64,000 nucleotides of DNA. It comes from a virus. Of the stretch, positions 1-64,000 are shown one piece after another. The stretch lies in IMG/VR virus record IMGVR_UViG_3300021356_000002; one strand, written 5' to 3'. The first letter of the stretch is position 1. Each line of letters begins with the position of its first letter. The notes below the pieces were generated by a model. The model searched no databases. It saw only the letters and a list, made by a program, of their open reading frames with translations, and was not told where the DNA came from. Both the position numbers and the translations under genes were made by a program.

Positions 1-1312
1 CAGACGAGCCAGAGCCGATACTTTTAATGCTTCTTAGTGAGCTGGCTGAATCGACGCGAACATCATACACATAGACACGATAATTTGCACCATCTTCTTC
101 GACAGCACGAATTCTTGCAGTGCCTAACGAAGATCCACCAGCCTGAAAATCGTCATATAGATTGACTTGTGCATGATCCAGATCAGGTAGACCACGATTA
201 CTGTCTGCTAAGAAGTAATTACCATAACTGATCGGAATGACATCATTATCGACAGTCTCAGTTACTAGTGGCTTAGGAACACTCAAACGAGTAGCAGTTG
301 CTCTTTCGACACGATAACCATTGACATATGCCATACCTGGTGATACAATCACATCGAAATTAGAATCCCTTGCACTGAAAGTTCTTTCGTCTACACTTAC
401 TCTGAATGGATCGACGATGTAGTTACCAGACTCTTCGAACGTTCTTTGTGCAATTAGATCGTTGATCGTGTTGTATGCATCAATCTCTTTGACTTGCTCA
501 ACGATCTTTGAATTTTCGATATTAGCCACAAACACGAATGTGTCATTAGCAGTTACTTTACTCAATTCGGTAAGTTGCAGATTGATTCTAAGACGATCAG
601 CACCAGGTGAAGCCGTGTTAACAATACCATTTGCGTTGTCGAACAAAGAAGTGTCATCATTGACAGTGACAACTTCTTGAACAACCTTAAATCCTACAGT
701 CGTAGTCGCAGAGGCTGTATATGGAGACAGAATAATAGACTGTTCAGTTGTGTGAACAAAGTGACCTAAAACAAAGAAGTCTCCTTCGCCCAAAGTAAAT
801 CTAACGCCCTTACCAGTCGCATTAGGAGTTTCAGTAGTAATCTGATAACCACCACCAGACTGATCAAACAAAACTACTCCATCATCAAACTTCTCATTTG
901 CACCCGCGCCAGAATTTACATACTGGACATAAAGAGTATCAAGAACAAAACCTTCATCAACGTTTCTAGGCTTTAAGTCGATTACTTTCGCTTCAACACC
1001 TGTGTTGGTGTCTTTGAATATGGTACCAATAGGAATATCAGTAAACGCACCGCCAGCATTTACAGCCGAGACTTTGATATAGTCAATACTTGCATCAACA
1101 GCCATGCCTCCAGTATTGACCGCGGCACCTTCTTTGAAAACGTTTTTACCAAATCTAGCAAGTTCTTGAAAGATGATTGTCTGTAGTTGCGTCAACTCTC
1201 GCGCTTGTAGAGCGCGTCCGTTGTTAAAGAGGACTTGATGAAAATTGTTATCCTCATTAAAATCATCTGAATAAATGCCAGATAGCGTATTGGATGTGAA
1301 TTCTGTTGCCAT
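1..1312 (-). CDS. DUF4815/VrlC-like large baseplate/tail structural protein (5' part; runs off window start)
   Basis: Not in ORF track. ATG at 1312 reads MATEFTSNTLSGIYSDDFNEDNNFHQVLFNNGRALQARELTQLQTII, the DDF..F...LF..G..QARELTQLQ signature; follows gp8 as in marine T4-like phages. Confidence 0.85.
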   Translation of the reverse strand, partial: MATEFTSNTLSGIYSDDFNEDNNFHQVLFNNGRALQARELTQLQTIIFQELARFGKNVFKEGAAVNTGGMAVDASIDYIKVSAVNAGGAFTDIPIGTIFKDTNTGVEAKVIDLKPRNVDEGFVLDTLYVQYVNSGAGANEKFDDGVVLFDQSGGGYQITTETPNATGKGVRFTLGEGDFFVLGHFVHTTEQSIILSPYTASATTTVGFKVVQEVVTVNDDTSLFDNANGIVNTASPGADRLRINLQLTELSKVTANDTFVFVANIENSKIVEQVKEIDAYNTINDLIAQRTFEESGNYIVDPFRVSVDERTFSARDSNFDVIVSPGMAYVNGYRVERATATRLSVPKPLVTETVDNDVIPISYGNYFLADSNRGLPDLDHAQVNLYDDFQAGGSSLGTARIRAVEEDGANYRVYVYDVRVDSASSLRSIKSIGSGSS

Positions 1313-1315
1313 TTT

Positions 1316-2692
1316 TTATCCTAATTGAATAACTATTCTAATGTCTTCGGTTTGATCTGCTTCACGAGTAATTGCTTCATCGAGTGTATTTATGTATAAA
1401 ATCTCACCTGAATATGCATCAATGTCGGGATCAACAACACCTGTAATCGTTGCTGTACCGCCCTGTTCGTTAACTAATGCCATTCCAGCAACAAAGGTGC
1501 CGTTTTCGGATTGCGGGCTTTCAAATCCTGTTTCAACGTCTTGATAATAGTAAAGAGTGTTTGTATCAAGATAAAGAATCTTGCCTGTGATTGTTGCTTG
1601 TGCATTAGTGAAAGTGTCGCCTTCTATCCATACACCTGTAACACCATCTACCGTCAGTACTTTAGAGGCTTGTCCTGTATTTCCATTGTAAGCAGAATCA
1701 GTGCCGTATCGTGTCAATCCCTTAATAATTCCCACTTGATGAAATTCAGTGTCGTTGGCTACGATAGTGCCCTCTTCGCGACCTATGAAATCTGTTTGTA
1801 GCATGAGTTCTCGACACTTAAGATCGCTGATTGGATCAGCACCGAGTCCTATTCGTGGTGCGATTACTGGTCTGAGAGATGCACCAGAACCACCGCCTGG
1901 ATCTGTAACTGTAATAGACGCATAATCATAATCTGCGCCGTGCAAGAATCCACCAAGTCCGTTTGAATCACATCTTACATTTACGATTCTATTATCGAAA
2001 ATGTCTGCTATAAATCGAGCACCTGCTCCATTACCTGTGAACGTAAGTGTAGGGTTCGTATAATTGTCGCCACCACTGTCAATGATAACGCCTAGAATCT
2101 GTCCACCAATAGCACTATCTTGCAAATTCAGTTGTTGAATCTCTTCGGGAATTGTAGTCGTTCTGTCAACTATCTGTTTGATTGGAGCGTATTGTCTAGT
2201 TTGAAAACTACCAGCCGCAAAGTTACTGATTGTGTACATGAAGCGCCAAAGATAGCCATCGTTCGTTCTAAAAGACTTTGCTTGATTTTTTGCTTGAAAA
2301 GAATTAGGCTCAGTAAATGCAGGCTGAATACTGCCATCATCCAAACGACCCTGCTCAAGGCACAAAAAGACTTCACGGGCACTGTTAATTACGTAGAAAT
2401 TTGTTTGAAAAGGATCGTTGTTGTCGTAAGGCTCGTATATCTGACCGCTTTCCCAATTGACAACCGAAATCACATACGATGCATTACTCATAATTTTAAC
2501 TGATTGCAAAGTATGTCTAAACTTATCTTGATTAAATTTTGAGCCTACGATAGCCTCAGTAATCCCATCAGCGTCGGTAATGGGATCTGATCTGGCAATT
2601 CCTATATGATAAGGCGGAGAAGAACTATCAACATCTGCTTTAAACAGAGTCAATAGATGCTCTCTCATACTGTTAGTTGCGGATGCTGGCAT
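1316..2692 (-). CDS. gp8: Baseplate wedge subunit gp8-like
   Basis: FYVINS..VFLCL and DGYLWRFMYTIS motifs; C-terminal ITR..DQTEDIRIVIQL; position. Confidence 0.85.
   Translation of the reverse strand: MPASATNSMREHLLTLFKADVDSSSPPYHIGIARSDPITDADGITEAIVGSKFNQDKFRHTLQSVKIMSNASYVISVVNWESGQIYEPYDNNDPFQTNFYVINSAREVFLCLEQGRLDDGSIQPAFTEPNSFQAKNQAKSFRTNDGYLWRFMYTISNFAAGSFQTRQYAPIKQIVDRTTTIPEEIQQLNLQDSAIGGQILGVIIDSGGDNYTNPTLTFTGNGAGARFIADIFDNRIVNVRCDSNGLGGFLHGADYDYASITVTDPGGGSGASLRPVIAPRIGLGADPISDLKCRELMLQTDFIGREEGTIVANDTEFHQVGIIKGLTRYGTDSAYNGNTGQASKVLTVDGVTGVWIEGDTFTNAQATITGKILYLDTNTLYYYQDVETGFESPQSENGTFVAGMALVNEQGGTATITGVVDPDIDAYSGEILYINTLDEAITREADQTEDIRIVIQLG
1387..1394 (-). promoter_or_regulatory. 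Late promoter variant (CATAAATA) upstream of the DUF4815 gene
   Basis: One mismatch to T4 late consensus, 75 nt upstream of ATG 1312. Confidence 0.45.
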
Positions 2693-2716
2693 AAGTAATT
2701 CTCTTTAACGATGTTC

Positions 2717-2724
2717 TATTTATA
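2717..2724 (-). promoter_or_regulatory. T4-type late promoter TATAAATA
   Basis: Exact consensus at the gp6/gp8 junction, 25 nt upstream of gp8. Confidence 0.8.
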
Positions 2725-4504
2725 ACGTATCTGTAATAACTGCACGTGCACGTGATGCTTGATTGTCATAACGAACGATATTGTTTCGTAGAGGACTAAT
2801 TACTGACGGATTAGCTGGCGTTGCGACAACCCTAATGTATGCACCATTCAAAATCGTGCCAGTAAAATTAAGTAATGTAATAGTTCCATTCACAGCATCA
2901 TATGTGCCGGCATTATCGATCAAAGGATTGCCAGATGCAATCTCAATGATTTCTATAATGTTTGTGTCTAGCCTATTTTTTAAGACACACGGTTTACTTT
3001 GAAAGTTGAAAGGATCCGATTCTACAATGAAATTGTCATCGTCTGGAGCAGAAATGGCAGCCGCAAAGAAAATAGTTTGTGACGGCGAGCCATCGGGCAC
3101 AAATCTCTTCTGCATTTTAATGTCCGCTCTACTAGACAATATCGCATCATCTGTTGCGTCAATTTCAGTCAACATATTTGAACGACGGAAAGCCTGATTG
3201 AATCCACCTGTGCTTGTGTCGAAATAACTCTGCATAGCCGCCAAAACTGAATTTTCTACTGTTGTTGTATCAAGTGATGTCAACTGTGGATTAAACTGAA
3301 ATGTCGTAGTAACTTCAAGAAACGTTTCGACAGGATCTGTAAATTGAACATCAAACGATGCAATCGACAAATCGTCAGCAAGCGCAGTGATGTCACTTTT
3401 CGTGTTCTCAATTACTACGGCATCATCTGTGCTAAAGACGATTGACAGATATACAGAGCCATAGTCAGCAGGTATATTATCTTCACCACCCCACGCTTTA
3501 ATGTCACTCACCACATTAGAAAAGTTTCGTTTAACAAGTGCGGCGTAGTCTTGTGCTGTTACCATTCGATTCTGGGCTGCCCACTGAAATGGCGCGTTCT
3601 TTCGAATAGACTCGATCTCTTCTTTAAATGAACCACTTGAAGAAACAGAGACAGTAGTAACACTCAACGTCTTGCCGTCGATAGTTGTTGTGGGAACAAA
3701 TGTTTTACCACCATTGGCTTCTGGTCCAGCAACAGCAGAGTAGATGACTTCAATCTTGTCACCCGCTTGAGGGAATCGACCAAGTCGAACGCCATTACCA
3801 AATGTCAGTTCGTAATAGCCGTTAGGCGATTCTTTCATAACATAAATTCGTGACGTTTCGTCAATTGTGGTTGTGTCAAAAATATTAATGTATTGATCAT
3901 ATCGATTAGATGTGATACTATCGTATACACGCACAACTACAGTATCGAGATCGAGATTTTTCACGGGAAGAACGTATGTGTCATTTTCGCTCGATGGACC
4001 TGCAATGAAAGTTTTGCGCTTAGTCACTCCTTCATAAATCGGAACGTTTCGATTGCCATTCAGAGTAAACTGATAAACGCCTGTGCCGTCTGCTAAAGCA
4101 GTTAATGCATCTCGCGTCTGAAACGTGTAACTTTTACTGTTGATAGTAGTAGTGAATTTTGTGCCAGACGGAATAGTCATTGAGGATGGATTGTCGTTGT
4201 TTGTGACTTGCAAATTGACCACAGCAAACGAAGCCTTTCTTGATCCTACGCTATAGCCTAGACCGCCAGCAAGACCTACGAGAGACGATCTAAGTTGCGC
4301 AGAACTTAAAAACGATTCGTTCAAAGCAAAGTTAGCCATTAACGCATTGTAGTGCGTATTGTAAGCGAGAACATCAAGCAGATTTGAAAGACCAGACGCT
4401 TCGAAGTTATAGTCGGCAAACTCCGGTTTCTGTGCCAAAAACAATTTCAAATTGTTCTTGATCGTGTTAAAATCTAGTTCTGTTGACTTAATGGTAGTCG
4501 CCAT
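2720..4504 (-). CDS. gp6: Baseplate wedge subunit gp6
   Basis: ELDFNTIKNNLK..DYNFEASGLSNLLDVLAYNTHYNA and QNRMVTAQDY motifs. Confidence 0.95.
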   Translation of the reverse strand: MATTIKSTELDFNTIKNNLKLFLAQKPEFADYNFEASGLSNLLDVLAYNTHYNALMANFALNESFLSSAQLRSSLVGLAGGLGYSVGSRKASFAVVNLQVTNNDNPSSMTIPSGTKFTTTINSKSYTFQTRDALTALADGTGVYQFTLNGNRNVPIYEGVTKRKTFIAGPSSENDTYVLPVKNLDLDTVVVRVYDSITSNRYDQYINIFDTTTIDETSRIYVMKESPNGYYELTFGNGVRLGRFPQAGDKIEVIYSAVAGPEANGGKTFVPTTTIDGKTLSVTTVSVSSSGSFKEEIESIRKNAPFQWAAQNRMVTAQDYAALVKRNFSNVVSDIKAWGGEDNIPADYGSVYLSIVFSTDDAVVIENTKSDITALADDLSIASFDVQFTDPVETFLEVTTTFQFNPQLTSLDTTTVENSVLAAMQSYFDTSTGGFNQAFRRSNMLTEIDATDDAILSSRADIKMQKRFVPDGSPSQTIFFAAAISAPDDDNFIVESDPFNFQSKPCVLKNRLDTNIIEIIEIASGNPLIDNAGTYDAVNGTITLLNFTGTILNGAYIRVVATPANPSVISPLRNNIVRYDNQASRARAVITDTL

Positions 4505-4516
4505 TTTTTACTCCGA

Positions 4517-5278
4517 TTAATCGATAACTTGTTCTGGTAGCAAGAAGTCTTCGCCGTTCTGTAGTGATATCTGATCACCATCTGGCACTGTAAGAATACC
4601 CTCAAGAAGATCAGAATCAATAAGCAGTACGCCTTCAATAAAGCCATTGAACAATGCGAAGATCATATCTGAATCTGGATCTGTCAGCAGTGCATCAACA
4701 GGCGGTATTACCAGATCACGTTTGACCAAATCACCACGATATGTGGCAAGACGATCATCATTCTCTGCACGAATAATATCATTGTAGATAATAAACGGCT
4801 CGGTTGTAATCGGCAGTGAAGGAATTTCAGTTGGCGCAGATGGATTAAGAGAAACTTTTAGTGTTTCAACTAATCCAGTAGCGACTACTCTAAACTCAAC
4901 CACCACCGATACATTATTGTAATCTGGTGTTGCTACAACTTTAACATTTAATACTTTAGCCCTAGGCTCGTAACGCTGAATTGCTTTCTTTATTTTGCCG
5001 ATGATCTCTTCACCGGTGTCTTCATCCATCAACTCAAATAGAAGACCACCAAGATCAGCGCCATAATTTGGACGATACGGCTTTTCGAATCTGTTCGTCA
5101 TCAACAGATTCTTAACAGCCTGTTTTACAGAAGCCGCATCAGTCTTTTTAAAAACATCTCCGTCAGAAGTTGGCGTTCTGGCATTTAAAGACAAGTCAAT
5201 ATCCGAGTAGTCACGCTCTTTTACAACGCGAATGCTCGTTTCTAGATTGCCGTCTTCTGTAGAGAATTTTTTAGCCAT
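4517..5278 (-). CDS. gp25: Baseplate wedge subunit gp25 with ~110 aa C-terminal extension
   Basis: YSDIDLS..SVKQAVKNLLMT..EKPYRPNYG..IQRYEPR motif. Confidence 0.9.
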   Translation of the reverse strand: MAKKFSTEDGNLETSIRVVKERDYSDIDLSLNARTPTSDGDVFKKTDAASVKQAVKNLLMTNRFEKPYRPNYGADLGGLLFELMDEDTGEEIIGKIKKAIQRYEPRAKVLNVKVVATPDYNNVSVVVEFRVVATGLVETLKVSLNPSAPTEIPSLPITTEPFIIYNDIIRAENDDRLATYRGDLVKRDLVIPPVDALLTDPDSDMIFALFNGFIEGVLLIDSDLLEGILTVPDGDQISLQNGEDFLLPEQVID

Positions 5279-5303
5279 TGTAAACCTAAAAAGCTTTTTC
5301 GTT

Positions 5304-5311
5304 TATTTATA
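5304..5311 (-). promoter_or_regulatory. T4-type late promoter TATAAATA
   Basis: Exact consensus in the intergenic gap upstream of gp25. Confidence 0.8.
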
Positions 5312-6049
5312 TCAATCGTCAGGAAGAATTTCTAGCAGTTCGTTTTTAGTCTGAAGTTCGCCGTTATATGTTGTCTCTACGTTGTACGAGTACGAAACGT
5401 CATAACTCGATGGCACCTCAGGCATTTCTAAAACTATTTGGCACGTTAAGTCACCATTTGGATCGTATGTGTCGTAATCCAGGGTTAATTTGTCGTAATC
5501 GATGTAATCTTTCCAAAACACCGCTAGATCAAATGTCTTGCGTGGATCAGTCTTGCCATTCTTATCAATTAACTGATACACAATTGCTCGACCCTCTCTG
5601 CGCAAATCGTTTACGCTACCACCGCTGGGTCGTTCACCAACATACAAAGGAATACGTGCAATCCATCCTTCGGGTCCTTTACCAAAAGAACCGCCATCGT
5701 TTTCACGTGCAAGTTTCTTTGCCTGATCTTTTGATCCAGCTGGTATTTCTTGAATCTCAAATTTTGGATTTGGCTCGTAGATACCTTCAGACACAATTAG
5801 TCGATGCTGTCCGAACGTCATATTGCCAATCACCGTCTTCATTGCATTTGCGTGTAACACAAGATTACGTGCAATCTGTTTTAGATCGGGCGCTCCAAAA
5901 AAGCCTTTTGCATACAGCTTTTCAAACTGTGTACGTGAGCCACGCGCACCCAGAAACTTTGCGCACGTGATGCCTGGACCTAGTTTAGTCGATGACGTAA
6001 TCTGACTTTCAAACTCAGGATTATATTGTGGATCAACTAATATCTTCAT
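5312..6049 (-). CDS. Tail-spike-associated protein, degenerate peptidase M15-like fold
   Basis: Motif spacing resembles M15A (IVSEGIY ~ ITSGYR; GRAIVYQ ~ G.AVDI; YDKLTLDY ~ FDQLILEY) but Zn ligands are absent; coupled to gp5C. Confidence 0.5.
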   Translation of the reverse strand: MKILVDPQYNPEFESQITSSTKLGPGITCAKFLGARGSRTQFEKLYAKGFFGAPDLKQIARNLVLHANAMKTVIGNMTFGQHRLIVSEGIYEPNPKFEIQEIPAGSKDQAKKLARENDGGSFGKGPEGWIARIPLYVGERPSGGSVNDLRREGRAIVYQLIDKNGKTDPRKTFDLAVFWKDYIDYDKLTLDYDTYDPNGDLTCQIVLEMPEVPSSYDVSYSYNVETTYNGELQTKNELLEILPDD

Positions 6050-7512
6050 TACTTATTCACTCGGAATCGTTTGCTTCTGTTTTCAGCAGGATTGTTGCCT
6101 ATCAAGTTAGTACCAAATCGAATCGTGCCCTGCTTCGAAGCAGATCGACCAATGTTCTTTGGTATGTTCTTCTTAAAGTCTTTATTGAGTTTACCCTGTG
6201 ACACAAGATAACTCGTAAACTTACCGTTATTGAAATGTTGCGGATCACGCAACTTAGAACGTACTTCAGAGATCGTTGGATCAAAGTTAAATAGTTCTTC
6301 ATAATCGTCTGACTTGAGAATCTTGTCTTTTAATTTGGGATCTACTACTACGTTACGAACACCATAATTGCTCGATGCCAACTGCATTTCTACTACCGCT
6401 GGATTAGGAATAGGTGCAGTAGCGGGCAAAGGAATGTACGGCATAATCCCCGGCTTGGGCGGCACAGGAATTGGAGGCTTTCCAGCGCCAAGTTTAATCG
6501 CTTTCAATGCTGTAGCGGCAGCACCTGCACTCTTTGAAAAACCAGCTTGTGATGCAAACATTGCATAGTCAGCGTGAAATGCTTCAGTCGCACGACCGAC
6601 AAGTGAGCCATAAAACGTAGCCAACTGTGTGATGCCTGCAGGAAAACCACCGTACGTCTTGCCGTAGTGATCAAGCAGAGGTCCACCAATCGTGCCTTTG
6701 TGACCAATCATACTTACGTGACGTGCAGTAATGTTTGCTGTAGAAGATGCGGCTACCCACTCATTTACAGCAGTTGTGATAAGATTTTCTCCTGCTAGTA
6801 TTTCAGTTGTGCCCTGAGTAAACTGATTGAGATCGCCTCCTGTAATAAGATTCTGATCACCAAGCACTGTAGACGTAGCCATCTCTACAACCTGTTCGCT
6901 TCGTGAACCACGTATTGTGTAGTTCTGATCGCGATTGACTACTTTTGTGTGTCTTCCTTTGATGTCTTCTTTCTTGTCTCCGGCAACATTGAGATTGTAA
7001 TTACCAGCAACATCCACATTGAAATCACCGTCGATACGTAGATTAACATTACCTTTGTAAACAAGTGTTCCTTCTCCCTCGACGATAGTGGTTGCGTCTC
7101 CCTGAGATACTTCTACTCGCTGAGACTTAGATGATATGACAACAGAACCGTCAGCCCGCATTTCGATGCCAGCACCGGTACGATGCTTGAACAATACGCG
7201 CTCACCACCAGGAGTGTCATCGATTTCGATAACGTGACCAGATGGCGTTTCTTGCACTTGATTGTATGGGTATTGTGACGGCTTCTGGTCAGGCACGTCA
7301 AGTGCGACTCCAAAGTCTCCACCACCCAAATCGAGATTGTTGATTCTTTCGCCCGTTGCGGCTTTGTTTACACTAGTACCGAAAAAGTAATCGCGATTAG
7401 GATACTCACCAGACGCATCAGCGAAGCCTTCGTTAGGAACGCCAACAGTTTCTTCTTGACCTTCGCCAAGTTCATTGATTCTGCCTTGAAGATCGTCTAA
7501 CTTATTCGTCAT
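6049..7512 (-). CDS. gp5: gp5 C-terminal part (beta-helix spike)
   Basis: YPYNQVQETPSGHVIEIDDTPGGERV..HRTG motif followed by VxG beta-helix repeats. Confidence 0.85.
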   Translation of the reverse strand: MTNKLDDLQGRINELGEGQEETVGVPNEGFADASGEYPNRDYFFGTSVNKAATGERINNLDLGGGDFGVALDVPDQKPSQYPYNQVQETPSGHVIEIDDTPGGERVLFKHRTGAGIEMRADGSVVISSKSQRVEVSQGDATTIVEGEGTLVYKGNVNLRIDGDFNVDVAGNYNLNVAGDKKEDIKGRHTKVVNRDQNYTIRGSRSEQVVEMATSTVLGDQNLITGGDLNQFTQGTTEILAGENLITTAVNEWVAASSTANITARHVSMIGHKGTIGGPLLDHYGKTYGGFPAGITQLATFYGSLVGRATEAFHADYAMFASQAGFSKSAGAAATALKAIKLGAGKPPIPVPPKPGIMPYIPLPATAPIPNPAVVEMQLASSNYGVRNVVVDPKLKDKILKSDDYEELFNFDPTISEVRSKLRDPQHFNNGKFTSYLVSQGKLNKDFKKNIPKNIGRSASKQGTIRFGTNLIGNNPAENRSKRFRVNK

Positions 7513-9460
7513 CGCTTAAAATCTCGTCAACTGTTAGTGGTGCTTGATTCAGTATGTCAGTAAACTTCGATGTCTTTCCAAAAACGTTTTCAACGTAGTT
7601 GATGACTTCAAAGCCAGGATCAACTTCTTCTTCGTCAATCTCGCTGTGACCAACGATTTGACCACCAGGAAATACTGCATAAAATGCTCGACAAAAATGA
7701 TCGAATGTGTTAAGCTGGCTACGGGTCAATGACTGCGAAGACAAAAAGTTTTCTGGGTTTGGTGTACCAGACGGCACATTGATTCCACCCACAAACACAA
7801 CGCCTATACTTCTTTCGTCATGATTATTCGTTGGCGCATGTTGACCCTTAGTGTTGATCGGTCTCGCTCTTTGCAGTGATCCGTCTCGACGAATGACATA
7901 GTGGTAGCCAATTCCATCGAGTCCCAACTCCAAGTGGTATTTATTTATTTCTTCTGAACCAATATTCTTGTCAGTGTGCGTTTCTGTCCAGTGAACAACT
8001 GCCTCAGTAATGTCGCGTTTAGCATAGCGAAGTTCTGCCTGCAATTCTTCAATCGAAGAAATGTATGGGAATCTAGGATCATCTTGCCCTTTGTTCCATT
8101 CTTTTTCGTAATTACCAATTACATAAGGTTCATTAAACACAGCGTCCTCAGGAGACACTCTGGTCGAATTTTCTATGGTAGTGTCAATTGTCTTTAAGAA
8201 TTGGCGGATCGTGTCAACTGGTTTACCTGTCTTATCAAACAAGAGGCGAACAGCCTTTGAAATTTCGTCAGAACTGCCCTGCGACCAGTTGATAATGTTA
8301 TTGACTTCTTCTGAACTTAATTTGCCATTTCCAAAATCACGAACCTGCTTCTTGACATCTGTAAGTGTTTCTGTACTAATACCTTGAATAACACCTGTCT
8401 CAGAACCTTTCGCAACACGTGTCTTCACAAGTGAGCGATATGCATCACCCTTTGAAGTATAGTTTGCACGTGAACCCGAAGCTCCTTGTACGGAGTTTAA
8501 AACAGCTTCACCATCTTTACCGCCAGTAAGATTTTCGAAGTCAGACTTAGCGCCTTCTAGATTCTGCTTGATGTTCTTCGCATCAGTAAATGAGTTTGAC
8601 AGGTCTGCAATAGGATTGGTCTTGTTCTTGAGAATGCCTGTATTAAACTCAGAACTGTCTGTGTTGCCTGCCGTAATTCTAGACGATACTTCATTGACGG
8701 TGTTGTATATCAATTCGCCAGCACCATCAGAATCAATACTAGTAATCTTTTGTACCGTAGTGTTTAGATTAGAAATATTTGAAAGAGTATCACCGACAGC
8801 CGTTTCTAATTCATCGGTTACACTCGTGATAGCATTACTTGCAAAATCTTTAATACCTTGTGCAGAAAATGCGCCCATCTTTCCATCTAATAAATCTTTA
8901 CCTGCATCAAGAATGCCTTGAGGACTACCTTCTACAATCGCTTTCTGTAGATTACCTGCGTCAACGCCCAAGCCCGTGATCAACTGTAGCACTGCGGCTA
9001 CTGTGCCTGAAATGCCGCCCTCTGCATCGAGCGATGCTTCGATAGGAAATACAATGCCGTTTGAATCTGGTTCGCTGAATGTGACTTCGACCTTAGATGC
9101 AAACTTAGAAGCAAGATTAGAAATGGCTTCTTCAACCATTTCAGTTCCCATGTTCTCAAGGCTTTCAATTCCGTCGTCGAGCAAGCCTTCTACAGTGCCA
9201 GCAGGATCGTTCAGTTTATCCTGAAACTTATCAAATTTTGACGAAAGGCTTTGAATGCCGCCTTCTACTTGTCCAGCAATACTGCCCGCAGTAGTTTCTA
9301 AAGAATTTGTGAGATCATTTGCCGCTTGAGTCGCAGTCGATTCCAACTGTGATGTGTCAATCGATGACGCAGTGTTTGCTACTTCATCCGCTAACTGTTC
9401 TTTCGCCGTCTTTGCGGCTTGTTTGACAAGCGTTTGACCCGCTTCTATTTTAGATACCAT
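7502..9460 (-). CDS. Virion-associated N-acetylmuramoyl-L-alanine amidase (Amidase_2) with long N-terminal helical region
   Basis: C-terminal VVHWT..IGYHYVIRRDG..H..SIGVVFVGG..VGHSE..DPGF (T7 lysozyme/AmpD type). Confidence 0.85.
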   Translation of the reverse strand: MVSKIEAGQTLVKQAAKTAKEQLADEVANTASSIDTSQLESTATQAANDLTNSLETTAGSIAGQVEGGIQSLSSKFDKFQDKLNDPAGTVEGLLDDGIESLENMGTEMVEEAISNLASKFASKVEVTFSEPDSNGIVFPIEASLDAEGGISGTVAAVLQLITGLGVDAGNLQKAIVEGSPQGILDAGKDLLDGKMGAFSAQGIKDFASNAITSVTDELETAVGDTLSNISNLNTTVQKITSIDSDGAGELIYNTVNEVSSRITAGNTDSSEFNTGILKNKTNPIADLSNSFTDAKNIKQNLEGAKSDFENLTGGKDGEAVLNSVQGASGSRANYTSKGDAYRSLVKTRVAKGSETGVIQGISTETLTDVKKQVRDFGNGKLSSEEVNNIINWSQGSSDEISKAVRLLFDKTGKPVDTIRQFLKTIDTTIENSTRVSPEDAVFNEPYVIGNYEKEWNKGQDDPRFPYISSIEELQAELRYAKRDITEAVVHWTETHTDKNIGSEEINKYHLELGLDGIGYHYVIRRDGSLQRARPINTKGQHAPTNNHDERSIGVVFVGGINVPSGTPNPENFLSSQSLTRSQLNTFDHFCRAFYAVFPGGQIVGHSEIDEEEVDPGFEVINYVENVFGKTSKFTDILNQAPLTVDEILSDDE

Positions 9461-10329
9461 TATGAAAAGACCTCATCGTACGCTCTCTGTGCGAGCCTAT
9501 CAGTTTGATTAGTTCCTTTGATATAGTCGCGATTAATAATAGCACTCGCATCTTTAATATTTGTGGTCACAATTAATTTGCTGTTTGCGAGATTGAATCT
9601 TGTTCTCAGTTCATACAGAACGAATTGTAACTGTAAAGAAAATAGTCTCCAGTCTGAGCTAGGAGAAAACTTAACAGCAAAGTTCAATAGATCAGCAAAT
9701 CGACTACCGACTTCTGTAGTGTTCTTCCATTTTACAATTCCAACGGTGGCAGATGTAGTATCGTCATCGTACGTTACAAAAGATGACTTACCCTCAATTG
9801 CGCCCGTAATAGCCGCGGCATGTATAATCTCGTAGCCGTTGTCAATAAAAAACTTCATACACTGTTGACGGCGAAGACCGACACCAACGTCATCTTCACG
9901 ATCATCTTTTAAAGGTGTTGTGACAACATTCTGAAGTCTTTCTTGGTTATATTCGAACTTGTCTTCGAACGAAATACTACGACCGCTTTGTATAGCAGTA
10001 GGAAATTCAACACGAGGCACAGAACCCAACACTAAAGGAATCTGCGAAGAGCAACCGTCAAGAAAAACACCAAACACAAATGCGCCAGACGTTAGTTGAG
10101 GAATACGACCAATGCCAGATGAGCCGCCTTCGGTTGTCGGTAACAAGACTTGTGCCCATGGCAGATCGCGCTCTGGTATTTCGTCTGTGACGGGATTGTG
10201 CACTCCGTAGATACGCACTTTCACGCGCCCTTCAAGACCTGCTGGCGGATGAGAGTTTACTACCGTACCGAAGAACCAGCGATAGTCATCACCGTAATAC
10301 TCTTTTTGTATGGGTCTTAGTACATTCAT
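9460..10329 (-). CDS. gp5: gp5 N-terminal OB-fold fused to a phage-tail-lysozyme-like domain
   Basis: WFFGTVV..GRVKVRIYGVH..DLPWAQV..VFGVFLDG; C-terminal AAAITG..GIVKW..R..L..FA..LQLQFVLYEL. Confidence 0.85.
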   Translation of the reverse strand: MNVLRPIQKEYYGDDYRWFFGTVVNSHPPAGLEGRVKVRIYGVHNPVTDEIPERDLPWAQVLLPTTEGGSSGIGRIPQLTSGAFVFGVFLDGCSSQIPLVLGSVPRVEFPTAIQSGRSISFEDKFEYNQERLQNVVTTPLKDDREDDVGVGLRRQQCMKFFIDNGYEIIHAAAITGAIEGKSSFVTYDDDTTSATVGIVKWKNTTEVGSRFADLLNFAVKFSPSSDWRLFSLQLQFVLYELRTRFNLANSKLIVTTNIKDASAIINRDYIKGTNQTDRLAQRAYDEVFS

Positions 10330-11690
10330 AGTTTAAAGTTCCGAGGCAGATCGCCCAACTTAGTCAGTCGTAATACTGAAGTGTGCTTTTCGCTCACCAA
10401 CTTATGATTTATAGCCAGTATTAAATAGTCACCAGATTTTCTCTTGTCGATTTGCTTCAGCGTGTCTTTGTCATCTCCCTCAACGTTTGAGTTGAGGAAC
10501 AGTATTCGTATCTTTTTGCCGACTGGCACAGTTCCCTGGAAGAAAAGAGAGCCATTCATTCCAATATCAATGATATTCTTTTTCAGAATCATTCGAATGA
10601 TCTTGTTCTTCACCTTCAGGCGCGACTCTATGATGGTGTTGTTGTCATCAAGAATCGAAGTTTCGTCATGATAACTCTTAAACTGATTGTATGTGCCGCT
10701 AGAGAATATTTGGTGTATGTGTAACGAGTTGTATTCGTCAGATAACTTACCGTTAATTTCTAAAGACGGATCAAAGATGCTCTGTATCGTATCTGGCGAA
10801 ATGGTCTCTGTAGAATAAAATTCGTCAACGATGTCTCTGATTGTTACATGGCTGCCTACCACAACGCCTGTGCCTGCGTCGATGTTTGCATAGTACGATC
10901 CTATTGCACCATTCTCGTACATGGCTTGCGCGTTCTCAGAACCAGCTTCACGGAATGACATGATTTCATAATAAGGTCGTAGATTATCATCTGTGTCTGG
11001 TGCTGAGTTAATTGCCGCACTGTATCGCAAAGGCAGTTTGTCGTTAATTACATCCTCTTTTAGCAGACTGTCTAGATCAGACAGAATGAGACGATCAGCA
11101 TACAAAGATGCGTACAGAAAGATCGGCGAGCCTGTGCGAGTCGTAGCACGGTCACGAATCCATTGAATCGCTTCTAGTGGACTCATGTAGGGCACTAGTA
11201 TTTTTCGAATGCCTTGAATTGATCCTTCGAAGAATTGCGGCGTAACTTCTTTGCCTAACTCATTGTCAGCAATTGTTCCAATAATGTTTTCAAGAGTGTC
11301 TGTGTACGATCGGCTAAACTGTTTGATCGAGTCAACGTAGAGATGTTCTTCGACCAGATTGATCGAAAGCATCTCTGATCTTTCATTCATCTTTTTCGTA
11401 TCAACGATCTGAGAGAAGAAGAAATACTTTATGACAATAGGCTCTTCTGGTTTTTCTGCATCACCTAAAACCAGCTTGAGTCTTTCTGTGCCTTGAATCG
11501 ACAGAGTGTCTTTTAAGCCAAAGTCATCGATCAAAACAACATGACCATCGACATATGGCTTATACAGATTTTCATAAAAATTCAGTTCAAGGATATTACC
11601 ACGAACGTCAACAACCTTATCTTCGTCTTTGACTGACGAAAGAATGATTGACGCTTCTAGTAGACCGAACTGAGATTGATTTTGAGCCAT
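10326..11690 (-). CDS. Baseplate hub protein (gp27-like)
   Basis: Position between gp53 and gp5; FYENLYKPYV.G, SP.EAIQW and SGDYLILAINH motifs. Confidence 0.65.
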   Translation of the reverse strand: MAQNQSQFGLLEASIILSSVKDEDKVVDVRGNILELNFYENLYKPYVDGHVVLIDDFGLKDTLSIQGTERLKLVLGDAEKPEEPIVIKYFFFSQIVDTKKMNERSEMLSINLVEEHLYVDSIKQFSRSYTDTLENIIGTIADNELGKEVTPQFFEGSIQGIRKILVPYMSPLEAIQWIRDRATTRTGSPIFLYASLYADRLILSDLDSLLKEDVINDKLPLRYSAAINSAPDTDDNLRPYYEIMSFREAGSENAQAMYENGAIGSYYANIDAGTGVVVGSHVTIRDIVDEFYSTETISPDTIQSIFDPSLEINGKLSDEYNSLHIHQIFSSGTYNQFKSYHDETSILDDNNTIIESRLKVKNKIIRMILKKNIIDIGMNGSLFFQGTVPVGKKIRILFLNSNVEGDDKDTLKQIDKRKSGDYLILAINHKLVSEKHTSVLRLTKLGDLPRNFKL

Positions 11691-12445
11691 TAAACCCTCT
11701 CAAGCAATCGCTTAAATTCGCCCACTACTTTTTCGATGTACTCTTTTTTAATTACACGAATTTTTCTTGCTTCGGTGTTCTGTTGCTCAAGAAACTCAAG
11801 ATTGGTAATAGGTATTTTTCCTAGACCTCCTACAGCGGAATCGGTCTGATAGAAGAAGTCAACCCAATTTTCTGAATCGTCTTCGTAGTGATGAATGCCT
11901 TGATACTCATATGCAATACCGCTCAAGGCATATAGATTTGTTCCGTCAGCATATGTTACGGCGCTTTTACCTGTGATATCACTGTCCGAAGAAATAGTCA
12001 TTTCGCCTAGATCGACGTTCTTTCGAACAACAACGCCTTGACTGCCTTGCACTAACACGTCCTGTCCAACAGGATATAATTTTGCAAACGTTCTTGCATC
12101 TGCACTATCTCTTTCTTGAAACCCAAGCTTGGCTGTATAGTTCGGAAAAAGAGTGTTCTGAGCATATTCATAAAGTTGCTTCGTGTCTTTTGGCCAGCCA
12201 GTTTCACGAAGTCTTTCATTCATCAAAAAGAATGTCCAATCATACTCACTCTTGCCGTACAATTTATATGACAGCGTGTCTGGTCTATCTCCGTCCCGAA
12301 TCTCATACTCGATGTATGCGCCTTGATCGTCGCGAATCGTATCAATCAACTCAACATATTGCGTCAACTTCTGAAAGAGTACGGGCTCTTCTTCATCACC
12401 AAATAAGTAGAGTACTTTCGGAAAATTTTCAAAGTAATTCGACAT
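11690..12445 (-). CDS. gp53: Baseplate wedge protein gp53
   Basis: MSNYFENFPKV.Y; YEIRDGDRPDTLSYKLYG..WTFFLMN..WP. Confidence 0.92.
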   Translation of the reverse strand: MSNYFENFPKVLYLFGDEEEPVLFQKLTQYVELIDTIRDDQGAYIEYEIRDGDRPDTLSYKLYGKSEYDWTFFLMNERLRETGWPKDTKQLYEYAQNTLFPNYTAKLGFQERDSADARTFAKLYPVGQDVLVQGSQGVVVRKNVDLGEMTISSDSDITGKSAVTYADGTNLYALSGIAYEYQGIHHYEDDSENWVDFFYQTDSAVGGLGKIPITNLEFLEQQNTEARKIRVIKKEYIEKVVGEFKRLLERV

Positions 12446-13743
12446 TAGTAACCTTCCCTAACCTTCGCTTTATCGAGCGCAACAATCTCTTGAAACGACA
12501 GCGAGATATCGACTTCGATGAATTGACCATCAGTGTGCATACCAGCCGCAGTAGCATTGAAAGAAGTCTGAATATCTCTCAAGTAACATCTCTGTATTTT
12601 AAACGCGGGATTTTCGCCAAATCGATTCTTGATGTCGATCTCAAACATATTAGGAAATTTGTAGCCAAGAGGCACGCCAGATTCACCAAGCGGAATCTTT
12701 TCAGGATATAACTCTTGTCGAAAGAACTTGACGATGTTTTTAATTTCTCGGGCTTCCTGTTCGTTGTTCGCAATCATTTTGAAAGCAAAAGCAAAGTTTC
12801 GAATGTTGACCTGAGAGAACAGTGTTCTTTGATTAGGCGCAGTGGCGATACGTGTCGCACTTCGTACAGCGGGCGACATTCCATCGAATGTATTACCCGC
12901 AACAGACGTACCCAGAATAGCACCGGGTCCTCGTCCAACAGCGGCACCGATCGCCGCACCTGTCGCTTCACCCACACCTTTCGCAATCGCTTGCGCGGCA
13001 AGGGCAGATGCAGTCGTAAGAAATTGTCCCTGCTGTGTCGCACCCGTAAATGGATTCTGCCCTTCTAAAGCACCTTCTAGCGCACCGCCAATCGTGCCTA
13101 AGTTCGCAGTCTCGTATTGAGCCGCATCAGAAAATCTTAAGTCTCGAGGCAAGGGAAGAGTTACTTGACCAACTGTCTCACCACCACCACTATTCTCATA
13201 TGACATTAAAGATTGTTCTACTTCTTTTTCTGCTTGAGCAATGTCTTGTTTTGTTTCTGCATCGACTCCTTCGTCAGCCACTGAAGCGGTTGCGCTTTCG
13301 TCATTTCTTCCCTGTGCTAATGTTTTTCCAACAGCGGCGGCGCCCTCACCAACAATACCAGTAGCAAGACCCGCACCAATACTGCCAGCAGTCAAGCCAA
13401 GTGGAGTCGCGTTGTATGCCGCACTGCCAATTCCTTTGAGCAGAGATGAGAATCCGCTACCAATCTTTTCTGCAAGATCAACACCATCAACTTTGATTGC
13501 TTTGAAAATAATACGAGCAGGATAGTTTGCAGAGAGAGTTAACGGATATCTGTATTTTCTGCTTGCTTCTAAGGCTTCAACTGAGGGATCAGTTGCCTGT
13601 TCATTTTCATTATCGGGCAAGGTTTCTTCTGCAAGAACAGTAGTTTCGCCTGCTGTATTAGGCTCTGCAACGCCAGCCGCTTGACGTATTTGCTCAGGTG
13701 TTAGCTTGTCACCTACTTTAACGTCATAAATATTTTCTGCCAT
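12445..13743 (-). CDS. gp48: Baseplate tail tube cap gp48
   Basis: YRYPL; PNQRTLF..VNIRNFAFAFKM..EAREIKNIVKFFR..YP; LSFQEI. Confidence 0.85.
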   Translation of the reverse strand: MAENIYDVKVGDKLTPEQIRQAAGVAEPNTAGETTVLAEETLPDNENEQATDPSVEALEASRKYRYPLTLSANYPARIIFKAIKVDGVDLAEKIGSGFSSLLKGIGSAAYNATPLGLTAGSIGAGLATGIVGEGAAAVGKTLAQGRNDESATASVADEGVDAETKQDIAQAEKEVEQSLMSYENSGGGETVGQVTLPLPRDLRFSDAAQYETANLGTIGGALEGALEGQNPFTGATQQGQFLTTASALAAQAIAKGVGEATGAAIGAAVGRGPGAILGTSVAGNTFDGMSPAVRSATRIATAPNQRTLFSQVNIRNFAFAFKMIANNEQEAREIKNIVKFFRQELYPEKIPLGESGVPLGYKFPNMFEIDIKNRFGENPAFKIQRCYLRDIQTSFNATAAGMHTDGQFIEVDISLSFQEIVALDKAKVREGY

Positions 13744-13781
13744 TTGAAACACTCTAAATAATGGGTGAGTTGTTGTTCATC

Positions 13782-13789
13782 TATTTATA
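13782..13789 (-). promoter_or_regulatory. Late promoter TATAAATA for the gp48 operon (divergent partner TCTAAATA at 13753-13760 on + for gp4)
   Basis: Exact consensus in the divergent gp48/gp4 gap. Confidence 0.8.
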
Positions 13790-13797
13790 GAGTTTTT

Positions 13798-14283
13798 ATG
13801 GCATATAAAGGAAAGTATCGAGTTAAAAACCCCACAAAGTATCATGGCGATCACACGAACGTAGTGTATAGATCATTGTGGGAAAAACATGCGTTCAAGT
13901 GGTGCGACGATAACTCTGAAGTAGTAAAATGGTCAAGTGAAGAAACCATCATACCTTATCTATATGAAGTTGACAAGAAGATTCATAGGTACTTTGTGGA
14001 TCTAAAGATAGTCTATAAATCGGGGCGAACGATCATTGTGGAGATAAAGCCCGAAAAAGAAACGAATCCACCTGTCGGCAATCGTCGAACCAAACGTTAC
14101 ATCACCGAAGGCTACACTTATATTAAGAACATGAATAAGTGGGAAGCGGCGAATGAGTACGCCAAAGATCGAGGTTGGGAATTTCAAATCTGGACAGAAA
14201 AGACTCTTCAGGCTATGGGAATTATGCCTAAAGCATTGAAGCCTCTCAAACCTTACACGAGGAGAAAAAAGACGTATAAATAG
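13798..14283 (+). CDS. gp4: Head completion nuclease gp4
   Basis: MAYKGKY..KNP.KY.GD..VVYRSLWE..WSSE..HRYFVD..EIKP; start refined to ATG 13798. Confidence 0.95.
   Translation: MAYKGKYRVKNPTKYHGDHTNVVYRSLWEKHAFKWCDDNSEVVKWSSEETIIPYLYEVDKKIHRYFVDLKIVYKSGRTIIVEIKPEKETNPPVGNRRTKRYITEGYTYIKNMNKWEAANEYAKDRGWEFQIWTEKTLQAMGIMPKALKPLKPYTRRKKTYK
14275..14282 (+). promoter_or_regulatory. Late promoter TATAAATA, 5 nt before the gp2 ATG
   Basis: Exact consensus. Confidence 0.8.
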
Positions 14284-14287
14284 ACGC

Positions 14288-14878
14288 ATGAGTAATCTAT
14301 TTCAGACAGTAGAGCAAGAAGCGTTTCGTGCGGGCATTCAGCCACGTACCAGAGAATCACGTGCGTGGTTTAGGCGTAAAGTGCAGAACATGCGTAACAT
14401 CAATCGACGCGAGTTGATGCGAGAAGATCCTATACAGTCAAAAGCAAAGTCTGTGTCGGGTTCGATGTACATGTTTTTCTATGACGCAAAGCACAGACAG
14501 ACGCTTCCATATTGGGATTCGTTTCCTTTGATCATTGCAGTGGGACCAGCAGAAAAAGGTTTTTATGGTATGAACCTTCACTACCTGCCTATCCCGCTTC
14601 GTGCTAAGTTTCTCGATGCTCTCATGGACATTACGAACAACAGTAAGTATGATGAAACGACCAAGTTCGAAGTGTCATACGAATATTTGAATCGAGCCGC
14701 GAAGTTTAAATACTTCAAGCCATGTTTCAAGCACTACTTGACAACTCAAGTTGAAGGTAAGTTAGCCTACGTTCCACCACCTGAGTGGGAGATTGCGACA
14801 TTCTTACCCGTTGCGCAATGGAATAAGAGTTCTGCTGGTCAAGTCTACAAAGATTCACGGAGAATAATGAATGCTTAA
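14288..14878 (+). CDS. gp2: DNA end protector protein gp2
   Basis: GSMYMFFYDAKH..TLPYWDSFPL..GMNLHYLP..FKHYL. Confidence 0.95.
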   Translation: MSNLFQTVEQEAFRAGIQPRTRESRAWFRRKVQNMRNINRRELMREDPIQSKAKSVSGSMYMFFYDAKHRQTLPYWDSFPLIIAVGPAEKGFYGMNLHYLPIPLRAKFLDALMDITNNSKYDETTKFEVSYEYLNRAAKFKYFKPCFKHYLTTQVEGKLAYVPPPEWEIATFLPVAQWNKSSAGQVYKDSRRIMNA

Positions 14879-15554
14879 GTCAGGATCAGTTGAAGAACTA
14901 AAGGGTGTTGTCACGGGCGGCAGAGGCTTTGCCCGTACGAATCTGTATTATGTCTATTTACCGACGTTGACTCCAAAGCAAGGCACTTACGATTTTGGTG
15001 TTTTGTGTAGTAGCGTAACGTTGCCTGCGCGTCAGTTGTCAAGTATCGAGCGAGTACTAGGTCCTACACAGCAATCCGTTGTTCACGGATTCGTAAACCC
15101 TAACGTCACAATGTCGTTTCGTATTCTAAACAATCAGAAAACACGAGACTACTTCGAAGGCTGGCAAGCACTGGCTATGCAACAATACGATGACATTGAA
15201 GGACGCTTTGAAGTCAACTATCCAGATCGATATGCCAAGAACGTTCAGATCCATCAATTAGAGAAAGGCGTCAGTTATCCAATCCTCGACAGAAATGTCG
15301 AACTTGGTCCCGTCAATCTAAACTTTGATCTCGATCTTGGCACACCTCTTGAAAAAACATACACGTGGACATTAGATCGTGCCTATCCTGTAAGTGTCAC
15401 GTACGAAACATTATCAGACCAATCTCAGAATGAGATTAGTCAGGTGAACGTAGAATTTGCTTATCACTACTGGTACGGTGAAAGCAGAGATCCGAAGAAT
15501 AAAATTCAGAAAGCAATCACTGGAGTTTTAGGAACAATCGGCGCAAATATTTAA
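14871..15554 (+). CDS. gp54: Baseplate tail tube initiator (gp54/gp19-like)
   Basis: GFARTNLY, LC.SVTLP, AYPVSV..LS..VNVEFAY motifs. Confidence 0.75.
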   Translation: MLKSGSVEELKGVVTGGRGFARTNLYYVYLPTLTPKQGTYDFGVLCSSVTLPARQLSSIERVLGPTQQSVVHGFVNPNVTMSFRILNNQKTRDYFEGWQALAMQQYDDIEGRFEVNYPDRYAKNVQIHQLEKGVSYPILDRNVELGPVNLNFDLDLGTPLEKTYTWTLDRAYPVSVTYETLSDQSQNEISQVNVEFAYHYWYGESRDPKNKIQKAITGVLGTIGANI

Positions 15555-15568
15555 TGGAGAATTAAATC

Positions 15569-16261
15569 ATGGCATTACCCGTATTGAATGATACACCCAA
15601 GTACGAGTTGGAGATTCCTTCTACAGGACGACCCATCAAGTTTCGACCGTACCTGGTCAAAGAAGAAAAAGTTCTAATGATGGCGGCTGAGACGCAAGAT
15701 GGTACTCAGATGATGAACGCTATTTTAGACACCATCAAAGCCTGTGTTCAAGGCGACTGCAAAGTCGAAGAGTTGACCACATTTGATCTAGAGTACTTGT
15801 TCATCAAGTTGAGATCGAAGTCTGTGGGTGAAACGTCTAACATCATGCTAGCCTGTAAGTCCTGCGAAGCACAAAACGAGCATACGATCAATCTAGAAGA
15901 GATCGAGTGTGTTGGATCAGGCTCAGAGAAATTCATCGAACTTGACGATAAAGTCACGGTCGAAATGAAGTATCCGGGCTACAAAGACTTAGACATTAAT
16001 GCTGACGATGATGAGATGGGATTCAACGTACTTGCAAATAGTCTTAAGGCTGTCTTGGTCGGTGATGAACGGATCGAGATCGAAGATGAAACGCCTGAAA
16101 ACGTTCGTGCTTTTCTGGAGTCTATGACAAAGGATCAGTTCGAAAGAATCGGTGAGTTTTTGCTGAAGATGCCGCAGGTCAAGCACGATGTCGTATACGA
16201 TTGTGTGAAGTGTGGTGAGACCAATACAACAGAACTAAGAGGAATCCAAAGTTTTTTCTGA
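15569..16261 (+). CDS. gp26: Baseplate hub assembly chaperone gp26
   Basis: MALP..P.YEL.IPSTG..IKFRPYLVKEEKVL; FDLEYLFIKLRSKSVGE; two CxxC; ends GIQSFF. Confidence 0.92.
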   Translation: MALPVLNDTPKYELEIPSTGRPIKFRPYLVKEEKVLMMAAETQDGTQMMNAILDTIKACVQGDCKVEELTTFDLEYLFIKLRSKSVGETSNIMLACKSCEAQNEHTINLEEIECVGSGSEKFIELDDKVTVEMKYPGYKDLDINADDDEMGFNVLANSLKAVLVGDERIEIEDETPENVRAFLESMTKDQFERIGEFLLKMPQVKHDVVYDCVKCGETNTTELRGIQSFF

Positions 16262-16446
16262 TATGCCTCTCTCACGATGACTTAGCAAATTTTTTCAAAA
16301 CAAACTTTTTGCTACAAAGGCATCATAAATACACATTGACTGAGATAGAAATGATGATGCCGTGGGAGAGGGAAGTACACATAATCCTACTGCTTCAGGC
16401 ATTAGAAGAAGAAAAACAAGCACGAGAGCAAGCACAAAATGGCTAG
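16258..16446 (+). CDS. gp51: gp51-like baseplate hub assembly catalyst; -1 frame relative to gp26, no ATG before its conserved N-terminal part
   Basis: Not in ORF track. Reads LICLSHDDLANFFKTNFLLQRHHKYTLTEIEMMMPWEREVHIILL; first in-frame ATG only at 16351. Confidence 0.85.
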   Translation: MICLSHDDLANFFKTNFLLQRHHKYTLTEIEMMMPWEREVHIILLLQALEEEKQAREQAQNG

Positions 16447-17791
16447 TATAACCCTTAGAGACTTAGTAGAAGAGCAAGAAGAAACAAACATGCGATTGGA
16501 TGAAATCGATGATCGGTTTCTTCAGTTCTTTGATATGTTGCGGGCTGATAAACTCGACATGCTTGAGATCATGTCAGAACTAAAAGATCAAAGACCAACA
16601 GTTCCTGCTGTGCCGCCCGGTGCTCCAGAAACTACACCTACGCCAGAAGTGGCTAGTGGTCTAAAGTTTGGTTTCGGAACATTAGTTACAAGTCTAGGCG
16701 TTGCACTTACAGCGGCTTGGGCAGCCTATATCAAAGAGATAGGAACGTTGTTTAGAGCCCTCGGAAGAGGACTGGGCAAAATACCAGGCGTAGGTTTTAT
16801 AACAAGAACCATAGGTAACATCGGAAGTTACTTCACGAATCTAAGAAGAGTTTTTTCTGGTGTCGATAGCACAATGCGCACCGCGTCTGGTCAATTCCGA
16901 AAGATGAATTTCTTTGAAAAAGGCATCAAGTCTATAGGTGCATTTTTCAGAAGCGTTGGTGGTATGTTCAGTGGTTTTTCTGGTGGAGGTTTCATGGAAA
17001 AAATGAAGCCGCTCTCAGACTTCTTTGCTAAATTTAAGCCAATGTTCGGAAAACTGCTTGGCATTTTCAGAGCGATTGGTCGAATCTTTCTTCCTCTCAC
17101 TGCAATCATCGAAGTCGGCTTGGGTATCTTCAGAGAAGTGTCTGCGCTTGAAGAGGGTGCTGGCTTTATGGATTATCTTGAAGCTGGCGTTAAAGGTATC
17201 ATCAAGGGTCTAGGAAGATTAGTCACAATGCCTCTTGATCTGCTCAAGTCTGGCATCTCATGGATCGCTGGTAAATTAGGATTTGATCAGGTTGAAGCAA
17301 TGCTGGACAAATTCTCATTCACAGAACTATTTGATAGCATGGTTGATGGCGTAGCAGAAATTGTTAAAAAGATTTTCAGATTCCCAATTGCTGTAGCAAA
17401 GGCTGGTAAAGCGGCACTTGGTGCGGCTTTCACTCCAGGTGAAAGTGCAACCGAAACGTTTGGTAAAGTCTTTAGTGAAGTGATGGCTGGTGGAGATACA
17501 GCCGAATCTGGCACTGTCACTGCTAGTGCAACGAGTGCATCAGCCGCGTCAGTAAATGAACCACCACCAGAAGAAGCCTCGCGTCCACGCACACGTGCAG
17601 ACGTACGTAGACAGAGAATGGAAGCACGAGCGGCTGAAGAAGCGGGTCAAGCACCAACAGTTACAGTTGTCAATAACACTAATGCTCCGACAACAACTAC
17701 AAACAATAGTACGACAACTGGCGGTGGAGCACCTCTACCACAACCTACTCAATCAAACGGATCGCGAGCCGACGCTTACGCTGGGGCATAA
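16439..17791 (+). CDS. Probable tape measure protein (gp29-like)
   Basis: Ala/Gly-rich amphipathic helices with spaced Phe; T/N-rich tail (VVNNTNAPTTTTNN); follows gp26/gp51. Confidence 0.6.
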   Translation: MASITLRDLVEEQEETNMRLDEIDDRFLQFFDMLRADKLDMLEIMSELKDQRPTVPAVPPGAPETTPTPEVASGLKFGFGTLVTSLGVALTAAWAAYIKEIGTLFRALGRGLGKIPGVGFITRTIGNIGSYFTNLRRVFSGVDSTMRTASGQFRKMNFFEKGIKSIGAFFRSVGGMFSGFSGGGFMEKMKPLSDFFAKFKPMFGKLLGIFRAIGRIFLPLTAIIEVGLGIFREVSALEEGAGFMDYLEAGVKGIIKGLGRLVTMPLDLLKSGISWIAGKLGFDQVEAMLDKFSFTELFDSMVDGVAEIVKKIFRFPIAVAKAGKAALGAAFTPGESATETFGKVFSEVMAGGDTAESGTVTASATSASAASVNEPPPEEASRPRTRADVRRQRMEARAAEEAGQAPTVTVVNNTNAPTTTTNNSTTTGGGAPLPQPTQSNGSRADAYAGA

Positions 17792-17817
17792 AAAAAGGGA
17801 GCCCGAAGGCTCCCTTT
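17789..17817. terminator. Rho-independent terminator between convergent tape measure and gp32 genes
   Basis: Minus strand AAAGGGAGCC-TTCG-GGCTCCCTTTTTTT, UUCG tetraloop. Confidence 0.9.
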
Positions 17818-17829
17818 GCACTACTACGA

Positions 17830-18738
17830 TCAATCTTCAGCGGCGAGTTTCGCAAAGTATGAAAGAGTATCTTCTTCACCATCTGCTGAAAGGTCTGCGG
17901 TTACAACTTCAGGTTCCGCAGGAGCACTTGCTCGGATGGGCGTTGGTGCACGGGTTGCATCTAGATCAACGTCTGCTCTTGCAGTCCGAGGAGCCGCTTC
18001 ACCAAGTACAAGAGCAAGACGGGCTTTGAGTTCGTCATAGGTCTTGTACTGTGCAGGATCAGTAAACTCGTTCAGATCAAAGAGTTGATCATAGACTTGC
18101 TCAAGTTCACCATCGTCACCACCAAGCAGAGGAGCAGGAGATGCAAACTCTGACTTGTCATAGTTTCGATAGCCTTCGACATTCCGAATCTTCAGTTTGA
18201 ACGAAGCACCTTCCCAGAAATCAAATGGGTTTACGGGATCTTCGTCTTGGAACTGTGGTTGCATCACGTCCATGATCTTGTCGAAGATTTTCTTACCGAA
18301 GGTGTACAGAAAGACTTTGCCCTCATTCTGAGGATTCGCTGGGTCAGATTCGACAAGAACGTTTGCAACGTAGTGAAGACGGCGCTTCTGTGAACGTGCA
18401 GTTTCTTTGTCAGCCTCATTACCAGAGTTCCACAAACGAGAGTTCAATTCGCCAACAGGATCTTGCTGACCAATCGAAGTCAAAGACTTTTCGATATACC
18501 ATTGACCGGTAGGACCCTTGAAGCCATGATCCCAGTATCGAACCCAAGGCAGTTCGTTGCCTTCGGGTGCAGGTAGAAAACGCAGGACTGCGTAGCCATT
18601 GCCTGCTTTATCAACGGTGGGCTTCCATTGACGTTCATCGACGTAGGACTTCTTTTCGGTGGGGGCATCACCCGCTGTTGCGGCGGAGACTAGGTCGGAG
18701 ATAGAATTGCGATTACGCTTGAGATTTGAAAAAGACAT
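17830..18738 (-). CDS. gp32: Single-stranded DNA-binding protein gp32
   Basis: DKAGNGYAVLRFLPAP..HGFKGP.GQWYIE; FDFWEGASFKLKIR..GYRNYDKSEF; acidic tail SYFAKLAAED. Confidence 0.97.
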   Translation of the reverse strand: MSFSNLKRNRNSISDLVSAATAGDAPTEKKSYVDERQWKPTVDKAGNGYAVLRFLPAPEGNELPWVRYWDHGFKGPTGQWYIEKSLTSIGQQDPVGELNSRLWNSGNEADKETARSQKRRLHYVANVLVESDPANPQNEGKVFLYTFGKKIFDKIMDVMQPQFQDEDPVNPFDFWEGASFKLKIRNVEGYRNYDKSEFASPAPLLGGDDGELEQVYDQLFDLNEFTDPAQYKTYDELKARLALVLGEAAPRTARADVDLDATRAPTPIRASAPAEPEVVTADLSADGEEDTLSYFAKLAAED

Positions 18739-18801
18739 ATGTATTTCCTTGTATAAACAGTGTATTTAAATTTGTCCACTTTATTCATAATATAGATGTA
18801 T

Positions 18802-18830
18802 ATAGTATCACAAAAATTTTCACCAGTCAA
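18802..18830 (-). promoter_or_regulatory. Sigma70-type promoter for gp32
   Basis: TTGACT-N17-TACTAT with upstream A-tract. Confidence 0.7.
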
Positions 18831-19182
18831 CTTTTTTCCAAATTGAATCTGCTGTAAACTCATACGATCCTAGATACTCTTTATTCCAAGCCTGAGGTTC
18901 AATCAGACTTAGAGTAATCTTGCCACTTTCGATTCGATACAAATGGTATGTCTGTCCTACTCGTGGCACAAAATTGTACTGCGCTTGATAGATCATTTGA
19001 TTATCTTCTGCAAGCTCCACTAATTGATTGTACTCTTCGTTAAGGAGAGCCAGTTTGTTTTCGAAATAATTCTTGGCTAACGATCCACGTTCCGATTTAA
19101 ATAGTTCAGTATCGGGTAGCGTTATTGCTGGCGCACTGATCTCGCCGCCATACGGAAGTAACGCTTTCTTCTTTTCGGTCAT
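18820..19182 (-). CDS. DUF2452-like protein
   Basis: LPY....APAI..; FVPRVGQTYHLY; LSLIEP..W motif recognised. Confidence 0.6.
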   Translation of the reverse strand: MTEKKKALLPYGGEISAPAITLPDTELFKSERGSLAKNYFENKLALLNEEYNQLVELAEDNQMIYQAQYNFVPRVGQTYHLYRIESGKITLSLIEPQAWNKEYLGSYEFTADSIWKKVDW

Positions 19183-19412
19183 TCAAGAGGCAGTTCATTT
19201 CCGCGCGGCAGAAAGTTTAGTTTCATAGCCTCAGCCTCAATCTTACTTTTGATCGGACCTGCAATAAACTTCTTTACATCGATTTCATCGAGGTTGTTCT
19301 TTTCACAGAAGTACAACACGGCATCAATGTAACTTAGATTTTTGAGTCTGACAATCTCCTCGATTCGCTTCGCAAATTTAGGCTTTGTCATAATCATACT
19401 ACCAACTGTCAT
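19179..19412 (-). CDS. gp33: Late transcription co-activator gp33
   Basis: IEEIV....SYIDAVLYFCEKN....K..K.KIEAEAMKLNFL; start refined. Confidence 0.88.
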   Translation of the reverse strand: MTVGSMIMTKPKFAKRIEEIVRLKNLSYIDAVLYFCEKNNLDEIDVKKFIAGPIKSKIEAEAMKLNFLPRGNELPLE

Positions 19413-20149
19413 TCCATTTCTCCCCAAACTGCTCCGATGTCTCTGTAGTATGTACCTTTGGTTCTTACAATACAACCATCTTTATCATACGCTGGTGCGA
19501 TACAGACAGGAACAATTTTGTTTTCTCGGCGCTCGCCATAGTGTGAATCAAGCCAGACACCACTCTTAAGATATGTCTGCATGTTATACACGTATGTACG
19601 CGCGGTTATTTGTTCTTGTGTCAGTTTGTCGTTGTTCTTCGACGCAGACACAAACTTTTTCCAGTAATCAATCCACTGCTTCACTTTCGTAGGATGAAGT
19701 TTATGATCATCATCAAGATCAGCAATCGATGGATGAATGGGTGGCTCATAAGCCATATGTTCGCGCAGTTTGTCTGATTTGTCAATCATCTCAAACAGTT
19801 GTCTTTTGAACTGCACCTTTACTTTTTCGGGCATGTACCCGAGTAAATAGGCTTTCCATCCGCTCTTACCAATAGTGGCAAGAAACACGTCTGGTATCTT
19901 CAACGTCTCTTCGTAACAGTCCCAATCAGTACGATCACGAATAAACTTTTTAGTTGAATGCAGATACTCGCGCTCAGTGACTTCGGTGTGCACAAAGGCA
20001 TCACACTCTAGCCAAGCGGCAATCTGTTCTTCTTCTGTCTTAGCCTTCTTAAGTTTCTCCCAGTTAGGTTCGGGAGTCAAGGTCTTCTTTTTCTTGGGAG
20101 TAAACTTAGCGCGTTTCGGCATATCGATCTTCAGTCCATATGTTTTCAA
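19409..20149 (-). CDS. Hypothetical protein
   Basis: Long ORF in operon; C-terminal YVYNMQTYLKSGVWLD.HYGE motif. Confidence 0.7.
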   Translation of the reverse strand: MKTYGLKIDMPKRAKFTPKKKKTLTPEPNWEKLKKAKTEEEQIAAWLECDAFVHTEVTEREYLHSTKKFIRDRTDWDCYEETLKIPDVFLATIGKSGWKAYLLGYMPEKVKVQFKRQLFEMIDKSDKLREHMAYEPPIHPSIADLDDDHKLHPTKVKQWIDYWKKFVSASKNNDKLTQEQITARTYVYNMQTYLKSGVWLDSHYGERRENKIVPVCIAPAYDKDGCIVRTKGTYYRDIGAVWGEME

Positions 20150-20333
20150 TAACAGCGTTTTCTGCTACTTCTTCGGCTTTGTCCAATGAAGTTAGACCCT
20201 CACGTAAAATCGCGACCAGTCTAGCGTCTCGATAAATCTCAACAAAGTAACCATCGTTATCTTTGAGAACAATCGATTCAAGCGTACTGTCATCAGACCA
20301 GTAGTTGCTAATTTCTATAGGATCTCTAGCCAT
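20106..20333 (-). CDS. Small hypothetical protein
   Basis: Operon-coupled ORF. Confidence 0.6.
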   Translation of the reverse strand: MARDPIEISNYWSDDSTLESIVLKDNDGYFVEIYRDARLVAILREGLTSLDKAEEVAENAVIENIWTEDRYAETR

Positions 20334-20490
20334 TTCTAGGGTCCTGTGCCTGTTCTTTCTTTTTACGTTTTTCTTCGTCAGTAGGAACGTTTTGATTACT
20401 TTGCTTCACAGCGAAAATTCTGTCCCAATTACTTTCGAACACTTTGCGATCAACCGAGAACGGTCTCGGTTTGCTCCCTTTTCCACTCAT
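20326..20490 (-). CDS. Small conserved phage protein
   Basis: MSGKGSKPRPFSVDRKVFESNWDRIF; start refined. Confidence 0.65.
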   Translation of the reverse strand: MSGKGSKPRPFSVDRKVFESNWDRIFAVKQSNQNVPTDEEKRKKKEQAQDPRNG

Positions 20491-21037
20491 GCGTGTTCCA
20501 CCAATCTGGGGCATCACGATTAGTCCATCGAGCAAAAGCGGCTTTCGCTTCAATGTAGTAATTGCGATACGATGTTATTGAATCACCTTCGACAATGCAT
20601 TGCGGGTAATGGTTCATCGCTGGTGTTGGCTCAGTAAAGCCTTCACTAGAGAACTTTTCAGGAGGTAAAAGAAGATGATAGTTCAACTTCCGATACGACT
20701 CGTGGGTTCTACCATAACGATGTTCATACTCACAGTGTAGTGCCGTCCACATGTCATACAACCACGAGTAGTTTGCAGATGAGTAGCGTACCCATTTAGC
20801 AGACGGATGGTTGATGTGACAAGCTTTATATAGCTCTTGATTCATGGTGGGATCTGGATGAAAGTATCGCTGAATCTTGCGACCCGCAGTTGATCTACCA
20901 TACCAGAGTTCGCCATCTAGCACTCGATGTGCAGTTGACATGAGTTGGGCATACTCGACCAGCATTTTGACAACATGCTTATCGCAGTGCTGTTCGGCAC
21001 AAACGATAGGGTCGGGATGCAGATAAAAGACATTCAT
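20450..21037 (-). CDS. Pyrimidine-dimer DNA glycosylase / endonuclease V-like
   Basis: MNVFYLH.DP..CA..HCDKHVVKM..EYAQL.STAH; H.NHPS..W. Confidence 0.85.
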   Translation of the reverse strand: MNVFYLHPDPIVCAEQHCDKHVVKMLVEYAQLMSTAHRVLDGELWYGRSTAGRKIQRYFHPDPTMNQELYKACHINHPSAKWVRYSSANYSWLYDMWTALHCEYEHRYGRTHESYRKLNYHLLLPPEKFSSEGFTEPTPAMNHYPQCIVEGDSITSYRNYYIEAKAAFARWTNRDAPDWWNTHEWKREQTETVLG

Positions 21038-21183
21038 TGCTTAGGAACTTTCCTCGTCAGTGAAAATTTGTAAACGTCACTCAACAGTTTTCTTTCTTCT
21101 GCTGATAGACTATTATACATCTTTTTATCTTTACGTTCAACCTTGCCAACTTTACGCATCAACTTGGCTTTCTTAGAATTCAT
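21034..21183 (-). CDS. Small basic hypothetical protein (49 aa)
   Basis: Not in ORF track; MNSKKAKLMRKVG...; overlaps both neighbours. Confidence 0.55.
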   Translation of the reverse strand: MNSKKAKLMRKVGKVERKDKKMYNSLSAEERKLLSDVYKFSLTRKVPKQ

Positions 21184-21877
21184 AGTGAGCCTCCACTGCC
21201 TTTGCAACGTCAGGAAAATGTTGTTTCAAAACATCCCAGCATTGATCAGCGACTCGCATATGTTCTTTCTGCGTACCGTGTGCACGTCGAAGTTCACAGT
21301 AGTGAATCCACGAGCGAAGCGTACCAGCCATGTACAGCGTTGTCTCGGTGTTACCTTCGGGCAGTACAGCGCGGGCTTGCTCTTTTGCAATGCCGTTGTC
21401 TAGTGCCCACTGATAAGTGCGCTTCGCAAGATTAACCACTTCAGACTGCTTCATATTCCAGTTTTCGTACAGACGCTCTTGCGGAGTCTTATTGCCGCCT
21501 TTACCAAAGTCATCGGTGTCTTCTAGTTCAATAGAGTTCTGTCGATTCTTTGGATCTTGCAAGCGAGCCTCACGAAGAGCAAATGAATCGCTCACCGCAT
21601 AGCGTTGCGAAAACTCTTGAAACGAGAACGACCGATGTCGCAATATCTGGCGAGAAATGTCACGGGTTGTCACAATCTCCATAGTGACTGACACCATTTC
21701 AAAAGGCGACCAGTGATTCTCGCGAATCAAATATTCAATAAGTTTAGGCGCAGTTTTCTCATTGTTCTGATTGGCTGGATTACTTACACGAGCCGCATAT
21801 GCAATCAATTCATTCGCAGTGTTACAGCCAGTGGACGCACTGGGCGTTGTCATGCCCACAAGTGCCACTCTACTCAT
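21173..21877 (-). CDS. thyX: Flavin-dependent thymidylate synthase
   Basis: HWSPFE; RHRSFSFQEFSQRY; EQARAVLP; TQKEH. Confidence 0.97.
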   Translation of the reverse strand: MSRVALVGMTTPSASTGCNTANELIAYAARVSNPANQNNEKTAPKLIEYLIRENHWSPFEMVSVTMEIVTTRDISRQILRHRSFSFQEFSQRYAVSDSFALREARLQDPKNRQNSIELEDTDDFGKGGNKTPQERLYENWNMKQSEVVNLAKRTYQWALDNGIAKEQARAVLPEGNTETTLYMAGTLRSWIHYCELRRAHGTQKEHMRVADQCWDVLKQHFPDVAKAVEAHYEF

Positions 21878-22010
21878 AGTCTTTTCCTTTATGTTTAATG
21901 TAACCAAGGCGAGCCGCTTTTTTGCGGTCCGCCATCACCTGTGCCCGATTGAACTTGCGAGCATGTTTCGCGACCAGATTGTTAATCGTCTTTTTCTGTG
22001 TAGAAGACAT
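21870..22010 (-). CDS. Small basic conserved phage protein (46 aa)
   Basis: Not in ORF track; MSSTQKKTINNLVAKHARKFNRAQVMADRKKAARLGYIKHKGKDYE. Confidence 0.6.
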   Translation of the reverse strand: MSSTQKKTINNLVAKHARKFNRAQVMADRKKAARLGYIKHKGKDYE

Positions 22011-22695
22011 GATCGTCGATCACCATTGTTTGAGTGAAACTATTTATCCACCAAGGGCTAGAATAGTCTGCATGATAATACAAGCTTCCGCTCGTAATGT
22101 CAAGAGGCTTGTCCTCAACTATCGTAGTAACAAGACTCAATATTCCTCGGTACGTCTCTTCGTCTTTTGGTATATCACTAAGACCATCGCACCACCAAGA
22201 GAAGTGACACTTGTTACGCACAGGCAGTTCGTTGCCCTTCCAGTTTTTATACGTAGGCCCTTGTTGAATAACATCACAGATGGTGTTTGGAAATCGAGGA
22301 CTCTCAACTCGATTTAACACCACTTGAGCGACAGCGATTTGACCAGCAACAGATTGGTTTCTCGATTCAAAGTACGAGTTAAGTGCTAGACACTCAAGCT
22401 CCCGCTCATTGTATTTAGTGACCTCCGACTCAAGAGGCTGAGAGAGAGGTGAGAGAGATGCCTCTTGAGCCGAAGGATTTTCAGAAACTTCTGGACACCA
22501 TATGTCGATACAGCCATCAGATCCATAATCTGACATATGCAAGCCCTCACCAGACTCTTTGTCCACTTTTGTACCGCCAGGAAGATCGAAGATGTAACTA
22601 CCGATCAATGCCGCCGATATAATCATTACACAAGCAACGCCACCCCAGAAAAAATTTTCATCAGTCAAATCAGACTGATCTAGTTTATTTCTCAT
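21982..22695 (-). CDS. SleB-like cell wall hydrolase (Hydrolase_2) with N-terminal membrane anchor
   Basis: ECLALNSYFESRNQS.AGQIAVAQVVLNRV..PNTICDV..CHFSW.CDG..YYHADY. Confidence 0.92.
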   Translation of the reverse strand: MRNKLDQSDLTDENFFWGGVACVMIISAALIGSYIFDLPGGTKVDKESGEGLHMSDYGSDGCIDIWCPEVSENPSAQEASLSPLSQPLESEVTKYNERELECLALNSYFESRNQSVAGQIAVAQVVLNRVESPRFPNTICDVIQQGPTYKNWKGNELPVRNKCHFSWWCDGLSDIPKDEETYRGILSLVTTIVEDKPLDITSGSLYYHADYSSPWWINSFTQTMVIDDHVFYTEKDD

Positions 22696-22961
22696 ATGCC
22701 CAACAAACCCTCAACATAAAATAATGCTTGTATGCTTTTACCACCAACATGCCATTGATATTTGACGCCCGAGCGAGACAACTCGCCACCATCAAAATCT
22801 TTCCAATCATAGATTGTAACAGGTCCGTACTCAGACATCAACTCCCACTCAGTATTCACTTTACCGTCAGCAGAGGGATTTGAGTACGTGGGCTGACCAA
22901 GCGTCTCAACCAAATGTTGATATGTAGTATTAACGTAACCCTGTAATGAAGTGCCCATCAT
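22692..22961 (-). CDS. Hypothetical protein
   Basis: GTSLQGY...Y..LV..LG.P..DGKV..EW..TIYDWK..WHVGG. Confidence 0.7.
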   Translation of the reverse strand: MMGTSLQGYVNTTYQHLVETLGQPTYSNPSADGKVNTEWELMSEYGPVTIYDWKDFDGGELSRSGVKYQWHVGGKSIQALFYVEGLLGI

Positions 22962-23098
22962 CGTAGCATCCTTGCACAAGTCAAAAAAGAATTCTCATTC
23001 AAGCAATCAGACCAGATGAAGTGAACATACCAGCCCACCATAAACACAACTATCGCTAAAGCAGTTGCATAGATTCCAAGTTGAAGCCAGTCTCTCAT
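22958..23098 (-). CDS. Small membrane protein (46 aa)
   Basis: Not in ORF track; MRDWLQLGIYATALAIVVFMVGWYVHF; ATGA overlaps at both ends. Confidence 0.55.
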   Translation of the reverse strand: MRDWLQLGIYATALAIVVFMVGWYVHFIWSDCLNENSFLTCARMLR

Positions 23099-23595
23099 GC
23101 CACCTCCGGAAGAGGCGCCAATTCTCCTGCCGCCTCTTTCTTTGCGAAGTATTGTTCTAACTCATCCATGTCATCAAAGGTGAGGAGTCGCATCTCAGAG
23201 CGACCTTCTTCGGTTTGATGCCATGAACGCTCACCGAACGGAGTCGCATCCATGTTGTACTTACGTGCAATCTGCTTGCACATGAGTTCGTCACGGTCTG
23301 ACATGAGAGCGCAGTAAATGGGAGATTCCCACTCATCGCAGTGATCCGACTCTTTAAAGTCGATATCATCGACCAGAGTCTCACCAATGATGTACTCCTT
23401 AGAGTAGTCTGAAGAGTGCTCGATGCACTTCGCAACACGAGCGTAGAACGACTTGTCCTGCGCTTCCTGCAGGTTCACATCGACGATGTAGGTCTCACCG
23501 CCCTTGAACTTCCAGTACTGCGGACACTCGCCCTTACCGTCCCAGTCATGGGCGCCGTAGTTCTCGCAGAATTGGGTTTGGATAACAAGTTTCAT
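23095..23595 (-). CDS. Early hypothetical protein
   Basis: MKLVIQTQ..ENYGAHDWDG.GECPQYWKFKGG; directly behind a sigma70 promoter. Confidence 0.8.
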   Translation of the reverse strand: MKLVIQTQFCENYGAHDWDGKGECPQYWKFKGGETYIVDVNLQEAQDKSFYARVAKCIEHSSDYSKEYIIGETLVDDIDFKESDHCDEWESPIYCALMSDRDELMCKQIARKYNMDATPFGERSWHQTEEGRSEMRLLTFDDMDELEQYFAKKEAAGELAPLPEVA

Positions 23596-23615
23596 AATCA
23601 AAGCCTCTCTCTAAC

Positions 23616-23664
23616 TTACGCAGTAATTATCTCAGAATTTAGTCAGTCTGTCAACACTTTTTTT
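23616..23664 (-). promoter_or_regulatory. Early sigma70 promoter
   Basis: A-tracts-GTG-TTGACA-N17-GATAAT-TACtgcGTAA. Confidence 0.8.
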
Positions 23665-23692
23665 AGACTTTTTTGTTCTAAGAATATAACCG

Positions 23693-23865
23693 AAAAGATG
23701 GTGCCAGTATTGGGTTAGATAGGGACTGGCAAAACCTACTCGCAAGGTTGTTAACCCTCGCTACAGGCCGACCTACTGTTTTCAGTCTCCTGCTCTGTAA
23801 AAAAGATGGGGTAGTGCCACATAGCAATCAGTAGCAATTTTCGAAAGCACATCCCCATCAAAAAA
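23693..23865 (-). ncRNA. Candidate structured non-coding RNA(s)
   Basis: Intergenic; several stems; two units each ending TGGCAC..CCATCTTTT. Confidence 0.35.
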
Positions 23866-23866
23866 C

Positions 23867-24043
23867 TTAAATCTCTAGCACGTCCTCGCAGTAGACATCC
23901 ATGATCTCTTGATCACTCAGTCCAGCTTGACGCAATCGGTAGATGAAAGCGTCACTGGTGATCATCTTATCACTCAGAGACTCAACCAAACTCAAGACAT
24001 ACTCGCCCATCTCACCACGGGCATACCACTTCACTTCACTCAT
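23867..24043 (-). CDS. Small hypothetical protein (58 aa)
   Basis: Not in ORF track; MSEVKWYARGEMGEYVLSL; TAATG coupling. Confidence 0.6.
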   Translation of the reverse strand: MSEVKWYARGEMGEYVLSLVESLSDKMITSDAFIYRLRQAGLSDQEIMDVYCEDVLEI

Positions 24044-24228
24044 TACTCTACTCCCATAATAATACCAATGCGCTTTTGCTTGTTCACATTAACCGTTACT
24101 GAGTCACCAATTCGACGGCGAGGTTCACCGACAACATCAAGATAATGCAGAGTCTCAGTGACTCGATTACCGTACTTGGTGAACTCGACCAAGTACGGAT
24201 TGTAAACATACGTAGGCATTTTAAACAC
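24043..24228 (-). CDS. Small hypothetical protein
   Basis: Operon-coupled ORF. Confidence 0.6.
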   Translation of the reverse strand: MFKMPTYVYNPYLVEFTKYGNRVTETLHYLDVVGEPRRRIGDSVTVNVNKQKRIGIIMGVE

Positions 24229-24503
24229 TAAGCGACCTCCTTAGGTGCAAACAATTTAGAGAAACCTTCGACCAAGAGATTGTAAGAGAATATCTCATAT
24301 CGCCAATCATTGTCGAAACTGTAGTCATCAGACTCGTAAGCTTCGTTTTCAGCTTTTTCGTAACGCTTCTCAAAACCCATAAGGGCGTCAAGGGTGCTTT
24401 CAGTGCCCATGAAACCTTTGATAATTCGAAGGGCTTGATTGAAGTCAATTTCGTTCTCAAGACCCTCTCGATCAAACTCACACTGGTAAATAATTCTAGC
24501 CAT
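24228..24503 (-). CDS. Early hypothetical protein
   Basis: AGGAG SD and sigma70 promoter upstream. Confidence 0.7.
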   Translation of the reverse strand: MARIIYQCEFDREGLENEIDFNQALRIIKGFMGTESTLDALMGFEKRYEKAENEAYESDDYSFDNDWRYEIFSYNLLVEGFSKLFAPKEVA

Positions 24504-24522
24504 AACAACTCTCCTATCTCTC

Positions 24523-24571
24523 AATTACATGGTAATTATCGCAGGATTTGGAGAAATGTCAACACTTTTTT
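24523..24571 (-). promoter_or_regulatory. Early sigma70 promoter, paralogous to the one at 23.6 kb
   Basis: AAAAAAGTG-TTGACA-N16-GATAAT-TACcatGTAATT. Confidence 0.78.
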
Positions 24572-24586
24572 CGAAGTTTTTTTCGA

Positions 24587-25018
24587 TTATTCCGCTGTTT
24601 TTGATCGATTTCTTCGATCATACTCTTCTTTAGATCCTGGATATCTCCATGACCAGACCACGATACCAGCCATAAAAGCGGCTGACCAGAGAACAGCAGT
24701 CAGATTGTGGGTTGTAAACCAAAGAAAGGTTAGCGAGCTGGACATGACGATCAGCATCGCATATTTGAGTCTTGTCGGAAAGACTCGATACTCGACCCAG
24801 TTCGTGAGAAATGGTCCGAAATACTTGTGATTGTAAAGCCAGTCGTGCCACTTCTGACTAGACTTACTAAAGCAGATGGCGGCAAATACAAGGAAGATTG
24901 AGAACGGAATGCCAGGCGTCACAAAGCCAATGTAAGCAATACCTACACTAATGATTCCTGCAATCTTCCAAAGCGCCCTTTTAATAGGGGAATTGGATAC
25001 GTTTAAATCTCTCGACAT
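24587..25018 (-). CDS. ybaN: DUF454/YbaN family inner-membrane protein
   Basis: G..S.GI..IG...PG.P...FL..AA.CFSKSS.KWH.WL..H..FGP....W. Confidence 0.85.
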   Translation of the reverse strand: MSRDLNVSNSPIKRALWKIAGIISVGIAYIGFVTPGIPFSIFLVFAAICFSKSSQKWHDWLYNHKYFGPFLTNWVEYRVFPTRLKYAMLIVMSSSLTFLWFTTHNLTAVLWSAAFMAGIVVWSWRYPGSKEEYDRRNRSKTAE

Positions 25019-25646
25019 ATTCTCTCTCCATTCCCAAAACGTTTGTCATCACGTCTTTACTTCTCTCGTTTTTCAACTGACCTTCGCAGTAATCTATTTT
25101 GCCCTGCTCATGCGACATTAGCGCAAACTCATTGATAAGCGGATCGCCCATGTCTAGATGTTCGAACCAAGCGTTTGCCATGAGATAACCTATGTTACAA
25201 ACTTGTTCGATATCGCTTTCGTTGTTAGTAGCACCCATGACAATCATGTTGTCACTAAAAAAGTTTGCCCATTCAGGCAACTCGCGCTTACGTGCTGGTT
25301 CAAAATTTCGTGTGATGTTTTTCCACACGCTGTCAATCTTATTTTTTGAACCAGTTGGCGACATGTCATGAAAACAACCCGTCACTTTCTTTTCACCGCA
25401 GATAACATCAAAGCCATAAATGGGCATAGGATATTGCGGGCTAGCAAAAAAGGCTGTGTGCATCATCCACAAGCCTCTTTCCTCTCTAAGATCAACAACA
25501 GACGTGTGAGCCATCTCACACCGAACAGAACTGTAGAATTTGTTTATGTGATTAGGATGCCAAGGTCCTCGCTCTTCGGGCGAGCCACATTGACTTTTAC
25601 ATAAGTCATCAAGATCATTGGTTAACTCGATAAACTTATTCCACAT
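24981..25646 (-). CDS. pcyX: Ferredoxin-dependent bilin reductase, PcyX-type
   Basis: AH..VVD....GLWMMH..F...PIYGFDVI.G.KKVTG.FHD.SP; RELPEWA..FS; catalytic His/Asp pair present. Confidence 0.85.
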   Translation of the reverse strand: MWNKFIELTNDLDDLCKSQCGSPEERGPWHPNHINKFYSSVRCEMAHTSVVDLREERGLWMMHTAFFASPQYPMPIYGFDVICGEKKVTGCFHDMSPTGSKNKIDSVWKNITRNFEPARKRELPEWANFFSDNMIVMGATNNESDIEQVCNIGYLMANAWFEHLDMGDPLINEFALMSHEQGKIDYCEGQLKNERSKDVMTNVLGMEREYVERFKRIQFPY

Positions 25647-26166
25647 TTTTTATCCTTTCTAGTTCTTCCATCAACTTGATTTGATAACGGAAGCCTTCTT
25701 TGACTTGCTCTACGTCAAGTTCTAGTTCGCGAATGTTTTTAATACACTCTTGTCTCGACTCAAACTTATATATGTTTCCTGGAGTCGGCACTCCTTTCGA
25801 CACAATACTGCCACCAAACATCATGCCAAGATAGTTGAGATACATGTGCGAGTTTTTTTCTGCATCACGCCATTCATCAACGCCCAAAATGTAGTCAGCA
25901 TAATAGCAAGCCGAGTAAGGAGTAATCAAGCGCGAAGGTCTCTTGCCTAGAGAAAGCAAATCTTTTTCGATGGCTTCACAGCGATAGAGTGCATCGTTCG
26001 GAATACGATATTCGAAATGATTTTCCATAGCGTCAAAGATTACATACTGCGCATTCAAGTACCGAACGTAATCGTCTTCGTCATAGTCACCATTGACAAG
26101 ACGTTGTGAAAACGTTGTCTCTTCTACTTGATCGTGCAACTCTTTAGTCGCTTCTTTAATATTCAC
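25636..26166 (-). CDS. hemO: Heme oxygenase
   Basis: KEATKELH..VE proximal His helix; LYR...IEKDL; H.Y..YLG..FGG distal helix; adjacent to bilin reductase. Confidence 0.85.
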   Translation of the reverse strand: MNIKEATKELHDQVEETTFSQRLVNGDYDEDDYVRYLNAQYVIFDAMENHFEYRIPNDALYRCEAIEKDLLSLGKRPSRLITPYSACYYADYILGVDEWRDAEKNSHMYLNYLGMMFGGSIVSKGVPTPGNIYKFESRQECIKNIRELELDVEQVKEGFRYQIKLMEELERIKNVE

Positions 26167-27098
26167 TCAACACCCCAATTCGTCACTAGCTTCATGCCGT
26201 AGTTGTTCACACCCTTCGGCACTTCGATCCCTTCTTTAAATGCCAACTTGTTCTTCTTGAAAGAATCATAGTTCACGTGATGGTGCCAGCGACCGTATCG
26301 CCACACCATCTTTGCCACGTCAGGATGCATGTCAACGAGCATCTGTGACTTAGCGACAGTACCGACCACATTGTATCTATCTTTTACTTCAAGTAGATCA
26401 TCCGCTTTGAGTGCTTCGCCAGTTTTAGGATCGTAGCCAACTTCTTTGTGATAGAACTCAGCAGAGTTACCACCCTTGACAGTCTGCGTTGCGGCTTTGC
26501 CTTGTAGAAACGCATTGAACTGTACGGTGCAGTCACCGTCTTTGAGAACGCGCAGACAGATATCGGTGTCTTCGTTGTAACGACCACGCCAGCGGTGCTT
26601 GCAATCGTTCTCGATCAGTAGACACGAATAGATGCGCGTGTTCGCCACATAAGGCGGATACTTTTGATTAGGTGCGCAGAAGAATCGATACTGAGGACCA
26701 GCGATCTTCACATTAGTGTATCGATCAACAAAGTCTTCCATCACACGAAAGCAGACACCAGACTCGACACGAATACGCACGTTTTTATGCAGACGATAAA
26801 AGTCTTGAATATTGTCATCAAGAACCCAGTGACGCTTTGCACCAAGTTCTATTGAGTGATCCCAACACCAGTTTCTAGCCCGCCCAGGACCGTCACCGTG
26901 ATTAGAGAAAGGTGCAACCAGTAGAGTAACAAACTCCCGTATCCCAAAATTGTCCAGTGCTTGTTCGTAATCTGCTTCATCTTGTGGCTCAATTGCAATG
27001 TAGTGTGGTACTTTCATACGCGCCAACGAGCGCGATGTAAACATCGACTCGTGACGCCCTTTCGAAATAATGTAAACAGGATATCTTGGATTAGTCAT
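26163..27098 (-). CDS. GREB1/TET-associated-type glycosyltransferase (possible DNA base hypermodification)
   Basis: YPVYIISKGR..EPQD..Y; ARNWCWDHS..G..RHWVLDDNI; WRGRYNEDTD; KGGN. Confidence 0.75.
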   Translation of the reverse strand: MTNPRYPVYIISKGRHESMFTSRSLARMKVPHYIAIEPQDEADYEQALDNFGIREFVTLLVAPFSNHGDGPGRARNWCWDHSIELGAKRHWVLDDNIQDFYRLHKNVRIRVESGVCFRVMEDFVDRYTNVKIAGPQYRFFCAPNQKYPPYVANTRIYSCLLIENDCKHRWRGRYNEDTDICLRVLKDGDCTVQFNAFLQGKAATQTVKGGNSAEFYHKEVGYDPKTGEALKADDLLEVKDRYNVVGTVAKSQMLVDMHPDVAKMVWRYGRWHHHVNYDSFKKNKLAFKEGIEVPKGVNNYGMKLVTNWGVE

Positions 27099-27429
27099 CG
27101 TTATCCTCAATCCAACGCATGAGTGCGTTTTTGGTAATCTCTAATCGAGGATGCCAAATCGATTTTGTCTTTCCCGATAGAGGTTGCTCGATCAACTTTG
27201 CAAACTCTTCGTAGTCTTCTTTGGTACGAAAGTGTACGTTGATCGTCTTGTAGGGTTTGTTGTCTTCTTGCTCAAACTCAGGCATGCCCTGCCAGTGTTC
27301 TTGCCACGGCTCTTCGAAGATTGCATCTTCATCTTCGCCAAGAAACTCTGCTAGAGTAGCAGGTCGATTGTCTTGCTCTTTCTTACCGATAAAATTATCG
27401 TATACAGTTTTTTCTTCAACGTTTGCCAT
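27091..27429 (-). CDS. Small protein usually paired with the GREB1-type GT
   Basis: W.GMPEF.QED...I.VHF.T.ED..EFAKLI.Q....KTKSIW.P. Confidence 0.65.
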   Translation of the reverse strand: MANVEEKTVYDNFIGKKEQDNRPATLAEFLGEDEDAIFEEPWQEHWQGMPEFEQEDNKPYKTINVHFRTKEDYEEFAKLIEQPLSGKTKSIWHPRLEITKNALMRWIEDNDD

Positions 27430-28099
27430 TTTTTCTACGTTGCCTCGCTTCATACTTCTCAATAGTTTCTATCAAGGGTTTTGTCCAGTTATCACGATGT
27501 TCGATAAAGACTTGTGGCTGTTCATCATCAACTGCAATCAATGTAACCAGTTGTGTGATGGGTATGCCAGTTCTTTCTTCGAACATTATAGCATATGCAG
27601 ACTCTTGCATAAAGTAGTTTTCGATATATTTTTTCTGCTTAAGTTTGCGTGATGTCTTGAAATCAATGATCGACAACACACCATCAAACTCAGCAACACA
27701 GTCAACTCGACCAGCAACTCTCAAGTGATGAGAGAACATCGGAACTTCTTGTGCGTATATCTTACCTATACGTGTATCTAGGATTTTTTTCAGAGGTAGA
27801 AAATTGTCAATGATGTTAAGAGGATATTTCTCTTTGTAGTCTTCGACGTTGTTGAGATAGTCTTCAACGATAGCATGAACAGCCGTGCCGCGTTTAGAGG
27901 CTCGTGATGATATACGATTAGCCTCTTCTTCACCGACACGTCTGCGCCACGCTTGAATGGCGTCTTGTGACAGAATCGAAAGAACAGTAGTAATAGACGG
28001 ATACTTTACGCCGTCTGGTGTTTCGTATAATCTGCCAGATTCACTCGTGTTAGACTCTAGGTCGTCATAACCTAAGTCTACACCAACATGTTCAAACAT
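27416..28099 (-). CDS. PD-(D/E)XK exonuclease (Cas4-like)
   Basis: YPSITTVLS..WRRRVGEEEANRIS..RGT.VH; AGRVDC..IIDFKTS; Q..AYA. Confidence 0.9.
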   Translation of the reverse strand: MFEHVGVDLGYDDLESNTSESGRLYETPDGVKYPSITTVLSILSQDAIQAWRRRVGEEEANRISSRASKRGTAVHAIVEDYLNNVEDYKEKYPLNIIDNFLPLKKILDTRIGKIYAQEVPMFSHHLRVAGRVDCVAEFDGVLSIIDFKTSRKLKQKKYIENYFMQESAYAIMFEERTGIPITQLVTLIAVDDEQPQVFIEHRDNWTKPLIETIEKYEARQRRKNGKR

Positions 28100-28848
28100 T
28101 ATTTTGCCTTGCGTTGCATCGCTTCTTGTGCACGTCTCTGCTTACGATTGAGTGGTGCAGTGTCGATAGGGACTTGCATTCCACGACCGTCGCTGATATC
28201 GCTCACATCATTGCGAGTCTGTGTTGCTGATAACTTATCATTATACACTTTCACTTCAACGTTGTCAAGCTTGGGTATTTTCAGGCTGTCGTGGTTGTGA
28301 TGGAGAACAAACTTGGTGTTCTTGAACTCACGGAAGATATCTCTCCAGATCGGACGCCAGTTGTTTAGTAGACGATAGTTGTTAGTGTCACCACGATCAC
28401 TAGACAGCACCAAGTCTGTCACGCTCCGCATGTTGAAATCGAAGATGGTATCGAATCCATACATATGAATCTCATCTGCTTTGTGCTTGTTTGCCGCGTA
28501 GTGAACTGCCATGTGACCACAGTTAAAGTTGGTCGCATTGCCCGCATACTTAGGCACGTGAGTATAGAATTCACGAACACGATTGGCATACTTCAGATAA
28601 AATGTGCTTCGCTCGTACATCCAGATTCGAGGGCGAGTGCCGAGTACCCATTCATACTGATCAAGTTTGATCGAGCCTTCGGTCAAAGCCATCATCATCT
28701 TAAAGTCAACCATGCATGTTGCGTAGACTTCTTTAGGATCCATTTCGAACGGAGGCATGTTACATAGCAGTTTCATACCCTCGCGTTTTTCGCGAGTGTA
28801 GTAGTGTGCCTTGTCACCGTTTCCTAATACATGAATTACTTTACTCAT
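28099..28848 (-). CDS. Glycosyltransferase-like protein (GT29/MAF-like)
   Basis: VLGNG..CN..VD..NCGH.A..EIHMYGFD. Confidence 0.5.
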   Translation of the reverse strand: MSKVIHVLGNGDKAHYYTREKREGMKLLCNMPPFEMDPKEVYATCMVDFKMMMALTEGSIKLDQYEWVLGTRPRIWMYERSTFYLKYANRVREFYTHVPKYAGNATNFNCGHMAVHYAANKHKADEIHMYGFDTIFDFNMRSVTDLVLSSDRGDTNNYRLLNNWRPIWRDIFREFKNTKFVLHHNHDSLKIPKLDNVEVKVYNDKLSATQTRNDVSDISDGRGMQVPIDTAPLNRKQRRAQEAMQRKAK

Positions 28849-29509
28849 TATACATTTTCTTCCGTATCACGTCATTGCCTTTTTGACCAGTCCAATGCAT
28901 AGCCAACTTTTTAGGAGAATCTTCGCCGTCGATGATTTGAATGCGAAGCCAATTGTATATATTTGGTATGTCCGAGATGTGTGTCAGTCGCATCAAAGGG
29001 TTGAGATTCACAATGCTGTGTAACACTTCTTGATCTCCGACATTAGGCTTACCACGACACTCGTTAGCCCACTTATGCAACATTGCTGGCTTACCACGAA
29101 TTGCTATAACGCCAGAGTTGTGCCACTTTTCGCCTCGACGCTTGCTCCAAGGCTTGTCTTCGACCATACCAATCTTGTTATCTTCAACGTACTTAAAAAT
29201 GCCAGACATGTCGCCTAGCACTTCGATGTCAGTATCAATCCAACACGTCTCTACACAAGGAGAGGCTAGCATCGCAGTTGGCTTATAAAACCAACCACCA
29301 ACACGTTGTTTCGGAATCTCGATAATGTCAGCAAAGGCACTTACTTGCCAAATCCAAGATCGCATCTCTTCGCTAACACCAAAGTCAGCAAATACAATTG
29401 GCGTCTTGTTATGCTTAAGATAGTTCTCTAAGAACCACTTAAGTTGCCATTCAGTCTTTTCATCACATCCCGTGATAAAACATCGCTCATTAGACGGTAA
29501 GGATTTCAT
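28841..29509 (-). CDS. GT-A glycosyltransferase (GT8-like)
   Basis: WIDTDIEV DxD; HNSGV; GDQEVL; MHWTG. Confidence 0.75.
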   Translation of the reverse strand: MKSLPSNERCFITGCDEKTEWQLKWFLENYLKHNKTPIVFADFGVSEEMRSWIWQVSAFADIIEIPKQRVGGWFYKPTAMLASPCVETCWIDTDIEVLGDMSGIFKYVEDNKIGMVEDKPWSKRRGEKWHNSGVIAIRGKPAMLHKWANECRGKPNVGDQEVLHSIVNLNPLMRLTHISDIPNIYNWLRIQIIDGEDSPKKLAMHWTGQKGNDVIRKKMYNE

Positions 29510-30134
29510 AGCCACCATTATAGCCGTGCTTTGCAACACAGCCCTCTAGTCGTTGAATTGTAGTAAACGTTTCTTTTACAACCACTGGCCAAGGGTAATA
29601 CTCTTCAAGCCAAGGGAAGTAATCTGCGTTCAAGTAAATGTCAGTAGGTCTAGCATCTGTCTTTGCTCGATGCAATAAAGTCTTAGCACCAACAGGCTTA
29701 AGACGATAAGCATGAGCACCAGGAAAGTATCTTTTACTTGACAGTGGTCCAACACCAATTTTCATCGGCGTTTCGAATCGTCCATAGCTAGGAGCACCCA
29801 ATGAAATACACCCTTGATACGGTATAAACTTTGGAATGTTGTTAGTACATACTGCGTCATGCTCAAAGATTTGGTACTCAGTCTTTTCTTCGTAGCACTT
29901 CTCCCATAACGAGTGATGAGAAAGAAAGGCTGATACACAGTTTTCGATGCGTGAGTATCCCTCTTTGAATAGATCGATCGGTATGCCCTTTTTCTCTGCA
30001 ATCTTAAACGGATTGTCTTTTGGCGTGATTGCAGGAAACATCTCAATGTTGTACTCAGGCATTGAGTCGATGCACCGTTGTGCACTCTCAACAGACCTTG
30101 GCTCAGACATAATTGTAATTACGTATGATTTCAA
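29490..30134 (-). CDS. Glycosyltransferase family 25
   Basis: SYVITI; SAFLSHHSLWEKC; IFEHDA; GAHAY.LKP.GAK.L. Confidence 0.8.
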   Translation of the reverse strand: MKSYVITIMSEPRSVESAQRCIDSMPEYNIEMFPAITPKDNPFKIAEKKGIPIDLFKEGYSRIENCVSAFLSHHSLWEKCYEEKTEYQIFEHDAVCTNNIPKFIPYQGCISLGAPSYGRFETPMKIGVGPLSSKRYFPGAHAYRLKPVGAKTLLHRAKTDARPTDIYLNADYFPWLEEYYPWPVVVKETFTTIQRLEGCVAKHGYNGGYEILTV

Positions 30135-30922
30135 AATATCATTCTCACTTTTTCTCGGTCAACTTTTCTAACAGACCTTGAAAGACCAGCACCACCATCG
30201 TAGTGTTTCCATCGATGATGACTTGTGCCATCAACCATAATTTGCCACCAACCAAACTCTGCGGCTAGCAGTTTCTTTTCTTTATGTAGCGTTTGCACAA
30301 ACTCGCTATTCCAATCGTCTCTTCGATGTATTATCAGACCTTGATCTTGAAACATGTCAAAGCATATCGGCGCGTCAATCGTGCCATCAGGTCTTCGATG
30401 TTTGATATGCGGCGCATGAGTGCCGTGATCTTCGCCTATGTGCAAAAGATCATCCCAATAATCTGATCGTGTGTTTATAGAAATTACACAGGAGTTATTA
30501 TAGCATTCTTTTGCATACGATGTAAAGTCTATTAGAGGCGAAACCCACGTGTCCCATCTAACACGAACAATCACATCATACTTTGATCCGTGTAACTGCA
30601 TAAGATGATCATGCAGTAGCATCTGCTTTGTTTGGTGCAGATGCCGTTCGTTTGGATTCTTCAGTTTTTTCTTGTATTGATAATGTTCGCTGGCGGTAGG
30701 ATTATCTAGATATGGACTGTAGTGAATATCAAAGTTAGGTATCTTTTCTAAATCACCCAGTGAGATCGTATTCAGCAGTCTTCGATGTTGCTCAACTTCA
30801 TAGTCCCATACCAAATACTTAAACTCCGCAGTGGGAAATCCATTCTCTAAAAGGTCGAGACAATATCTTGCGTCATCGAAATCATTTCGAATTTGACCTG
30901 TAACGAAGACGCCTATTTTCAT
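30131..30922 (-). CDS. Putative glycosyltransferase-like protein
   Basis: MKIGVFVTGQIR..YDVIVRVRWD; paralogue of 34586-35326. Confidence 0.55.
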   Translation of the reverse strand: MKIGVFVTGQIRNDFDDARYCLDLLENGFPTAEFKYLVWDYEVEQHRRLLNTISLGDLEKIPNFDIHYSPYLDNPTASEHYQYKKKLKNPNERHLHQTKQMLLHDHLMQLHGSKYDVIVRVRWDTWVSPLIDFTSYAKECYNNSCVISINTRSDYWDDLLHIGEDHGTHAPHIKHRRPDGTIDAPICFDMFQDQGLIIHRRDDWNSEFVQTLHKEKKLLAAEFGWWQIMVDGTSHHRWKHYDGGAGLSRSVRKVDREKVRMIF

Positions 30923-31629
30923 AACGTTGTAGTCGATTCAACGCCTTGCACTTTTGTGTTGAACATCGTAACAATGCCGAGTTTCTTAGGCATTAGCTGG
31001 CGGCACATAATTGCATCGTTTGGCCATGCACCATACTCCGATACAAGTTTAAGAAGTTTACGTGCTCCTTCTGGTTTAATGAAGTATGCAGAGTTGCCAG
31101 GCAGACCTTGAGGAATTTGATCTTGATCAATCTTAGGCACAGGCACAACTTTCTCGGGCAGTCTCAACTTAACTGCTTGGTAGTATTCGCTAGATTTGCG
31201 AGTAGCACCACGAGGATCATTTAATGCAATAATGTCAAAAGAACTCTCGTTTAACATAGTCACGTCTACTCGCTCAATGAACTCTGCATCGTGTTCGAAG
31301 ATAAACATACCCTCTTCATTTTTTGCACACATTTTCCACAAAAGATAGTGCGACAAAAAACAGGCAATACGTTTCTCTGATACGGCGGTGACGTAAGGAT
31401 GTTTCCATAGTCCTGTTTGCATGTCAAGCACAGGTTCCGTTAGTGGATAGTTCCACTTGAGATTGTGCAACTGCATCAGAGAAATTACTCGCTCGGGAAT
31501 AATGCCATAGAACTTAATAGGTTCGAACTCATTATTTACTGCTCGGGAAGATTCGATAAGTTTTTCAGCGCAAGACTCTGACAGGTCATTGCCTTGTAAC
31601 GTGATCACATATGCATCATTCATTTCCAA
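30919..31629 (-). CDS. Glycosyltransferase family 25
   Basis: AYVITL; IACFLSHYLLW; IFEHDA; SAYFIKPEGARKL. Confidence 0.8.
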   Translation of the reverse strand: MEMNDAYVITLQGNDLSESCAEKLIESSRAVNNEFEPIKFYGIIPERVISLMQLHNLKWNYPLTEPVLDMQTGLWKHPYVTAVSEKRIACFLSHYLLWKMCAKNEEGMFIFEHDAEFIERVDVTMLNESSFDIIALNDPRGATRKSSEYYQAVKLRLPEKVVPVPKIDQDQIPQGLPGNSAYFIKPEGARKLLKLVSEYGAWPNDAIMCRQLMPKKLGIVTMFNTKVQGVESTTTL

Positions 31630-32135
31630 GTCTTCTCTCGTGAATTAGATTTAGGGAACTGAGATAACTTCGTTTCAATCCCAAGAAAGTCTGTAACTTT
31701 GCTTACAGGATCGCCACCAATAATATCAAGAATCAACAAGTCATCGGGTCGATCACTGAAATAGTTTCGAACGTCTTGATCATGGCGCTCGTACGCTTTC
31801 CCGTACGTCTCACGATCCCAGTCTACGCTTCCGTACACCTGTCTGCGAATCTCTAACTGCGCCGATGCTTGATTGACACGTCCTTTCTTTCGAAGAAAGT
31901 ATGGCTCTACTGCATCGACCCAGTTATCACGAACCGTATAAATGAACTTAGACTTAGGAAACATCTTATCGAGTTTCTTATAATGTAGTACAACGGGTAT
32001 GTCGCTTGCACCGTCGCCAAAGCCACCGAACAGTTGTGTCTCATTCGGATAGTGTAGAATGTTATAGCCACAGCGAGCCATAAAATCGCTGAAGCTTGTA
32101 GTGCCTGTACGAGACAAGCCGATACAATAGATCAT
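31620..32135 (-). CDS. Sulfotransferase family protein
   Basis: IGLSRTGTTS PAPS loop; P.SKFIYTVR; V..YF..RP.DLL. Confidence 0.82.
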   Translation of the reverse strand: MIYCIGLSRTGTTSFSDFMARCGYNILHYPNETQLFGGFGDGASDIPVVLHYKKLDKMFPKSKFIYTVRDNWVDAVEPYFLRKKGRVNQASAQLEIRRQVYGSVDWDRETYGKAYERHDQDVRNYFSDRPDDLLILDIIGGDPVSKVTDFLGIETKLSQFPKSNSREKTWK

Positions 32136-32977
32136 CGAATCATTACGCCGTTTTGCATTTGTGTCCATTCAGTCTTGGGTCGATTCGCAACTGTCCAGTG
32201 CCATTTGTCAGACTGATTATCAGCACCTCTCATTTGAATGTGCACGAACTTAGTATTCTTTGTTTTAGAATCAACAGCAAGTCGAGCAAACCCAGAACCG
32301 TTGTCGTATGGATCCCATGTGATACAGCGATTCCATTCGGTGTCTATCTCAACGAAGTCAATGTCCATAGATGTTGCCATTGCATGTAGATAACCCTGAT
32401 CAGTGCCATACACTTTGCCACCACAGATAGGATCACGATCAACTAATTGAACGTACTCTTGAAACGGCTTAAACTGTTCACGGCATTTGCGTAGACCAGC
32501 ATTAGAGTATAACACAACACCTGAGTTGAATACAAGTAGGCGATTTTTATCGTCGCGCGGCAAATCACAGCCGTACTTTTCTGTCACCAGTTTAGCCCAG
32601 TGTTCTTCGGTTTTCGAATTGCACTGCTTGTTCAGTTTTTTGTCGTACCGATACTGAGGCTGTAAAGGCTCTTGACCCATGCCTAGTTCACCAGTAAATG
32701 ATTCGAAAACGTTTTCTTCTAGTCCATCGACTGGAAATATATCAGTATCGCAAAACAGAATATTATCGTAATCAAGATATTTGTCGTCGAAGACAGGCTT
32801 GAAACATCCATAATAAGGGGTTACTCTTCCTAATCCATACTTCTTACCGAACTGTGCATTTCTATCGAACACATACTCAGCACCAATTCGCTCTGCATAT
32901 TCGCGCATACAGTCAGAGCCGTACTGTGCGCTAGGTCGAACATTGCCGTCCCAATACTGATAAATTACATTCTTCAT
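32132..32977 (-). CDS. GT-A glycosyltransferase
   Basis: YD.ILF.DTDI; FNSGVV; DQGYL; WN; FVHI. Confidence 0.75.
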   Translation of the reverse strand: MKNVIYQYWDGNVRPSAQYGSDCMREYAERIGAEYVFDRNAQFGKKYGLGRVTPYYGCFKPVFDDKYLDYDNILFCDTDIFPVDGLEENVFESFTGELGMGQEPLQPQYRYDKKLNKQCNSKTEEHWAKLVTEKYGCDLPRDDKNRLLVFNSGVVLYSNAGLRKCREQFKPFQEYVQLVDRDPICGGKVYGTDQGYLHAMATSMDIDFVEIDTEWNRCITWDPYDNGSGFARLAVDSKTKNTKFVHIQMRGADNQSDKWHWTVANRPKTEWTQMQNGVMIR

Positions 32978-33909
32978 GAGTAATGCTCCATGTACCATTT
33001 TACAAAGTTGTCAACACCCTCTTCGATTGGCGTAGAAGGATTGTAACCAAGTTTCTGAAGTTTTGTTGTGTCGCTCCAGGTCTCTGTCGCATCAGCGGGA
33101 TGCTTAGGTCCATAGTTCTTATTAGCCTTTTTGCCCAACGATGTTTCGATAGCAGTAACAAATCGCTCAAGTTCAACCTGCTTACCGTAGCCAATATTGT
33201 ACATGTCACGAGGCGTCATGTTATTGGCAACAAGCCAGATGCCCTGCACAATGTCATCGATGTACGTAAAGTCACGCTTCATGTCACCGTAGTTAAACAG
33301 AGTGATTTCATTACCTGCCAGAATGTTCTTCGTAAAGTCAAACAGAGCCATGTCAGGTCTTCCCCACGGACCATACACAGTAAAGAATCTCATGCCAACA
33401 GCGTTCGGAATCTTAGAGATCGCAAACTGCGACTCGTTGATGCACTTTGTATAGCCATACGGATTGATCTGCTGATACAGATAGTCATCTTCTTTCCATG
33501 GTAATGGATTGCCGTGCATCACACAAGACGTAGAAGCATAGATGACGTTTTCAACACCAGCCTCTTCACAAGCCTTAATCAAGTTCAAAGAACCCGTCAC
33601 GTTGTTATCAACGTACTCTTGAGGATTGTCCATCGAGTATCGAACGCCTGCCATGGCACCAAGATGCACTACTAGATCAGGCTTAACGTCTTTTATCCAG
33701 TCTGAGAAATCGTCGAGATTTTTTAGATCCATATTACGACAAATGATGCCGTGATCAACATTCAGTTTACCTGCTCGCTTCATCTTTAGCGAGGGATCAT
33801 AGTATGAATTAAAATTATCAAAGCCAGTTACGAAATGTCCGGCTTGCTTGAAATGAACAGCAGTATGAAATCCAATAAAACCTGCCATTCCTGTAATCAT
33901 TACTTTCAT
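32974..33909 (-). CDS. NAD-dependent epimerase, UDP-glucuronate 4-epimerase type
   Basis: TGMAGFIG; AGVRYS; YGYTK; RFFTVYGPWGRPDMA; RDFTYIDD. Confidence 0.92.
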   Translation of the reverse strand: MKVMITGMAGFIGFHTAVHFKQAGHFVTGFDNFNSYYDPSLKMKRAGKLNVDHGIICRNMDLKNLDDFSDWIKDVKPDLVVHLGAMAGVRYSMDNPQEYVDNNVTGSLNLIKACEEAGVENVIYASTSCVMHGNPLPWKEDDYLYQQINPYGYTKCINESQFAISKIPNAVGMRFFTVYGPWGRPDMALFDFTKNILAGNEITLFNYGDMKRDFTYIDDIVQGIWLVANNMTPRDMYNIGYGKQVELERFVTAIETSLGKKANKNYGPKHPADATETWSDTTKLQKLGYNPSTPIEEGVDNFVKWYMEHYS

Positions 33910-34589
33910 TCAAGTATTCCTTGCGATACTAATTTTCTATAGTTCAAAATCTTGTCTTGTTTTGGCGATGGTCTGCCGGGCGTGTTCTTCATCTTACGCC
34001 TTACGTGGATTATATATCCATCACTTACGTTCTCTTCAAACGACGACCGATTCCACTTGTCTTCGTCGAGATAGACATCAGGCGTTTCTTTGAGATTTGC
34101 TTTGATAGCGAGACGATGCATGATGCCTTCGTCTTCGTAGTTGTTATTAAAATGATCCATCTCCCAGTCTACCATGTGCACTCGGAGTTTCTTGCGAATG
34201 TCTTTGTCTAGACGATAGATGGATCCACCCCAATATGGATATCTGGTGTCACCAAGTAAAGGGAATCTTTGAAAGAGTTTCTGTCGTAGCGAAGGCTGAA
34301 TGCCAAAGTGACGACCAATGCCTGTATCGTCAGTGAAGATGTTCTTTGTCATACCCTTGCGAGTAAACATGTCGATGTCCATCATGACGACCATATCGTA
34401 CTCATCGAACTGCGAGTCAAGCATTATCATCTTTTGGCATGGTGCTGATAGATGTTTTCTAAACACGTTACCAGATATCAACTGGTAGTCTGCACCGCAT
34501 AACTTAGCATACTCTTCGATGTTTGCTTTTGAACGTTCTTCTAGTTCACCTAGAGGTCCTGTCCAGTGCTGTAGTATGATCTTCTTCAT
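33906..34589 (-). CDS. GT-A glycosyltransferase
   Basis: YD.VVM.DIDMF; DEGIMH; WN; IIH. Confidence 0.65.
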   Translation of the reverse strand: MKKIILQHWTGPLGELEERSKANIEEYAKLCGADYQLISGNVFRKHLSAPCQKMIMLDSQFDEYDMVVMMDIDMFTRKGMTKNIFTDDTGIGRHFGIQPSLRQKLFQRFPLLGDTRYPYWGGSIYRLDKDIRKKLRVHMVDWEMDHFNNNYEDEGIMHRLAIKANLKETPDVYLDEDKWNRSSFEENVSDGYIIHVRRKMKNTPGRPSPKQDKILNYRKLVSQGILE

Positions 34590-35326
34590 CTAAAGAATCT
34601 TTCCAAAACGTTTTTGTCATGATTGACCCAGCCGTCAAAGCATCGATGTGTGCTACCGTTAGGCTTGCTCAACACTTGATACCAACCCATCTCTGCGGGA
34701 TGCAAGCGTTGCTCTTCGTGTAACCTATCGACGTACGCCCTATCGATAAAACTCATCGGATGCATAATCAACTGATCGACGATCCAATTGTGATGTCTAC
34801 CAGCAGGATTAGTATCAAACTGACGCAACATATCAAAGTAATTTTGTTTCGTGGCTGAGAACGAATTGATACGGTTGTTCTCATAAGTGTCGATCACATA
34901 AGGTATAAAATCTGCGTCTTTGTATATCCACGTATCAAATCGTGCACGAACCACCACATCATAATCATCCTTTATCTTATCACAAAGCCATGCATGAATC
35001 AAGTGTTGTTTAGTGTGATGTGAAGTCCACTCACGCCTGTGCATACCACCTCGCTGTATAAACGATTTGGTCTCTGCGAAACGATTAGACTCCCAGTGTT
35101 CTGGCGGAATGTCGAAGTAAGGATGATAGCCTATGTCAGGCTCAGGATAATAGTGTGCAGTTTCTTCGGGAAAATTGTTTTCAAACGTTCTCTGAAAACT
35201 AGACCACGTAGCGAAGTGATAATCATAGTCTGGGAAGAATTGCTTGACTCTACTTAGATTTTTTTGCAGATTGGTGTTAGGATTCTTACTGACGCAAGCG
35301 CCAGAAATACAGACTGCAACTCTCAT
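34586..35326 (-). CDS. Putative glycosyltransferase-like protein
   Basis: MRVAVCISG..H.TKQ.L.H..YDVVVRARFD..AE.GW.Q. Confidence 0.55.
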   Translation of the reverse strand: MRVAVCISGACVSKNPNTNLQKNLSRVKQFFPDYDYHFATWSSFQRTFENNFPEETAHYYPEPDIGYHPYFDIPPEHWESNRFAETKSFIQRGGMHRREWTSHHTKQHLIHAWLCDKIKDDYDVVVRARFDTWIYKDADFIPYVIDTYENNRINSFSATKQNYFDMLRQFDTNPAGRHHNWIVDQLIMHPMSFIDRAYVDRLHEEQRLHPAEMGWYQVLSKPNGSTHRCFDGWVNHDKNVLERFFR

Positions 35327-35328
35327 AA

Positions 35329-35991
35329 TTAAACTCGCTGAAAGAAATGATCTACATGAAACTGATCGACCTGTTTATAGTTTAAATCTTTCAGCAGAGC
35401 AAAGCACTCTTCTGTATTAGGATTTAAATTGTTGAATTCAATTTGAAGCAAGGGCCAATCATTTTCTTCTAGTGTATGTAGCATTCCCTTAAGAGGACGA
35501 AGCACAAAGCCTTCTGTATCAATTTTAATAAAATCAATTTCGGTGAATTGGTAATCGTCTACTACTCTTGTCTCCATCTTGATTTCTTTAGGATTGTAAC
35601 CCGCTCTGGTTTTATAGTGGCGCGTTTCGTCCGTAAGAATTAAAGACAGACCAGTATTGCCCGCCCGCATAATCATTGTCATCTCTTCGTCTGCATCAGA
35701 AACAGCATAAGGATACACTTCGATGTTAGTGACATGACTCAGATTTCGATTCATTATCTCATGATAGAGAGGTTCGAACGAATAGACTTGCTCAAAGTTA
35801 TTAGCATAACGTAGTGCTGTAGTCCCAATGTGACCACCAATATCTAAACAGCCACGCTTTTGATCTAGATATTTCTCTGCGATTTCCCAATCAGGCAGAG
35901 TCATTGAATAGAGTTCGCCTCTACTTTTAAATCCTTGGTAGAAACTATCTCCTTGAAATAACTCCCAGTCGCTCGGTTCTTCAAATTTCAT
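35329..35991 (-). CDS. FkbM family methyltransferase
   Basis: LDIGGHIG; VYSFEP; IDFIKIDTEG. Confidence 0.9.
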   Translation of the reverse strand: MKFEEPSDWELFQGDSFYQGFKSRGELYSMTLPDWEIAEKYLDQKRGCLDIGGHIGTTALRYANNFEQVYSFEPLYHEIMNRNLSHVTNIEVYPYAVSDADEEMTMIMRAGNTGLSLILTDETRHYKTRAGYNPKEIKMETRVVDDYQFTEIDFIKIDTEGFVLRPLKGMLHTLEENDWPLLQIEFNNLNPNTEECFALLKDLNYKQVDQFHVDHFFQRV

Positions 35992-37336
35992 TATCGAAGT
36001 TCTTCAAGTAGTAATCTAGATCCTCAGGTGTTCCCAAGCCCCACATCTTGGTCGCTTCATGTGTACGAATCGTTTTACAATCTTGAATTGCTTCGTTAAA
36101 CACTGGGCAGACATAAAACTCATTGTTGACACGAATGTCTTTTTCAATCATCTGCTTTGCGTACTTGACAAAATCTCTGCCGTGCTTCCAGTAGTAGTAA
36201 CCGACAGTAGCGTTGTCGCTAATAGGATTCTTTTCTGCAACTTCAGTAACAAAGCCGTTATCGTCTACTCTGGCAAACGACCATTTAGGGTGAGTGGCTT
36301 TGAACGTAACAATGCCACCATCGGCTTGTGTTTCCTGCATCTTGTACATGAAGTCAACAGGATCCCATTCGACGTACTGGTCACTGTTCGCAAAGAAGAG
36401 CGGTGCGTCCCAGTCAATAAATTCTTCTGCGAGTAGTGCAGTACATGCCGCACCCTCAGTCATGCCATCGACCTCGACAATCTTACAGTTCGGCGCAATG
36501 AGACCAAGCATGGTGTCTAGGTTGTATTGCTCTCGGTGCTCTTTCTGCACAACAAAAATAAAGTTTGCATCAAGACCTAGATTCTCTACAACAACTTGAA
36601 TCATTGGCTTGCCATCTACATCAATCAATGGCTTAGGAAATGTATAGCCTGCTTGTGCGAATCGAGAGCCAGCGCCTGCCATCGGAATCAACACGTTCAA
36701 CTTATCATCTTTCCACTTATTCACAATTGGCTCTCCATTAATCTTAGGCATTATATTTTCGACTGTCACTTGTGACGGGTCTGTTACTCTTATATATTTG
36801 GCTCTAGAACGTTCAGCCGCCAGCAGTCCGGGCGGTGAGTCTTCTATAATAATCGTCTCTTCGGGCAGACAGTTCATCATCGACATAGCTTTCCAATACA
36901 TCTCAGGATGTGGCTTGCTATTCTTTACGTCTTCGTTAGAAATGATGACTGAGCAGTGTTCGATAAGTTCAGACTTTGCGAGTGACGTTAGCACAGTTGA
37001 ACGAATGCTATTAGAACATACACCAATTTTGTAGCCATTTTCAACCAATCTGTTGAATAGCTCGACGATTTGTGCCTGAGGTTTAAGTTCGCGAATTTCG
37101 AAGTGCGTCAGAAGTTGTTTGCGATTGTAAACTCGATCATGCTCTTCAAGAGGCAAGCCCTTGTTTCGTGTAAGCATATCAAGTTTCTGACGGGTCTTGT
37201 GACCATCGTAGATGTTAAGATGTTCTTCAGGAGTGATTGCATAGTCCTTACCGAGCGCCTCGTTTAGCGTTCGGTAATGGATGTCTTTTGCGTCGATCAA
37301 TACCCCATCAAGGTCGAATAATATAAGTTTGATCAT
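35981..37336 (-). CDS. HAD phosphatase fused to sugar-phosphate nucleotidyltransferase
   Basis: FDLDGVL, KPHP, EDS; then IPMAGAGSRF..PKPLI..EKNPIS..GLGTPEDL. Confidence 0.9.
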   Translation of the reverse strand: MIKLILFDLDGVLIDAKDIHYRTLNEALGKDYAITPEEHLNIYDGHKTRQKLDMLTRNKGLPLEEHDRVYNRKQLLTHFEIRELKPQAQIVELFNRLVENGYKIGVCSNSIRSTVLTSLAKSELIEHCSVIISNEDVKNSKPHPEMYWKAMSMMNCLPEETIIIEDSPPGLLAAERSRAKYIRVTDPSQVTVENIMPKINGEPIVNKWKDDKLNVLIPMAGAGSRFAQAGYTFPKPLIDVDGKPMIQVVVENLGLDANFIFVVQKEHREQYNLDTMLGLIAPNCKIVEVDGMTEGAACTALLAEEFIDWDAPLFFANSDQYVEWDPVDFMYKMQETQADGGIVTFKATHPKWSFARVDDNGFVTEVAEKNPISDNATVGYYYWKHGRDFVKYAKQMIEKDIRVNNEFYVCPVFNEAIQDCKTIRTHEATKMWGLGTPEDLDYYLKNFDNEI

Positions 37337-37338
37337 GT

Positions 37339-37905
37339 TTAAGAACTTGTGTCGCGGTATCTCACTGGGTAGTCTGTACAGATTGCGTTAAAATCCGTAG
37401 TGTCTGTGTTGTGTCTTTCGGGCATCATCGCAATTGTTGTAGGAGTTACGTCAATATGAAGAGGACAATGTTTATCAGGATACGCAACGATGCTTGACTG
37501 TGATGTTAATGTATAATCATCACTATCGTGGAAAAAATATTCGAATGCAGGACCATGTTCTACTGTCATCCCAATCATGTGAGCCAAAGCTTCGCCATTT
37601 TTACAATGGATTAACAGACGATTTGAGCGATTGATAAAAAATCTATCGATGACATAATTGTCAAAGATGTCGCTGTCGCTTGGATAATCGTGACCCAGAA
37701 CCATAGTACCATTGATGTTCCAAACATCAACTTCAACTTTAAATCCTTGACCAATTGCAGAGTCGATGTGTGAAATCGTATTCTCTAGTTCTGGATTAGG
37801 TCCGTAGAGATTGCCTCTGTGCGCAATATAAGTTTTTGACACTTCTGTAGCGAATTCATCACCGCCAGAATCCGTCATGCCATCTGAGTCTATAAAGTCT
37901 GTCAT
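37339..37905 (-). CDS. GDPD/PLC-like phosphodiesterase
   Basis: IAHRGN..EN..VEVDVW..LGHD..HCKN..ICTDY. Confidence 0.8.
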   Translation of the reverse strand: MTDFIDSDGMTDSGGDEFATEVSKTYIAHRGNLYGPNPELENTISHIDSAIGQGFKVEVDVWNINGTMVLGHDYPSDSDIFDNYVIDRFFINRSNRLLIHCKNGEALAHMIGMTVEHGPAFEYFFHDSDDYTLTSQSSIVAYPDKHCPLHIDVTPTTIAMMPERHNTDTTDFNAICTDYPVRYRDTSS

Positions 37906-38444
37906 TTAAACCAACTCACTAATACTAGTCTATGTCCTTGTTGAACCTGCGTAACACCGTGCAGAGTTTTGCCGTCGTAGATCATTGACTGACCGTCAGT
38001 CGTTTCCACGATTACCGGTATAATATCTCTTCCATATGGACCATGACCATTACCGGTTCTCTTCGCATATTTGAATGCGGGTCTTGGCTTCCTATTGTAT
38101 TTATCATAAATCAAACTACCACCACCAATTAAATCTTTCGTTTCTATCATGGTAATGATAGTTAATTTTATGACTTTATCATCGTCTGTATGTATTCTGG
38201 TAAATGCATCCTTTCCATACATTACAAAATAATGAGCGTGAGTAGTGAGACCTTCACTTTCGCCTCTCGCAGAAATTTTCTGTATGATGTCATTCCACTG
38301 TTTAGGATGTATGTCCCGTTTGTCTACATCAAACAAATTGTAATCTTGATGAGCAAGTTGAGGATCGAGGGTGTTGAATAGTTCTCTAAGTTCTGCTCTC
38401 TCTTCCTCGGTAATCAGTTGCTCTATCTTATAGTTAGTAGTCAT
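37902..38444 (-). CDS. 2OG-Fe(II) oxygenase
   Basis: HTD...HGVT.V..G.R.VLVSW. Confidence 0.82.
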   Translation of the reverse strand: MTTNYKIEQLITEEERAELRELFNTLDPQLAHQDYNLFDVDKRDIHPKQWNDIIQKISARGESEGLTTHAHYFVMYGKDAFTRIHTDDDKVIKLTIITMIETKDLIGGGSLIYDKYNRKPRPAFKYAKRTGNGHGPYGRDIIPVIVETTDGQSMIYDGKTLHGVTQVQQGHRLVLVSWFK

Positions 38445-39012
38445 GTCTCAGTGCTAAACCAGAGTAGACTCCTTCGCTGTTGTATATAGTAGAAAGATTC
38501 AACTCAACATTTAGAAAACCAAACGTGCGAAAAAATTCACGCCACATGGCTTTTGTCCATCGAACGACATGCGTAGGATCAACTCGCGAACATTCCAACA
38601 CGTAGTCTTCACCAGGCTTTGCGCAGATCGGCATACGAAATACGATTGCCTTGGTCTTGATGTTTTTAAAAAAGTTTTCAAGCGCATCATAGTCCATGTG
38701 TTCGAACACGTCAAGACCAAACACTACACCGTGATTCGTTGACCAATCTACTTCACCTCTAGCATCGTGTCCACGTTCTCGTGCTTTAGCTAAAGCCCAT
38801 GTTGAGATGTCTACACCATAGCAGTCTAGATTTCTGCCCTCAAGACCCTTGAGTAAAAAGCCAACAGCACAGCCGAAATCAAGTACTGGCTCTTGTAGTA
38901 GATTCATCTTACCTAAGAAATCACTGACTTCTTCTGCGAGACGAATGTAACGATCTTGTCGGTCTAGGTAGTTGGTGTAGTTGTTGCTTTCATAATATTC
39001 CTTGTCAAACAT
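38434..39012 (-). CDS. Class I SAM-dependent methyltransferase
   Basis: VLDFGCAVG; GVDIS; DVFEH; DPTH. Confidence 0.85.
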   Translation of the reverse strand: MFDKEYYESNNYTNYLDRQDRYIRLAEEVSDFLGKMNLLQEPVLDFGCAVGFLLKGLEGRNLDCYGVDISTWALAKARERGHDARGEVDWSTNHGVVFGLDVFEHMDYDALENFFKNIKTKAIVFRMPICAKPGEDYVLECSRVDPTHVVRWTKAMWREFFRTFGFLNVELNLSTIYNSEGVYSGLALRHDY

Positions 39013-40119
39013 TTATGCAAAATTCCTATCGTCGAGGTCCATTCGTTGTGCTACTGTATGAAGCAAACGGTTGTTGTTGTAGTACAAACACGTACCGCAA
39101 GCCTTGTCCCAACACTTACCTTTATTGTCTCTTACTTCATACGGATATCCATTCATAGAGTAGTTCAGATTAGCATTATCCCATATCTTGATTACGTTGT
39201 CAATGCTACCCAAAGAAAATTCTAGTTTGTATGTGCGATCTTCTAGCACGTGACTCGTGCACATATACACTTGATAATCGCCACCGTCTGGATGTGGTGC
39301 AATGTATGGGCGTGTCAAGCCGACATAACAACCTTCTTCAAAAGGTCGCGTTGCGTCCCAGATGTCTTTAATAAAGAACTTTGATAGACTGTCGATCTCT
39401 TCGATCACAGGTCGCCACTTGTTCTGAATCTCTGTTTGATAGCCATCAACTAGTGCGTTGCCTGCAACACGGCAGAACTTAACTTCGGGATTTAGTTCAA
39501 TCAGTCGAGCGATCTTTTGAATCGACTCTTTCGTAGTGCCAATATACGGCTTCTTCGTGCGAGACAGTTCGTCAGGCACACCACCGGTGCCGTCGTAGAT
39601 AATATACGACAGACCGATCTTGTCACGAGGGAATGATCCGAAATCATAGTCTTCGGGATTCTTACCTTCGTCAAGTTTAATCAGACTGATACGAATCCAG
39701 TTGAGCCACTTAAATGCTCGTTTGTCTAGGTGACGCTCAATGTTTTCGCTGTTGGTGATGATACCCACATCGAAGCCAAGTTGACCGCATAACTCTACTA
39801 CGTCTGTGATATTCTTCTTATGCTCTTTGTCGCGATACAGCATAGGATTACCACCACCCGTGATCTCTACTGCTTTAGCACCAAGTGTCTTAAAGTCTTC
39901 CATCATCTTGACCAACTTAGGCCATGAGATGTAACTCTTTAGTGGACGTGCCGCAACAGAACAGAACGGGCAGTCGCTATCGCAGATTTCACACAGCGAT
40001 AACTGAACGTTGATGGGCTTGAACTTGTCTTCGTATTGAATCGAGTACAGCACGTCCGTATGCTGAAGATACTTGTCGCCCCACGTGCTGTACTTCTGAG
40101 TTTTTTCTTCGTAACTCAT
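39013..40119 (-). CDS. Radical SAM protein
   Basis: CDSDCPFC; ITGGG.P; C-terminal Cys cluster; start refined. Confidence 0.85.
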   Translation of the reverse strand: MSYEEKTQKYSTWGDKYLQHTDVLYSIQYEDKFKPINVQLSLCEICDSDCPFCSVAARPLKSYISWPKLVKMMEDFKTLGAKAVEITGGGNPMLYRDKEHKKNITDVVELCGQLGFDVGIITNSENIERHLDKRAFKWLNWIRISLIKLDEGKNPEDYDFGSFPRDKIGLSYIIYDGTGGVPDELSRTKKPYIGTTKESIQKIARLIELNPEVKFCRVAGNALVDGYQTEIQNKWRPVIEEIDSLSKFFIKDIWDATRPFEEGCYVGLTRPYIAPHPDGGDYQVYMCTSHVLEDRTYKLEFSLGSIDNVIKIWDNANLNYSMNGYPYEVRDNKGKCWDKACGTCLYYNNNRLLHTVAQRMDLDDRNFA

Positions 40120-40910
40120 ATTTGCTTCATTAGTTCCTGAACGTCTTCGCCACGATTGGGCAACTTGTCTTTCAAAAAGAAATGGACGAAATGGCAATCA
40201 GAGATTGATTCATGTGCTGTAAACAAGCCATTCCACTTGCTGTCCATATACTTAGTAGGCACGTTATATTTTTTGATGAAATAATTTAGTAGCGTTTGAT
40301 CTGTGCTCCACTTCCATGCGCCTTTACCATTCACAAAGTCCATAAACTCGACTCGTTCAATAAACTGCTTTGCGGTCTGACCGTTTAGATACGGCTTAAA
40401 CTTTTCGCTGTTCAGTAGTATCATACCCATGTTGAAAAATTCGTACCCTAGACGACCTGGCTTAAAGTCGGCTTTCTTTTGTTTTTGAAGCAAGTCATAC
40501 TGCATCATAGAGTAGTTAGTGATCTTATCTTTGTACCACTTCTGAATTGGCATGTCTCGCTCGCAGACAGCACCAAAAGCATGATCAGTGCCAAAGTCTT
40601 CGAAGATATTGGGCGAGCCTTCGCGAATGTAGATATCTGCGTCAACGATGGCAATCTGATCGTAATCGTCTAACAGATCGAAGGCATTTTCTTTCTCGTA
40701 GATAGGCAAAAAGCCACCGTGATTAGCAGTGGCTTCTTTACTGCGATTAGTCATAAATGGATCTGGCGCTATCTTTAACTTAGGGCTGGACAGCACAATG
40801 TGGTCGATCTGATTCTTCCAACAATAGTCCGCAACTGACTGAATACACGTTGAATAGAGTGCAGAGTTTTTCGCTTTGCCTAAGCAAACTTGATATATGA
40901 GTCTTTTCAT
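40116..40910 (-). CDS. GT-A glycosyltransferase
   Basis: YDQIAIVDADI; FNMG; DQTLLN; KWN; FVHF. Confidence 0.75.
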   Translation of the reverse strand: MKRLIYQVCLGKAKNSALYSTCIQSVADYCWKNQIDHIVLSSPKLKIAPDPFMTNRSKEATANHGGFLPIYEKENAFDLLDDYDQIAIVDADIYIREGSPNIFEDFGTDHAFGAVCERDMPIQKWYKDKITNYSMMQYDLLQKQKKADFKPGRLGYEFFNMGMILLNSEKFKPYLNGQTAKQFIERVEFMDFVNGKGAWKWSTDQTLLNYFIKKYNVPTKYMDSKWNGLFTAHESISDCHFVHFFLKDKLPNRGEDVQELMKQI

Positions 40911-41539
40911 GTCTTAAAGGGTCTACCCGGATGATTGTGTTCGATTGTTACGCCAACTTCGTCATTCTTGAATTGCATACATGCGGTTTCATTCCATCTG
41001 CCGAACTTATCACACGTTCTATGTATCCAAGCATCTGAGTTGTATATAACTTTTTTATGGTGCCGAATTCTCATTAGTTCTCTTGCGGCATTAGGTGTCA
41101 GATAATATGCACCGCCCGCAAGTTTAGCGCGACCGTAAAGTTTTCCTTCTTTGTTGATGCGTTCGTCATGACACAGGCACGTGATATTCGTCAAATAAAA
41201 TTTAGGATTAATGTCTTTTTTTAGCCATGCATCATGTTCCGCAACAATGAAAGGCGTCTGTTCGTCCCAGCATTTTTTCCACGCATGATAGTGACTGTAC
41301 CAAACAGCTTTCTCTGTTTGAGTAAACTCAACATCTACGCCGCGTGAATAACTGTGCTTCATCGTGAATGGAAGAAAGTTACATTCGTCCGTCTCAAGGT
41401 CTTTCGGTGTCTTCGCTTCAAAATGATTGACCTTGAAGCCGTGTTTCGTCCAACTGGGAGTACAATGCTCTTTATAGTACTCTGATATGGGATTGCCTGT
41501 GATTGCAATCATCCATACTTCTGGCTTATCGGTAGTCAT
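40907..41539 (-). CDS. Glycosyltransferase family 25-like
   Basis: WYSHY.AWKKC; EHDA; AYYLTP..A. Confidence 0.72.
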   Translation of the reverse strand: MTTDKPEVWMIAITGNPISEYYKEHCTPSWTKHGFKVNHFEAKTPKDLETDECNFLPFTMKHSYSRGVDVEFTQTEKAVWYSHYHAWKKCWDEQTPFIVAEHDAWLKKDINPKFYLTNITCLCHDERINKEGKLYGRAKLAGGAYYLTPNAARELMRIRHHKKVIYNSDAWIHRTCDKFGRWNETACMQFKNDEVGVTIEHNHPGRPFKT

Positions 41540-42497
41540 CTAAGTTAAACTCTGTTCCAATCATTTTATGTAAGTCTCGATCATTGTTAGTATACACTAA
41601 TACTTCAGGATCGTCAAGAAGAAAATCACAATTCTTACAGTAGTCTGGATAGTCACCAGTGCGATGAGACTGTCTTAAAGCCGAGTACTCCGGTCCTCGG
41701 ATGACTTCTTCGATTGTGTTTTCAGAACAGTGTCCGAGAACTGCTTCTTCGTCCCGTCCCAGAACTTGACAACAAGGATGTACAGCCCCCCGTTTACCGT
41801 CAAGACCGCCAGCACGTATAACCACATCGGGACTAAATGGTCTTCCACAAGTCTTTACCTTTCCTTTTCTTGCATTGTCTCCGATGTCCCATGCGCCAGA
41901 CCAGTTATGCATTTTCCAGATTTCTGTTTTACAACCTAGTTCTTCGACAAGTTTTTTGTAGTTCTCTAGTTCAGATTCAATGTTGTTATTGTCTGTGATC
42001 AGATGATACGTCTCAACAACACAACTTGAGCCAGACGCTTTTACGTAGTCGATCATCTCTTTGATGTTCTTCTTAATCAGATGATAGTTACTGCCGCGTG
42101 TGTTGTACATCCACTTATCGTAGTCTTCGGGCGTAGATCCAATAAACGAGAAACGAAAGAAGTCAAGACCTGCATCTACACAGTCACGCATAAATTGACC
42201 GTGCATTTTAAATCCGTTTGAAAAGATCACTGCTTGTGCGTCATACTTCTTAACAATCTTGATGTACTCGGGCAAATTGCGATTGATAGTTGCTTCGCCC
42301 GAACCATCTAAGTTAACAACACGTAGTCCATGCTTCTTGCAGTCTGACACATACGTCTCAAACTCAAGCAAAGACATCTTGGTAAGAAAGCCCGGATGAC
42401 GACCACCTTCACGCTTGTCTTGAGGACACATCGAGCAATCAAAGTTACATGCACCCTGTACTTCAATCACTGCTCTATCAATATTAATCGTTGACAT
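41526..42497 (-). CDS. Radical SAM protein with SPASM/twitch domain
   Basis: CNFDCSMC; GSGE; C.RPF..PCC..CKNC. Confidence 0.9.
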   Translation of the reverse strand: MSTINIDRAVIEVQGACNFDCSMCPQDKREGGRHPGFLTKMSLLEFETYVSDCKKHGLRVVNLDGSGEATINRNLPEYIKIVKKYDAQAVIFSNGFKMHGQFMRDCVDAGLDFFRFSFIGSTPEDYDKWMYNTRGSNYHLIKKNIKEMIDYVKASGSSCVVETYHLITDNNNIESELENYKKLVEELGCKTEIWKMHNWSGAWDIGDNARKGKVKTCGRPFSPDVVIRAGGLDGKRGAVHPCCQVLGRDEEAVLGHCSENTIEEVIRGPEYSALRQSHRTGDYPDYCKNCDFLLDDPEVLVYTNNDRDLHKMIGTEFNLDDYR

Positions 42498-43350
42498 TTA
42501 ACTCACCTAATATTTTGTTCTTATAGCGATTCGCTCTCTGGTCCATATGACTCAGAATTTGTGGCATCTTATCGAGATACTTATAGAAATCGTTATCCGG
42601 TAATCCCGGCTTTGTGAAGTGTACACCTTGCGGATTATGAACTTCTAGAATCCCGCTATCGCCTAGCGAGATGACAGGCTTGCAAAGATTTCTTGCAATG
42701 TACTGCCACATGCCATCATAGAATATACAGAATCTACAATGTCGAATGTGGTACATTGCTTCGCGAACTGGCGTACGATAGGTCAACTCGACCATATTGA
42801 ACCCTCTCATCTCTAAGAGTTCAATGATACGTTCCCAGTCTTCAGGAAAAAATGTGCGCTTCCAGCCTCGAGGAGTCTCTGCGTTGAACAGAGGTCGCCA
42901 GAAGCACACTTTATTTTCTACAGGATCAGCCCAAACATCTTTGCGAAATATCCATGAAGGGAGACCATCGAGTACAGCAAGAGGACTTCGTTGTCGTTGA
43001 AATCCTCTGTGCCGCAGTTTGGTGATCTCGTAGTCAGTGGAGTTGAAAATATGATTCATCTTCACTGCGTCTTTGTCATAATAAAAATTATGAAGATACT
43101 CGGCTCGCTCGATGATTGTTTCAGGATCTTCGAAGTGATGTAAGTGATCTTCAGAATGTTCCCAAAAAACATTCATCGTCATCTGCTCAAGCGGACGGCG
43201 CTTTCGTATTAGATGAACCATCATGTGAACTGCATTCAACCCAAAGAGTATGTCCCCAACTCCAGGAGTGCCTCTCCAATCGACTTCTGTGTCGTAGGTG
43301 AAGAGATAGGGATGTTTTCTTATAGGATCATGATACAGTTCAAAATTCAT
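42484..43350 (-). CDS. GT-B-like glycosyltransferase
   Basis: GVGD; W..IIE; YDGM..IA..L.KP.I. Confidence 0.5.
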   Translation of the reverse strand: MNFELYHDPIRKHPYLFTYDTEVDWRGTPGVGDILFGLNAVHMMVHLIRKRRPLEQMTMNVFWEHSEDHLHHFEDPETIIERAEYLHNFYYDKDAVKMNHIFNSTDYEITKLRHRGFQRQRSPLAVLDGLPSWIFRKDVWADPVENKVCFWRPLFNAETPRGWKRTFFPEDWERIIELLEMRGFNMVELTYRTPVREAMYHIRHCRFCIFYDGMWQYIARNLCKPVISLGDSGILEVHNPQGVHFTKPGLPDNDFYKYLDKMPQILSHMDQRANRYKNKILGELNVND

Positions 43351-43533
43351 CTAATATAAGTCAATCGAAATTGCTTTCTCCATTGAGTATTTTTCTGACC
43401 ACTGCTCGGCAGTATAATCGTCTTTGAGTTGACGCTTCTTGCCTTTAGCATTGGTTCTATCTAAGTAACGATTTTTATGATTGTTACGCTTCTTGTTTCG
43501 GGAATCAAATCGGCTGTACTTAGCCATGATCAA
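43351..43533 (-). CDS. Small basic protein
   Basis: MAKYSRFDSRNKKRN; operon-coupled. Confidence 0.6.
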   Translation of the reverse strand: MIMAKYSRFDSRNKKRNNHKNRYLDRTNAKGKKRQLKDDYTAEQWSEKYSMEKAISIDLY

Positions 43534-43976
43534 ACGTTCTCCATTCGCTCCATTAATCTTTCCGCACGATTAGTGACTTGACGATACCACAGACTGTCAC
43601 GCCCTTCAACGGCGGCGCGTTTCCAATCGCCTTCTGCAATAGCGGCGTTGAAATTTTTAAATTTACTAAGTCGAGTACGACCCATGTTAAACATCATATT
43701 AACCAAGATTTGTTGGACCTCGTCTGGTAGGTCTCCAAATCCCCCCTCGCCGTATAAGTGCTGACACTCTCCGATGGCGAGGTCGAGGTCGTGATCGAAA
43801 CACTCCTTAACTCGTGCTTCCGTAACTCCAGTACCGACTGGCTCGCCGAATTCTGGGTCACTTTCGAGGATAAGGTGACCAACTCCAAACGTGGGGTAAC
43901 CGAGGTGATCGTTGTATATGACATACTCGACTCCTTCGTCTATTTTTAATTGTTCGTAAACTGCTTCTCTGTTCAT
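43530..43976 (-). CDS. e: T4-type lysozyme (endolysin)
   Basis: E-x8-D-x5-T triad (DEGVEYVIYNDHLGYPT); NMMFNMG; SLWYRQV.NRA.R. Confidence 0.92.
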   Translation of the reverse strand: MNREAVYEQLKIDEGVEYVIYNDHLGYPTFGVGHLILESDPEFGEPVGTGVTEARVKECFDHDLDLAIGECQHLYGEGGFGDLPDEVQQILVNMMFNMGRTRLSKFKNFNAAIAEGDWKRAAVEGRDSLWYRQVTNRAERLMERMENV

Positions 43977-44674
43977 CGGATTTCCATCCACTCCTTTGTC
44001 ATGATGTAGTCCCTTACGAGACCACTTCTTACTATGTCTTCCCAGTTGAAACTGATCACAGAAAAGTGCTTCAGTTGCTCAACTATTTGTAGAAAAGTAT
44101 TTATACCTCTCTTATCGTTTTCAGACCTAAAGTCGGACTGGTAGTAGTCACCACAGAAAATGATTTTAGAACAATGACCAATCCTTGTCATAACAGAATC
44201 TAATTCATGAAAATTTAAGTTCTGCATTTCATCCACAATCACAATAGAGTTATCGAACGTCACACCACGAATGTATGACGTTGATTCAAAACTTATATAC
44301 TTGTTGTGTACAAGCTTATCGTACGCGCCAGGATCTCCATCGAACAATTCAGATGTGATTGCTCGATAAGGTCCTGTGTATGCGTTGAGTTTTTCTTCAA
44401 TCGTACCAGGCAGATAGCCAACATCTCGTGTGGGTACGACTGAACGAATAATTTTTACGGTTTCGTAAGGCGAACTTTTCTCCATCACTTCTTCTAGTGC
44501 GAGATACAAAGCAAGAAACGTTTTGCCCGTTCCTGCTGTGCCAACTAAAGCCATGTTATCGCCATCTCTCCATGCGTTGAAGGCGTCTCTTTGGCGTTCA
44601 GTGATAGGATCAATTGTAATGAGATCGTCGATTCGAATGTGCATCGACTCGTTCCGCTGTTTATTTGTCATCAT
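43973..44674 (-). CDS. phoH: PhoH family ATPase
   Basis: GTAGTGKT; GYLPG; RG.TF; DEMQN; TRIG; GD..Q.D; DIVRS. Confidence 0.95.
   Translation of the reverse strand: MMTNKQRNESMHIRIDDLITIDPITERQRDAFNAWRDGDNMALVGTAGTGKTFLALYLALEEVMEKSSPYETVKIIRSVVPTRDVGYLPGTIEEKLNAYTGPYRAITSELFDGDPGAYDKLVHNKYISFESTSYIRGVTFDNSIVIVDEMQNLNFHELDSVMTRIGHCSKIIFCGDYYQSDFRSENDKRGINTFLQIVEQLKHFSVISFNWEDIVRSGLVRDYIMTKEWMEIR
44098..44105 (-). promoter_or_regulatory. Late promoter TATAAATA inside phoH, upstream of the endolysin
   Basis: Exact consensus about 120 nt before the lysozyme ATG. Confidence 0.65.
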
Positions 44675-44907
44675 ACTTTTATCGAATTTTCGACACGATT
44701 ACCTGAGGCTTTTTTGATATTCTTCAGATGACTTTTCCAATCGTCAGACGTTTTGTTGATCATGTTACCTGTATGCGTAACAAGATTGGGCGCACCGATG
44801 ATCTGTGTCCATTCACCAGTTGCTCTTAGTTCTTCCATCGCAGAGATAGACATCATCATGTCTTTAACTTCTCCGGTGGTTGTGTTCTTCATTGTGTACA
44901 GCGGCAT
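44671..44907 (-). CDS. FmdB-like small protein (Cys-less)
   Basis: MPLY...N..TGE; D.W...L..IKK. Confidence 0.6.
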   Translation of the reverse strand: MPLYTMKNTTTGEVKDMMMSISAMEELRATGEWTQIIGAPNLVTHTGNMINKTSDDWKSHLKNIKKASGNRVENSIKV

Positions 44908-44936
44908 ATGTTTTTCCTAGTAGTCCAATCTAAAGT

Positions 44937-44962
44937 GATGAGCCCCGTTGCCGAGGCTCACC
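44937..44962 (-). other. Intergenic hairpin with GCAA tetraloop
   Basis: GGTGAGCCTCG-GCAA-CGGGGCTCATC; weak U tail. Confidence 0.5.
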
Positions 44963-44973
44963 TTAGATAAGGA

Positions 44974-45144
44974 TCACCCCCTTAAGCGAGTTTCGACTTG
45001 TGATATTGCGGCTTCTAGAAACGATTGTTTCTTAGCCATCTTGTAGGCAATATCTGTCTTACCTCTTTTTTGCAATTTATGAATGTAATGTCCAAGTTCT
45101 CTTGAGTCTTTCCTCAAGCGTTCAATTTGATTGGATTCTACCAT
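44974..45144 (-). CDS. Small hypothetical protein (56 aa)
   Basis: Not in ORF track; MVESNQIERLRKDSRELGHYIHKLQKRG. Confidence 0.6.
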   Translation of the reverse strand: MVESNQIERLRKDSRELGHYIHKLQKRGKTDIAYKMAKKQSFLEAAISQVETRLRG

Positions 45145-45181
45145 AGGCAATGTTCCTTTTTTTAGTTTACTTGGATCATGA

Positions 45182-45619
45182 TCATGCTGAGATTAACTCT
45201 GGAAATGCCTCCTTGACTACAGTTTTAGTTAATCCTTTCACGGGGCTTTTTTTGTTGATCATTGAGACGAGAATTTCTGCGTCTCGTGGGTGTACCGCCT
45301 CGAGCATGTCAATAAACATACGCTCGCGACGAATAGGGTTAAGCTTGCTACTTTCGCGCAAACCTTTTACGAAATATTTAAATTGAAGATGCTGTCTGAG
45401 TAGAGACGACGGAGGCGACTCTTCAGAGCTAGGAGTGTACGGAGGCGTACCACCAGGAAGATTCCATTGAATAGCTTCATCGAATGTGCCTCTTAATACA
45501 TCCAGTAGAGGCATGATTTCATTTTCTTTCAATACTTTTACTCGCTCTTGCTTGTTCTTAGCTTTTTCGAATCTTTCAAGTATCTCAAATACTTCCATTC
45601 TCTTGGTAGAAACTGCCAT
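45182..45619 (-). CDS. Conserved T4-like protein (DUF6433-like)
   Basis: W.LP.G.PPY; RRERMFIDMLE.VHP.DA; VKEAFP. Confidence 0.75.
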   Translation of the reverse strand: MAVSTKRMEVFEILERFEKAKNKQERVKVLKENEIMPLLDVLRGTFDEAIQWNLPGGTPPYTPSSEESPPSSLLRQHLQFKYFVKGLRESSKLNPIRRERMFIDMLEAVHPRDAEILVSMINKKSPVKGLTKTVVKEAFPELISA

Positions 45620-45667
45620 AATAATTCACCTTATATAGTATATTCTTACCCGGACGCGCACAGATTT

Positions 45668-45696
45668 ATTGTACACGTTTAAATCGGTTTTGTCAA
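45668..45696 (-). promoter_or_regulatory. Sigma70 promoter
   Basis: TTGACA-N17-TACAAT. Confidence 0.8.
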
Positions 45697-46382
45697 GTTC
45701 TTCTTGCTTTTGCCTTTTCGTCTTCGATCCACTTCTTCGCCTTGGCATTCTCCACAGGCTTTTGAGTGAACTTAGTTGCGTCACGATAAGCGCGTAGCGT
45801 TTCTTTCTCGTAGTTTTTACCCTTTGAGTTGTCTACTACAAGAAAGTTTGGCTTACCGAACATACGTTGAAACTTGCCCACATTGCGTTGGACAGCTTTC
45901 CAGTACTCTTCTACTTCTTTGTCTGGCAGTGACCGCTCGCGTTGACGATTCCGCTCAAGTGCTGTGTCCATATCAGTGTTGACAAAGATCATCGCCGTGT
46001 CATAGCCAAGTGCTTTGAGTTTCTGTGCTTGTGTAGCGATCTTGTCTGGATCTTTACCAGTGCCGTCAATTACAAGACCAAGACGACCTTTGATGTAACC
46101 AGCCTGTCTTGTTGATGTAAGACGCTTTGCTTTACCGCGCAGTTCTTGACCCTTGACAGAAAAGATATTGTCAGGACTCATCTCCATGCCAGCTTTCTTC
46201 ATAGCCGCTTCAAATGCATCGTCAGAGTTTACAACTCTGTATCCCATAGAAGTCAGACCAGTCTTGCCTACGATAAATGACTTACCAGAGCCAGGACCAC
46301 CCGCGAGAAAGATAGCTTTGAAGATTGCGGGATCGTTGACGCCTTCGTCGAGTTGTTGAATGAAATTAGAAAACTTGAGCAT
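45693..46382 (-). CDS. Zeta-toxin-like P-loop kinase with capsid-targeting-like N-terminus
   Basis: AIFLAGGPGSGKS; VNSD; IDGTG; ALERN..RER. Confidence 0.8.
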   Translation of the reverse strand: MLKFSNFIQQLDEGVNDPAIFKAIFLAGGPGSGKSFIVGKTGLTSMGYRVVNSDDAFEAAMKKAGMEMSPDNIFSVKGQELRGKAKRLTSTRQAGYIKGRLGLVIDGTGKDPDKIATQAQKLKALGYDTAMIFVNTDMDTALERNRQRERSLPDKEVEEYWKAVQRNVGKFQRMFGKPNFLVVDNSKGKNYEKETLRAYRDATKFTQKPVENAKAKKWIEDEKAKARRT

Positions 46383-46411
46383 GAGCTACCACATCGATTG
46401 AGTTATTAAGT

Positions 46412-46419
46412 TATTTATG
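46412..46419 (-). promoter_or_regulatory. Late promoter CATAAATA upstream of the kinase
   Basis: Near-consensus, 30 nt upstream of ATG. Confidence 0.55.
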
Positions 46420-48202
46420 TTTTTTTAGACGTGAACAGCCATAGTTTTTCATCATCATCTAAGTATGCCACACCGTCTAAGGCTGTCCTGTCTAGCACAG
46501 TAAATGCTTCTTCTAATGTATTTAGTATTGGCTTGCCTTGGACATTAAAAGATGTGTTCAATAAAACACCGTCAAACTCTGTTAACAGATCATGTATGAA
46601 CTTGTTCTGCTCTCGTGTCACCGTTTGCAATCGGGCTGTTCCGTCTGCATGAGTTACAGCCGCTAGTTGTTCTGTATATTCTGGTCGAGTCATCACAGCA
46701 AAATTCATGAAGGCTAAGTTGTTGTAGTCACTAGCCTCAAAATATTTTTCAGCATCTTCTTTGCGGCACATAGGAGCAAACGGGCGATACGGCTCTCGTT
46801 TCTTTACGATATTCACTTTGTCTTTCTTGTCATGACCTTTTGGATCACAGATGATAGAGCGATTTCCTAAAGCCCTAGCGCCTACTTCACCACCACCTTG
46901 TATGAAGCCAATAATGTCATCGTTCTTTAGAATTTTTGCCAAGTCTGAAATAGTAATCTCTTCATGGTGATATTTTTCTTTGTATGTGTCGAGTTCGTGC
47001 CTGTCATGAAGCCTTGATCCAGAGTATGTAATATCTACTCCTTTCCACGCATCGATGCCAATTTCTGCGAGATGCTGGACAAGAAATCCAAACGGCAGAC
47101 CGCAATCATGAACGTTCGGAGGTACAAAGACTTCAAGTCCTAGCTCTTCTTGTATTCTCTTGTTTACTAGAACATTCAGTGCACAGCCACCAGACACAAT
47201 CAGTTTGTCATCGCACTGCCGAATAAATTCACGATTCTTTTTGAGAAAGTTCAGAACTTCGTTTTCGTGCTGTGTTTGAATTCCTAGTGCAACGTCGGTT
47301 TGCTCTTCCCATGTTAAACCGATCGGTGATGTCCACGATTCATATGGATTAAAGCACTCAGGCGTTTCTGCAAAGACTTTATTGAGATATTCTTTTCCAC
47401 TCTTGTAGCCACGAATTCCCATTTTCTCTAATCCTTCTTGGGTCATTAAATACCAACTCTTGAAGAATCTTGCCATTGGGTTGATCCATTCGACGGTCTC
47501 AGGATCCTCTTTGTAAAGTCTTTGACCAACGATGTACCATGGAGACCTTTTATCACCATAAGCCGCCGCGCCCATTACTTTACCTGCAATATCTAAAGAC
47601 TGCTCTGTTTTAGAGGCAATCGCATGTACACCGTGACACGAAGAGGCTGTATAGTATCGACCGAAAAATGTTCTATGTTCAGGTATCTGCCACTGCGGGG
47701 TTTGTTTTGATACTAATATATTATTGGTAGGCGAGTATTTCCAAAGAAAGGTGTGACCATCATCACCACCAGCATCGTGCGTAAACACGGCGCACTTTTC
47801 ATTAGCCCACTGTGACTGTGCTATTCCGCACCATGCGTGTCCTGCATGATGTCTATAAGCAACTTTAAATTCCTTTACATTAAAGACTTCTCTAACGTGT
47901 TTGGGATGAACCTTTAGTCCAGAATCAATCTGATCATTTTCTGCCCAGGTATCAGCATCGAGATATTGCCAATCAGAGCCTATGATAAATGTATCGAAAT
48001 CATTTTCGATACCAAACTCTTCTTCAACAACCTTTAAAACTTTTTTTAGCCAGTAAACTGTTTGATCGTGTCTACCGTGACCACGAAAATGCTTTATGCC
48101 TGACAGCTTTTCCATTTCAACTGTGTGAAATGTTTGAGTGTCAGCCTTATAAAAACAAATTGCGGAATCATGACCCCAGTGTGCCGCCGCTATATTGCCC
48201 AT
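46415..48202 (-). CDS. Carbamoyltransferase (NodU/CmcH family)
   Basis: HDS; HH.GHA; DAGGD; GKVMG; GGCALN; E.G.RALGNRS; RE.YRPFAP; H.DGTARLQ; NTSFN. Confidence 0.95.
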   Translation of the reverse strand: MGNIAAAHWGHDSAICFYKADTQTFHTVEMEKLSGIKHFRGHGRHDQTVYWLKKVLKVVEEEFGIENDFDTFIIGSDWQYLDADTWAENDQIDSGLKVHPKHVREVFNVKEFKVAYRHHAGHAWCGIAQSQWANEKCAVFTHDAGGDDGHTFLWKYSPTNNILVSKQTPQWQIPEHRTFFGRYYTASSCHGVHAIASKTEQSLDIAGKVMGAAAYGDKRSPWYIVGQRLYKEDPETVEWINPMARFFKSWYLMTQEGLEKMGIRGYKSGKEYLNKVFAETPECFNPYESWTSPIGLTWEEQTDVALGIQTQHENEVLNFLKKNREFIRQCDDKLIVSGGCALNVLVNKRIQEELGLEVFVPPNVHDCGLPFGFLVQHLAEIGIDAWKGVDITYSGSRLHDRHELDTYKEKYHHEEITISDLAKILKNDDIIGFIQGGGEVGARALGNRSIICDPKGHDKKDKVNIVKKREPYRPFAPMCRKEDAEKYFEASDYNNLAFMNFAVMTRPEYTEQLAAVTHADGTARLQTVTREQNKFIHDLLTEFDGVLLNTSFNVQGKPILNTLEEAFTVLDRTALDGVAYLDDDEKLWLFTSKKT

Positions 48203-48614
48203 CGTCTCTCTTCAAGTGTTTTGAGTGAATTTTACAACCTATAAACTCATTGTAATAATCGTCACGAAGCAATACATCGTATTCGAACTGTAGCTTGGCT
48301 TCGTAGTAAGAACATTCGCCCTTAGTCTTACACAGCCGAAGTATTTCTCGGTGGTAAGCATCGTGACCTTTCTTTTCTACAAGTTGCTTGAGTTCTTCGG
48401 AACTGCCGAAGTAATTTTGCCAGTCTGAAATCGTACGCTTAGTGCGCTTTCGTTTCTGACCTTTCAGAGGTGGCAACTTTCTTGTTGCCCAGAAAAACTT
48501 TTTACCGATATACTTCTTATCGGTATCACGTTCAGTGATTCGATAGACAAAGCCCACATATTCTTGCAGGTCATCTTCACTTGGATTGTATTCTAGATTT
48601 CTATAATACCACAT
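48168..48614 (-). CDS. GIY-YIG-like (Seg-type) endonuclease
   Basis: GFVY.IT....KKYIGKK; Y.GSS; REIL; E; YYN. Confidence 0.7.
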   Translation of the reverse strand: MWYYRNLEYNPSEDDLQEYVGFVYRITERDTDKKYIGKKFFWATRKLPPLKGQKRKRTKRTISDWQNYFGSSEELKQLVEKKGHDAYHREILRLCKTKGECSYYEAKLQFEYDVLLRDDYYNEFIGCKIHSKHLKRDDGQYSGGTLGS

Positions 48615-50212
48615 TAAAACAGCCAGTAGTCACCTTCATATTCAACAACCACGTGATCGAGTCCTGTATTGTCAAGTACGTTCATTGCCTCTTTCATACT
48701 ATTTAGTATGGGCTTGCCTTGAACATTGAATGACGTGTTGATCAAAACTCCATCGAACGCATTTAAGATATTATATAGTGGTTCGTTGAATTCAGGCGTG
48801 ACTACTTGTAGTCTGGCTGTATTATCAATGTGTGTAATTGCAGGAAATTCTTTTCGATATTCTGGCTTCACATCTGCAATAAACTGCATCATTTCCATAT
48901 TATCGAAAGTAGGTGAATAGAAATATTTGTGTGCGTCTTCTTTCTTGCAGACAGGAGCGAATGGTCTGAACCATTCTCTAAACTTGACCTTCGCATTCAG
49001 AATATCTTTTGCATGTAGATTTGACGCATCACATAAAATAGAACGATTGCCTAATGCGCGAGGTCCACACTCCATGTTGCCCTGACAGATGCCAATAATC
49101 TTTTGCTCTCTGAGCAATTGTGCAATGTCAGATACAGTGATCTGTGTGGCACCTCTCTTCTTAATGTACAAAGGAATTTGCTTGTAGTCCCACAGAGTAG
49201 GACCCATAAACTCGCATCGAACTTTCTCTTGAAAGATTTCTTCTTCGGTCAGATGCCACATCATAGCACCAAAACTTTGACCACTGTCGCCACAGTTAGG
49301 TGGAACATAGACGTTGATGTCAGGAAACGCTCGCTTGATTCTTTCATTAGCCAGAACGTTCAGTGCAGTGCCGCCCGTAAGAATCAAGTTGTTGTTGTAG
49401 TTGCGAATAGTATGAATATAGTGTTTATCGATCCACTCAACAATATCATCTTCTAGGGCTTTTTGTGCGGTGTATGCTAGATTAAAGGCTTTGCGATGTT
49501 CGTATACCGATTCTACTTTGTACGCAAAATCTTCATTGAATGCAAGATCAATCCCCGCATCCAATGCGTTCGTTTTATGATAACCATAGCCTGACCGCAT
49601 ACGCCATCTGAAGTAATCATAGTAGTCTTGATCCATTTCTCCATAGGCGCTCAGTCCCATCAACTTGCCAGCGATGCTTAGAGTGTCTGTGTCTTTAAAT
49701 ATCTTGCAGAGATGACCAGCACGAGTATACACTTGTGCGTGTTGATAGAATTGGTTACTCGCGTGTCTTTGATGCCACTTGCTAAACTCACATGTTCGAA
49801 ACGAGGTGTCATCACCTTTACCGTCCCAAGATATGACTGCACATTTATCAAAGGGTGATTGTGCATAGCCGCACCACGCATGAGCATCATGGTGGTGGAC
49901 TCTATTTAACTTACAATGTTTCCATTTAATCTGATCTCTATCCCAGAAAGACTCATTGTATGCTATCGATTTATGATAAAGCCAATGAAAATCATTTTCT
50001 ATACCATGATTCTGTAGCGCATGATCCATACCAAATCTAACAGCACCGTAGTATTCTTTTTGACGAGCCGCCGTCACTGGTCTTTTCATATGATAATTCT
50101 TGATGCCAAGAACTCGTTCTAACTCATAGATGTAGAACTTTTTAGTGTTGGGATCAAAAATGGTGAAGTTGGGATCGTGCCCACCTTCAAATATCGAAAA
50201 GTGTGGTTTCAT
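48614..50212 (-). CDS. Carbamoyltransferase (NodU/CmcH family), second copy
   Basis: HD; ER; HH.AHA; DGKGD; GKLMGLSAYG; GPRALGNRS; REWFRPFAP; NTSFN. Confidence 0.95.
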   Translation of the reverse strand: MKPHFSIFEGGHDPNFTIFDPNTKKFYIYELERVLGIKNYHMKRPVTAARQKEYYGAVRFGMDHALQNHGIENDFHWLYHKSIAYNESFWDRDQIKWKHCKLNRVHHHDAHAWCGYAQSPFDKCAVISWDGKGDDTSFRTCEFSKWHQRHASNQFYQHAQVYTRAGHLCKIFKDTDTLSIAGKLMGLSAYGEMDQDYYDYFRWRMRSGYGYHKTNALDAGIDLAFNEDFAYKVESVYEHRKAFNLAYTAQKALEDDIVEWIDKHYIHTIRNYNNNLILTGGTALNVLANERIKRAFPDINVYVPPNCGDSGQSFGAMMWHLTEEEIFQEKVRCEFMGPTLWDYKQIPLYIKKRGATQITVSDIAQLLREQKIIGICQGNMECGPRALGNRSILCDASNLHAKDILNAKVKFREWFRPFAPVCKKEDAHKYFYSPTFDNMEMMQFIADVKPEYRKEFPAITHIDNTARLQVVTPEFNEPLYNILNAFDGVLINTSFNVQGKPILNSMKEAMNVLDNTGLDHVVVEYEGDYWLF

Positions 50213-50343
50213 TCTTCCCAGTCAGTTTCACATTCCGTTCCACACATTGGGCAAGCGCGAGGCTTTTCTTCGCTGTCACAAACAGTGAGAATCACTTTAG
50301 CTTCACAGAAATAACACACCAAATGATACTCGTACTCTTCCAT
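50209..50343 (-). CDS. Small acidic zinc-ribbon/rubredoxin-like protein (44 aa)
   Basis: Not in ORF track; CYFC...CPMCG; coupled to nrdB. Confidence 0.65.
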   Translation of the reverse strand: MEEYEYHLVCYFCEAKVILTVCDSEEKPRACPMCGTECETDWEE

Positions 50344-51341
50344 TATGCCGCGCACCCCATGCCGTCTAGACCACAAACTTCAGGCTCTTCTTCGTCCCAA
50401 CCCCATTCACCTTCCATGCCAACTACTGAGTACTCAGTGACTCGCTTTTCAAAGAAGTTGTCATGGCTTGCTCCATTAAGTACCCAGTCAAGCCAAGGAA
50501 GAGGATTGTCTTTTTGTCTGAACTTAGGCTTGAGCCCAAGTTGAAGCAAACGACGGTCAGCAATATGACGAATATACTTTCGTACTTCGTCTCTCGTAAG
50601 ACCCTGCACATCGTTTCCACGAAACGCAAGATTGATAAATTTGTCTTCAAGTTCCACTGCATTTTTAGCCATCTCATAAATTTTTGATTTCAATTCATCG
50701 TTGACGATACGAGGATGTTCGTCGCAGAATGTACGGAACAACTTAGCGTTGCCTTGTACGTGTAGAGTTTCATCACGAATCGACCACTCAACGATAGTGC
50801 CCATGCCCTTCATCTTCCCAAAACGTTGAAAGTTTAACAGCATCACGAACGAAGAGAATAGGGACATGCCTTCGTTGAACACGGACTGTGCGAGCGCGAG
50901 AGCAAGACCAGTCTGAGTAGACGTGTCGCCTTCTTTCATGAAGTCAACCTTATCCGCCATTTCTTTATATTCGAGGAACTTATGGTATTCTTCATCTGGA
51001 AGGCCAAGCGTGTCATTAAGAAGGGCATACGCACGTTGGTGTACCGCTTCTCGACCCGCAAAAGACGAAAGCATATTACGCACCTCGTTATTTTTGAACT
51101 TGGGGATGAGAAGTTCGTGATAATTCTCACCCACCTGAACGTCCGATTGAGTAAACAACCGCAACACTTGGGTGATAAATTCTTTTTCGTCAGAGGTGAG
51201 TTTAGTTTTCCAGTCTTGGACATCTTCACTCAACTCCGCTTCATCTTCGATCCAATGGATCTCTTCGTGTTTCTTTGCGAGGTCTACTGCCCATGGGTAT
51301 TTAAACGGTTTGTAAGTTTTACTAAACTCAAGTAGTGCCAT
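50343..51341 (-). CDS. nrdB: Ribonucleotide reductase class Ia beta subunit
   Basis: EAVHQRAY; EG; DETLH; NFFEKRVTEY. Confidence 0.97.
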   Translation of the reverse strand: MALLEFSKTYKPFKYPWAVDLAKKHEEIHWIEDEAELSEDVQDWKTKLTSDEKEFITQVLRLFTQSDVQVGENYHELLIPKFKNNEVRNMLSSFAGREAVHQRAYALLNDTLGLPDEEYHKFLEYKEMADKVDFMKEGDTSTQTGLALALAQSVFNEGMSLFSSFVMLLNFQRFGKMKGMGTIVEWSIRDETLHVQGNAKLFRTFCDEHPRIVNDELKSKIYEMAKNAVELEDKFINLAFRGNDVQGLTRDEVRKYIRHIADRRLLQLGLKPKFRQKDNPLPWLDWVLNGASHDNFFEKRVTEYSVVGMEGEWGWDEEEPEVCGLDGMGCAA

Positions 51342-51717
51342 CTTTTTTGTCCCTATAGTTTTGTATTGCGGCTTTGATTGCGTCTTCGGCTAGTACCGAA
51401 CAATGAATTTTTACTGGCGGTAGTGCCAGTTCTTCAGCGAGGTCTGTATTCTTGATTGCGCCAGCTTCCTCAAGGTTTTTACCTTTGACCCATTCTGTGA
51501 GAAGAGAACTTGATGCAATTGCGGATCCACATCCATAAGTTTTGAATTTAGCGTCTTCAATAACTCCGTCATCCGATACTTTGATTTGCAACCGCATGAC
51601 ATCTCCGCAAGCAGGAGCGCCAACCATGCCTGTTCCCACGGCTTCATCCTGCTCATCAAGCTTTCCAACGTTTCTTGGGTTATCATAGTGGTCTAATACC
51701 TTTTCTGAATACGCCAT
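51328..51717 (-). CDS. iscU: Fe-S cluster scaffold protein
   Basis: MAYSEKVLDHY.NPRNVG; APACGDVM; GCGSAIAS; LPPVKIHC. Confidence 0.98.
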   Translation of the reverse strand: MAYSEKVLDHYDNPRNVGKLDEQDEAVGTGMVGAPACGDVMRLQIKVSDDGVIEDAKFKTYGCGSAIASSSLLTEWVKGKNLEEAGAIKNTDLAEELALPPVKIHCSVLAEDAIKAAIQNYRDKKDGTT

Positions 51718-51719
51718 AT

Positions 51720-51863
51720 TTATTCCTTATCGCATAGTAGATGCGATGCTTTGTCTTTCCAAACATTTGGTAACAGTCCATGCACGATGAGAACAAACGC
51801 AACACCCCACGCAAATCTTAGATGCTCAAAATAAGTTACGTTGTTCTCTTCTAAGTGGTTCAT
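51720..51863 (-). CDS. Small membrane protein (DUF6356-like)
   Basis: Not in ORF track; MNHLEENNVTYFEHLRFAW...IVHGLLP. Confidence 0.6.
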   Translation of the reverse strand: MNHLEENNVTYFEHLRFAWGVAFVLIVHGLLPNVWKDKASHLLCDKE

Positions 51864-52393
51864 TCTTCCTCTAGTGGATTTCCGTGTTCGTCACACTCTA
51901 CAATGGTATAACCATTATATATCACTGAAGAGCAATCGACACTGTTCCAGCCATGCATAACATGACCTTCGTCGTATTCTTCCCACAGTGCAGTAGAACC
52001 TTCTTCACTTAAATACTCTAGAATTTCGTCTCGCTCATCATCGTCGAGTTCTTTGTCCCAGTTGTACGGTGCATAGACATTATAGTCTTCCCAACAGCCA
52101 TCCCAAGTCGAAAGCATCTCATGCTCCCAGTCTTCTAGTTCAAGCGTGTCATCATCGTCAGGATCTGGAACAAGAGTATAACAATCAGGATCTTCGTCAT
52201 ACTCTTCTTTGGTGATTCCCCAGCGATTGTCAAGCCAGTACTGCAACTCTTCGTCAGTCTCTGGCACGTGAATAACAAATTCACCCCATCGCCAACCAAC
52301 TTCAACAGATAGTCGAAGACCATCTTCACGCTCATAAACTTCAGTCTCTACGACTGACTTCTTCATTGCAGGTTCAACACGATAGTATTTCAT
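51860..52393 (-). CDS. Acidic hypothetical protein
   Basis: KKSVVE; GWRWG; DGCW. Confidence 0.75.
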   Translation of the reverse strand: MKYYRVEPAMKKSVVETEVYEREDGLRLSVEVGWRWGEFVIHVPETDEELQYWLDNRWGITKEEYDEDPDCYTLVPDPDDDDTLELEDWEHEMLSTWDGCWEDYNVYAPYNWDKELDDDERDEILEYLSEEGSTALWEEYDEGHVMHGWNSVDCSSVIYNGYTIVECDEHGNPLEEE

Positions 52394-52396
52394 AAT

Positions 52397-54382
52397 TTAG
52401 CCCTCGCAAGCTTTACATTCATCGTCTTCAGTAGTTAGAGGTGCTTTGTCAAAGTGCTTCATGAGTTCTTCATAGCCACCGACATAGTTGCCCTCGATAT
52501 AAATTTGTGGTACAGTATTGACTTTACGTCCAGTTACCTCAGCCGCAGTCTTGCCAATCTCTTCAAGATCGATCTTGTCGAACGGAATGCCTCGCAACTT
52601 GAGTTCTTCCATTGCAAGTGCACACCACGGACAATTCTTTTTAGAATAAACAATCGTACGGTTATCGTCTTGCAGTGCAACTCGTTCGACTTTTTCAGAA
52701 ACGTTTTCTGCACGAGACTTCGCTTCAGTGCGCAGATAATACAGACCCTTGAGACCTTCTTTCCATGCTTTGATATGCACCTTGTTTACATATGATTTCT
52801 GTGCGCCCGCAGGAAAGAACAGATTGACTGATTGACCCTGACAGATATATCTCTGCCGATCAGCGGCGTGTTGTACAACCCATGTCTGATCTAGCTCTTG
52901 TGCAGTCTTAAACACTGCCTTTTCACCTTCAGTAAGAAACGGTAGATGCTGAACAGAGCCTTTCTGTGTGATGATAGATGTCCACGTCGATTCGTTATTC
53001 TCGCCCTTCTCAGTTAGCAACTTGTCAAGATATCGATTCTTTACAAGGAAGCTACCTGCTCGCGTTCTGTGAGTATAGGCATTTGCTTTTGCGGGTTCAA
53101 TAGAGGGGCTTGTTGACAAGATAACTCCGGAGGAAGCATTAGGCGCGATTGCCAAGAGATGTGCATTCCGTCTTCCAGTTCCAGATCCATCCGCGTACTC
53201 ACCGCGTTGCTCTGCCAACACTTTTGTTTCTGCATCTGCTTCAGACTTGATGTGTTCAAATACAACGTTATTGATTTCACTGGCTTTGTCTGATTCCCAT
53301 GCGACTCCGTGCTTCTGTAAGAGCGAGTGAAATCCCATTGCTCCCAGCCCGATGGAACGTTCTCGTTGCGCACTATACTTTGCTCTGGAGATTGTGTCAG
53401 GTGCTTCGTTAATAAAGTACTCAAGTACGTTATCGAGCATCCTAATAAGATCCCTAACAATAGGTGTGTCTTTCCATTCATCGTAGTATTCCAAGTTTAG
53501 ACTCGACAGACAACAGACCGCAGTACGATCAGCACTTGTCGGTAGGTGAATTTCGTTACAAAGATTAGAACCATGAATCTTCAGTCCTAAGTCTTTGAGT
53601 GCTTGCGGCAATGCGTTGTTTGCAGTATCGATGAAGTTCAGATACGGCTCGCCAGTTCGAAAACGAATTTCAAGAATTCGTTCCCACAACTTACGCGCAT
53701 TAATCGATTCTTTCACAGCACCATCTTTTGGATCACGCAGATCAAACTCAGTGTTGTTGACTACTGCTTCCATGAATTCGTCTGTGATGTTGATTGCGTT
53801 GTGTAGATTGAGCGCCTTGCGCTGTACATCGCCCGTAGGAATACGAATGTTCAAAAACTCGACGATATCGGGATGCGACACATCCATGTATGCGGCATAG
53901 GAACCCTTGCGAGTCTTGCCCTGCCGATACGCAATCATGTCTGCGTCTACAGTGTGTAAGAACGGGATAGGACCGGGAGCAATATCTGACACGGTTCGCA
54001 CGTCTGACCAGTGACCTCCGACCCCACCGCCCAGAACACTAAGCCAACGTAACTCAGAACTATGATTAATAAGCCCGTCAAGGGTATCAGGTACATACGT
54101 GAGAAAACAAGAGATAGGCATTCCCTTACCCTTGCCATGACCGTTCGGTGCGTTTGAGAGAACGGGAGACGCAAACATAAACCATTTTTTACTAACATAC
54201 TCATAGAGTCTCTGAGCGAGTTCTTCATCCATTTCTTCCTTGTAAGTGGACCACGCTTTTGCGGCGCGCATATAGCCTTCTTGAGGCGATGTTTCATAAT
54301 CATTAAGATAAAAATCTTTGAGCATCCCGACAGCATAGTCTTCTAGAAGGGCGTCTCGGGACTTGTCAATTTTTAGCGACAT
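52397..54382 (-). CDS. nrdA: Ribonucleotide reductase class Ia alpha subunit, no ATP cone, with glutaredoxin domain before the C-terminal Cys pair
   Basis: PISCF; SNLCNEI; VCCLSS; APNASS; LYYLR; then YSKKNCPWC..TVPQIYIEG..VGG; ends CKACEG. Confidence 0.97.
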   Translation of the reverse strand: MSLKIDKSRDALLEDYAVGMLKDFYLNDYETSPQEGYMRAAKAWSTYKEEMDEELAQRLYEYVSKKWFMFASPVLSNAPNGHGKGKGMPISCFLTYVPDTLDGLINHSSELRWLSVLGGGVGGHWSDVRTVSDIAPGPIPFLHTVDADMIAYRQGKTRKGSYAAYMDVSHPDIVEFLNIRIPTGDVQRKALNLHNAINITDEFMEAVVNNTEFDLRDPKDGAVKESINARKLWERILEIRFRTGEPYLNFIDTANNALPQALKDLGLKIHGSNLCNEIHLPTSADRTAVCCLSSLNLEYYDEWKDTPIVRDLIRMLDNVLEYFINEAPDTISRAKYSAQRERSIGLGAMGFHSLLQKHGVAWESDKASEINNVVFEHIKSEADAETKVLAEQRGEYADGSGTGRRNAHLLAIAPNASSGVILSTSPSIEPAKANAYTHRTRAGSFLVKNRYLDKLLTEKGENNESTWTSIITQKGSVQHLPFLTEGEKAVFKTAQELDQTWVVQHAADRQRYICQGQSVNLFFPAGAQKSYVNKVHIKAWKEGLKGLYYLRTEAKSRAENVSEKVERVALQDDNRTIVYSKKNCPWCALAMEELKLRGIPFDKIDLEEIGKTAAEVTGRKVNTVPQIYIEGNYVGGYEELMKHFDKAPLTTEDDECKACEG

Positions 54383-54458
54383 TCGTTTTACTCTTTTTAA
54401 AGCGTACAAGATTCTAGTGAGTCATTCGTGACCCATTAGACAGCGTTATGATTCATAC

Positions 54459-54488
54459 ATGATACACTATATGTAGTGCGTATGTCAA
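54459..54488 (-). promoter_or_regulatory. nrdA sigma70 promoter with overlapping NrdR-box-like palindrome (54464-54479)
   Basis: TTGACA-N18-TATCAT; ACACTATATGTAGTGC matches acaCwAtATaTwGtgt at 14/16. Confidence 0.7.
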
Positions 54489-54940
54489 TTAGATTGTTGC
54501 TGGTCTTCGATAACTTCTTCGTTTTTTTCAAGCCAGTCTTCAGCAGTTGTACCCACCTCTTCTGTCGTAGCCTCACGATAGTAGATGATGATTTCTTTCT
54601 GCTGACGGACATAACGACGAATCTCTTGAAGATTATATGCCATGTTCTCATAGCTTTGCGGAGTCAAGGCGAAGACAACGAAATCTCCACCTAGAAGCTT
54701 TTCAATTTTTTCAATCTGTTCGTCAAGGTTCTTTTTGGTGATGACAAAGAATTTGACATTTTCTAAAGAGATTTCTTGTGGCATCGGCGGCTGATAAATC
54801 TCTAGTGGCACCGTTTCAGTCACAGTAACAATCTTTGGTGGCAGAGGCTCTGGTTCTGCTTTCTTGCCCCAGCCGAAATTTGAAAGTGTAGAACAGCCCG
54901 AGAGTAAGGCTATCAATAGAATACTAGTTAGTGCTTTCAT
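54485..54940 (-). CDS. Outer-membrane lipoprotein spanin (o-spanin)
   Basis: Lipobox LSGC; Pro-rich; C-terminal helix; overlaps i-spanin. Confidence 0.7.
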   Translation of the reverse strand: MKALTSILLIALLSGCSTLSNFGWGKKAEPEPLPPKIVTVTETVPLEIYQPPMPQEISLENVKFFVITKKNLDEQIEKIEKLLGGDFVVFALTPQSYENMAYNLQEIRRYVRQQKEIIIYYREATTEEVGTTAEDWLEKNEEVIEDQQQSN

Positions 54941-55367
54941 CTGTCACCTCATCGTCAAGTTGATCTACTTCTCGACTATCTGCTTCTACTTGACGGAATA
55001 CTTGTTCCGTGCCATTATTGATGCGAGGCTCGATTAAGCCAGGCTTAAGACGCGCCAGTTTCGTGAGGTCATGTCTACGAAACACCGACATGTATTCGTC
55101 ACGTTCTTTGGCTAATTGTGCGTGTTGAGACGAAAGATTGGTAAACGCTTCGCGTTGCTTTTCAAGATTCTGTTGCAGGCTCTCCATTGCCGCGCGATTC
55201 TTTTCTTCTGCTTCAATCAACTTCTGCTGATTCGTTTCAAGAATAACGATTGCGGCGTCTTTTTGTGCAATCGTACTTTCTAGTCCATTCACCGTGTACG
55301 TATGATAACCATACGCGCCACCTCCTAAGACTAACAGCAGAGGCAGCATTTTAATTAATGCAAACAT
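54924..55367 (-). CDS. Inner-membrane spanin (i-spanin)
   Basis: N-terminal TM, coiled coil, KPGLIE.RIN.GT motif. Confidence 0.75.
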   Translation of the reverse strand: MFALIKMLPLLLVLGGGAYGYHTYTVNGLESTIAQKDAAIVILETNQQKLIEAEEKNRAAMESLQQNLEKQREAFTNLSSQHAQLAKERDEYMSVFRRHDLTKLARLKPGLIEPRINNGTEQVFRQVEADSREVDQLDDEVTDESTN

Positions 55368-55661
55368 TTATTGACACTCCAAATCAGGCGGTACCTGAAT
55401 CCAACAATTCAGAAGTTCTGTCCAACGCTCTCGATCTTTTTCGCGTTGTTTGTAATACTCCATCATTTTATCTTGCGCAAATGGTGGTAGTTCTCTGTAT
55501 TCGTTCCACTCATCTGCGTTCATGAACTGCACTTTTGGATACGAGCCAGACACACTGACAGTATACAGTACAGTCTCGTTTGGCATTTCGTCTCTGATTA
55601 TACTCGGAGACCAGCCAACTGCACATCCTGACAATAACAGAACGGGCAGTATTCGAATCAT
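55368..55661 (-). CDS. Small lipoprotein
   Basis: Lipobox LLSGC. Confidence 0.6.
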   Translation of the reverse strand: MIRILPVLLLSGCAVGWSPSIIRDEMPNETVLYTVSVSGSYPKVQFMNADEWNEYRELPPFAQDKMMEYYKQREKDRERWTELLNCWIQVPPDLECQ

Positions 55662-55831
55662 TTTGATTGCTTTTTAAACTTACCTGCGATCTCTACATAA
55701 TGACGAGTCAATGGTCGACGCTTCTTTTTCTTGCCGTGCATCCAGTCTGCTGGATCTCCTGGCGAAGTGCCTGCGATTTTAGGACCAGTGGTCATTGTGG
55801 GCTCTTCGTTGAATTGTTTGAACGTCTTCAC
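55658..55831 (-). CDS. Small protein with capsid-targeting-like N-terminus (57 aa)
   Basis: Not in ORF track; GTG start, MKTFKQFNEE; late promoter upstream. Confidence 0.7.
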   Translation of the reverse strand: MKTFKQFNEEPTMTTGPKIAGTSPGDPADWMHGKKKKRRPLTRHYVEIAGKFKKQSK

Positions 55832-56409
55832 TTGTATAGTTCTCCGACTGTCACATATAGAGGCTGATTAGTATTTATATGAATCGCTTCGTAGACATGC
55901 AAGCCAAGCATGTCACCAACAGGATATGCCTCGGGCAAAACACGAACGGTGTCTTTTGCGTTAACGTCGAGGTCTTGTGAAGTTACTCGATCTTCGCGTA
56001 ATCGATACACTCCGGGTGACAGTTGCCCGTCATCTAACACGTACCATGTAGAAGACTCAGCCATTAAGTCTAGCGGATCTATTTTACACTGTTTTAGAAT
56101 TTTGTCAATACTTTTATCTGACAACTGATACTTTTCTCTCAAAAGAAAAAGAGCCGCGGCGTATGATGCGACAGTATTTCTGCCGCCAGGAATTTTTTCT
56201 AGTAATCTTTTGATATTAAACACAAGACGAATGAACGTAGAATATGCGGTCTTCTTTTCGTCGTTGTCTAACTTGACGGACTTATCGCGCTTGCCGTTCT
56301 CATCAATGATGCCTAGTTTGTAGGCGTCTGTCTCTGACCATGGAGTGGTCAGCAGTTTTACAAATCGAAACGAATAATAAATATCGCCTGCTCGTGTTGC
56401 TAGTGACAC
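55828..56409 (-). CDS. Conserved T4-like hypothetical protein
   Basis: RFVKLLTTPW..T.AYKLGIIDENGK; RLVFNIKRL; SYAAALFLL. Confidence 0.8.
   Translation of the reverse strand: MSLATRAGDIYYSFRFVKLLTTPWSETDAYKLGIIDENGKRDKSVKLDNDEKKTAYSTFIRLVFNIKRLLEKIPGGRNTVASYAAALFLLREKYQLSDKSIDKILKQCKIDPLDLMAESSTWYVLDDGQLSPGVYRLREDRVTSQDLDVNAKDTVRVLPEAYPVGDMLGLHVYEAIHINTNQPLYVTVGELYK
55872..55879 (-). promoter_or_regulatory. Late promoter TATAAATA
   Basis: Exact consensus, 41 nt upstream of GTG 55831. Confidence 0.7.
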
Positions 56410-56780
56410 TATATTTTCCTCAGTTCTTCAATGACATGATTGTCCATTGGTATGCCAGTATATTTATCATTTGTTATGGCGTTCAAATAAATCAAAAACG
56501 GCTTGACTACAACTAAATCGTCTGTGCTAGTCAATTTAAATTCAAGCATTTTCAGACCAGCTTCAACACCGAACACATTAAAAATGACCACAAGATGATT
56601 CATGATCAAGTTTACAGCCAACTTGCCGCCATCTTGATATCTTTTGATCAGACGTTTCAGATACTTGAATCTCTTAAGGTCTTCGTAGAGTTCTTCTGCG
56701 TCGATGCATCTAGGATTATAATAGTTTTTTGCCGCAAATAGAAGAAAGTTGTCTTCATTGATCTCATTAAATAGTTGCAT
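56409..56780 (-). CDS. Conserved T4-like hypothetical protein
   Basis: NF.LFAAK.Y.NP.C..E..EDLKRFKYLKRL; NHL.V.FNVFG. Confidence 0.8.
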   Translation of the reverse strand: MQLFNEINEDNFLLFAAKNYYNPRCIDAEELYEDLKRFKYLKRLIKRYQDGGKLAVNLIMNHLVVIFNVFGVEAGLKMLEFKLTSTDDLVVVKPFLIYLNAITNDKYTGIPMDNHVIEELRKI

Positions 56781-56825
56781 TTTTACCTTGTAAATTCGTA
56801 GTGAGAGTCTGTTTTATCTATGTAT

Positions 56826-56856
56826 AAAAAAGCCCGCGAAAATGCGGGCTTCTTTT
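56826..56856 (-). terminator. Rho-independent terminator
   Basis: AAGCCCGC-loop-GCGGGCTT followed by U-tract on the minus strand. Confidence 0.85.
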
Positions 56857-56874
56857 AGTTAATGAAAGTTACGA

Positions 56875-57207
56875 TCATTTCTTAGCAGAGTACGCTTGAC
56901 CCCCAAAGAATGCCGCTACGATAGCCGCAACAGATACGAAGTATGTAGCCGCCATATCACCTAGAATTTTAGACGCTTGATCAAGACCAATCCAGTCTGC
57001 GAGGACTACTGCAAACGGATAAAGCAGTAGACCAAACAGAGCGAACCATGTCATGCTTCGTTGCGCATCTCGCATTGCGTCAGCATCTTCTAGTTCCTTT
57101 CGCTTAAACTCCATATACATTGCATGTTCTTCTTCAGAAACATGTCCGTCGCCGTTTGTGTCTGCGGGGTGATAGCCTGATTTCTTTTCTTCTTTTTCTT
57201 CGGCCAT
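56875..57207 (-). CDS. Two-TM membrane protein with N-terminal EF-hand loop (holin candidate)
   Basis: DTNGDGHVSEEE; two hydrophobic helices. Confidence 0.6.
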   Translation of the reverse strand: MAEEKEEKKSGYHPADTNGDGHVSEEEHAMYMEFKRKELEDADAMRDAQRSMTWFALFGLLLYPFAVVLADWIGLDQASKILGDMAATYFVSVAAIVAAFFGGQAYSAKK

Positions 57208-57212
57208 TTAAA

Positions 57213-57482
57213 TCACTCCTCTACAGTTTCAGTATCGTCGTCTCCATAATGAAATTCTTCAGTAGCTTCGTCAATGACGGTTTCAACAACAGGCGCTTCA
57301 TGCAACGTCTGCTTCTTTGGCTTAGGAGCTGGCTTAGATGCCATTGCTTGCTCACCGTGCCACTCAGCGATTTGATCAGCAGTAAATTTCTGCTTCTTTA
57401 CAACCTCACCGCTAGGAGCCATCCAGCCCTTCGCAGTTGGTTCAGTGCCCTTGGGAGCCCAAGGTGGGGTTTTGATAGCCAT
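57213..57482 (-). CDS. Hypothetical protein
   Basis: PPWA....PT.KGW..P.GE. Confidence 0.65.
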   Translation of the reverse strand: MAIKTPPWAPKGTEPTAKGWMAPSGEVVKKQKFTADQIAEWHGEQAMASKPAPKPKKQTLHEAPVVETVIDEATEEFHYGDDDTETVEE

Positions 57483-58187
57483 TTAGCCCTCCTTACCAGT
57501 AGTAGTTGTTACTGCACCCTTGACAGGATTAACAATCTTTGTGTCGCCCATGCGCTTTTCGCCAGGACGTGCAGGTGCTTGACCCTTTACAGCACGACCA
57601 GCTTTAGTCGCATCTTCGTGACCTTGCGCATCATCTTTTTCAAGATTAGGATTATCTGCATCATGGTCTTTTGCCATATCGTCAGCCGCTTTGCCCTTGC
57701 GCTTGTCTTTCATAGTCTCAGCTTTAGCACCAGACTGATTAGGTTGCTTTGACTCTTTCATCTTTTTCTTAGCAGTGTGCTTGTGAGACTCAGACACAAG
57801 AATGTCAAGGTCTTCGACAGGAACGTCAAACTCGACGCCATGCTCAAACATCACGTCATAGTGAGTGACAGTAGCAGTGCCGTCTTCGTTTTCAACGAGC
57901 GTATGTTGTCCAGAGATACACTCTCCGAAACCCCATTGCTCTGAAGTTACGTGCTTGGCGCAATCGTGACTGAGTGCTTTATCGACTTCTTTCGTGTCCA
58001 TGTCAGCAGACTCATCTTTCATGGCCTTTTTAATAGCCTTTCGGCGCTTGTGCAAATACTCGTCCGAAGAATCAACATCACCATCGTTGTCGATGTCAGC
58101 ATCAGCTTTACCGACAGGATCCATCTTTTTCTTTTCTGTTACTTCGGCCCACAGTTCTGCCATTTTTCTGATATACGAGGGATTCAT
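57483..58187 (-). CDS. Probable prohead core/internal protein
   Basis: DPVGKADADIDNDGDVDSSDEYLHKRRKAIKKAM module; xxE-delimited segments. Confidence 0.6.
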   Translation of the reverse strand: MNPSYIRKMAELWAEVTEKKKMDPVGKADADIDNDGDVDSSDEYLHKRRKAIKKAMKDESADMDTKEVDKALSHDCAKHVTSEQWGFGECISGQHTLVENEDGTATVTHYDVMFEHGVEFDVPVEDLDILVSESHKHTAKKKMKESKQPNQSGAKAETMKDKRKGKAADDMAKDHDADNPNLEKDDAQGHEDATKAGRAVKGQAPARPGEKRMGDTKIVNPVKGAVTTTTGKEG

Positions 58188-58199
58188 TGCTTTCTCCGT

Positions 58200-58544
58200 T
58201 TAAGTGGGTAGACCTATTTGTGTGGCAATCGCAGTAATAAAGACTGCAATAACTAGCCAGCTTACTTTCATACCCAAGTTGACTTTCTCAACTAAGGATG
58301 AAATATCTTTTGACATATCGTCGGTTTTCAACGATATTCTATTTATTCTTTCGTGTTGCTCTTCACGGCGCTCTTCTAGCACATTGATCTTTTCTTCAAC
58401 CTTCGCAATCATGACAACTGCCTCGGTGAGTTTCTCCATGTGCCTTTCAATAGCCGCCATTCGCGCTTCATGATCCGCAGTATCAATGATGTGCTTATCA
58501 ATTTTGTTATCGAGTCCTTCGATAAGCTCCTTTGTAGTAGCCAT
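58200..58544 (-). CDS. Coiled-coil protein with C-terminal TM
   Basis: Heptad pattern and hydrophobic C-terminus. Confidence 0.65.
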   Translation of the reverse strand: MATTKELIEGLDNKIDKHIIDTADHEARMAAIERHMEKLTEAVVMIAKVEEKINVLEERREEQHERINRISLKTDDMSKDISSLVEKVNLGMKVSWLVIAVFITAIATQIGLPT

Positions 58545-58585
58545 TTTAGTTCAGTGCTCCCATTCGATTTATTACCGCAGTAGAC

Positions 58586-58933
58586 TTAATTGTCTACTTT
58601 TGCTCCCCCACGCCATTGATAGCAAGACCAGTATCTTGCTTTCCATTTTGGACCAGGATTATCGCAGTTATGCCTAGCCCTAAAACTTTTTCTTCGCCCG
58701 GGATCGTCACGCTTAATCTCCATTTTAGGATCACCGAAGTTAACTTTCACTACATTACCTTTTTCGTTTTTAACGTAGACAGAGAACTTTCTAGGACCAC
58801 CAGGCGTACGAAATGGATCGTTCAGCTTCACTTTCTTGCCTTGGTACTCAGCGGCTTCCTGCACGAGGTCTTCGTACATTGACTCACAAGTACAATCGAT
58901 TTCGTCTGCTCGATGATCTTTAAACTTCTTCAT
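58586..58933 (-). CDS. DUF6321-like protein with capsid-targeting-like N-terminus
   Basis: AEYQGKKVKLN.P; KVNFGD; RRKSFRARH.C; ARYWSC. Confidence 0.75.
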   Translation of the reverse strand: MKKFKDHRADEIDCTCESMYEDLVQEAAEYQGKKVKLNDPFRTPGGPRKFSVYVKNEKGNVVKVNFGDPKMEIKRDDPGRRKSFRARHNCDNPGPKWKARYWSCYQWRGGAKVDN

Positions 58934-59165
58934 CTTCGTCCCCATTCGACTTTAGATAGTCAGTTGCGCTATCAAGGTAGTCGTTCGCTTTCGTAATTTT
59001 GTTTTGAACCCATTCTGGAAGATTGTCATCGTCGCCCAACATCTTCATCAAGTCTTGCGCATTTCGCACGATAGTCTTGAGTTGAGTCTTCGCCATTTCC
59101 CCTTCTTGATCATACTCATTGGGGTCTTTATCTTCTTTCAGCCTTAGGTTCTTAAACGTTTTCAT
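58920..59165 (-). CDS. Small internal-head-type protein
   Basis: MKTFKNLRLKE; EGEMAK.QL; LPEWVQ.KITKA.DY. Confidence 0.7.
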   Translation of the reverse strand: MKTFKNLRLKEDKDPNEYDQEGEMAKTQLKTIVRNAQDLMKMLGDDDNLPEWVQNKITKANDYLDSATDYLKSNGDEDEEV

Positions 59166-60907
59166 TTCGATTCCATATACTCGCTTGCTTTCAACTTGAC
59201 GCCTTTAGCGGCGAGTTCACGTGCCGCAATCTGAGACACGAATCTAACCTTTGCACGAGCGACTTTTTCAAGTGCGGCTTTGTCCATACGTGCAATCATA
59301 GCCTTCAGCTTTTTGTAAGTAGGCGATGTCACGTTGATCTTTTCAAGATCAGCGTATGCCTTCTTGAGTTGTTGCAACTGGGCATCAGAGAATTCAGCTA
59401 GTTCGGTCGACTCTTTGACCTTTGACATACCGCCACGATCATTTCTGACCCAGCCCTTAGCTCTCAGTCGCTTCTCTCTTTCAGCTTTTTCACGTTCTGC
59501 TTCTTTCTTTCTGAACGCGGCTTTAAACATGGTGTTATGTGCTTTGTTGACTTCATCAACTTTGTCGGGCAGACCTTTGTGCTTGGTCTTCGCAAAATCT
59601 TTTACGTCTTTCTTTGACATAGACTTAGCGGCTTTTGCTACTTCAGGAGATGCATCGTCCATCTCGCCCTTCTGCTTTGCTCGCACCATGCCAAAAAACT
59701 TCTGCTGTGCTTTTGATACAGCCTTTTCTTCAAGACCTTCGCGCACTAAACGGTTGTTCTTAACCATTCCGTTCTTTTTGAATATAGTAATTACACCGTC
59801 ACGAGGGTCTGTATCCATTTTGTCAATAAAGTGTTTCATTTGAATGAACGTCTTGTCTTGCTTGTTTACGTCAGACTCTCTACCAAGTTGACGAACAAAC
59901 GCACCGACCTTCATAAAGTCTTTCTTGTCGATACCACCATGTTTTCTTGCGTACTGTTCAAATTCTTTTGCGACCTTGAAGAAATCAATTGCTTCATCTA
60001 AATCTTCTTTAACACTCACTTCTTTCTTTGAAAGCTTAGTCAGAACATTAGCAATTTGCGGTGGTCTCATACCTACAGACATTAATGCTTGATTAATATC
60101 ACCCCATTGATACATTTCTTTGTCGCCGCGTCTACTGTATTTGCCCGGCGCTTCGTTGATGCCTACTTCTTTCTTTGAAAGCTTAGTCAGAACATTAGCA
60201 ATTTGTGCTGTCCTTATACCTACAGCCATTAATGCTTGATTAATATCACCCCATTGATATAGCTCTTTGTCTCCGCGGCGCGAATACTTACCTGGTGCTT
60301 CATTAACTTCTACTTCTTCTTTCTTAAGACCACCCATCATGTTACCGTAGACTTTACGATTCATTCTTTGTGATCGAGTTTCGTCACCATGATCGCGCTT
60401 GCGTCTGTCTTCGCGTTCTTTCTTACGGCGAATGTCACCTAATGGATCATAACGCTTTTTGCCATCTCTTTCTCTACGCTCTTCGCGTTCTTTCTTACGG
60501 CGAATGTCAGCCAATGACATCGCTTCGTCAACCGACTCCTTTTGCATGTCTTTCATGCGTTGCATCGATACGGGTTGACCTTTCTTAGAGATAATACCGT
60601 TAAAGCCTTGCTTTCTCATGCTATCAAGAAACTTCTTGGCATCATTCGCAGAATCAAATGAGCGAACGCTGATAGGTCCGCGCTTGGACTTAGCATACTT
60701 AACATCGAACTTTTCGTTCGTGCTTTCTTTAGGCACACAGTTAGGCACCATCTTGTCGCCTTTCTTCTTCATGCCCACTTGTTTGTGAGTATCCCAGCAA
60801 GGGTCTTTTTCATTCAAAGGCTTTTCGCCTTTCTTTTTCTTCGCAATAGCGATAGCGGCTTGCTGTGCAGGCGATACTGCTTCTCTTAGGTCTTTTAATG
60901 ATTTCAC
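59162..60907 (-). CDS. Modular basic protein, probable protease-processed internal head polyprotein
   Basis: About ten short modules separated by (L/V/I)xE sites; internal duplications. Confidence 0.65.
   Translation of the reverse strand: MKSLKDLREAVSPAQQAAIAIAKKKKGEKPLNEKDPCWDTHKQVGMKKKGDKMVPNCVPKESTNEKFDVKYAKSKRGPISVRSFDSANDAKKFLDSMRKQGFNGIISKKGQPVSMQRMKDMQKESVDEAMSLADIRRKKEREERRERDGKKRYDPLGDIRRKKEREDRRKRDHGDETRSQRMNRKVYGNMMGGLKKEEVEVNEAPGKYSRRGDKELYQWGDINQALMAVGIRTAQIANVLTKLSKKEVGINEAPGKYSRRGDKEMYQWGDINQALMSVGMRPPQIANVLTKLSKKEVSVKEDLDEAIDFFKVAKEFEQYARKHGGIDKKDFMKVGAFVRQLGRESDVNKQDKTFIQMKHFIDKMDTDPRDGVITIFKKNGMVKNNRLVREGLEEKAVSKAQQKFFGMVRAKQKGEMDDASPEVAKAAKSMSKKDVKDFAKTKHKGLPDKVDEVNKAHNTMFKAAFRKKEAEREKAEREKRLRAKGWVRNDRGGMSKVKESTELAEFSDAQLQQLKKAYADLEKINVTSPTYKKLKAMIARMDKAALEKVARAKVRFVSQIAARELAAKGVKLKASEYMESK
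60017..60298. repeat. In-frame tandem duplication, 147-nt period (49 aa)
   Basis: APGKYSRRGDKE.YQWGDINQALM.VG.R..QIANVLTKLSKKEV x2. Confidence 0.95.
60408..60509. repeat. 30-nt perfect direct repeat, 72-nt period
   Basis: tcttcgcgttctttcttacggcgaatgtca at 60408 and 60480 (DIRRKKERE). Confidence 0.9.
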
Positions 60908-61362
60908 GCTAAGTCCTTATCGTGGTTTAATCCACCCTTTTTCTTTTTAACAATAAAAGCGTTGACTCTAGCGTGTCCCCATTGCTGAGGAGTAGTACCA
61001 GGTCGATGACCTGTACGCCATGCCGCAACACCTCGGTCGTAAACTTTTTTGAGAACAGAACGTGAGATGCCCGACTTCTTTGCTTTGTCAGTCAGTGCGT
61101 CTTCGTTGATCACATGATTTTTAAATTTCATTTGTTCTCCGTACATCTTTTTTATAGCTTTCGTATACTTCGAAGGCTTTGTTTTTGCGTCCGCATCGCC
61201 AGGCGCTGGCTTATAAGCCGCTGGGTTATCATCGTCCATCTTCGCACCCTTTTTGAAGTGACGATCCCTCGCAACCTTTGTCGCCTTAGACAGACCCTTA
61301 TGATAGTGCTTGGGCTGTGTACCTTTACGATCTTTAATGTCTTTGTCTTGAGGCGTTTTCAT
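60904..61362 (-). CDS. Conserved two-module basic protein
   Basis: YKPAPGD..AKTKPSKYT; KA.KSG....L..VY.RG.AAW..GHRPG.TPQQW..ARVN.F. Confidence 0.75.
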   Translation of the reverse strand: MKTPQDKDIKDRKGTQPKHYHKGLSKATKVARDRHFKKGAKMDDDNPAAYKPAPGDADAKTKPSKYTKAIKKMYGEQMKFKNHVINEDALTDKAKKSGISRSVLKKVYDRGVAAWRTGHRPGTTPQQWGHARVNAFIVKKKKGGLNHDKDLA

Positions 61363-61370
61363 TATTTATA
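61363..61370 (-). promoter_or_regulatory. Late promoter TATAAATA
   Basis: Exact consensus at gene junction. Confidence 0.6.
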
Positions 61371-62751
61371 CAACTCGGGTTGTTTGGCGATTTTTGCGTC
61401 GAGCCCTAGCAAGTCGCGCACGATCAAGCACCTTATCGTACTCACGCTCTTTGCGATCTCGCTCTCGGCGATCTTGTTGTCGATCTTGTCTTTTGTCGAA
61501 TGAGATACGTTGCTTTGCCGCATCTACTTCGTCGCCGCGTATTTCTTTTACGTCAGCTTTTTCTTGACCAGCGATATTCTTCTTTGCTTTCTTAGTAGCG
61601 GCGGGTGTTCCCCATTCGGGCTGATCTTTGTACCAGTTGTCTGTCTTACCCTCAGCGAACGTTGGCTGATAGTTGACTAGGTGCTTAGGCATGATGCCCT
61701 TCTTGACCATCTGACGAAACATTTTGTCAAGTGTACGAACGTCAGTATCCGTCATCTTAGCGGTCTTGATAAGATTGTTTCTAGCATCGCCTGGATTCTT
61801 TTTGCGTAGGTCTAGAAACGTACGTATCGCAAACTTGTACTTCTTTTTGTTGATTGTGCGATCAAGAAAGGCATCAACTTGAGGCATGAGATCCCGCATG
61901 AGACCACTTCCGCCCCAACCTGCTTCATCGATTAGTTCAACGTCCGTAATCCATCTGCGAGAGAAACTGCCATCAGCCATATCGAGAATAAGATAATTGG
62001 TACCAAGGCGTGAGACACGACCCATTTCACCAGTTTCTTTGACCATAACTTGATCGCCTTCATTAAACAATACTCCTTCAATAAATTTTTCTCGCATGTC
62101 AGATACGGGCTCAAGTTCAACGTGATTCTTGAACTGAGTCATTTCTTTTAAGCCCATACCAGAGCGTACATCATTAAACAGTTTTTTCGCATCACGGCTA
62201 CTCATTGTAGATGGCACACCTTGTGCGAACGTTGTGAAATCATTATTCTTAGCATTTTCACGTTGCTTTGATGCAGACATGCCTGTCACGTCATCGGCAT
62301 CTGGATCTCGCTCACCAGCAGAGACTACAGTGATGCGCTCAAAGTTATAGAAACCATGTCGCGCTTTCTCACCGTTGTACTTTTCTAGAAGCGTTTTGAA
62401 TTCGGTAATACGATCAGCACCGACAACCATGGTAATGCGATTAAAGCCTTGATCGTAGAGACTAGTCGCGACTTCGAATACGTTTCGAAGTTTCTTATCC
62501 ATGATTACGTTACGTGCCTGTTTTGGGAACATCTTACGAACGTGCTTAATTTTCTGTTCGTAAGTGAGAGGATTCTTTTTGGCATCACTTGACTGTGACA
62601 AGTAAACTTTATAGGGATTCTTGCCTGCCTTTGTAGCCATGACCTTTAACAGTTTGCCATGTCCGATTGTCGGCGGATTCATCCTACCGAATGTGAAAAA
62701 TACCTCGCGTTGCTCTTCAACGAGATAATCTTTAAAAGACGGAAAACTCAT
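61366..62751 (-). CDS. HIGH-superfamily (cytidylyl/NMN adenylyl) nucleotidyltransferase with C-terminal modules
   Basis: FGRMNPPTIGH; VVGADR; SAGERDPD; MSASK.R. Confidence 0.85.
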   Translation of the reverse strand: MSFPSFKDYLVEEQREVFFTFGRMNPPTIGHGKLLKVMATKAGKNPYKVYLSQSSDAKKNPLTYEQKIKHVRKMFPKQARNVIMDKKLRNVFEVATSLYDQGFNRITMVVGADRITEFKTLLEKYNGEKARHGFYNFERITVVSAGERDPDADDVTGMSASKQRENAKNNDFTTFAQGVPSTMSSRDAKKLFNDVRSGMGLKEMTQFKNHVELEPVSDMREKFIEGVLFNEGDQVMVKETGEMGRVSRLGTNYLILDMADGSFSRRWITDVELIDEAGWGGSGLMRDLMPQVDAFLDRTINKKKYKFAIRTFLDLRKKNPGDARNNLIKTAKMTDTDVRTLDKMFRQMVKKGIMPKHLVNYQPTFAEGKTDNWYKDQPEWGTPAATKKAKKNIAGQEKADVKEIRGDEVDAAKQRISFDKRQDRQQDRRERDRKEREYDKVLDRARLARARRKNRQTTRVV

Positions 62752-63188
62752 TTCTTATCTGAACCACCCATTCTACGTTCTTTTTCCATTTTACGAATTT
62801 GAGGCAACATCTTGCGAGCAATCTTATCGACTCTCGGCTTCATCTTTTCGATGCGCTTTTCAATTTCTTGGCGACGACCAGCAGGTAAATCAGATCGAGT
62901 CTGACCCTTTGCTAGTTTCTTGAACAGGGTGTTGATTGCGGCTTTGCGGGCGCGTTTCATAAGACGTTTAGGATCTGCCGCTTTTCTAGCCGCTCTCCTT
63001 CTGCCCATGGCAATCTTTGCTTTATTCTTCTTCATCGCTCTGGCACGTGCACGGCGCTGTTGAAAGTTCAACGCTTCGTCTACGTCTTCGCCAATACGTC
63101 CTCTCTTACGCTTCATAGCGGCGTATGAGATTTCTTCTGGCATGCCAGGCGTGTAGTCAACTGTTAGAAAATCTTTAAAACTTAACAT
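62748..63188 (-). CDS. Basic internal-head-type protein
   Basis: MLSFKDFL; VDEAL..QQR..RAR; RARKAA. Confidence 0.7.
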   Translation of the reverse strand: MLSFKDFLTVDYTPGMPEEISYAAMKRKRGRIGEDVDEALNFQQRRARARAMKKNKAKIAMGRRRAARKAADPKRLMKRARKAAINTLFKKLAKGQTRSDLPAGRRQEIEKRIEKMKPRVDKIARKMLPQIRKMEKERRMGGSDKK

Positions 63189-63189
63189 A

Positions 63190-64000
63190 CTAGTTTCTCG
63201 TTGGTTTGTCCCATCCCTTTAATATATCGGGTGAAAAGTTGTTATAGCTAAACTCTAGCCTATCAACCAATTTCACTGCGTCACCACCAAGTGTGTCAAT
63301 TGCTACATAACCTTCTTGACCAGTAGTCTTGAACCCGTTGCGAGTTTTCACAAAAGTTTCAAGACTACTGAGTCTGTTTAACTTATTTATAAGTTTTAGT
63401 TTGACAACTACAATTAATTTTTGTAGTTCAAACATCTTAACTAAGTTTGCTTTGTTTTTGTTGCTGAAGAACTTGAGGAGGTCGTCGCGCTTCGCTTTTT
63501 GCGTGGCTTTGCCGCGCGGGGTTTTGCGGCTGTCGATTTCTTTTTGGTACTTGTTTTTGATCCAGCGGATGAGCTTTTCCGTGTGGGCGCGGGTGTCTTT
63601 GATTTGACTTCCGGCTCGGACGTAGGTGTTGTTGAACTGCTCGATGTGCTGGGCGAGGGACTGGTTGGCTTCGAGGGCTCTGAGGGTTGTGCCCGAGATC
63701 CCGTTAAACAATTTACCAATTTGCGAAAGATATTCATTTATTTGCTCCGTTTCTCGTTTAGTCAGAGTCGCATTGCGAACGTCACGTAGCATTGCATCCT
63801 GTGACCATACTTTAGTGGATGGATTCAATTTACTTACATCAACTCCGTACGATGCTCGCATCGTTTCGAAGCTATTGCCTGTATATGTAGTATGCCATAC
63901 AATCCCGATTTTAGCGTTCAGAACAGCAGAAGCCATTTTAACGGGAATAGCATATACAAGAGTATTAGGGTGAAACGTAACATAGGATTCTCCATCGATT
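63190..64000 (-). CDS. DUF6267-like protein (3' part; frame open past window end)
   Basis: TFHPNTLVYA; KIGIVWHTTY.G; EGYVAID..AVKLVDRLEFSYNNF. Confidence 0.8.
   Translation of the reverse strand, partial: IDGESYVTFHPNTLVYAIPVKMASAVLNAKIGIVWHTTYTGNSFETMRASYGVDVSKLNPSTKVWSQDAMLRDVRNATLTKRETEQINEYLSQIGKLFNGISGTTLRALEANQSLAQHIEQFNNTYVRAGSQIKDTRAHTEKLIRWIKNKYQKEIDSRKTPRGKATQKAKRDDLLKFFSNKNKANLVKMFELQKLIVVVKLKLINKLNRLSSLETFVKTRNGFKTTGQEGYVAIDTLGGDAVKLVDRLEFSYNNFSPDILKGWDKPTRN
63384..63391 (-). promoter_or_regulatory. Late promoter TATAAATA
   Basis: Exact consensus about 200 nt upstream of 63188. Confidence 0.55.
63441..63737 (-). CDS. Overprinted +1-frame gene: 98-aa Ser/Thr/Pro/Lys-rich basic disordered protein
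   Basis: GGAG SD 7 nt before ATG; host-frame wobble positions almost T-free over exactly this span. Confidence 0.7.
   Translation of the reverse strand: MNIFRKLVNCLTGSRAQPSEPSKPTSPSPSTSSSSTTPTSEPEVKSKTPAPTRKSSSAGSKTSTKKKSTAAKPRAAKPRKKRSATTSSSSSATKTKQT

Follow-up and report, generated by a model that had tools for sequence, protein, structure and literature searches.

The DUF6267 gene at the end of the 64,000-nucleotide stretch of DNA analysed here (the window) very probably contains a second, genuine gene overprinted on the same strand in its +1 frame, in an uncultured marine T4-like phage. A first-pass annotation, made from the letters of the window, had proposed such a gene, and the comparison with relatives supports it in three respects: the frame is open for far longer than codon usage and the host protein predict, its start codon and ribosome-binding site are conserved, and the reduction in synonymous variation is confined to the overlap. 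We propose that ribosomes would start on the DUF6267 mRNA at an internal GGAG-N7-ATG and produce a strongly basic product of 98 residues, in which a short amphipathic helix near the N-terminus is followed by a long disordered body rich in Ser, Thr, Pro, Ala and Lys. The second codon position of the +1 ORF is the wobble position of the host gene, and selection on the hidden protein would appear there as wobble bias: T would be retained at the wobble position where the hidden helix needs hydrophobic residues, and excluded downstream, where neither hydrophobic residues nor stops would be tolerated. In this downstream part C would be favoured over A and G at four-fold sites because hidden NCN codons form four-fold boxes, which frees the first codon position of the host and leaves the hidden residue dependent on the host second position alone. 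Such use of NCN codons appears to be a simple way to lessen the conflict between two frames. The features are listed in Table 1; host codons are numbered within the window portion of the gene unless full-length numbering is stated.

Table 1. Features of the DUF6267 locus, in window coordinates
Feature	Position	Strand	Remarks
Host DUF6267 gene, 3′ 270 codons (with stop)	63190..64000	-	Pfam PF19782, E 7e-52; runs off the window end
Hidden +1-frame ORF (putative overprinted gene)	63441..63737	-	98 codons + TAG stop; frame open in at least 57 distinct relatives sharing the start
GGAG Shine-Dalgarno (SD) sequence	63745..63748	-	7 nt before the hidden ATG; from rare host codons ACG-GAG (84-85)
Hidden start ATG	63735..63737	-	From host AAT-G (codons 88-89); hidden-frame stop immediately upstream
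N-terminal helix (predicted amphipathic), hidden residues 3-13	63699..63731	-	AlphaFold2; host wobble T conserved
T3-depleted, C3-rich patch	63442..63705	-	Host codons 99-186; would code for the disordered S/T/P/A/K body; 51/85 hidden codons NCN
Antisense ORF, 96 codons	63499..63789	+	Exact codon-for-codon complement of the host frame

The window holds the 3′ two-thirds of the host gene, and the neighbouring genes all lie on the minus strand. In an identical contig the full-length gene (L002:2255-3472) encodes a protein of 406 aa that matches PF19782 with an E value of 1e-105. This protein has a ligase-like KWDG motif. In its AlphaFold2 model, an N-terminal α/β domain weakly resembles the RNA editing ligase 1xdn (Z 5.9, 114 residues aligned), and residues 218-349 form a confident helical bundle, with a weak match to a YqeY-like helical region (Z 6.8, VIA-align). 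The hidden ORF overlies host residues 225-323, within the bundle and in the part of the host that is most variable in all lineages. Sequence searches of the PDB gave no match for the host protein and Foldseek gave no clear one, and the literature searched held no mention of DUF6267. The host N-terminus reads MNFLEFITEQ or a variant of it and resembles the capsid-targeting sequence of T4. Directly downstream (62748-63188, minus strand) lies a gene for a very Arg/Lys-rich protein of 146 aa (PHROG 23027), which starts with MLSFKDFL, like the N-termini of its neighbours.

The anomaly that drew attention to the locus was an abrupt loss of T-ending codons from the DUF6267 frame at about 63440-63700, and our counts confirm it. 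Over host codons 99-186 (63705-63442) only 1 of the 88 third positions is T, in the codon AGT at 63609-63607; C accounts for about 59%, A for 23% and G for 17%. Codon third positions in the window average 33% T and 21% C, and the flanks of the DUF6267 gene have 33-40% T-ending and 13-17% C-ending codons. The patch departs from the window only in that T is down and C is up, the shares of A- and G-ending codons being the same. At two-fold pyrimidine sites C outnumbers T by 21 to 1 in the patch, against 16 C and 24 T in the flank; four-fold sites of the patch end 25 times in C, 6 times in G, 4 times in A and never in T (flank: 31 T, 26 A, 12 G, 9 C); and all 6 Ile codons are ATC. Two-fold purine sites, by contrast, keep the genomic preference for A (A 16, G 8 in the patch; 25 and 10 in the flank), with AAA still more frequent than AAG, and the shift is therefore not a general rise in GC3. 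When the 74 long ORFs of the 64 kb were all scanned in segments of 60 codons, the 15 lowest T3 values came from the patch, down to 1.7%, and the minimum elsewhere was 15%. The patch had also been said to coincide with a same-strand +1 ORF. This holds precisely at the 3′ end, because the hidden TAG (63443-63441) is created by the first Leu codon that does not end in C (TTA, host codon 186), all preceding Leu codons within the patch being CTC. The 5′ edge lies 32 nt, or 11 codons, inside the ORF, the first 11 codons of which are T-rich at the host wobble position.

Relatives were drawn from 80 IMG/VR loci with DUF6267 homologues at 68-100% identity, which were codon-aligned. The GGAG that the first-pass annotation had pointed out 7 nt ahead of the hidden ATG is present at 63748-63745, and in relatives SD and ATG co-occur with the ORF across lineages. 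AAT stands at the start site in 21/21 ORF lineages versus 6/19 others, and wobble G is found at both SD codons in 16/21 lineages with the ATG versus 1-2/19 others; in both comparisons the bearers are partly defined by the trait under test. Fisher tests of these associations treat lineages as independent, and their p-values overstate that independence. A phylogenetically independent-pairs test of ATG versus SD and of ATG versus open frame was concordant but underpowered, with n = 7 pairs only; for ATG versus SD, 3-4 pairs agree and none disagrees (p at least 0.125). When the overlap columns are left out of the tree, it requires at least 10 changes of state for the ATG and at least 8 for the SD; the ORF was lost repeatedly and is therefore dispensable. 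The motif GGAG-N5-9-ATG occurs 22 times on the minus strand of the window, where about half of the occurrences open ORFs of at least 75 codons, several of them being placed at the beginning of a frame, where a gene would start. A fusion of host and hidden frames by programmed frameshifting was considered and set aside: in most lineages the ATG is directly preceded by a hidden-frame stop, and conservation falls on the ATG and SD.

The same patch is found in the nearest clade (L006-L015, 79-81% host identity), with T3 of 5-7%, C3 of 57-61% and 0 internal +1 stops. Farther out it weakens, to a C3 of about 0.5 in L040, L045 and L063 and of 0.3-0.4 in L053, L062, L060, L052 and L067; in these lineages an 83-99-codon ORF begins at the same ATG. 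Seven lineages carry versions of 55-67 codons, and about 20 have no ATG and show early stops in the +1 frame. Internal +1 stops range from 0 in the strong clade through 1-2 in many other lineages to mostly 2-8 in those without the ATG. The combination that would speak against a gene, the same patch in relatives together with +1 stops, was looked for, and the relatives with the strongest patch have no internal stops in that frame.

Scanning IMG/VR for the start context ACGGAG..RT.AATGAA..TCTT matched at least 118 contigs and 65 distinct sequences, 57 of which lie inside DUF6267 genes. All 57 are open for at least 55 codons, and among the copies that do not run off the contig every hidden ORF has 67-106 codons, most commonly 87; several clades have lengthened it from 87 to 98-106 codons. 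The same search pattern also matches the true start of an unrelated conserved phage gene, whose product begins MKIFLDTADYD, in L115, L119, L146, L154, L156 and L094; genuine gene starts thus make use of this context. In the collection of cultured phages that was compared, none carries the ORF. The sole cultured-phage match by DNA search, C48C1, has a homologue without the patch and with 6 stops in the +1 frame, and the ORF is also absent from the homologues of Melnitz and Stenotrophomonas phage DLP_6.

If codons were used as in the remainder of the gene, the +1 frame would be open with a probability of 0.0005-0.05 per lineage. Within the window's own clade, permuting synonymous codons inside the region leaves the +1 frame open in 30-80% of trials (P 0.3-0.8); codon composition explains the open frame there, and the argument therefore rests on the relatives. 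In about 11 lineages with ordinary wobble composition (C3 0.12-0.26, T3 0.2-0.5), permutation of synonymous codons keeps the frame open in only 0.1-1% of trials, so that stops are avoided by codon arrangement, beyond what composition provides. The +1 frame is thus kept open in relatives, some of which have no C bias at all. It is also the only frame to be consistently open across lineages; the +2 frame and the three antisense frames are not, the antisense frames having 0-2 stops in the close clade and more elsewhere. In the window itself the +2 frame is open too, and each antisense frame has at least one stop. Since these frames are not consistently open in relatives, the open +2 frame of the window and the antisense ORF at 63499-63789 appear to be by-products, and we judge the latter to result from the avoidance of TTA, CTA and TCA by the host.

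Two observations concern variants of the locus. In one strain variant (L003, L004 and L005, 99% identical, together with the RNA-library contig X16 record 28), CAA has become TAA two codons before the normal hidden stop, and four host-synonymous changes alter hidden residues (A to E, R to P, and K to R twice). In addition, three public gene calls (P0002, P0003 and P0004) join the host and hidden frames of DUF6267 in one protein; their source contigs therefore carry indels in the overlap, which may be sequencing errors or natural frameshift variants.

Synonymous variation provides another line of evidence. Among 14 bearer lineages the pairwise synonymous difference lies near 0.6 for the greater part of the gene and falls to 0.30-0.45 at host codons of about 216-320 in full-length numbering, in which the SD occupies codons 221-222, the ATG 225 and the hidden stop 323. 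Among 18 non-bearer lineages, in contrast, it stays at about 0.5-0.67 in the same columns. Host amino-acid divergence in the overlap is equal in the two groups (0.39 in bearers vs 0.38 in non-bearers), so that a recent common origin of the segment does not account for the synonymous drop. Suppressed synonymous variation, which the first-pass annotation had named as a check, is found only over the ORF and only in lineages that bear it, and it is strongest at the SD, the ATG and the first 12 hidden codons. Nearly no sites in the overlap are doubly synonymous: each wobble change that is synonymous in the host is non-synonymous in the hidden frame. A second zone of low synonymous difference was observed near the 3′ end of the gene, at host codons of about 331-350 and 366-400 in full-length numbering (about 63190-63420 in the window); it occurs in bearers and non-bearers alike (0.31-0.41 and 0.31-0.51) and represents a second constraint.

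The pattern of wobble conservation depends on position. At host codons 90, 91, 94 and 98, wobble T is present in 13-14 of the 14 bearers and gives hydrophobic hidden residues 3, 4, 7 and 11; from host codon 99 on, bearers exclude wobble T. Non-bearers are mixed at all of these sites and at the SD codons. No other result distinguishes coding as well as this position-specific conservation does from a preference for C at the nucleotide level. Nor is C enrichment what bearers have in common: three lineages (L086, L093 and L132) have a T3 of 2-5% and yet a C3 of only 0.43-0.47, and because T is low in them without high C, the shared trait is the avoidance of T, that is, of hydrophobic hidden residues. 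The earlier proposal that the loss of T reflects selection against hydrophobic residues in the hidden protein holds in the light of these lineages.

Three other explanations have to be weighed against an overprinted gene. It is distinctly unlikely that the internal SD and ATG are used but yield a polypeptide without a function of its own, initiation itself being regulatory, for example in ribosome loading or mRNA protection. Such a role would suit the concentration of synonymous constraint at the SD, the ATG and the first 12 codons, as well as the wide variation in the length and character of the ORF; the hidden body is largely a projection of the host second codon positions, its basic charge is a by-product of the frame, and the frame might be hydrophilic just to render an unavoidable by-product harmless. 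However, the easiest harmless by-product would be one ended by an early stop, yet stops are avoided for 67-106 codons even in the absence of composition bias. The lengthening of the ORF in several clades and the conservation of the N-terminal amphipathic pattern also argue against this explanation.

We consider it very unlikely that the constraint acts on nucleotides, favouring a T-poor, C-rich mRNA (and a G-rich, A-poor opposite strand) with the +1 ORF as a passive consequence. Candidate elements would be a rut-like unstructured C-rich tract, an R-loop or origin element, or a recombination site. On the plus strand the GC skew at the patch reaches +0.3 and the AT skew -0.67, and wobble C automatically opens the +1 frame and here also the +2 frame, while each antisense frame keeps at least one stop. 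This explanation leaves unaccounted for the conserved wobble T at hidden codons 3, 4, 7 and 11, the rare ACG-GAG codons together with the ATG, and the avoidance of stops in lineages of ordinary composition; moreover, just the +1 frame is consistently open across lineages. The predicted RNA fold is ordinary (z -1.29; 14/100 shuffles fold as well), and no Rfam family scored above the gathering threshold.

An assembly chimera, or a segment acquired by recombination from a GC-rich relative, suggested by the sharp-edged rise in local GC from about 0.40 to 0.57 and by the mosaic nature of phage genes (a flank-based tree scatters bearers among non-bearers), is largely refuted and can hardly be correct: T gives way to C alone at the wobble position while A3 and G3 stay at genome level, whereas the GC-rich homologue of Stenotrophomonas phage DLP_6 has high C3 and G3 and low A3 along the whole gene; the host protein is as diverged in the patch as elsewhere; and the segment recurs on 4 other IMG/VR contigs at 99-100% protein identity and is spanned in two further metagenome runs. 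The chimeric or recombinant GC-rich segment that the first-pass annotation had allowed for is thus absent, independent assemblies dated 2018-2025, from salt-marsh, seawater, marine and sponge metagenomes, carrying the segment. Among the 4 runs examined, a 5.4-kb sponge-metagenome contig spans the whole stretch in question and a marine contig covers 63212-64000. A contig from an RNA library (X16 record 28) covers 63351-63763; it informs on neither transcription, strand nor frame, and DNA carry-over is possible.

The putative product of the overprinted gene, as computed from the predicted protein, has 98 aa and 10.2 kDa, a pI of 11.5, 61% S/T/P/A and 8% hydrophobic residues, and its N-terminal sequence is MNIFRKLVNCLTG. 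AlphaFold2 with 25 homologues predicts a helix at residues 3-13, with a hydrophobic moment of 0.6-0.8, and coil elsewhere, at a mean pLDDT of 64. The first-pass annotation had described a histone-H1-like tail, but the basic character of this tail is not a selected novelty. Relatives that do not carry the ORF have a +1 frame just as basic in this Lys-rich region of the host; the tail is therefore a pre-existing property of the frame and a by-product. Assignment to histone H1 or another known DNA-binding basic family was likewise rejected, with no Pfam or PHROG match and the same basic charge in non-bearers. What selection seems to have changed is the number of hydrophobic and acidic residues, which is lower, and the presence of stops, which are gone. 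Conserved host residues fix the greater part of the hidden sequence, so that conservation at the level of the hidden protein is inseparable from constraint on the host. We suggest that the product may be a disordered polycation tethered through its helix to a membrane or a partner protein, and that it may bind nucleic acid or other polyanions.

In five lineages (L114, L145, L153, L124 and L126) the hidden protein is rich in hydrophobic residues, with 67-87 aa and possible membrane segments; these forms share the N-terminus and basic tail of the window's version and have no wobble C bias. The hidden gene family appears to be evolving quickly. No homologue of the hidden protein was found in Pfam, PHROG, a word search of 5.8 billion proteins or the ESM Atlas, where the best score of 0.86 was below the lead threshold, and the 5.8-billion-protein collection contains no call of the hidden ORF. 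A profile search of 1.84 billion representatives gave 4 hits, all of them hidden-frame or frameshifted fragments of the DUF6267 locus, and 0 free-standing homologues.

In a dataset from which bacteriophages and genomes above 30 kb were excluded, viral genes proven to overlap show an excess of C, Ser, Pro and Arg and a deficit of A and T (PMC6195259). The hidden ORF fits this composition signature in an extreme form. It resembles the overprinted viral genes studied by Pavesi and co-workers (PMC6195259; review PMC8227390) in being a same-strand alternative frame within an older gene, with C increased and T decreased, a Ser/Pro-rich, predicted disordered product without homologues, and suppressed synonymous variation in the older frame. 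It differs in its setting, a large dsDNA T4-like phage, in being fully nested, in the unusually extreme T3 of 1% and in that its translation is predicted.

Among phages, the arrangement is close in form to that of λ Rz1, an o-spanin whose small gene lies within Rz in the +1 frame, has an SD and ATG of its own and encodes a proline-rich protein; this nested spanin arrangement was reportedly set out by Summer et al. in 2007. Like Rz1, the hidden ORF is small, lies wholly within the +1 frame of a larger phage gene, has its own SD and ATG and would encode a proline-rich protein. Unlike it, the hidden protein has no lipoprotein signal, hydrophobic signal core or conserved lipobox Cys; Cys10 is found in a few lineages, the window's included, and is F, Y or S elsewhere. 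The host, moreover, is not an i-spanin but a ligase-like enzyme without a transmembrane helix in the model, and the locus is not a lysis cassette. An Rz1-type spanin was ruled out on these two grounds, the missing conserved lipobox and the nature of the host gene. Classic second-frame proteins of phages also include B, K and E of PhiX174 and the internal out-of-frame ORF 30.3′ of T4. The PhiX174 genome of 5.4 kb is under strong size constraint, whereas the genome considered here is probably larger than 100 kb, and compaction is therefore not an obvious driver.

The internal proteins of T4 that carry a capsid-targeting sequence are small and very basic, with a short amphipathic N-terminal helix and cleavage at (L/I)-x-E. 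The hidden protein is likewise small and very basic, with a short predicted N-terminal helix, and DUF6267 and its neighbours start with similar M-x-x-F-K-x-hydrophobic motifs. In contrast to the T4 proteins, no (L/I)-x-E protease site follows the hidden helix. The motif is matched by 16/711 candidate starts in the window, and the resemblance to capsid targeting is therefore weak; we regard a T4-type capsid-targeted internal protein as a lead only.

Taken as a family, the hidden genes appear to be widespread in uncultured marine T4-like phages, with 55-106 codons and products that range from hydrophobic to fully disordered, and the window's clade would represent the extreme disordered form. We tentatively propose, with slightly less than even confidence, a de novo gene family caught at several evolutionary stages, from hydrophobic-rich forms of 55-87 codons to fully disordered ones of 98-106 codons, in abundant uncultured marine phages. 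According to this scenario, the window's clade would have fixed C at the position that the two frames share and so settled the conflict of dual coding: hidden codons would fall into NCN boxes, host first positions would be free, and the hidden protein would become a projection of the host second positions, selected only for its class (hydrophilic, basic and stop-free). The product may then be a helix-anchored polycation, either packaged or membrane-bound.

Overprinting itself is a familiar phenomenon in viruses. In large dsDNA phages, annotation hardly ever includes fully nested genes of about 300 nt, and gene callers forbid them; the present case suggests that a simple anomaly in wobble composition can flag such genes. 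With more than 100 contigs and repeated loss and lengthening, the family would offer a well-sampled natural series for studying gene birth by overprinting and the sharing of one sequence between two frames. Marine T4-like phages have a conserved module made up of a ligase-like gene, a basic protein gene and a cytidylyltransferase-like gene, to which the overprinted gene would contribute a previously unrecognised protein.
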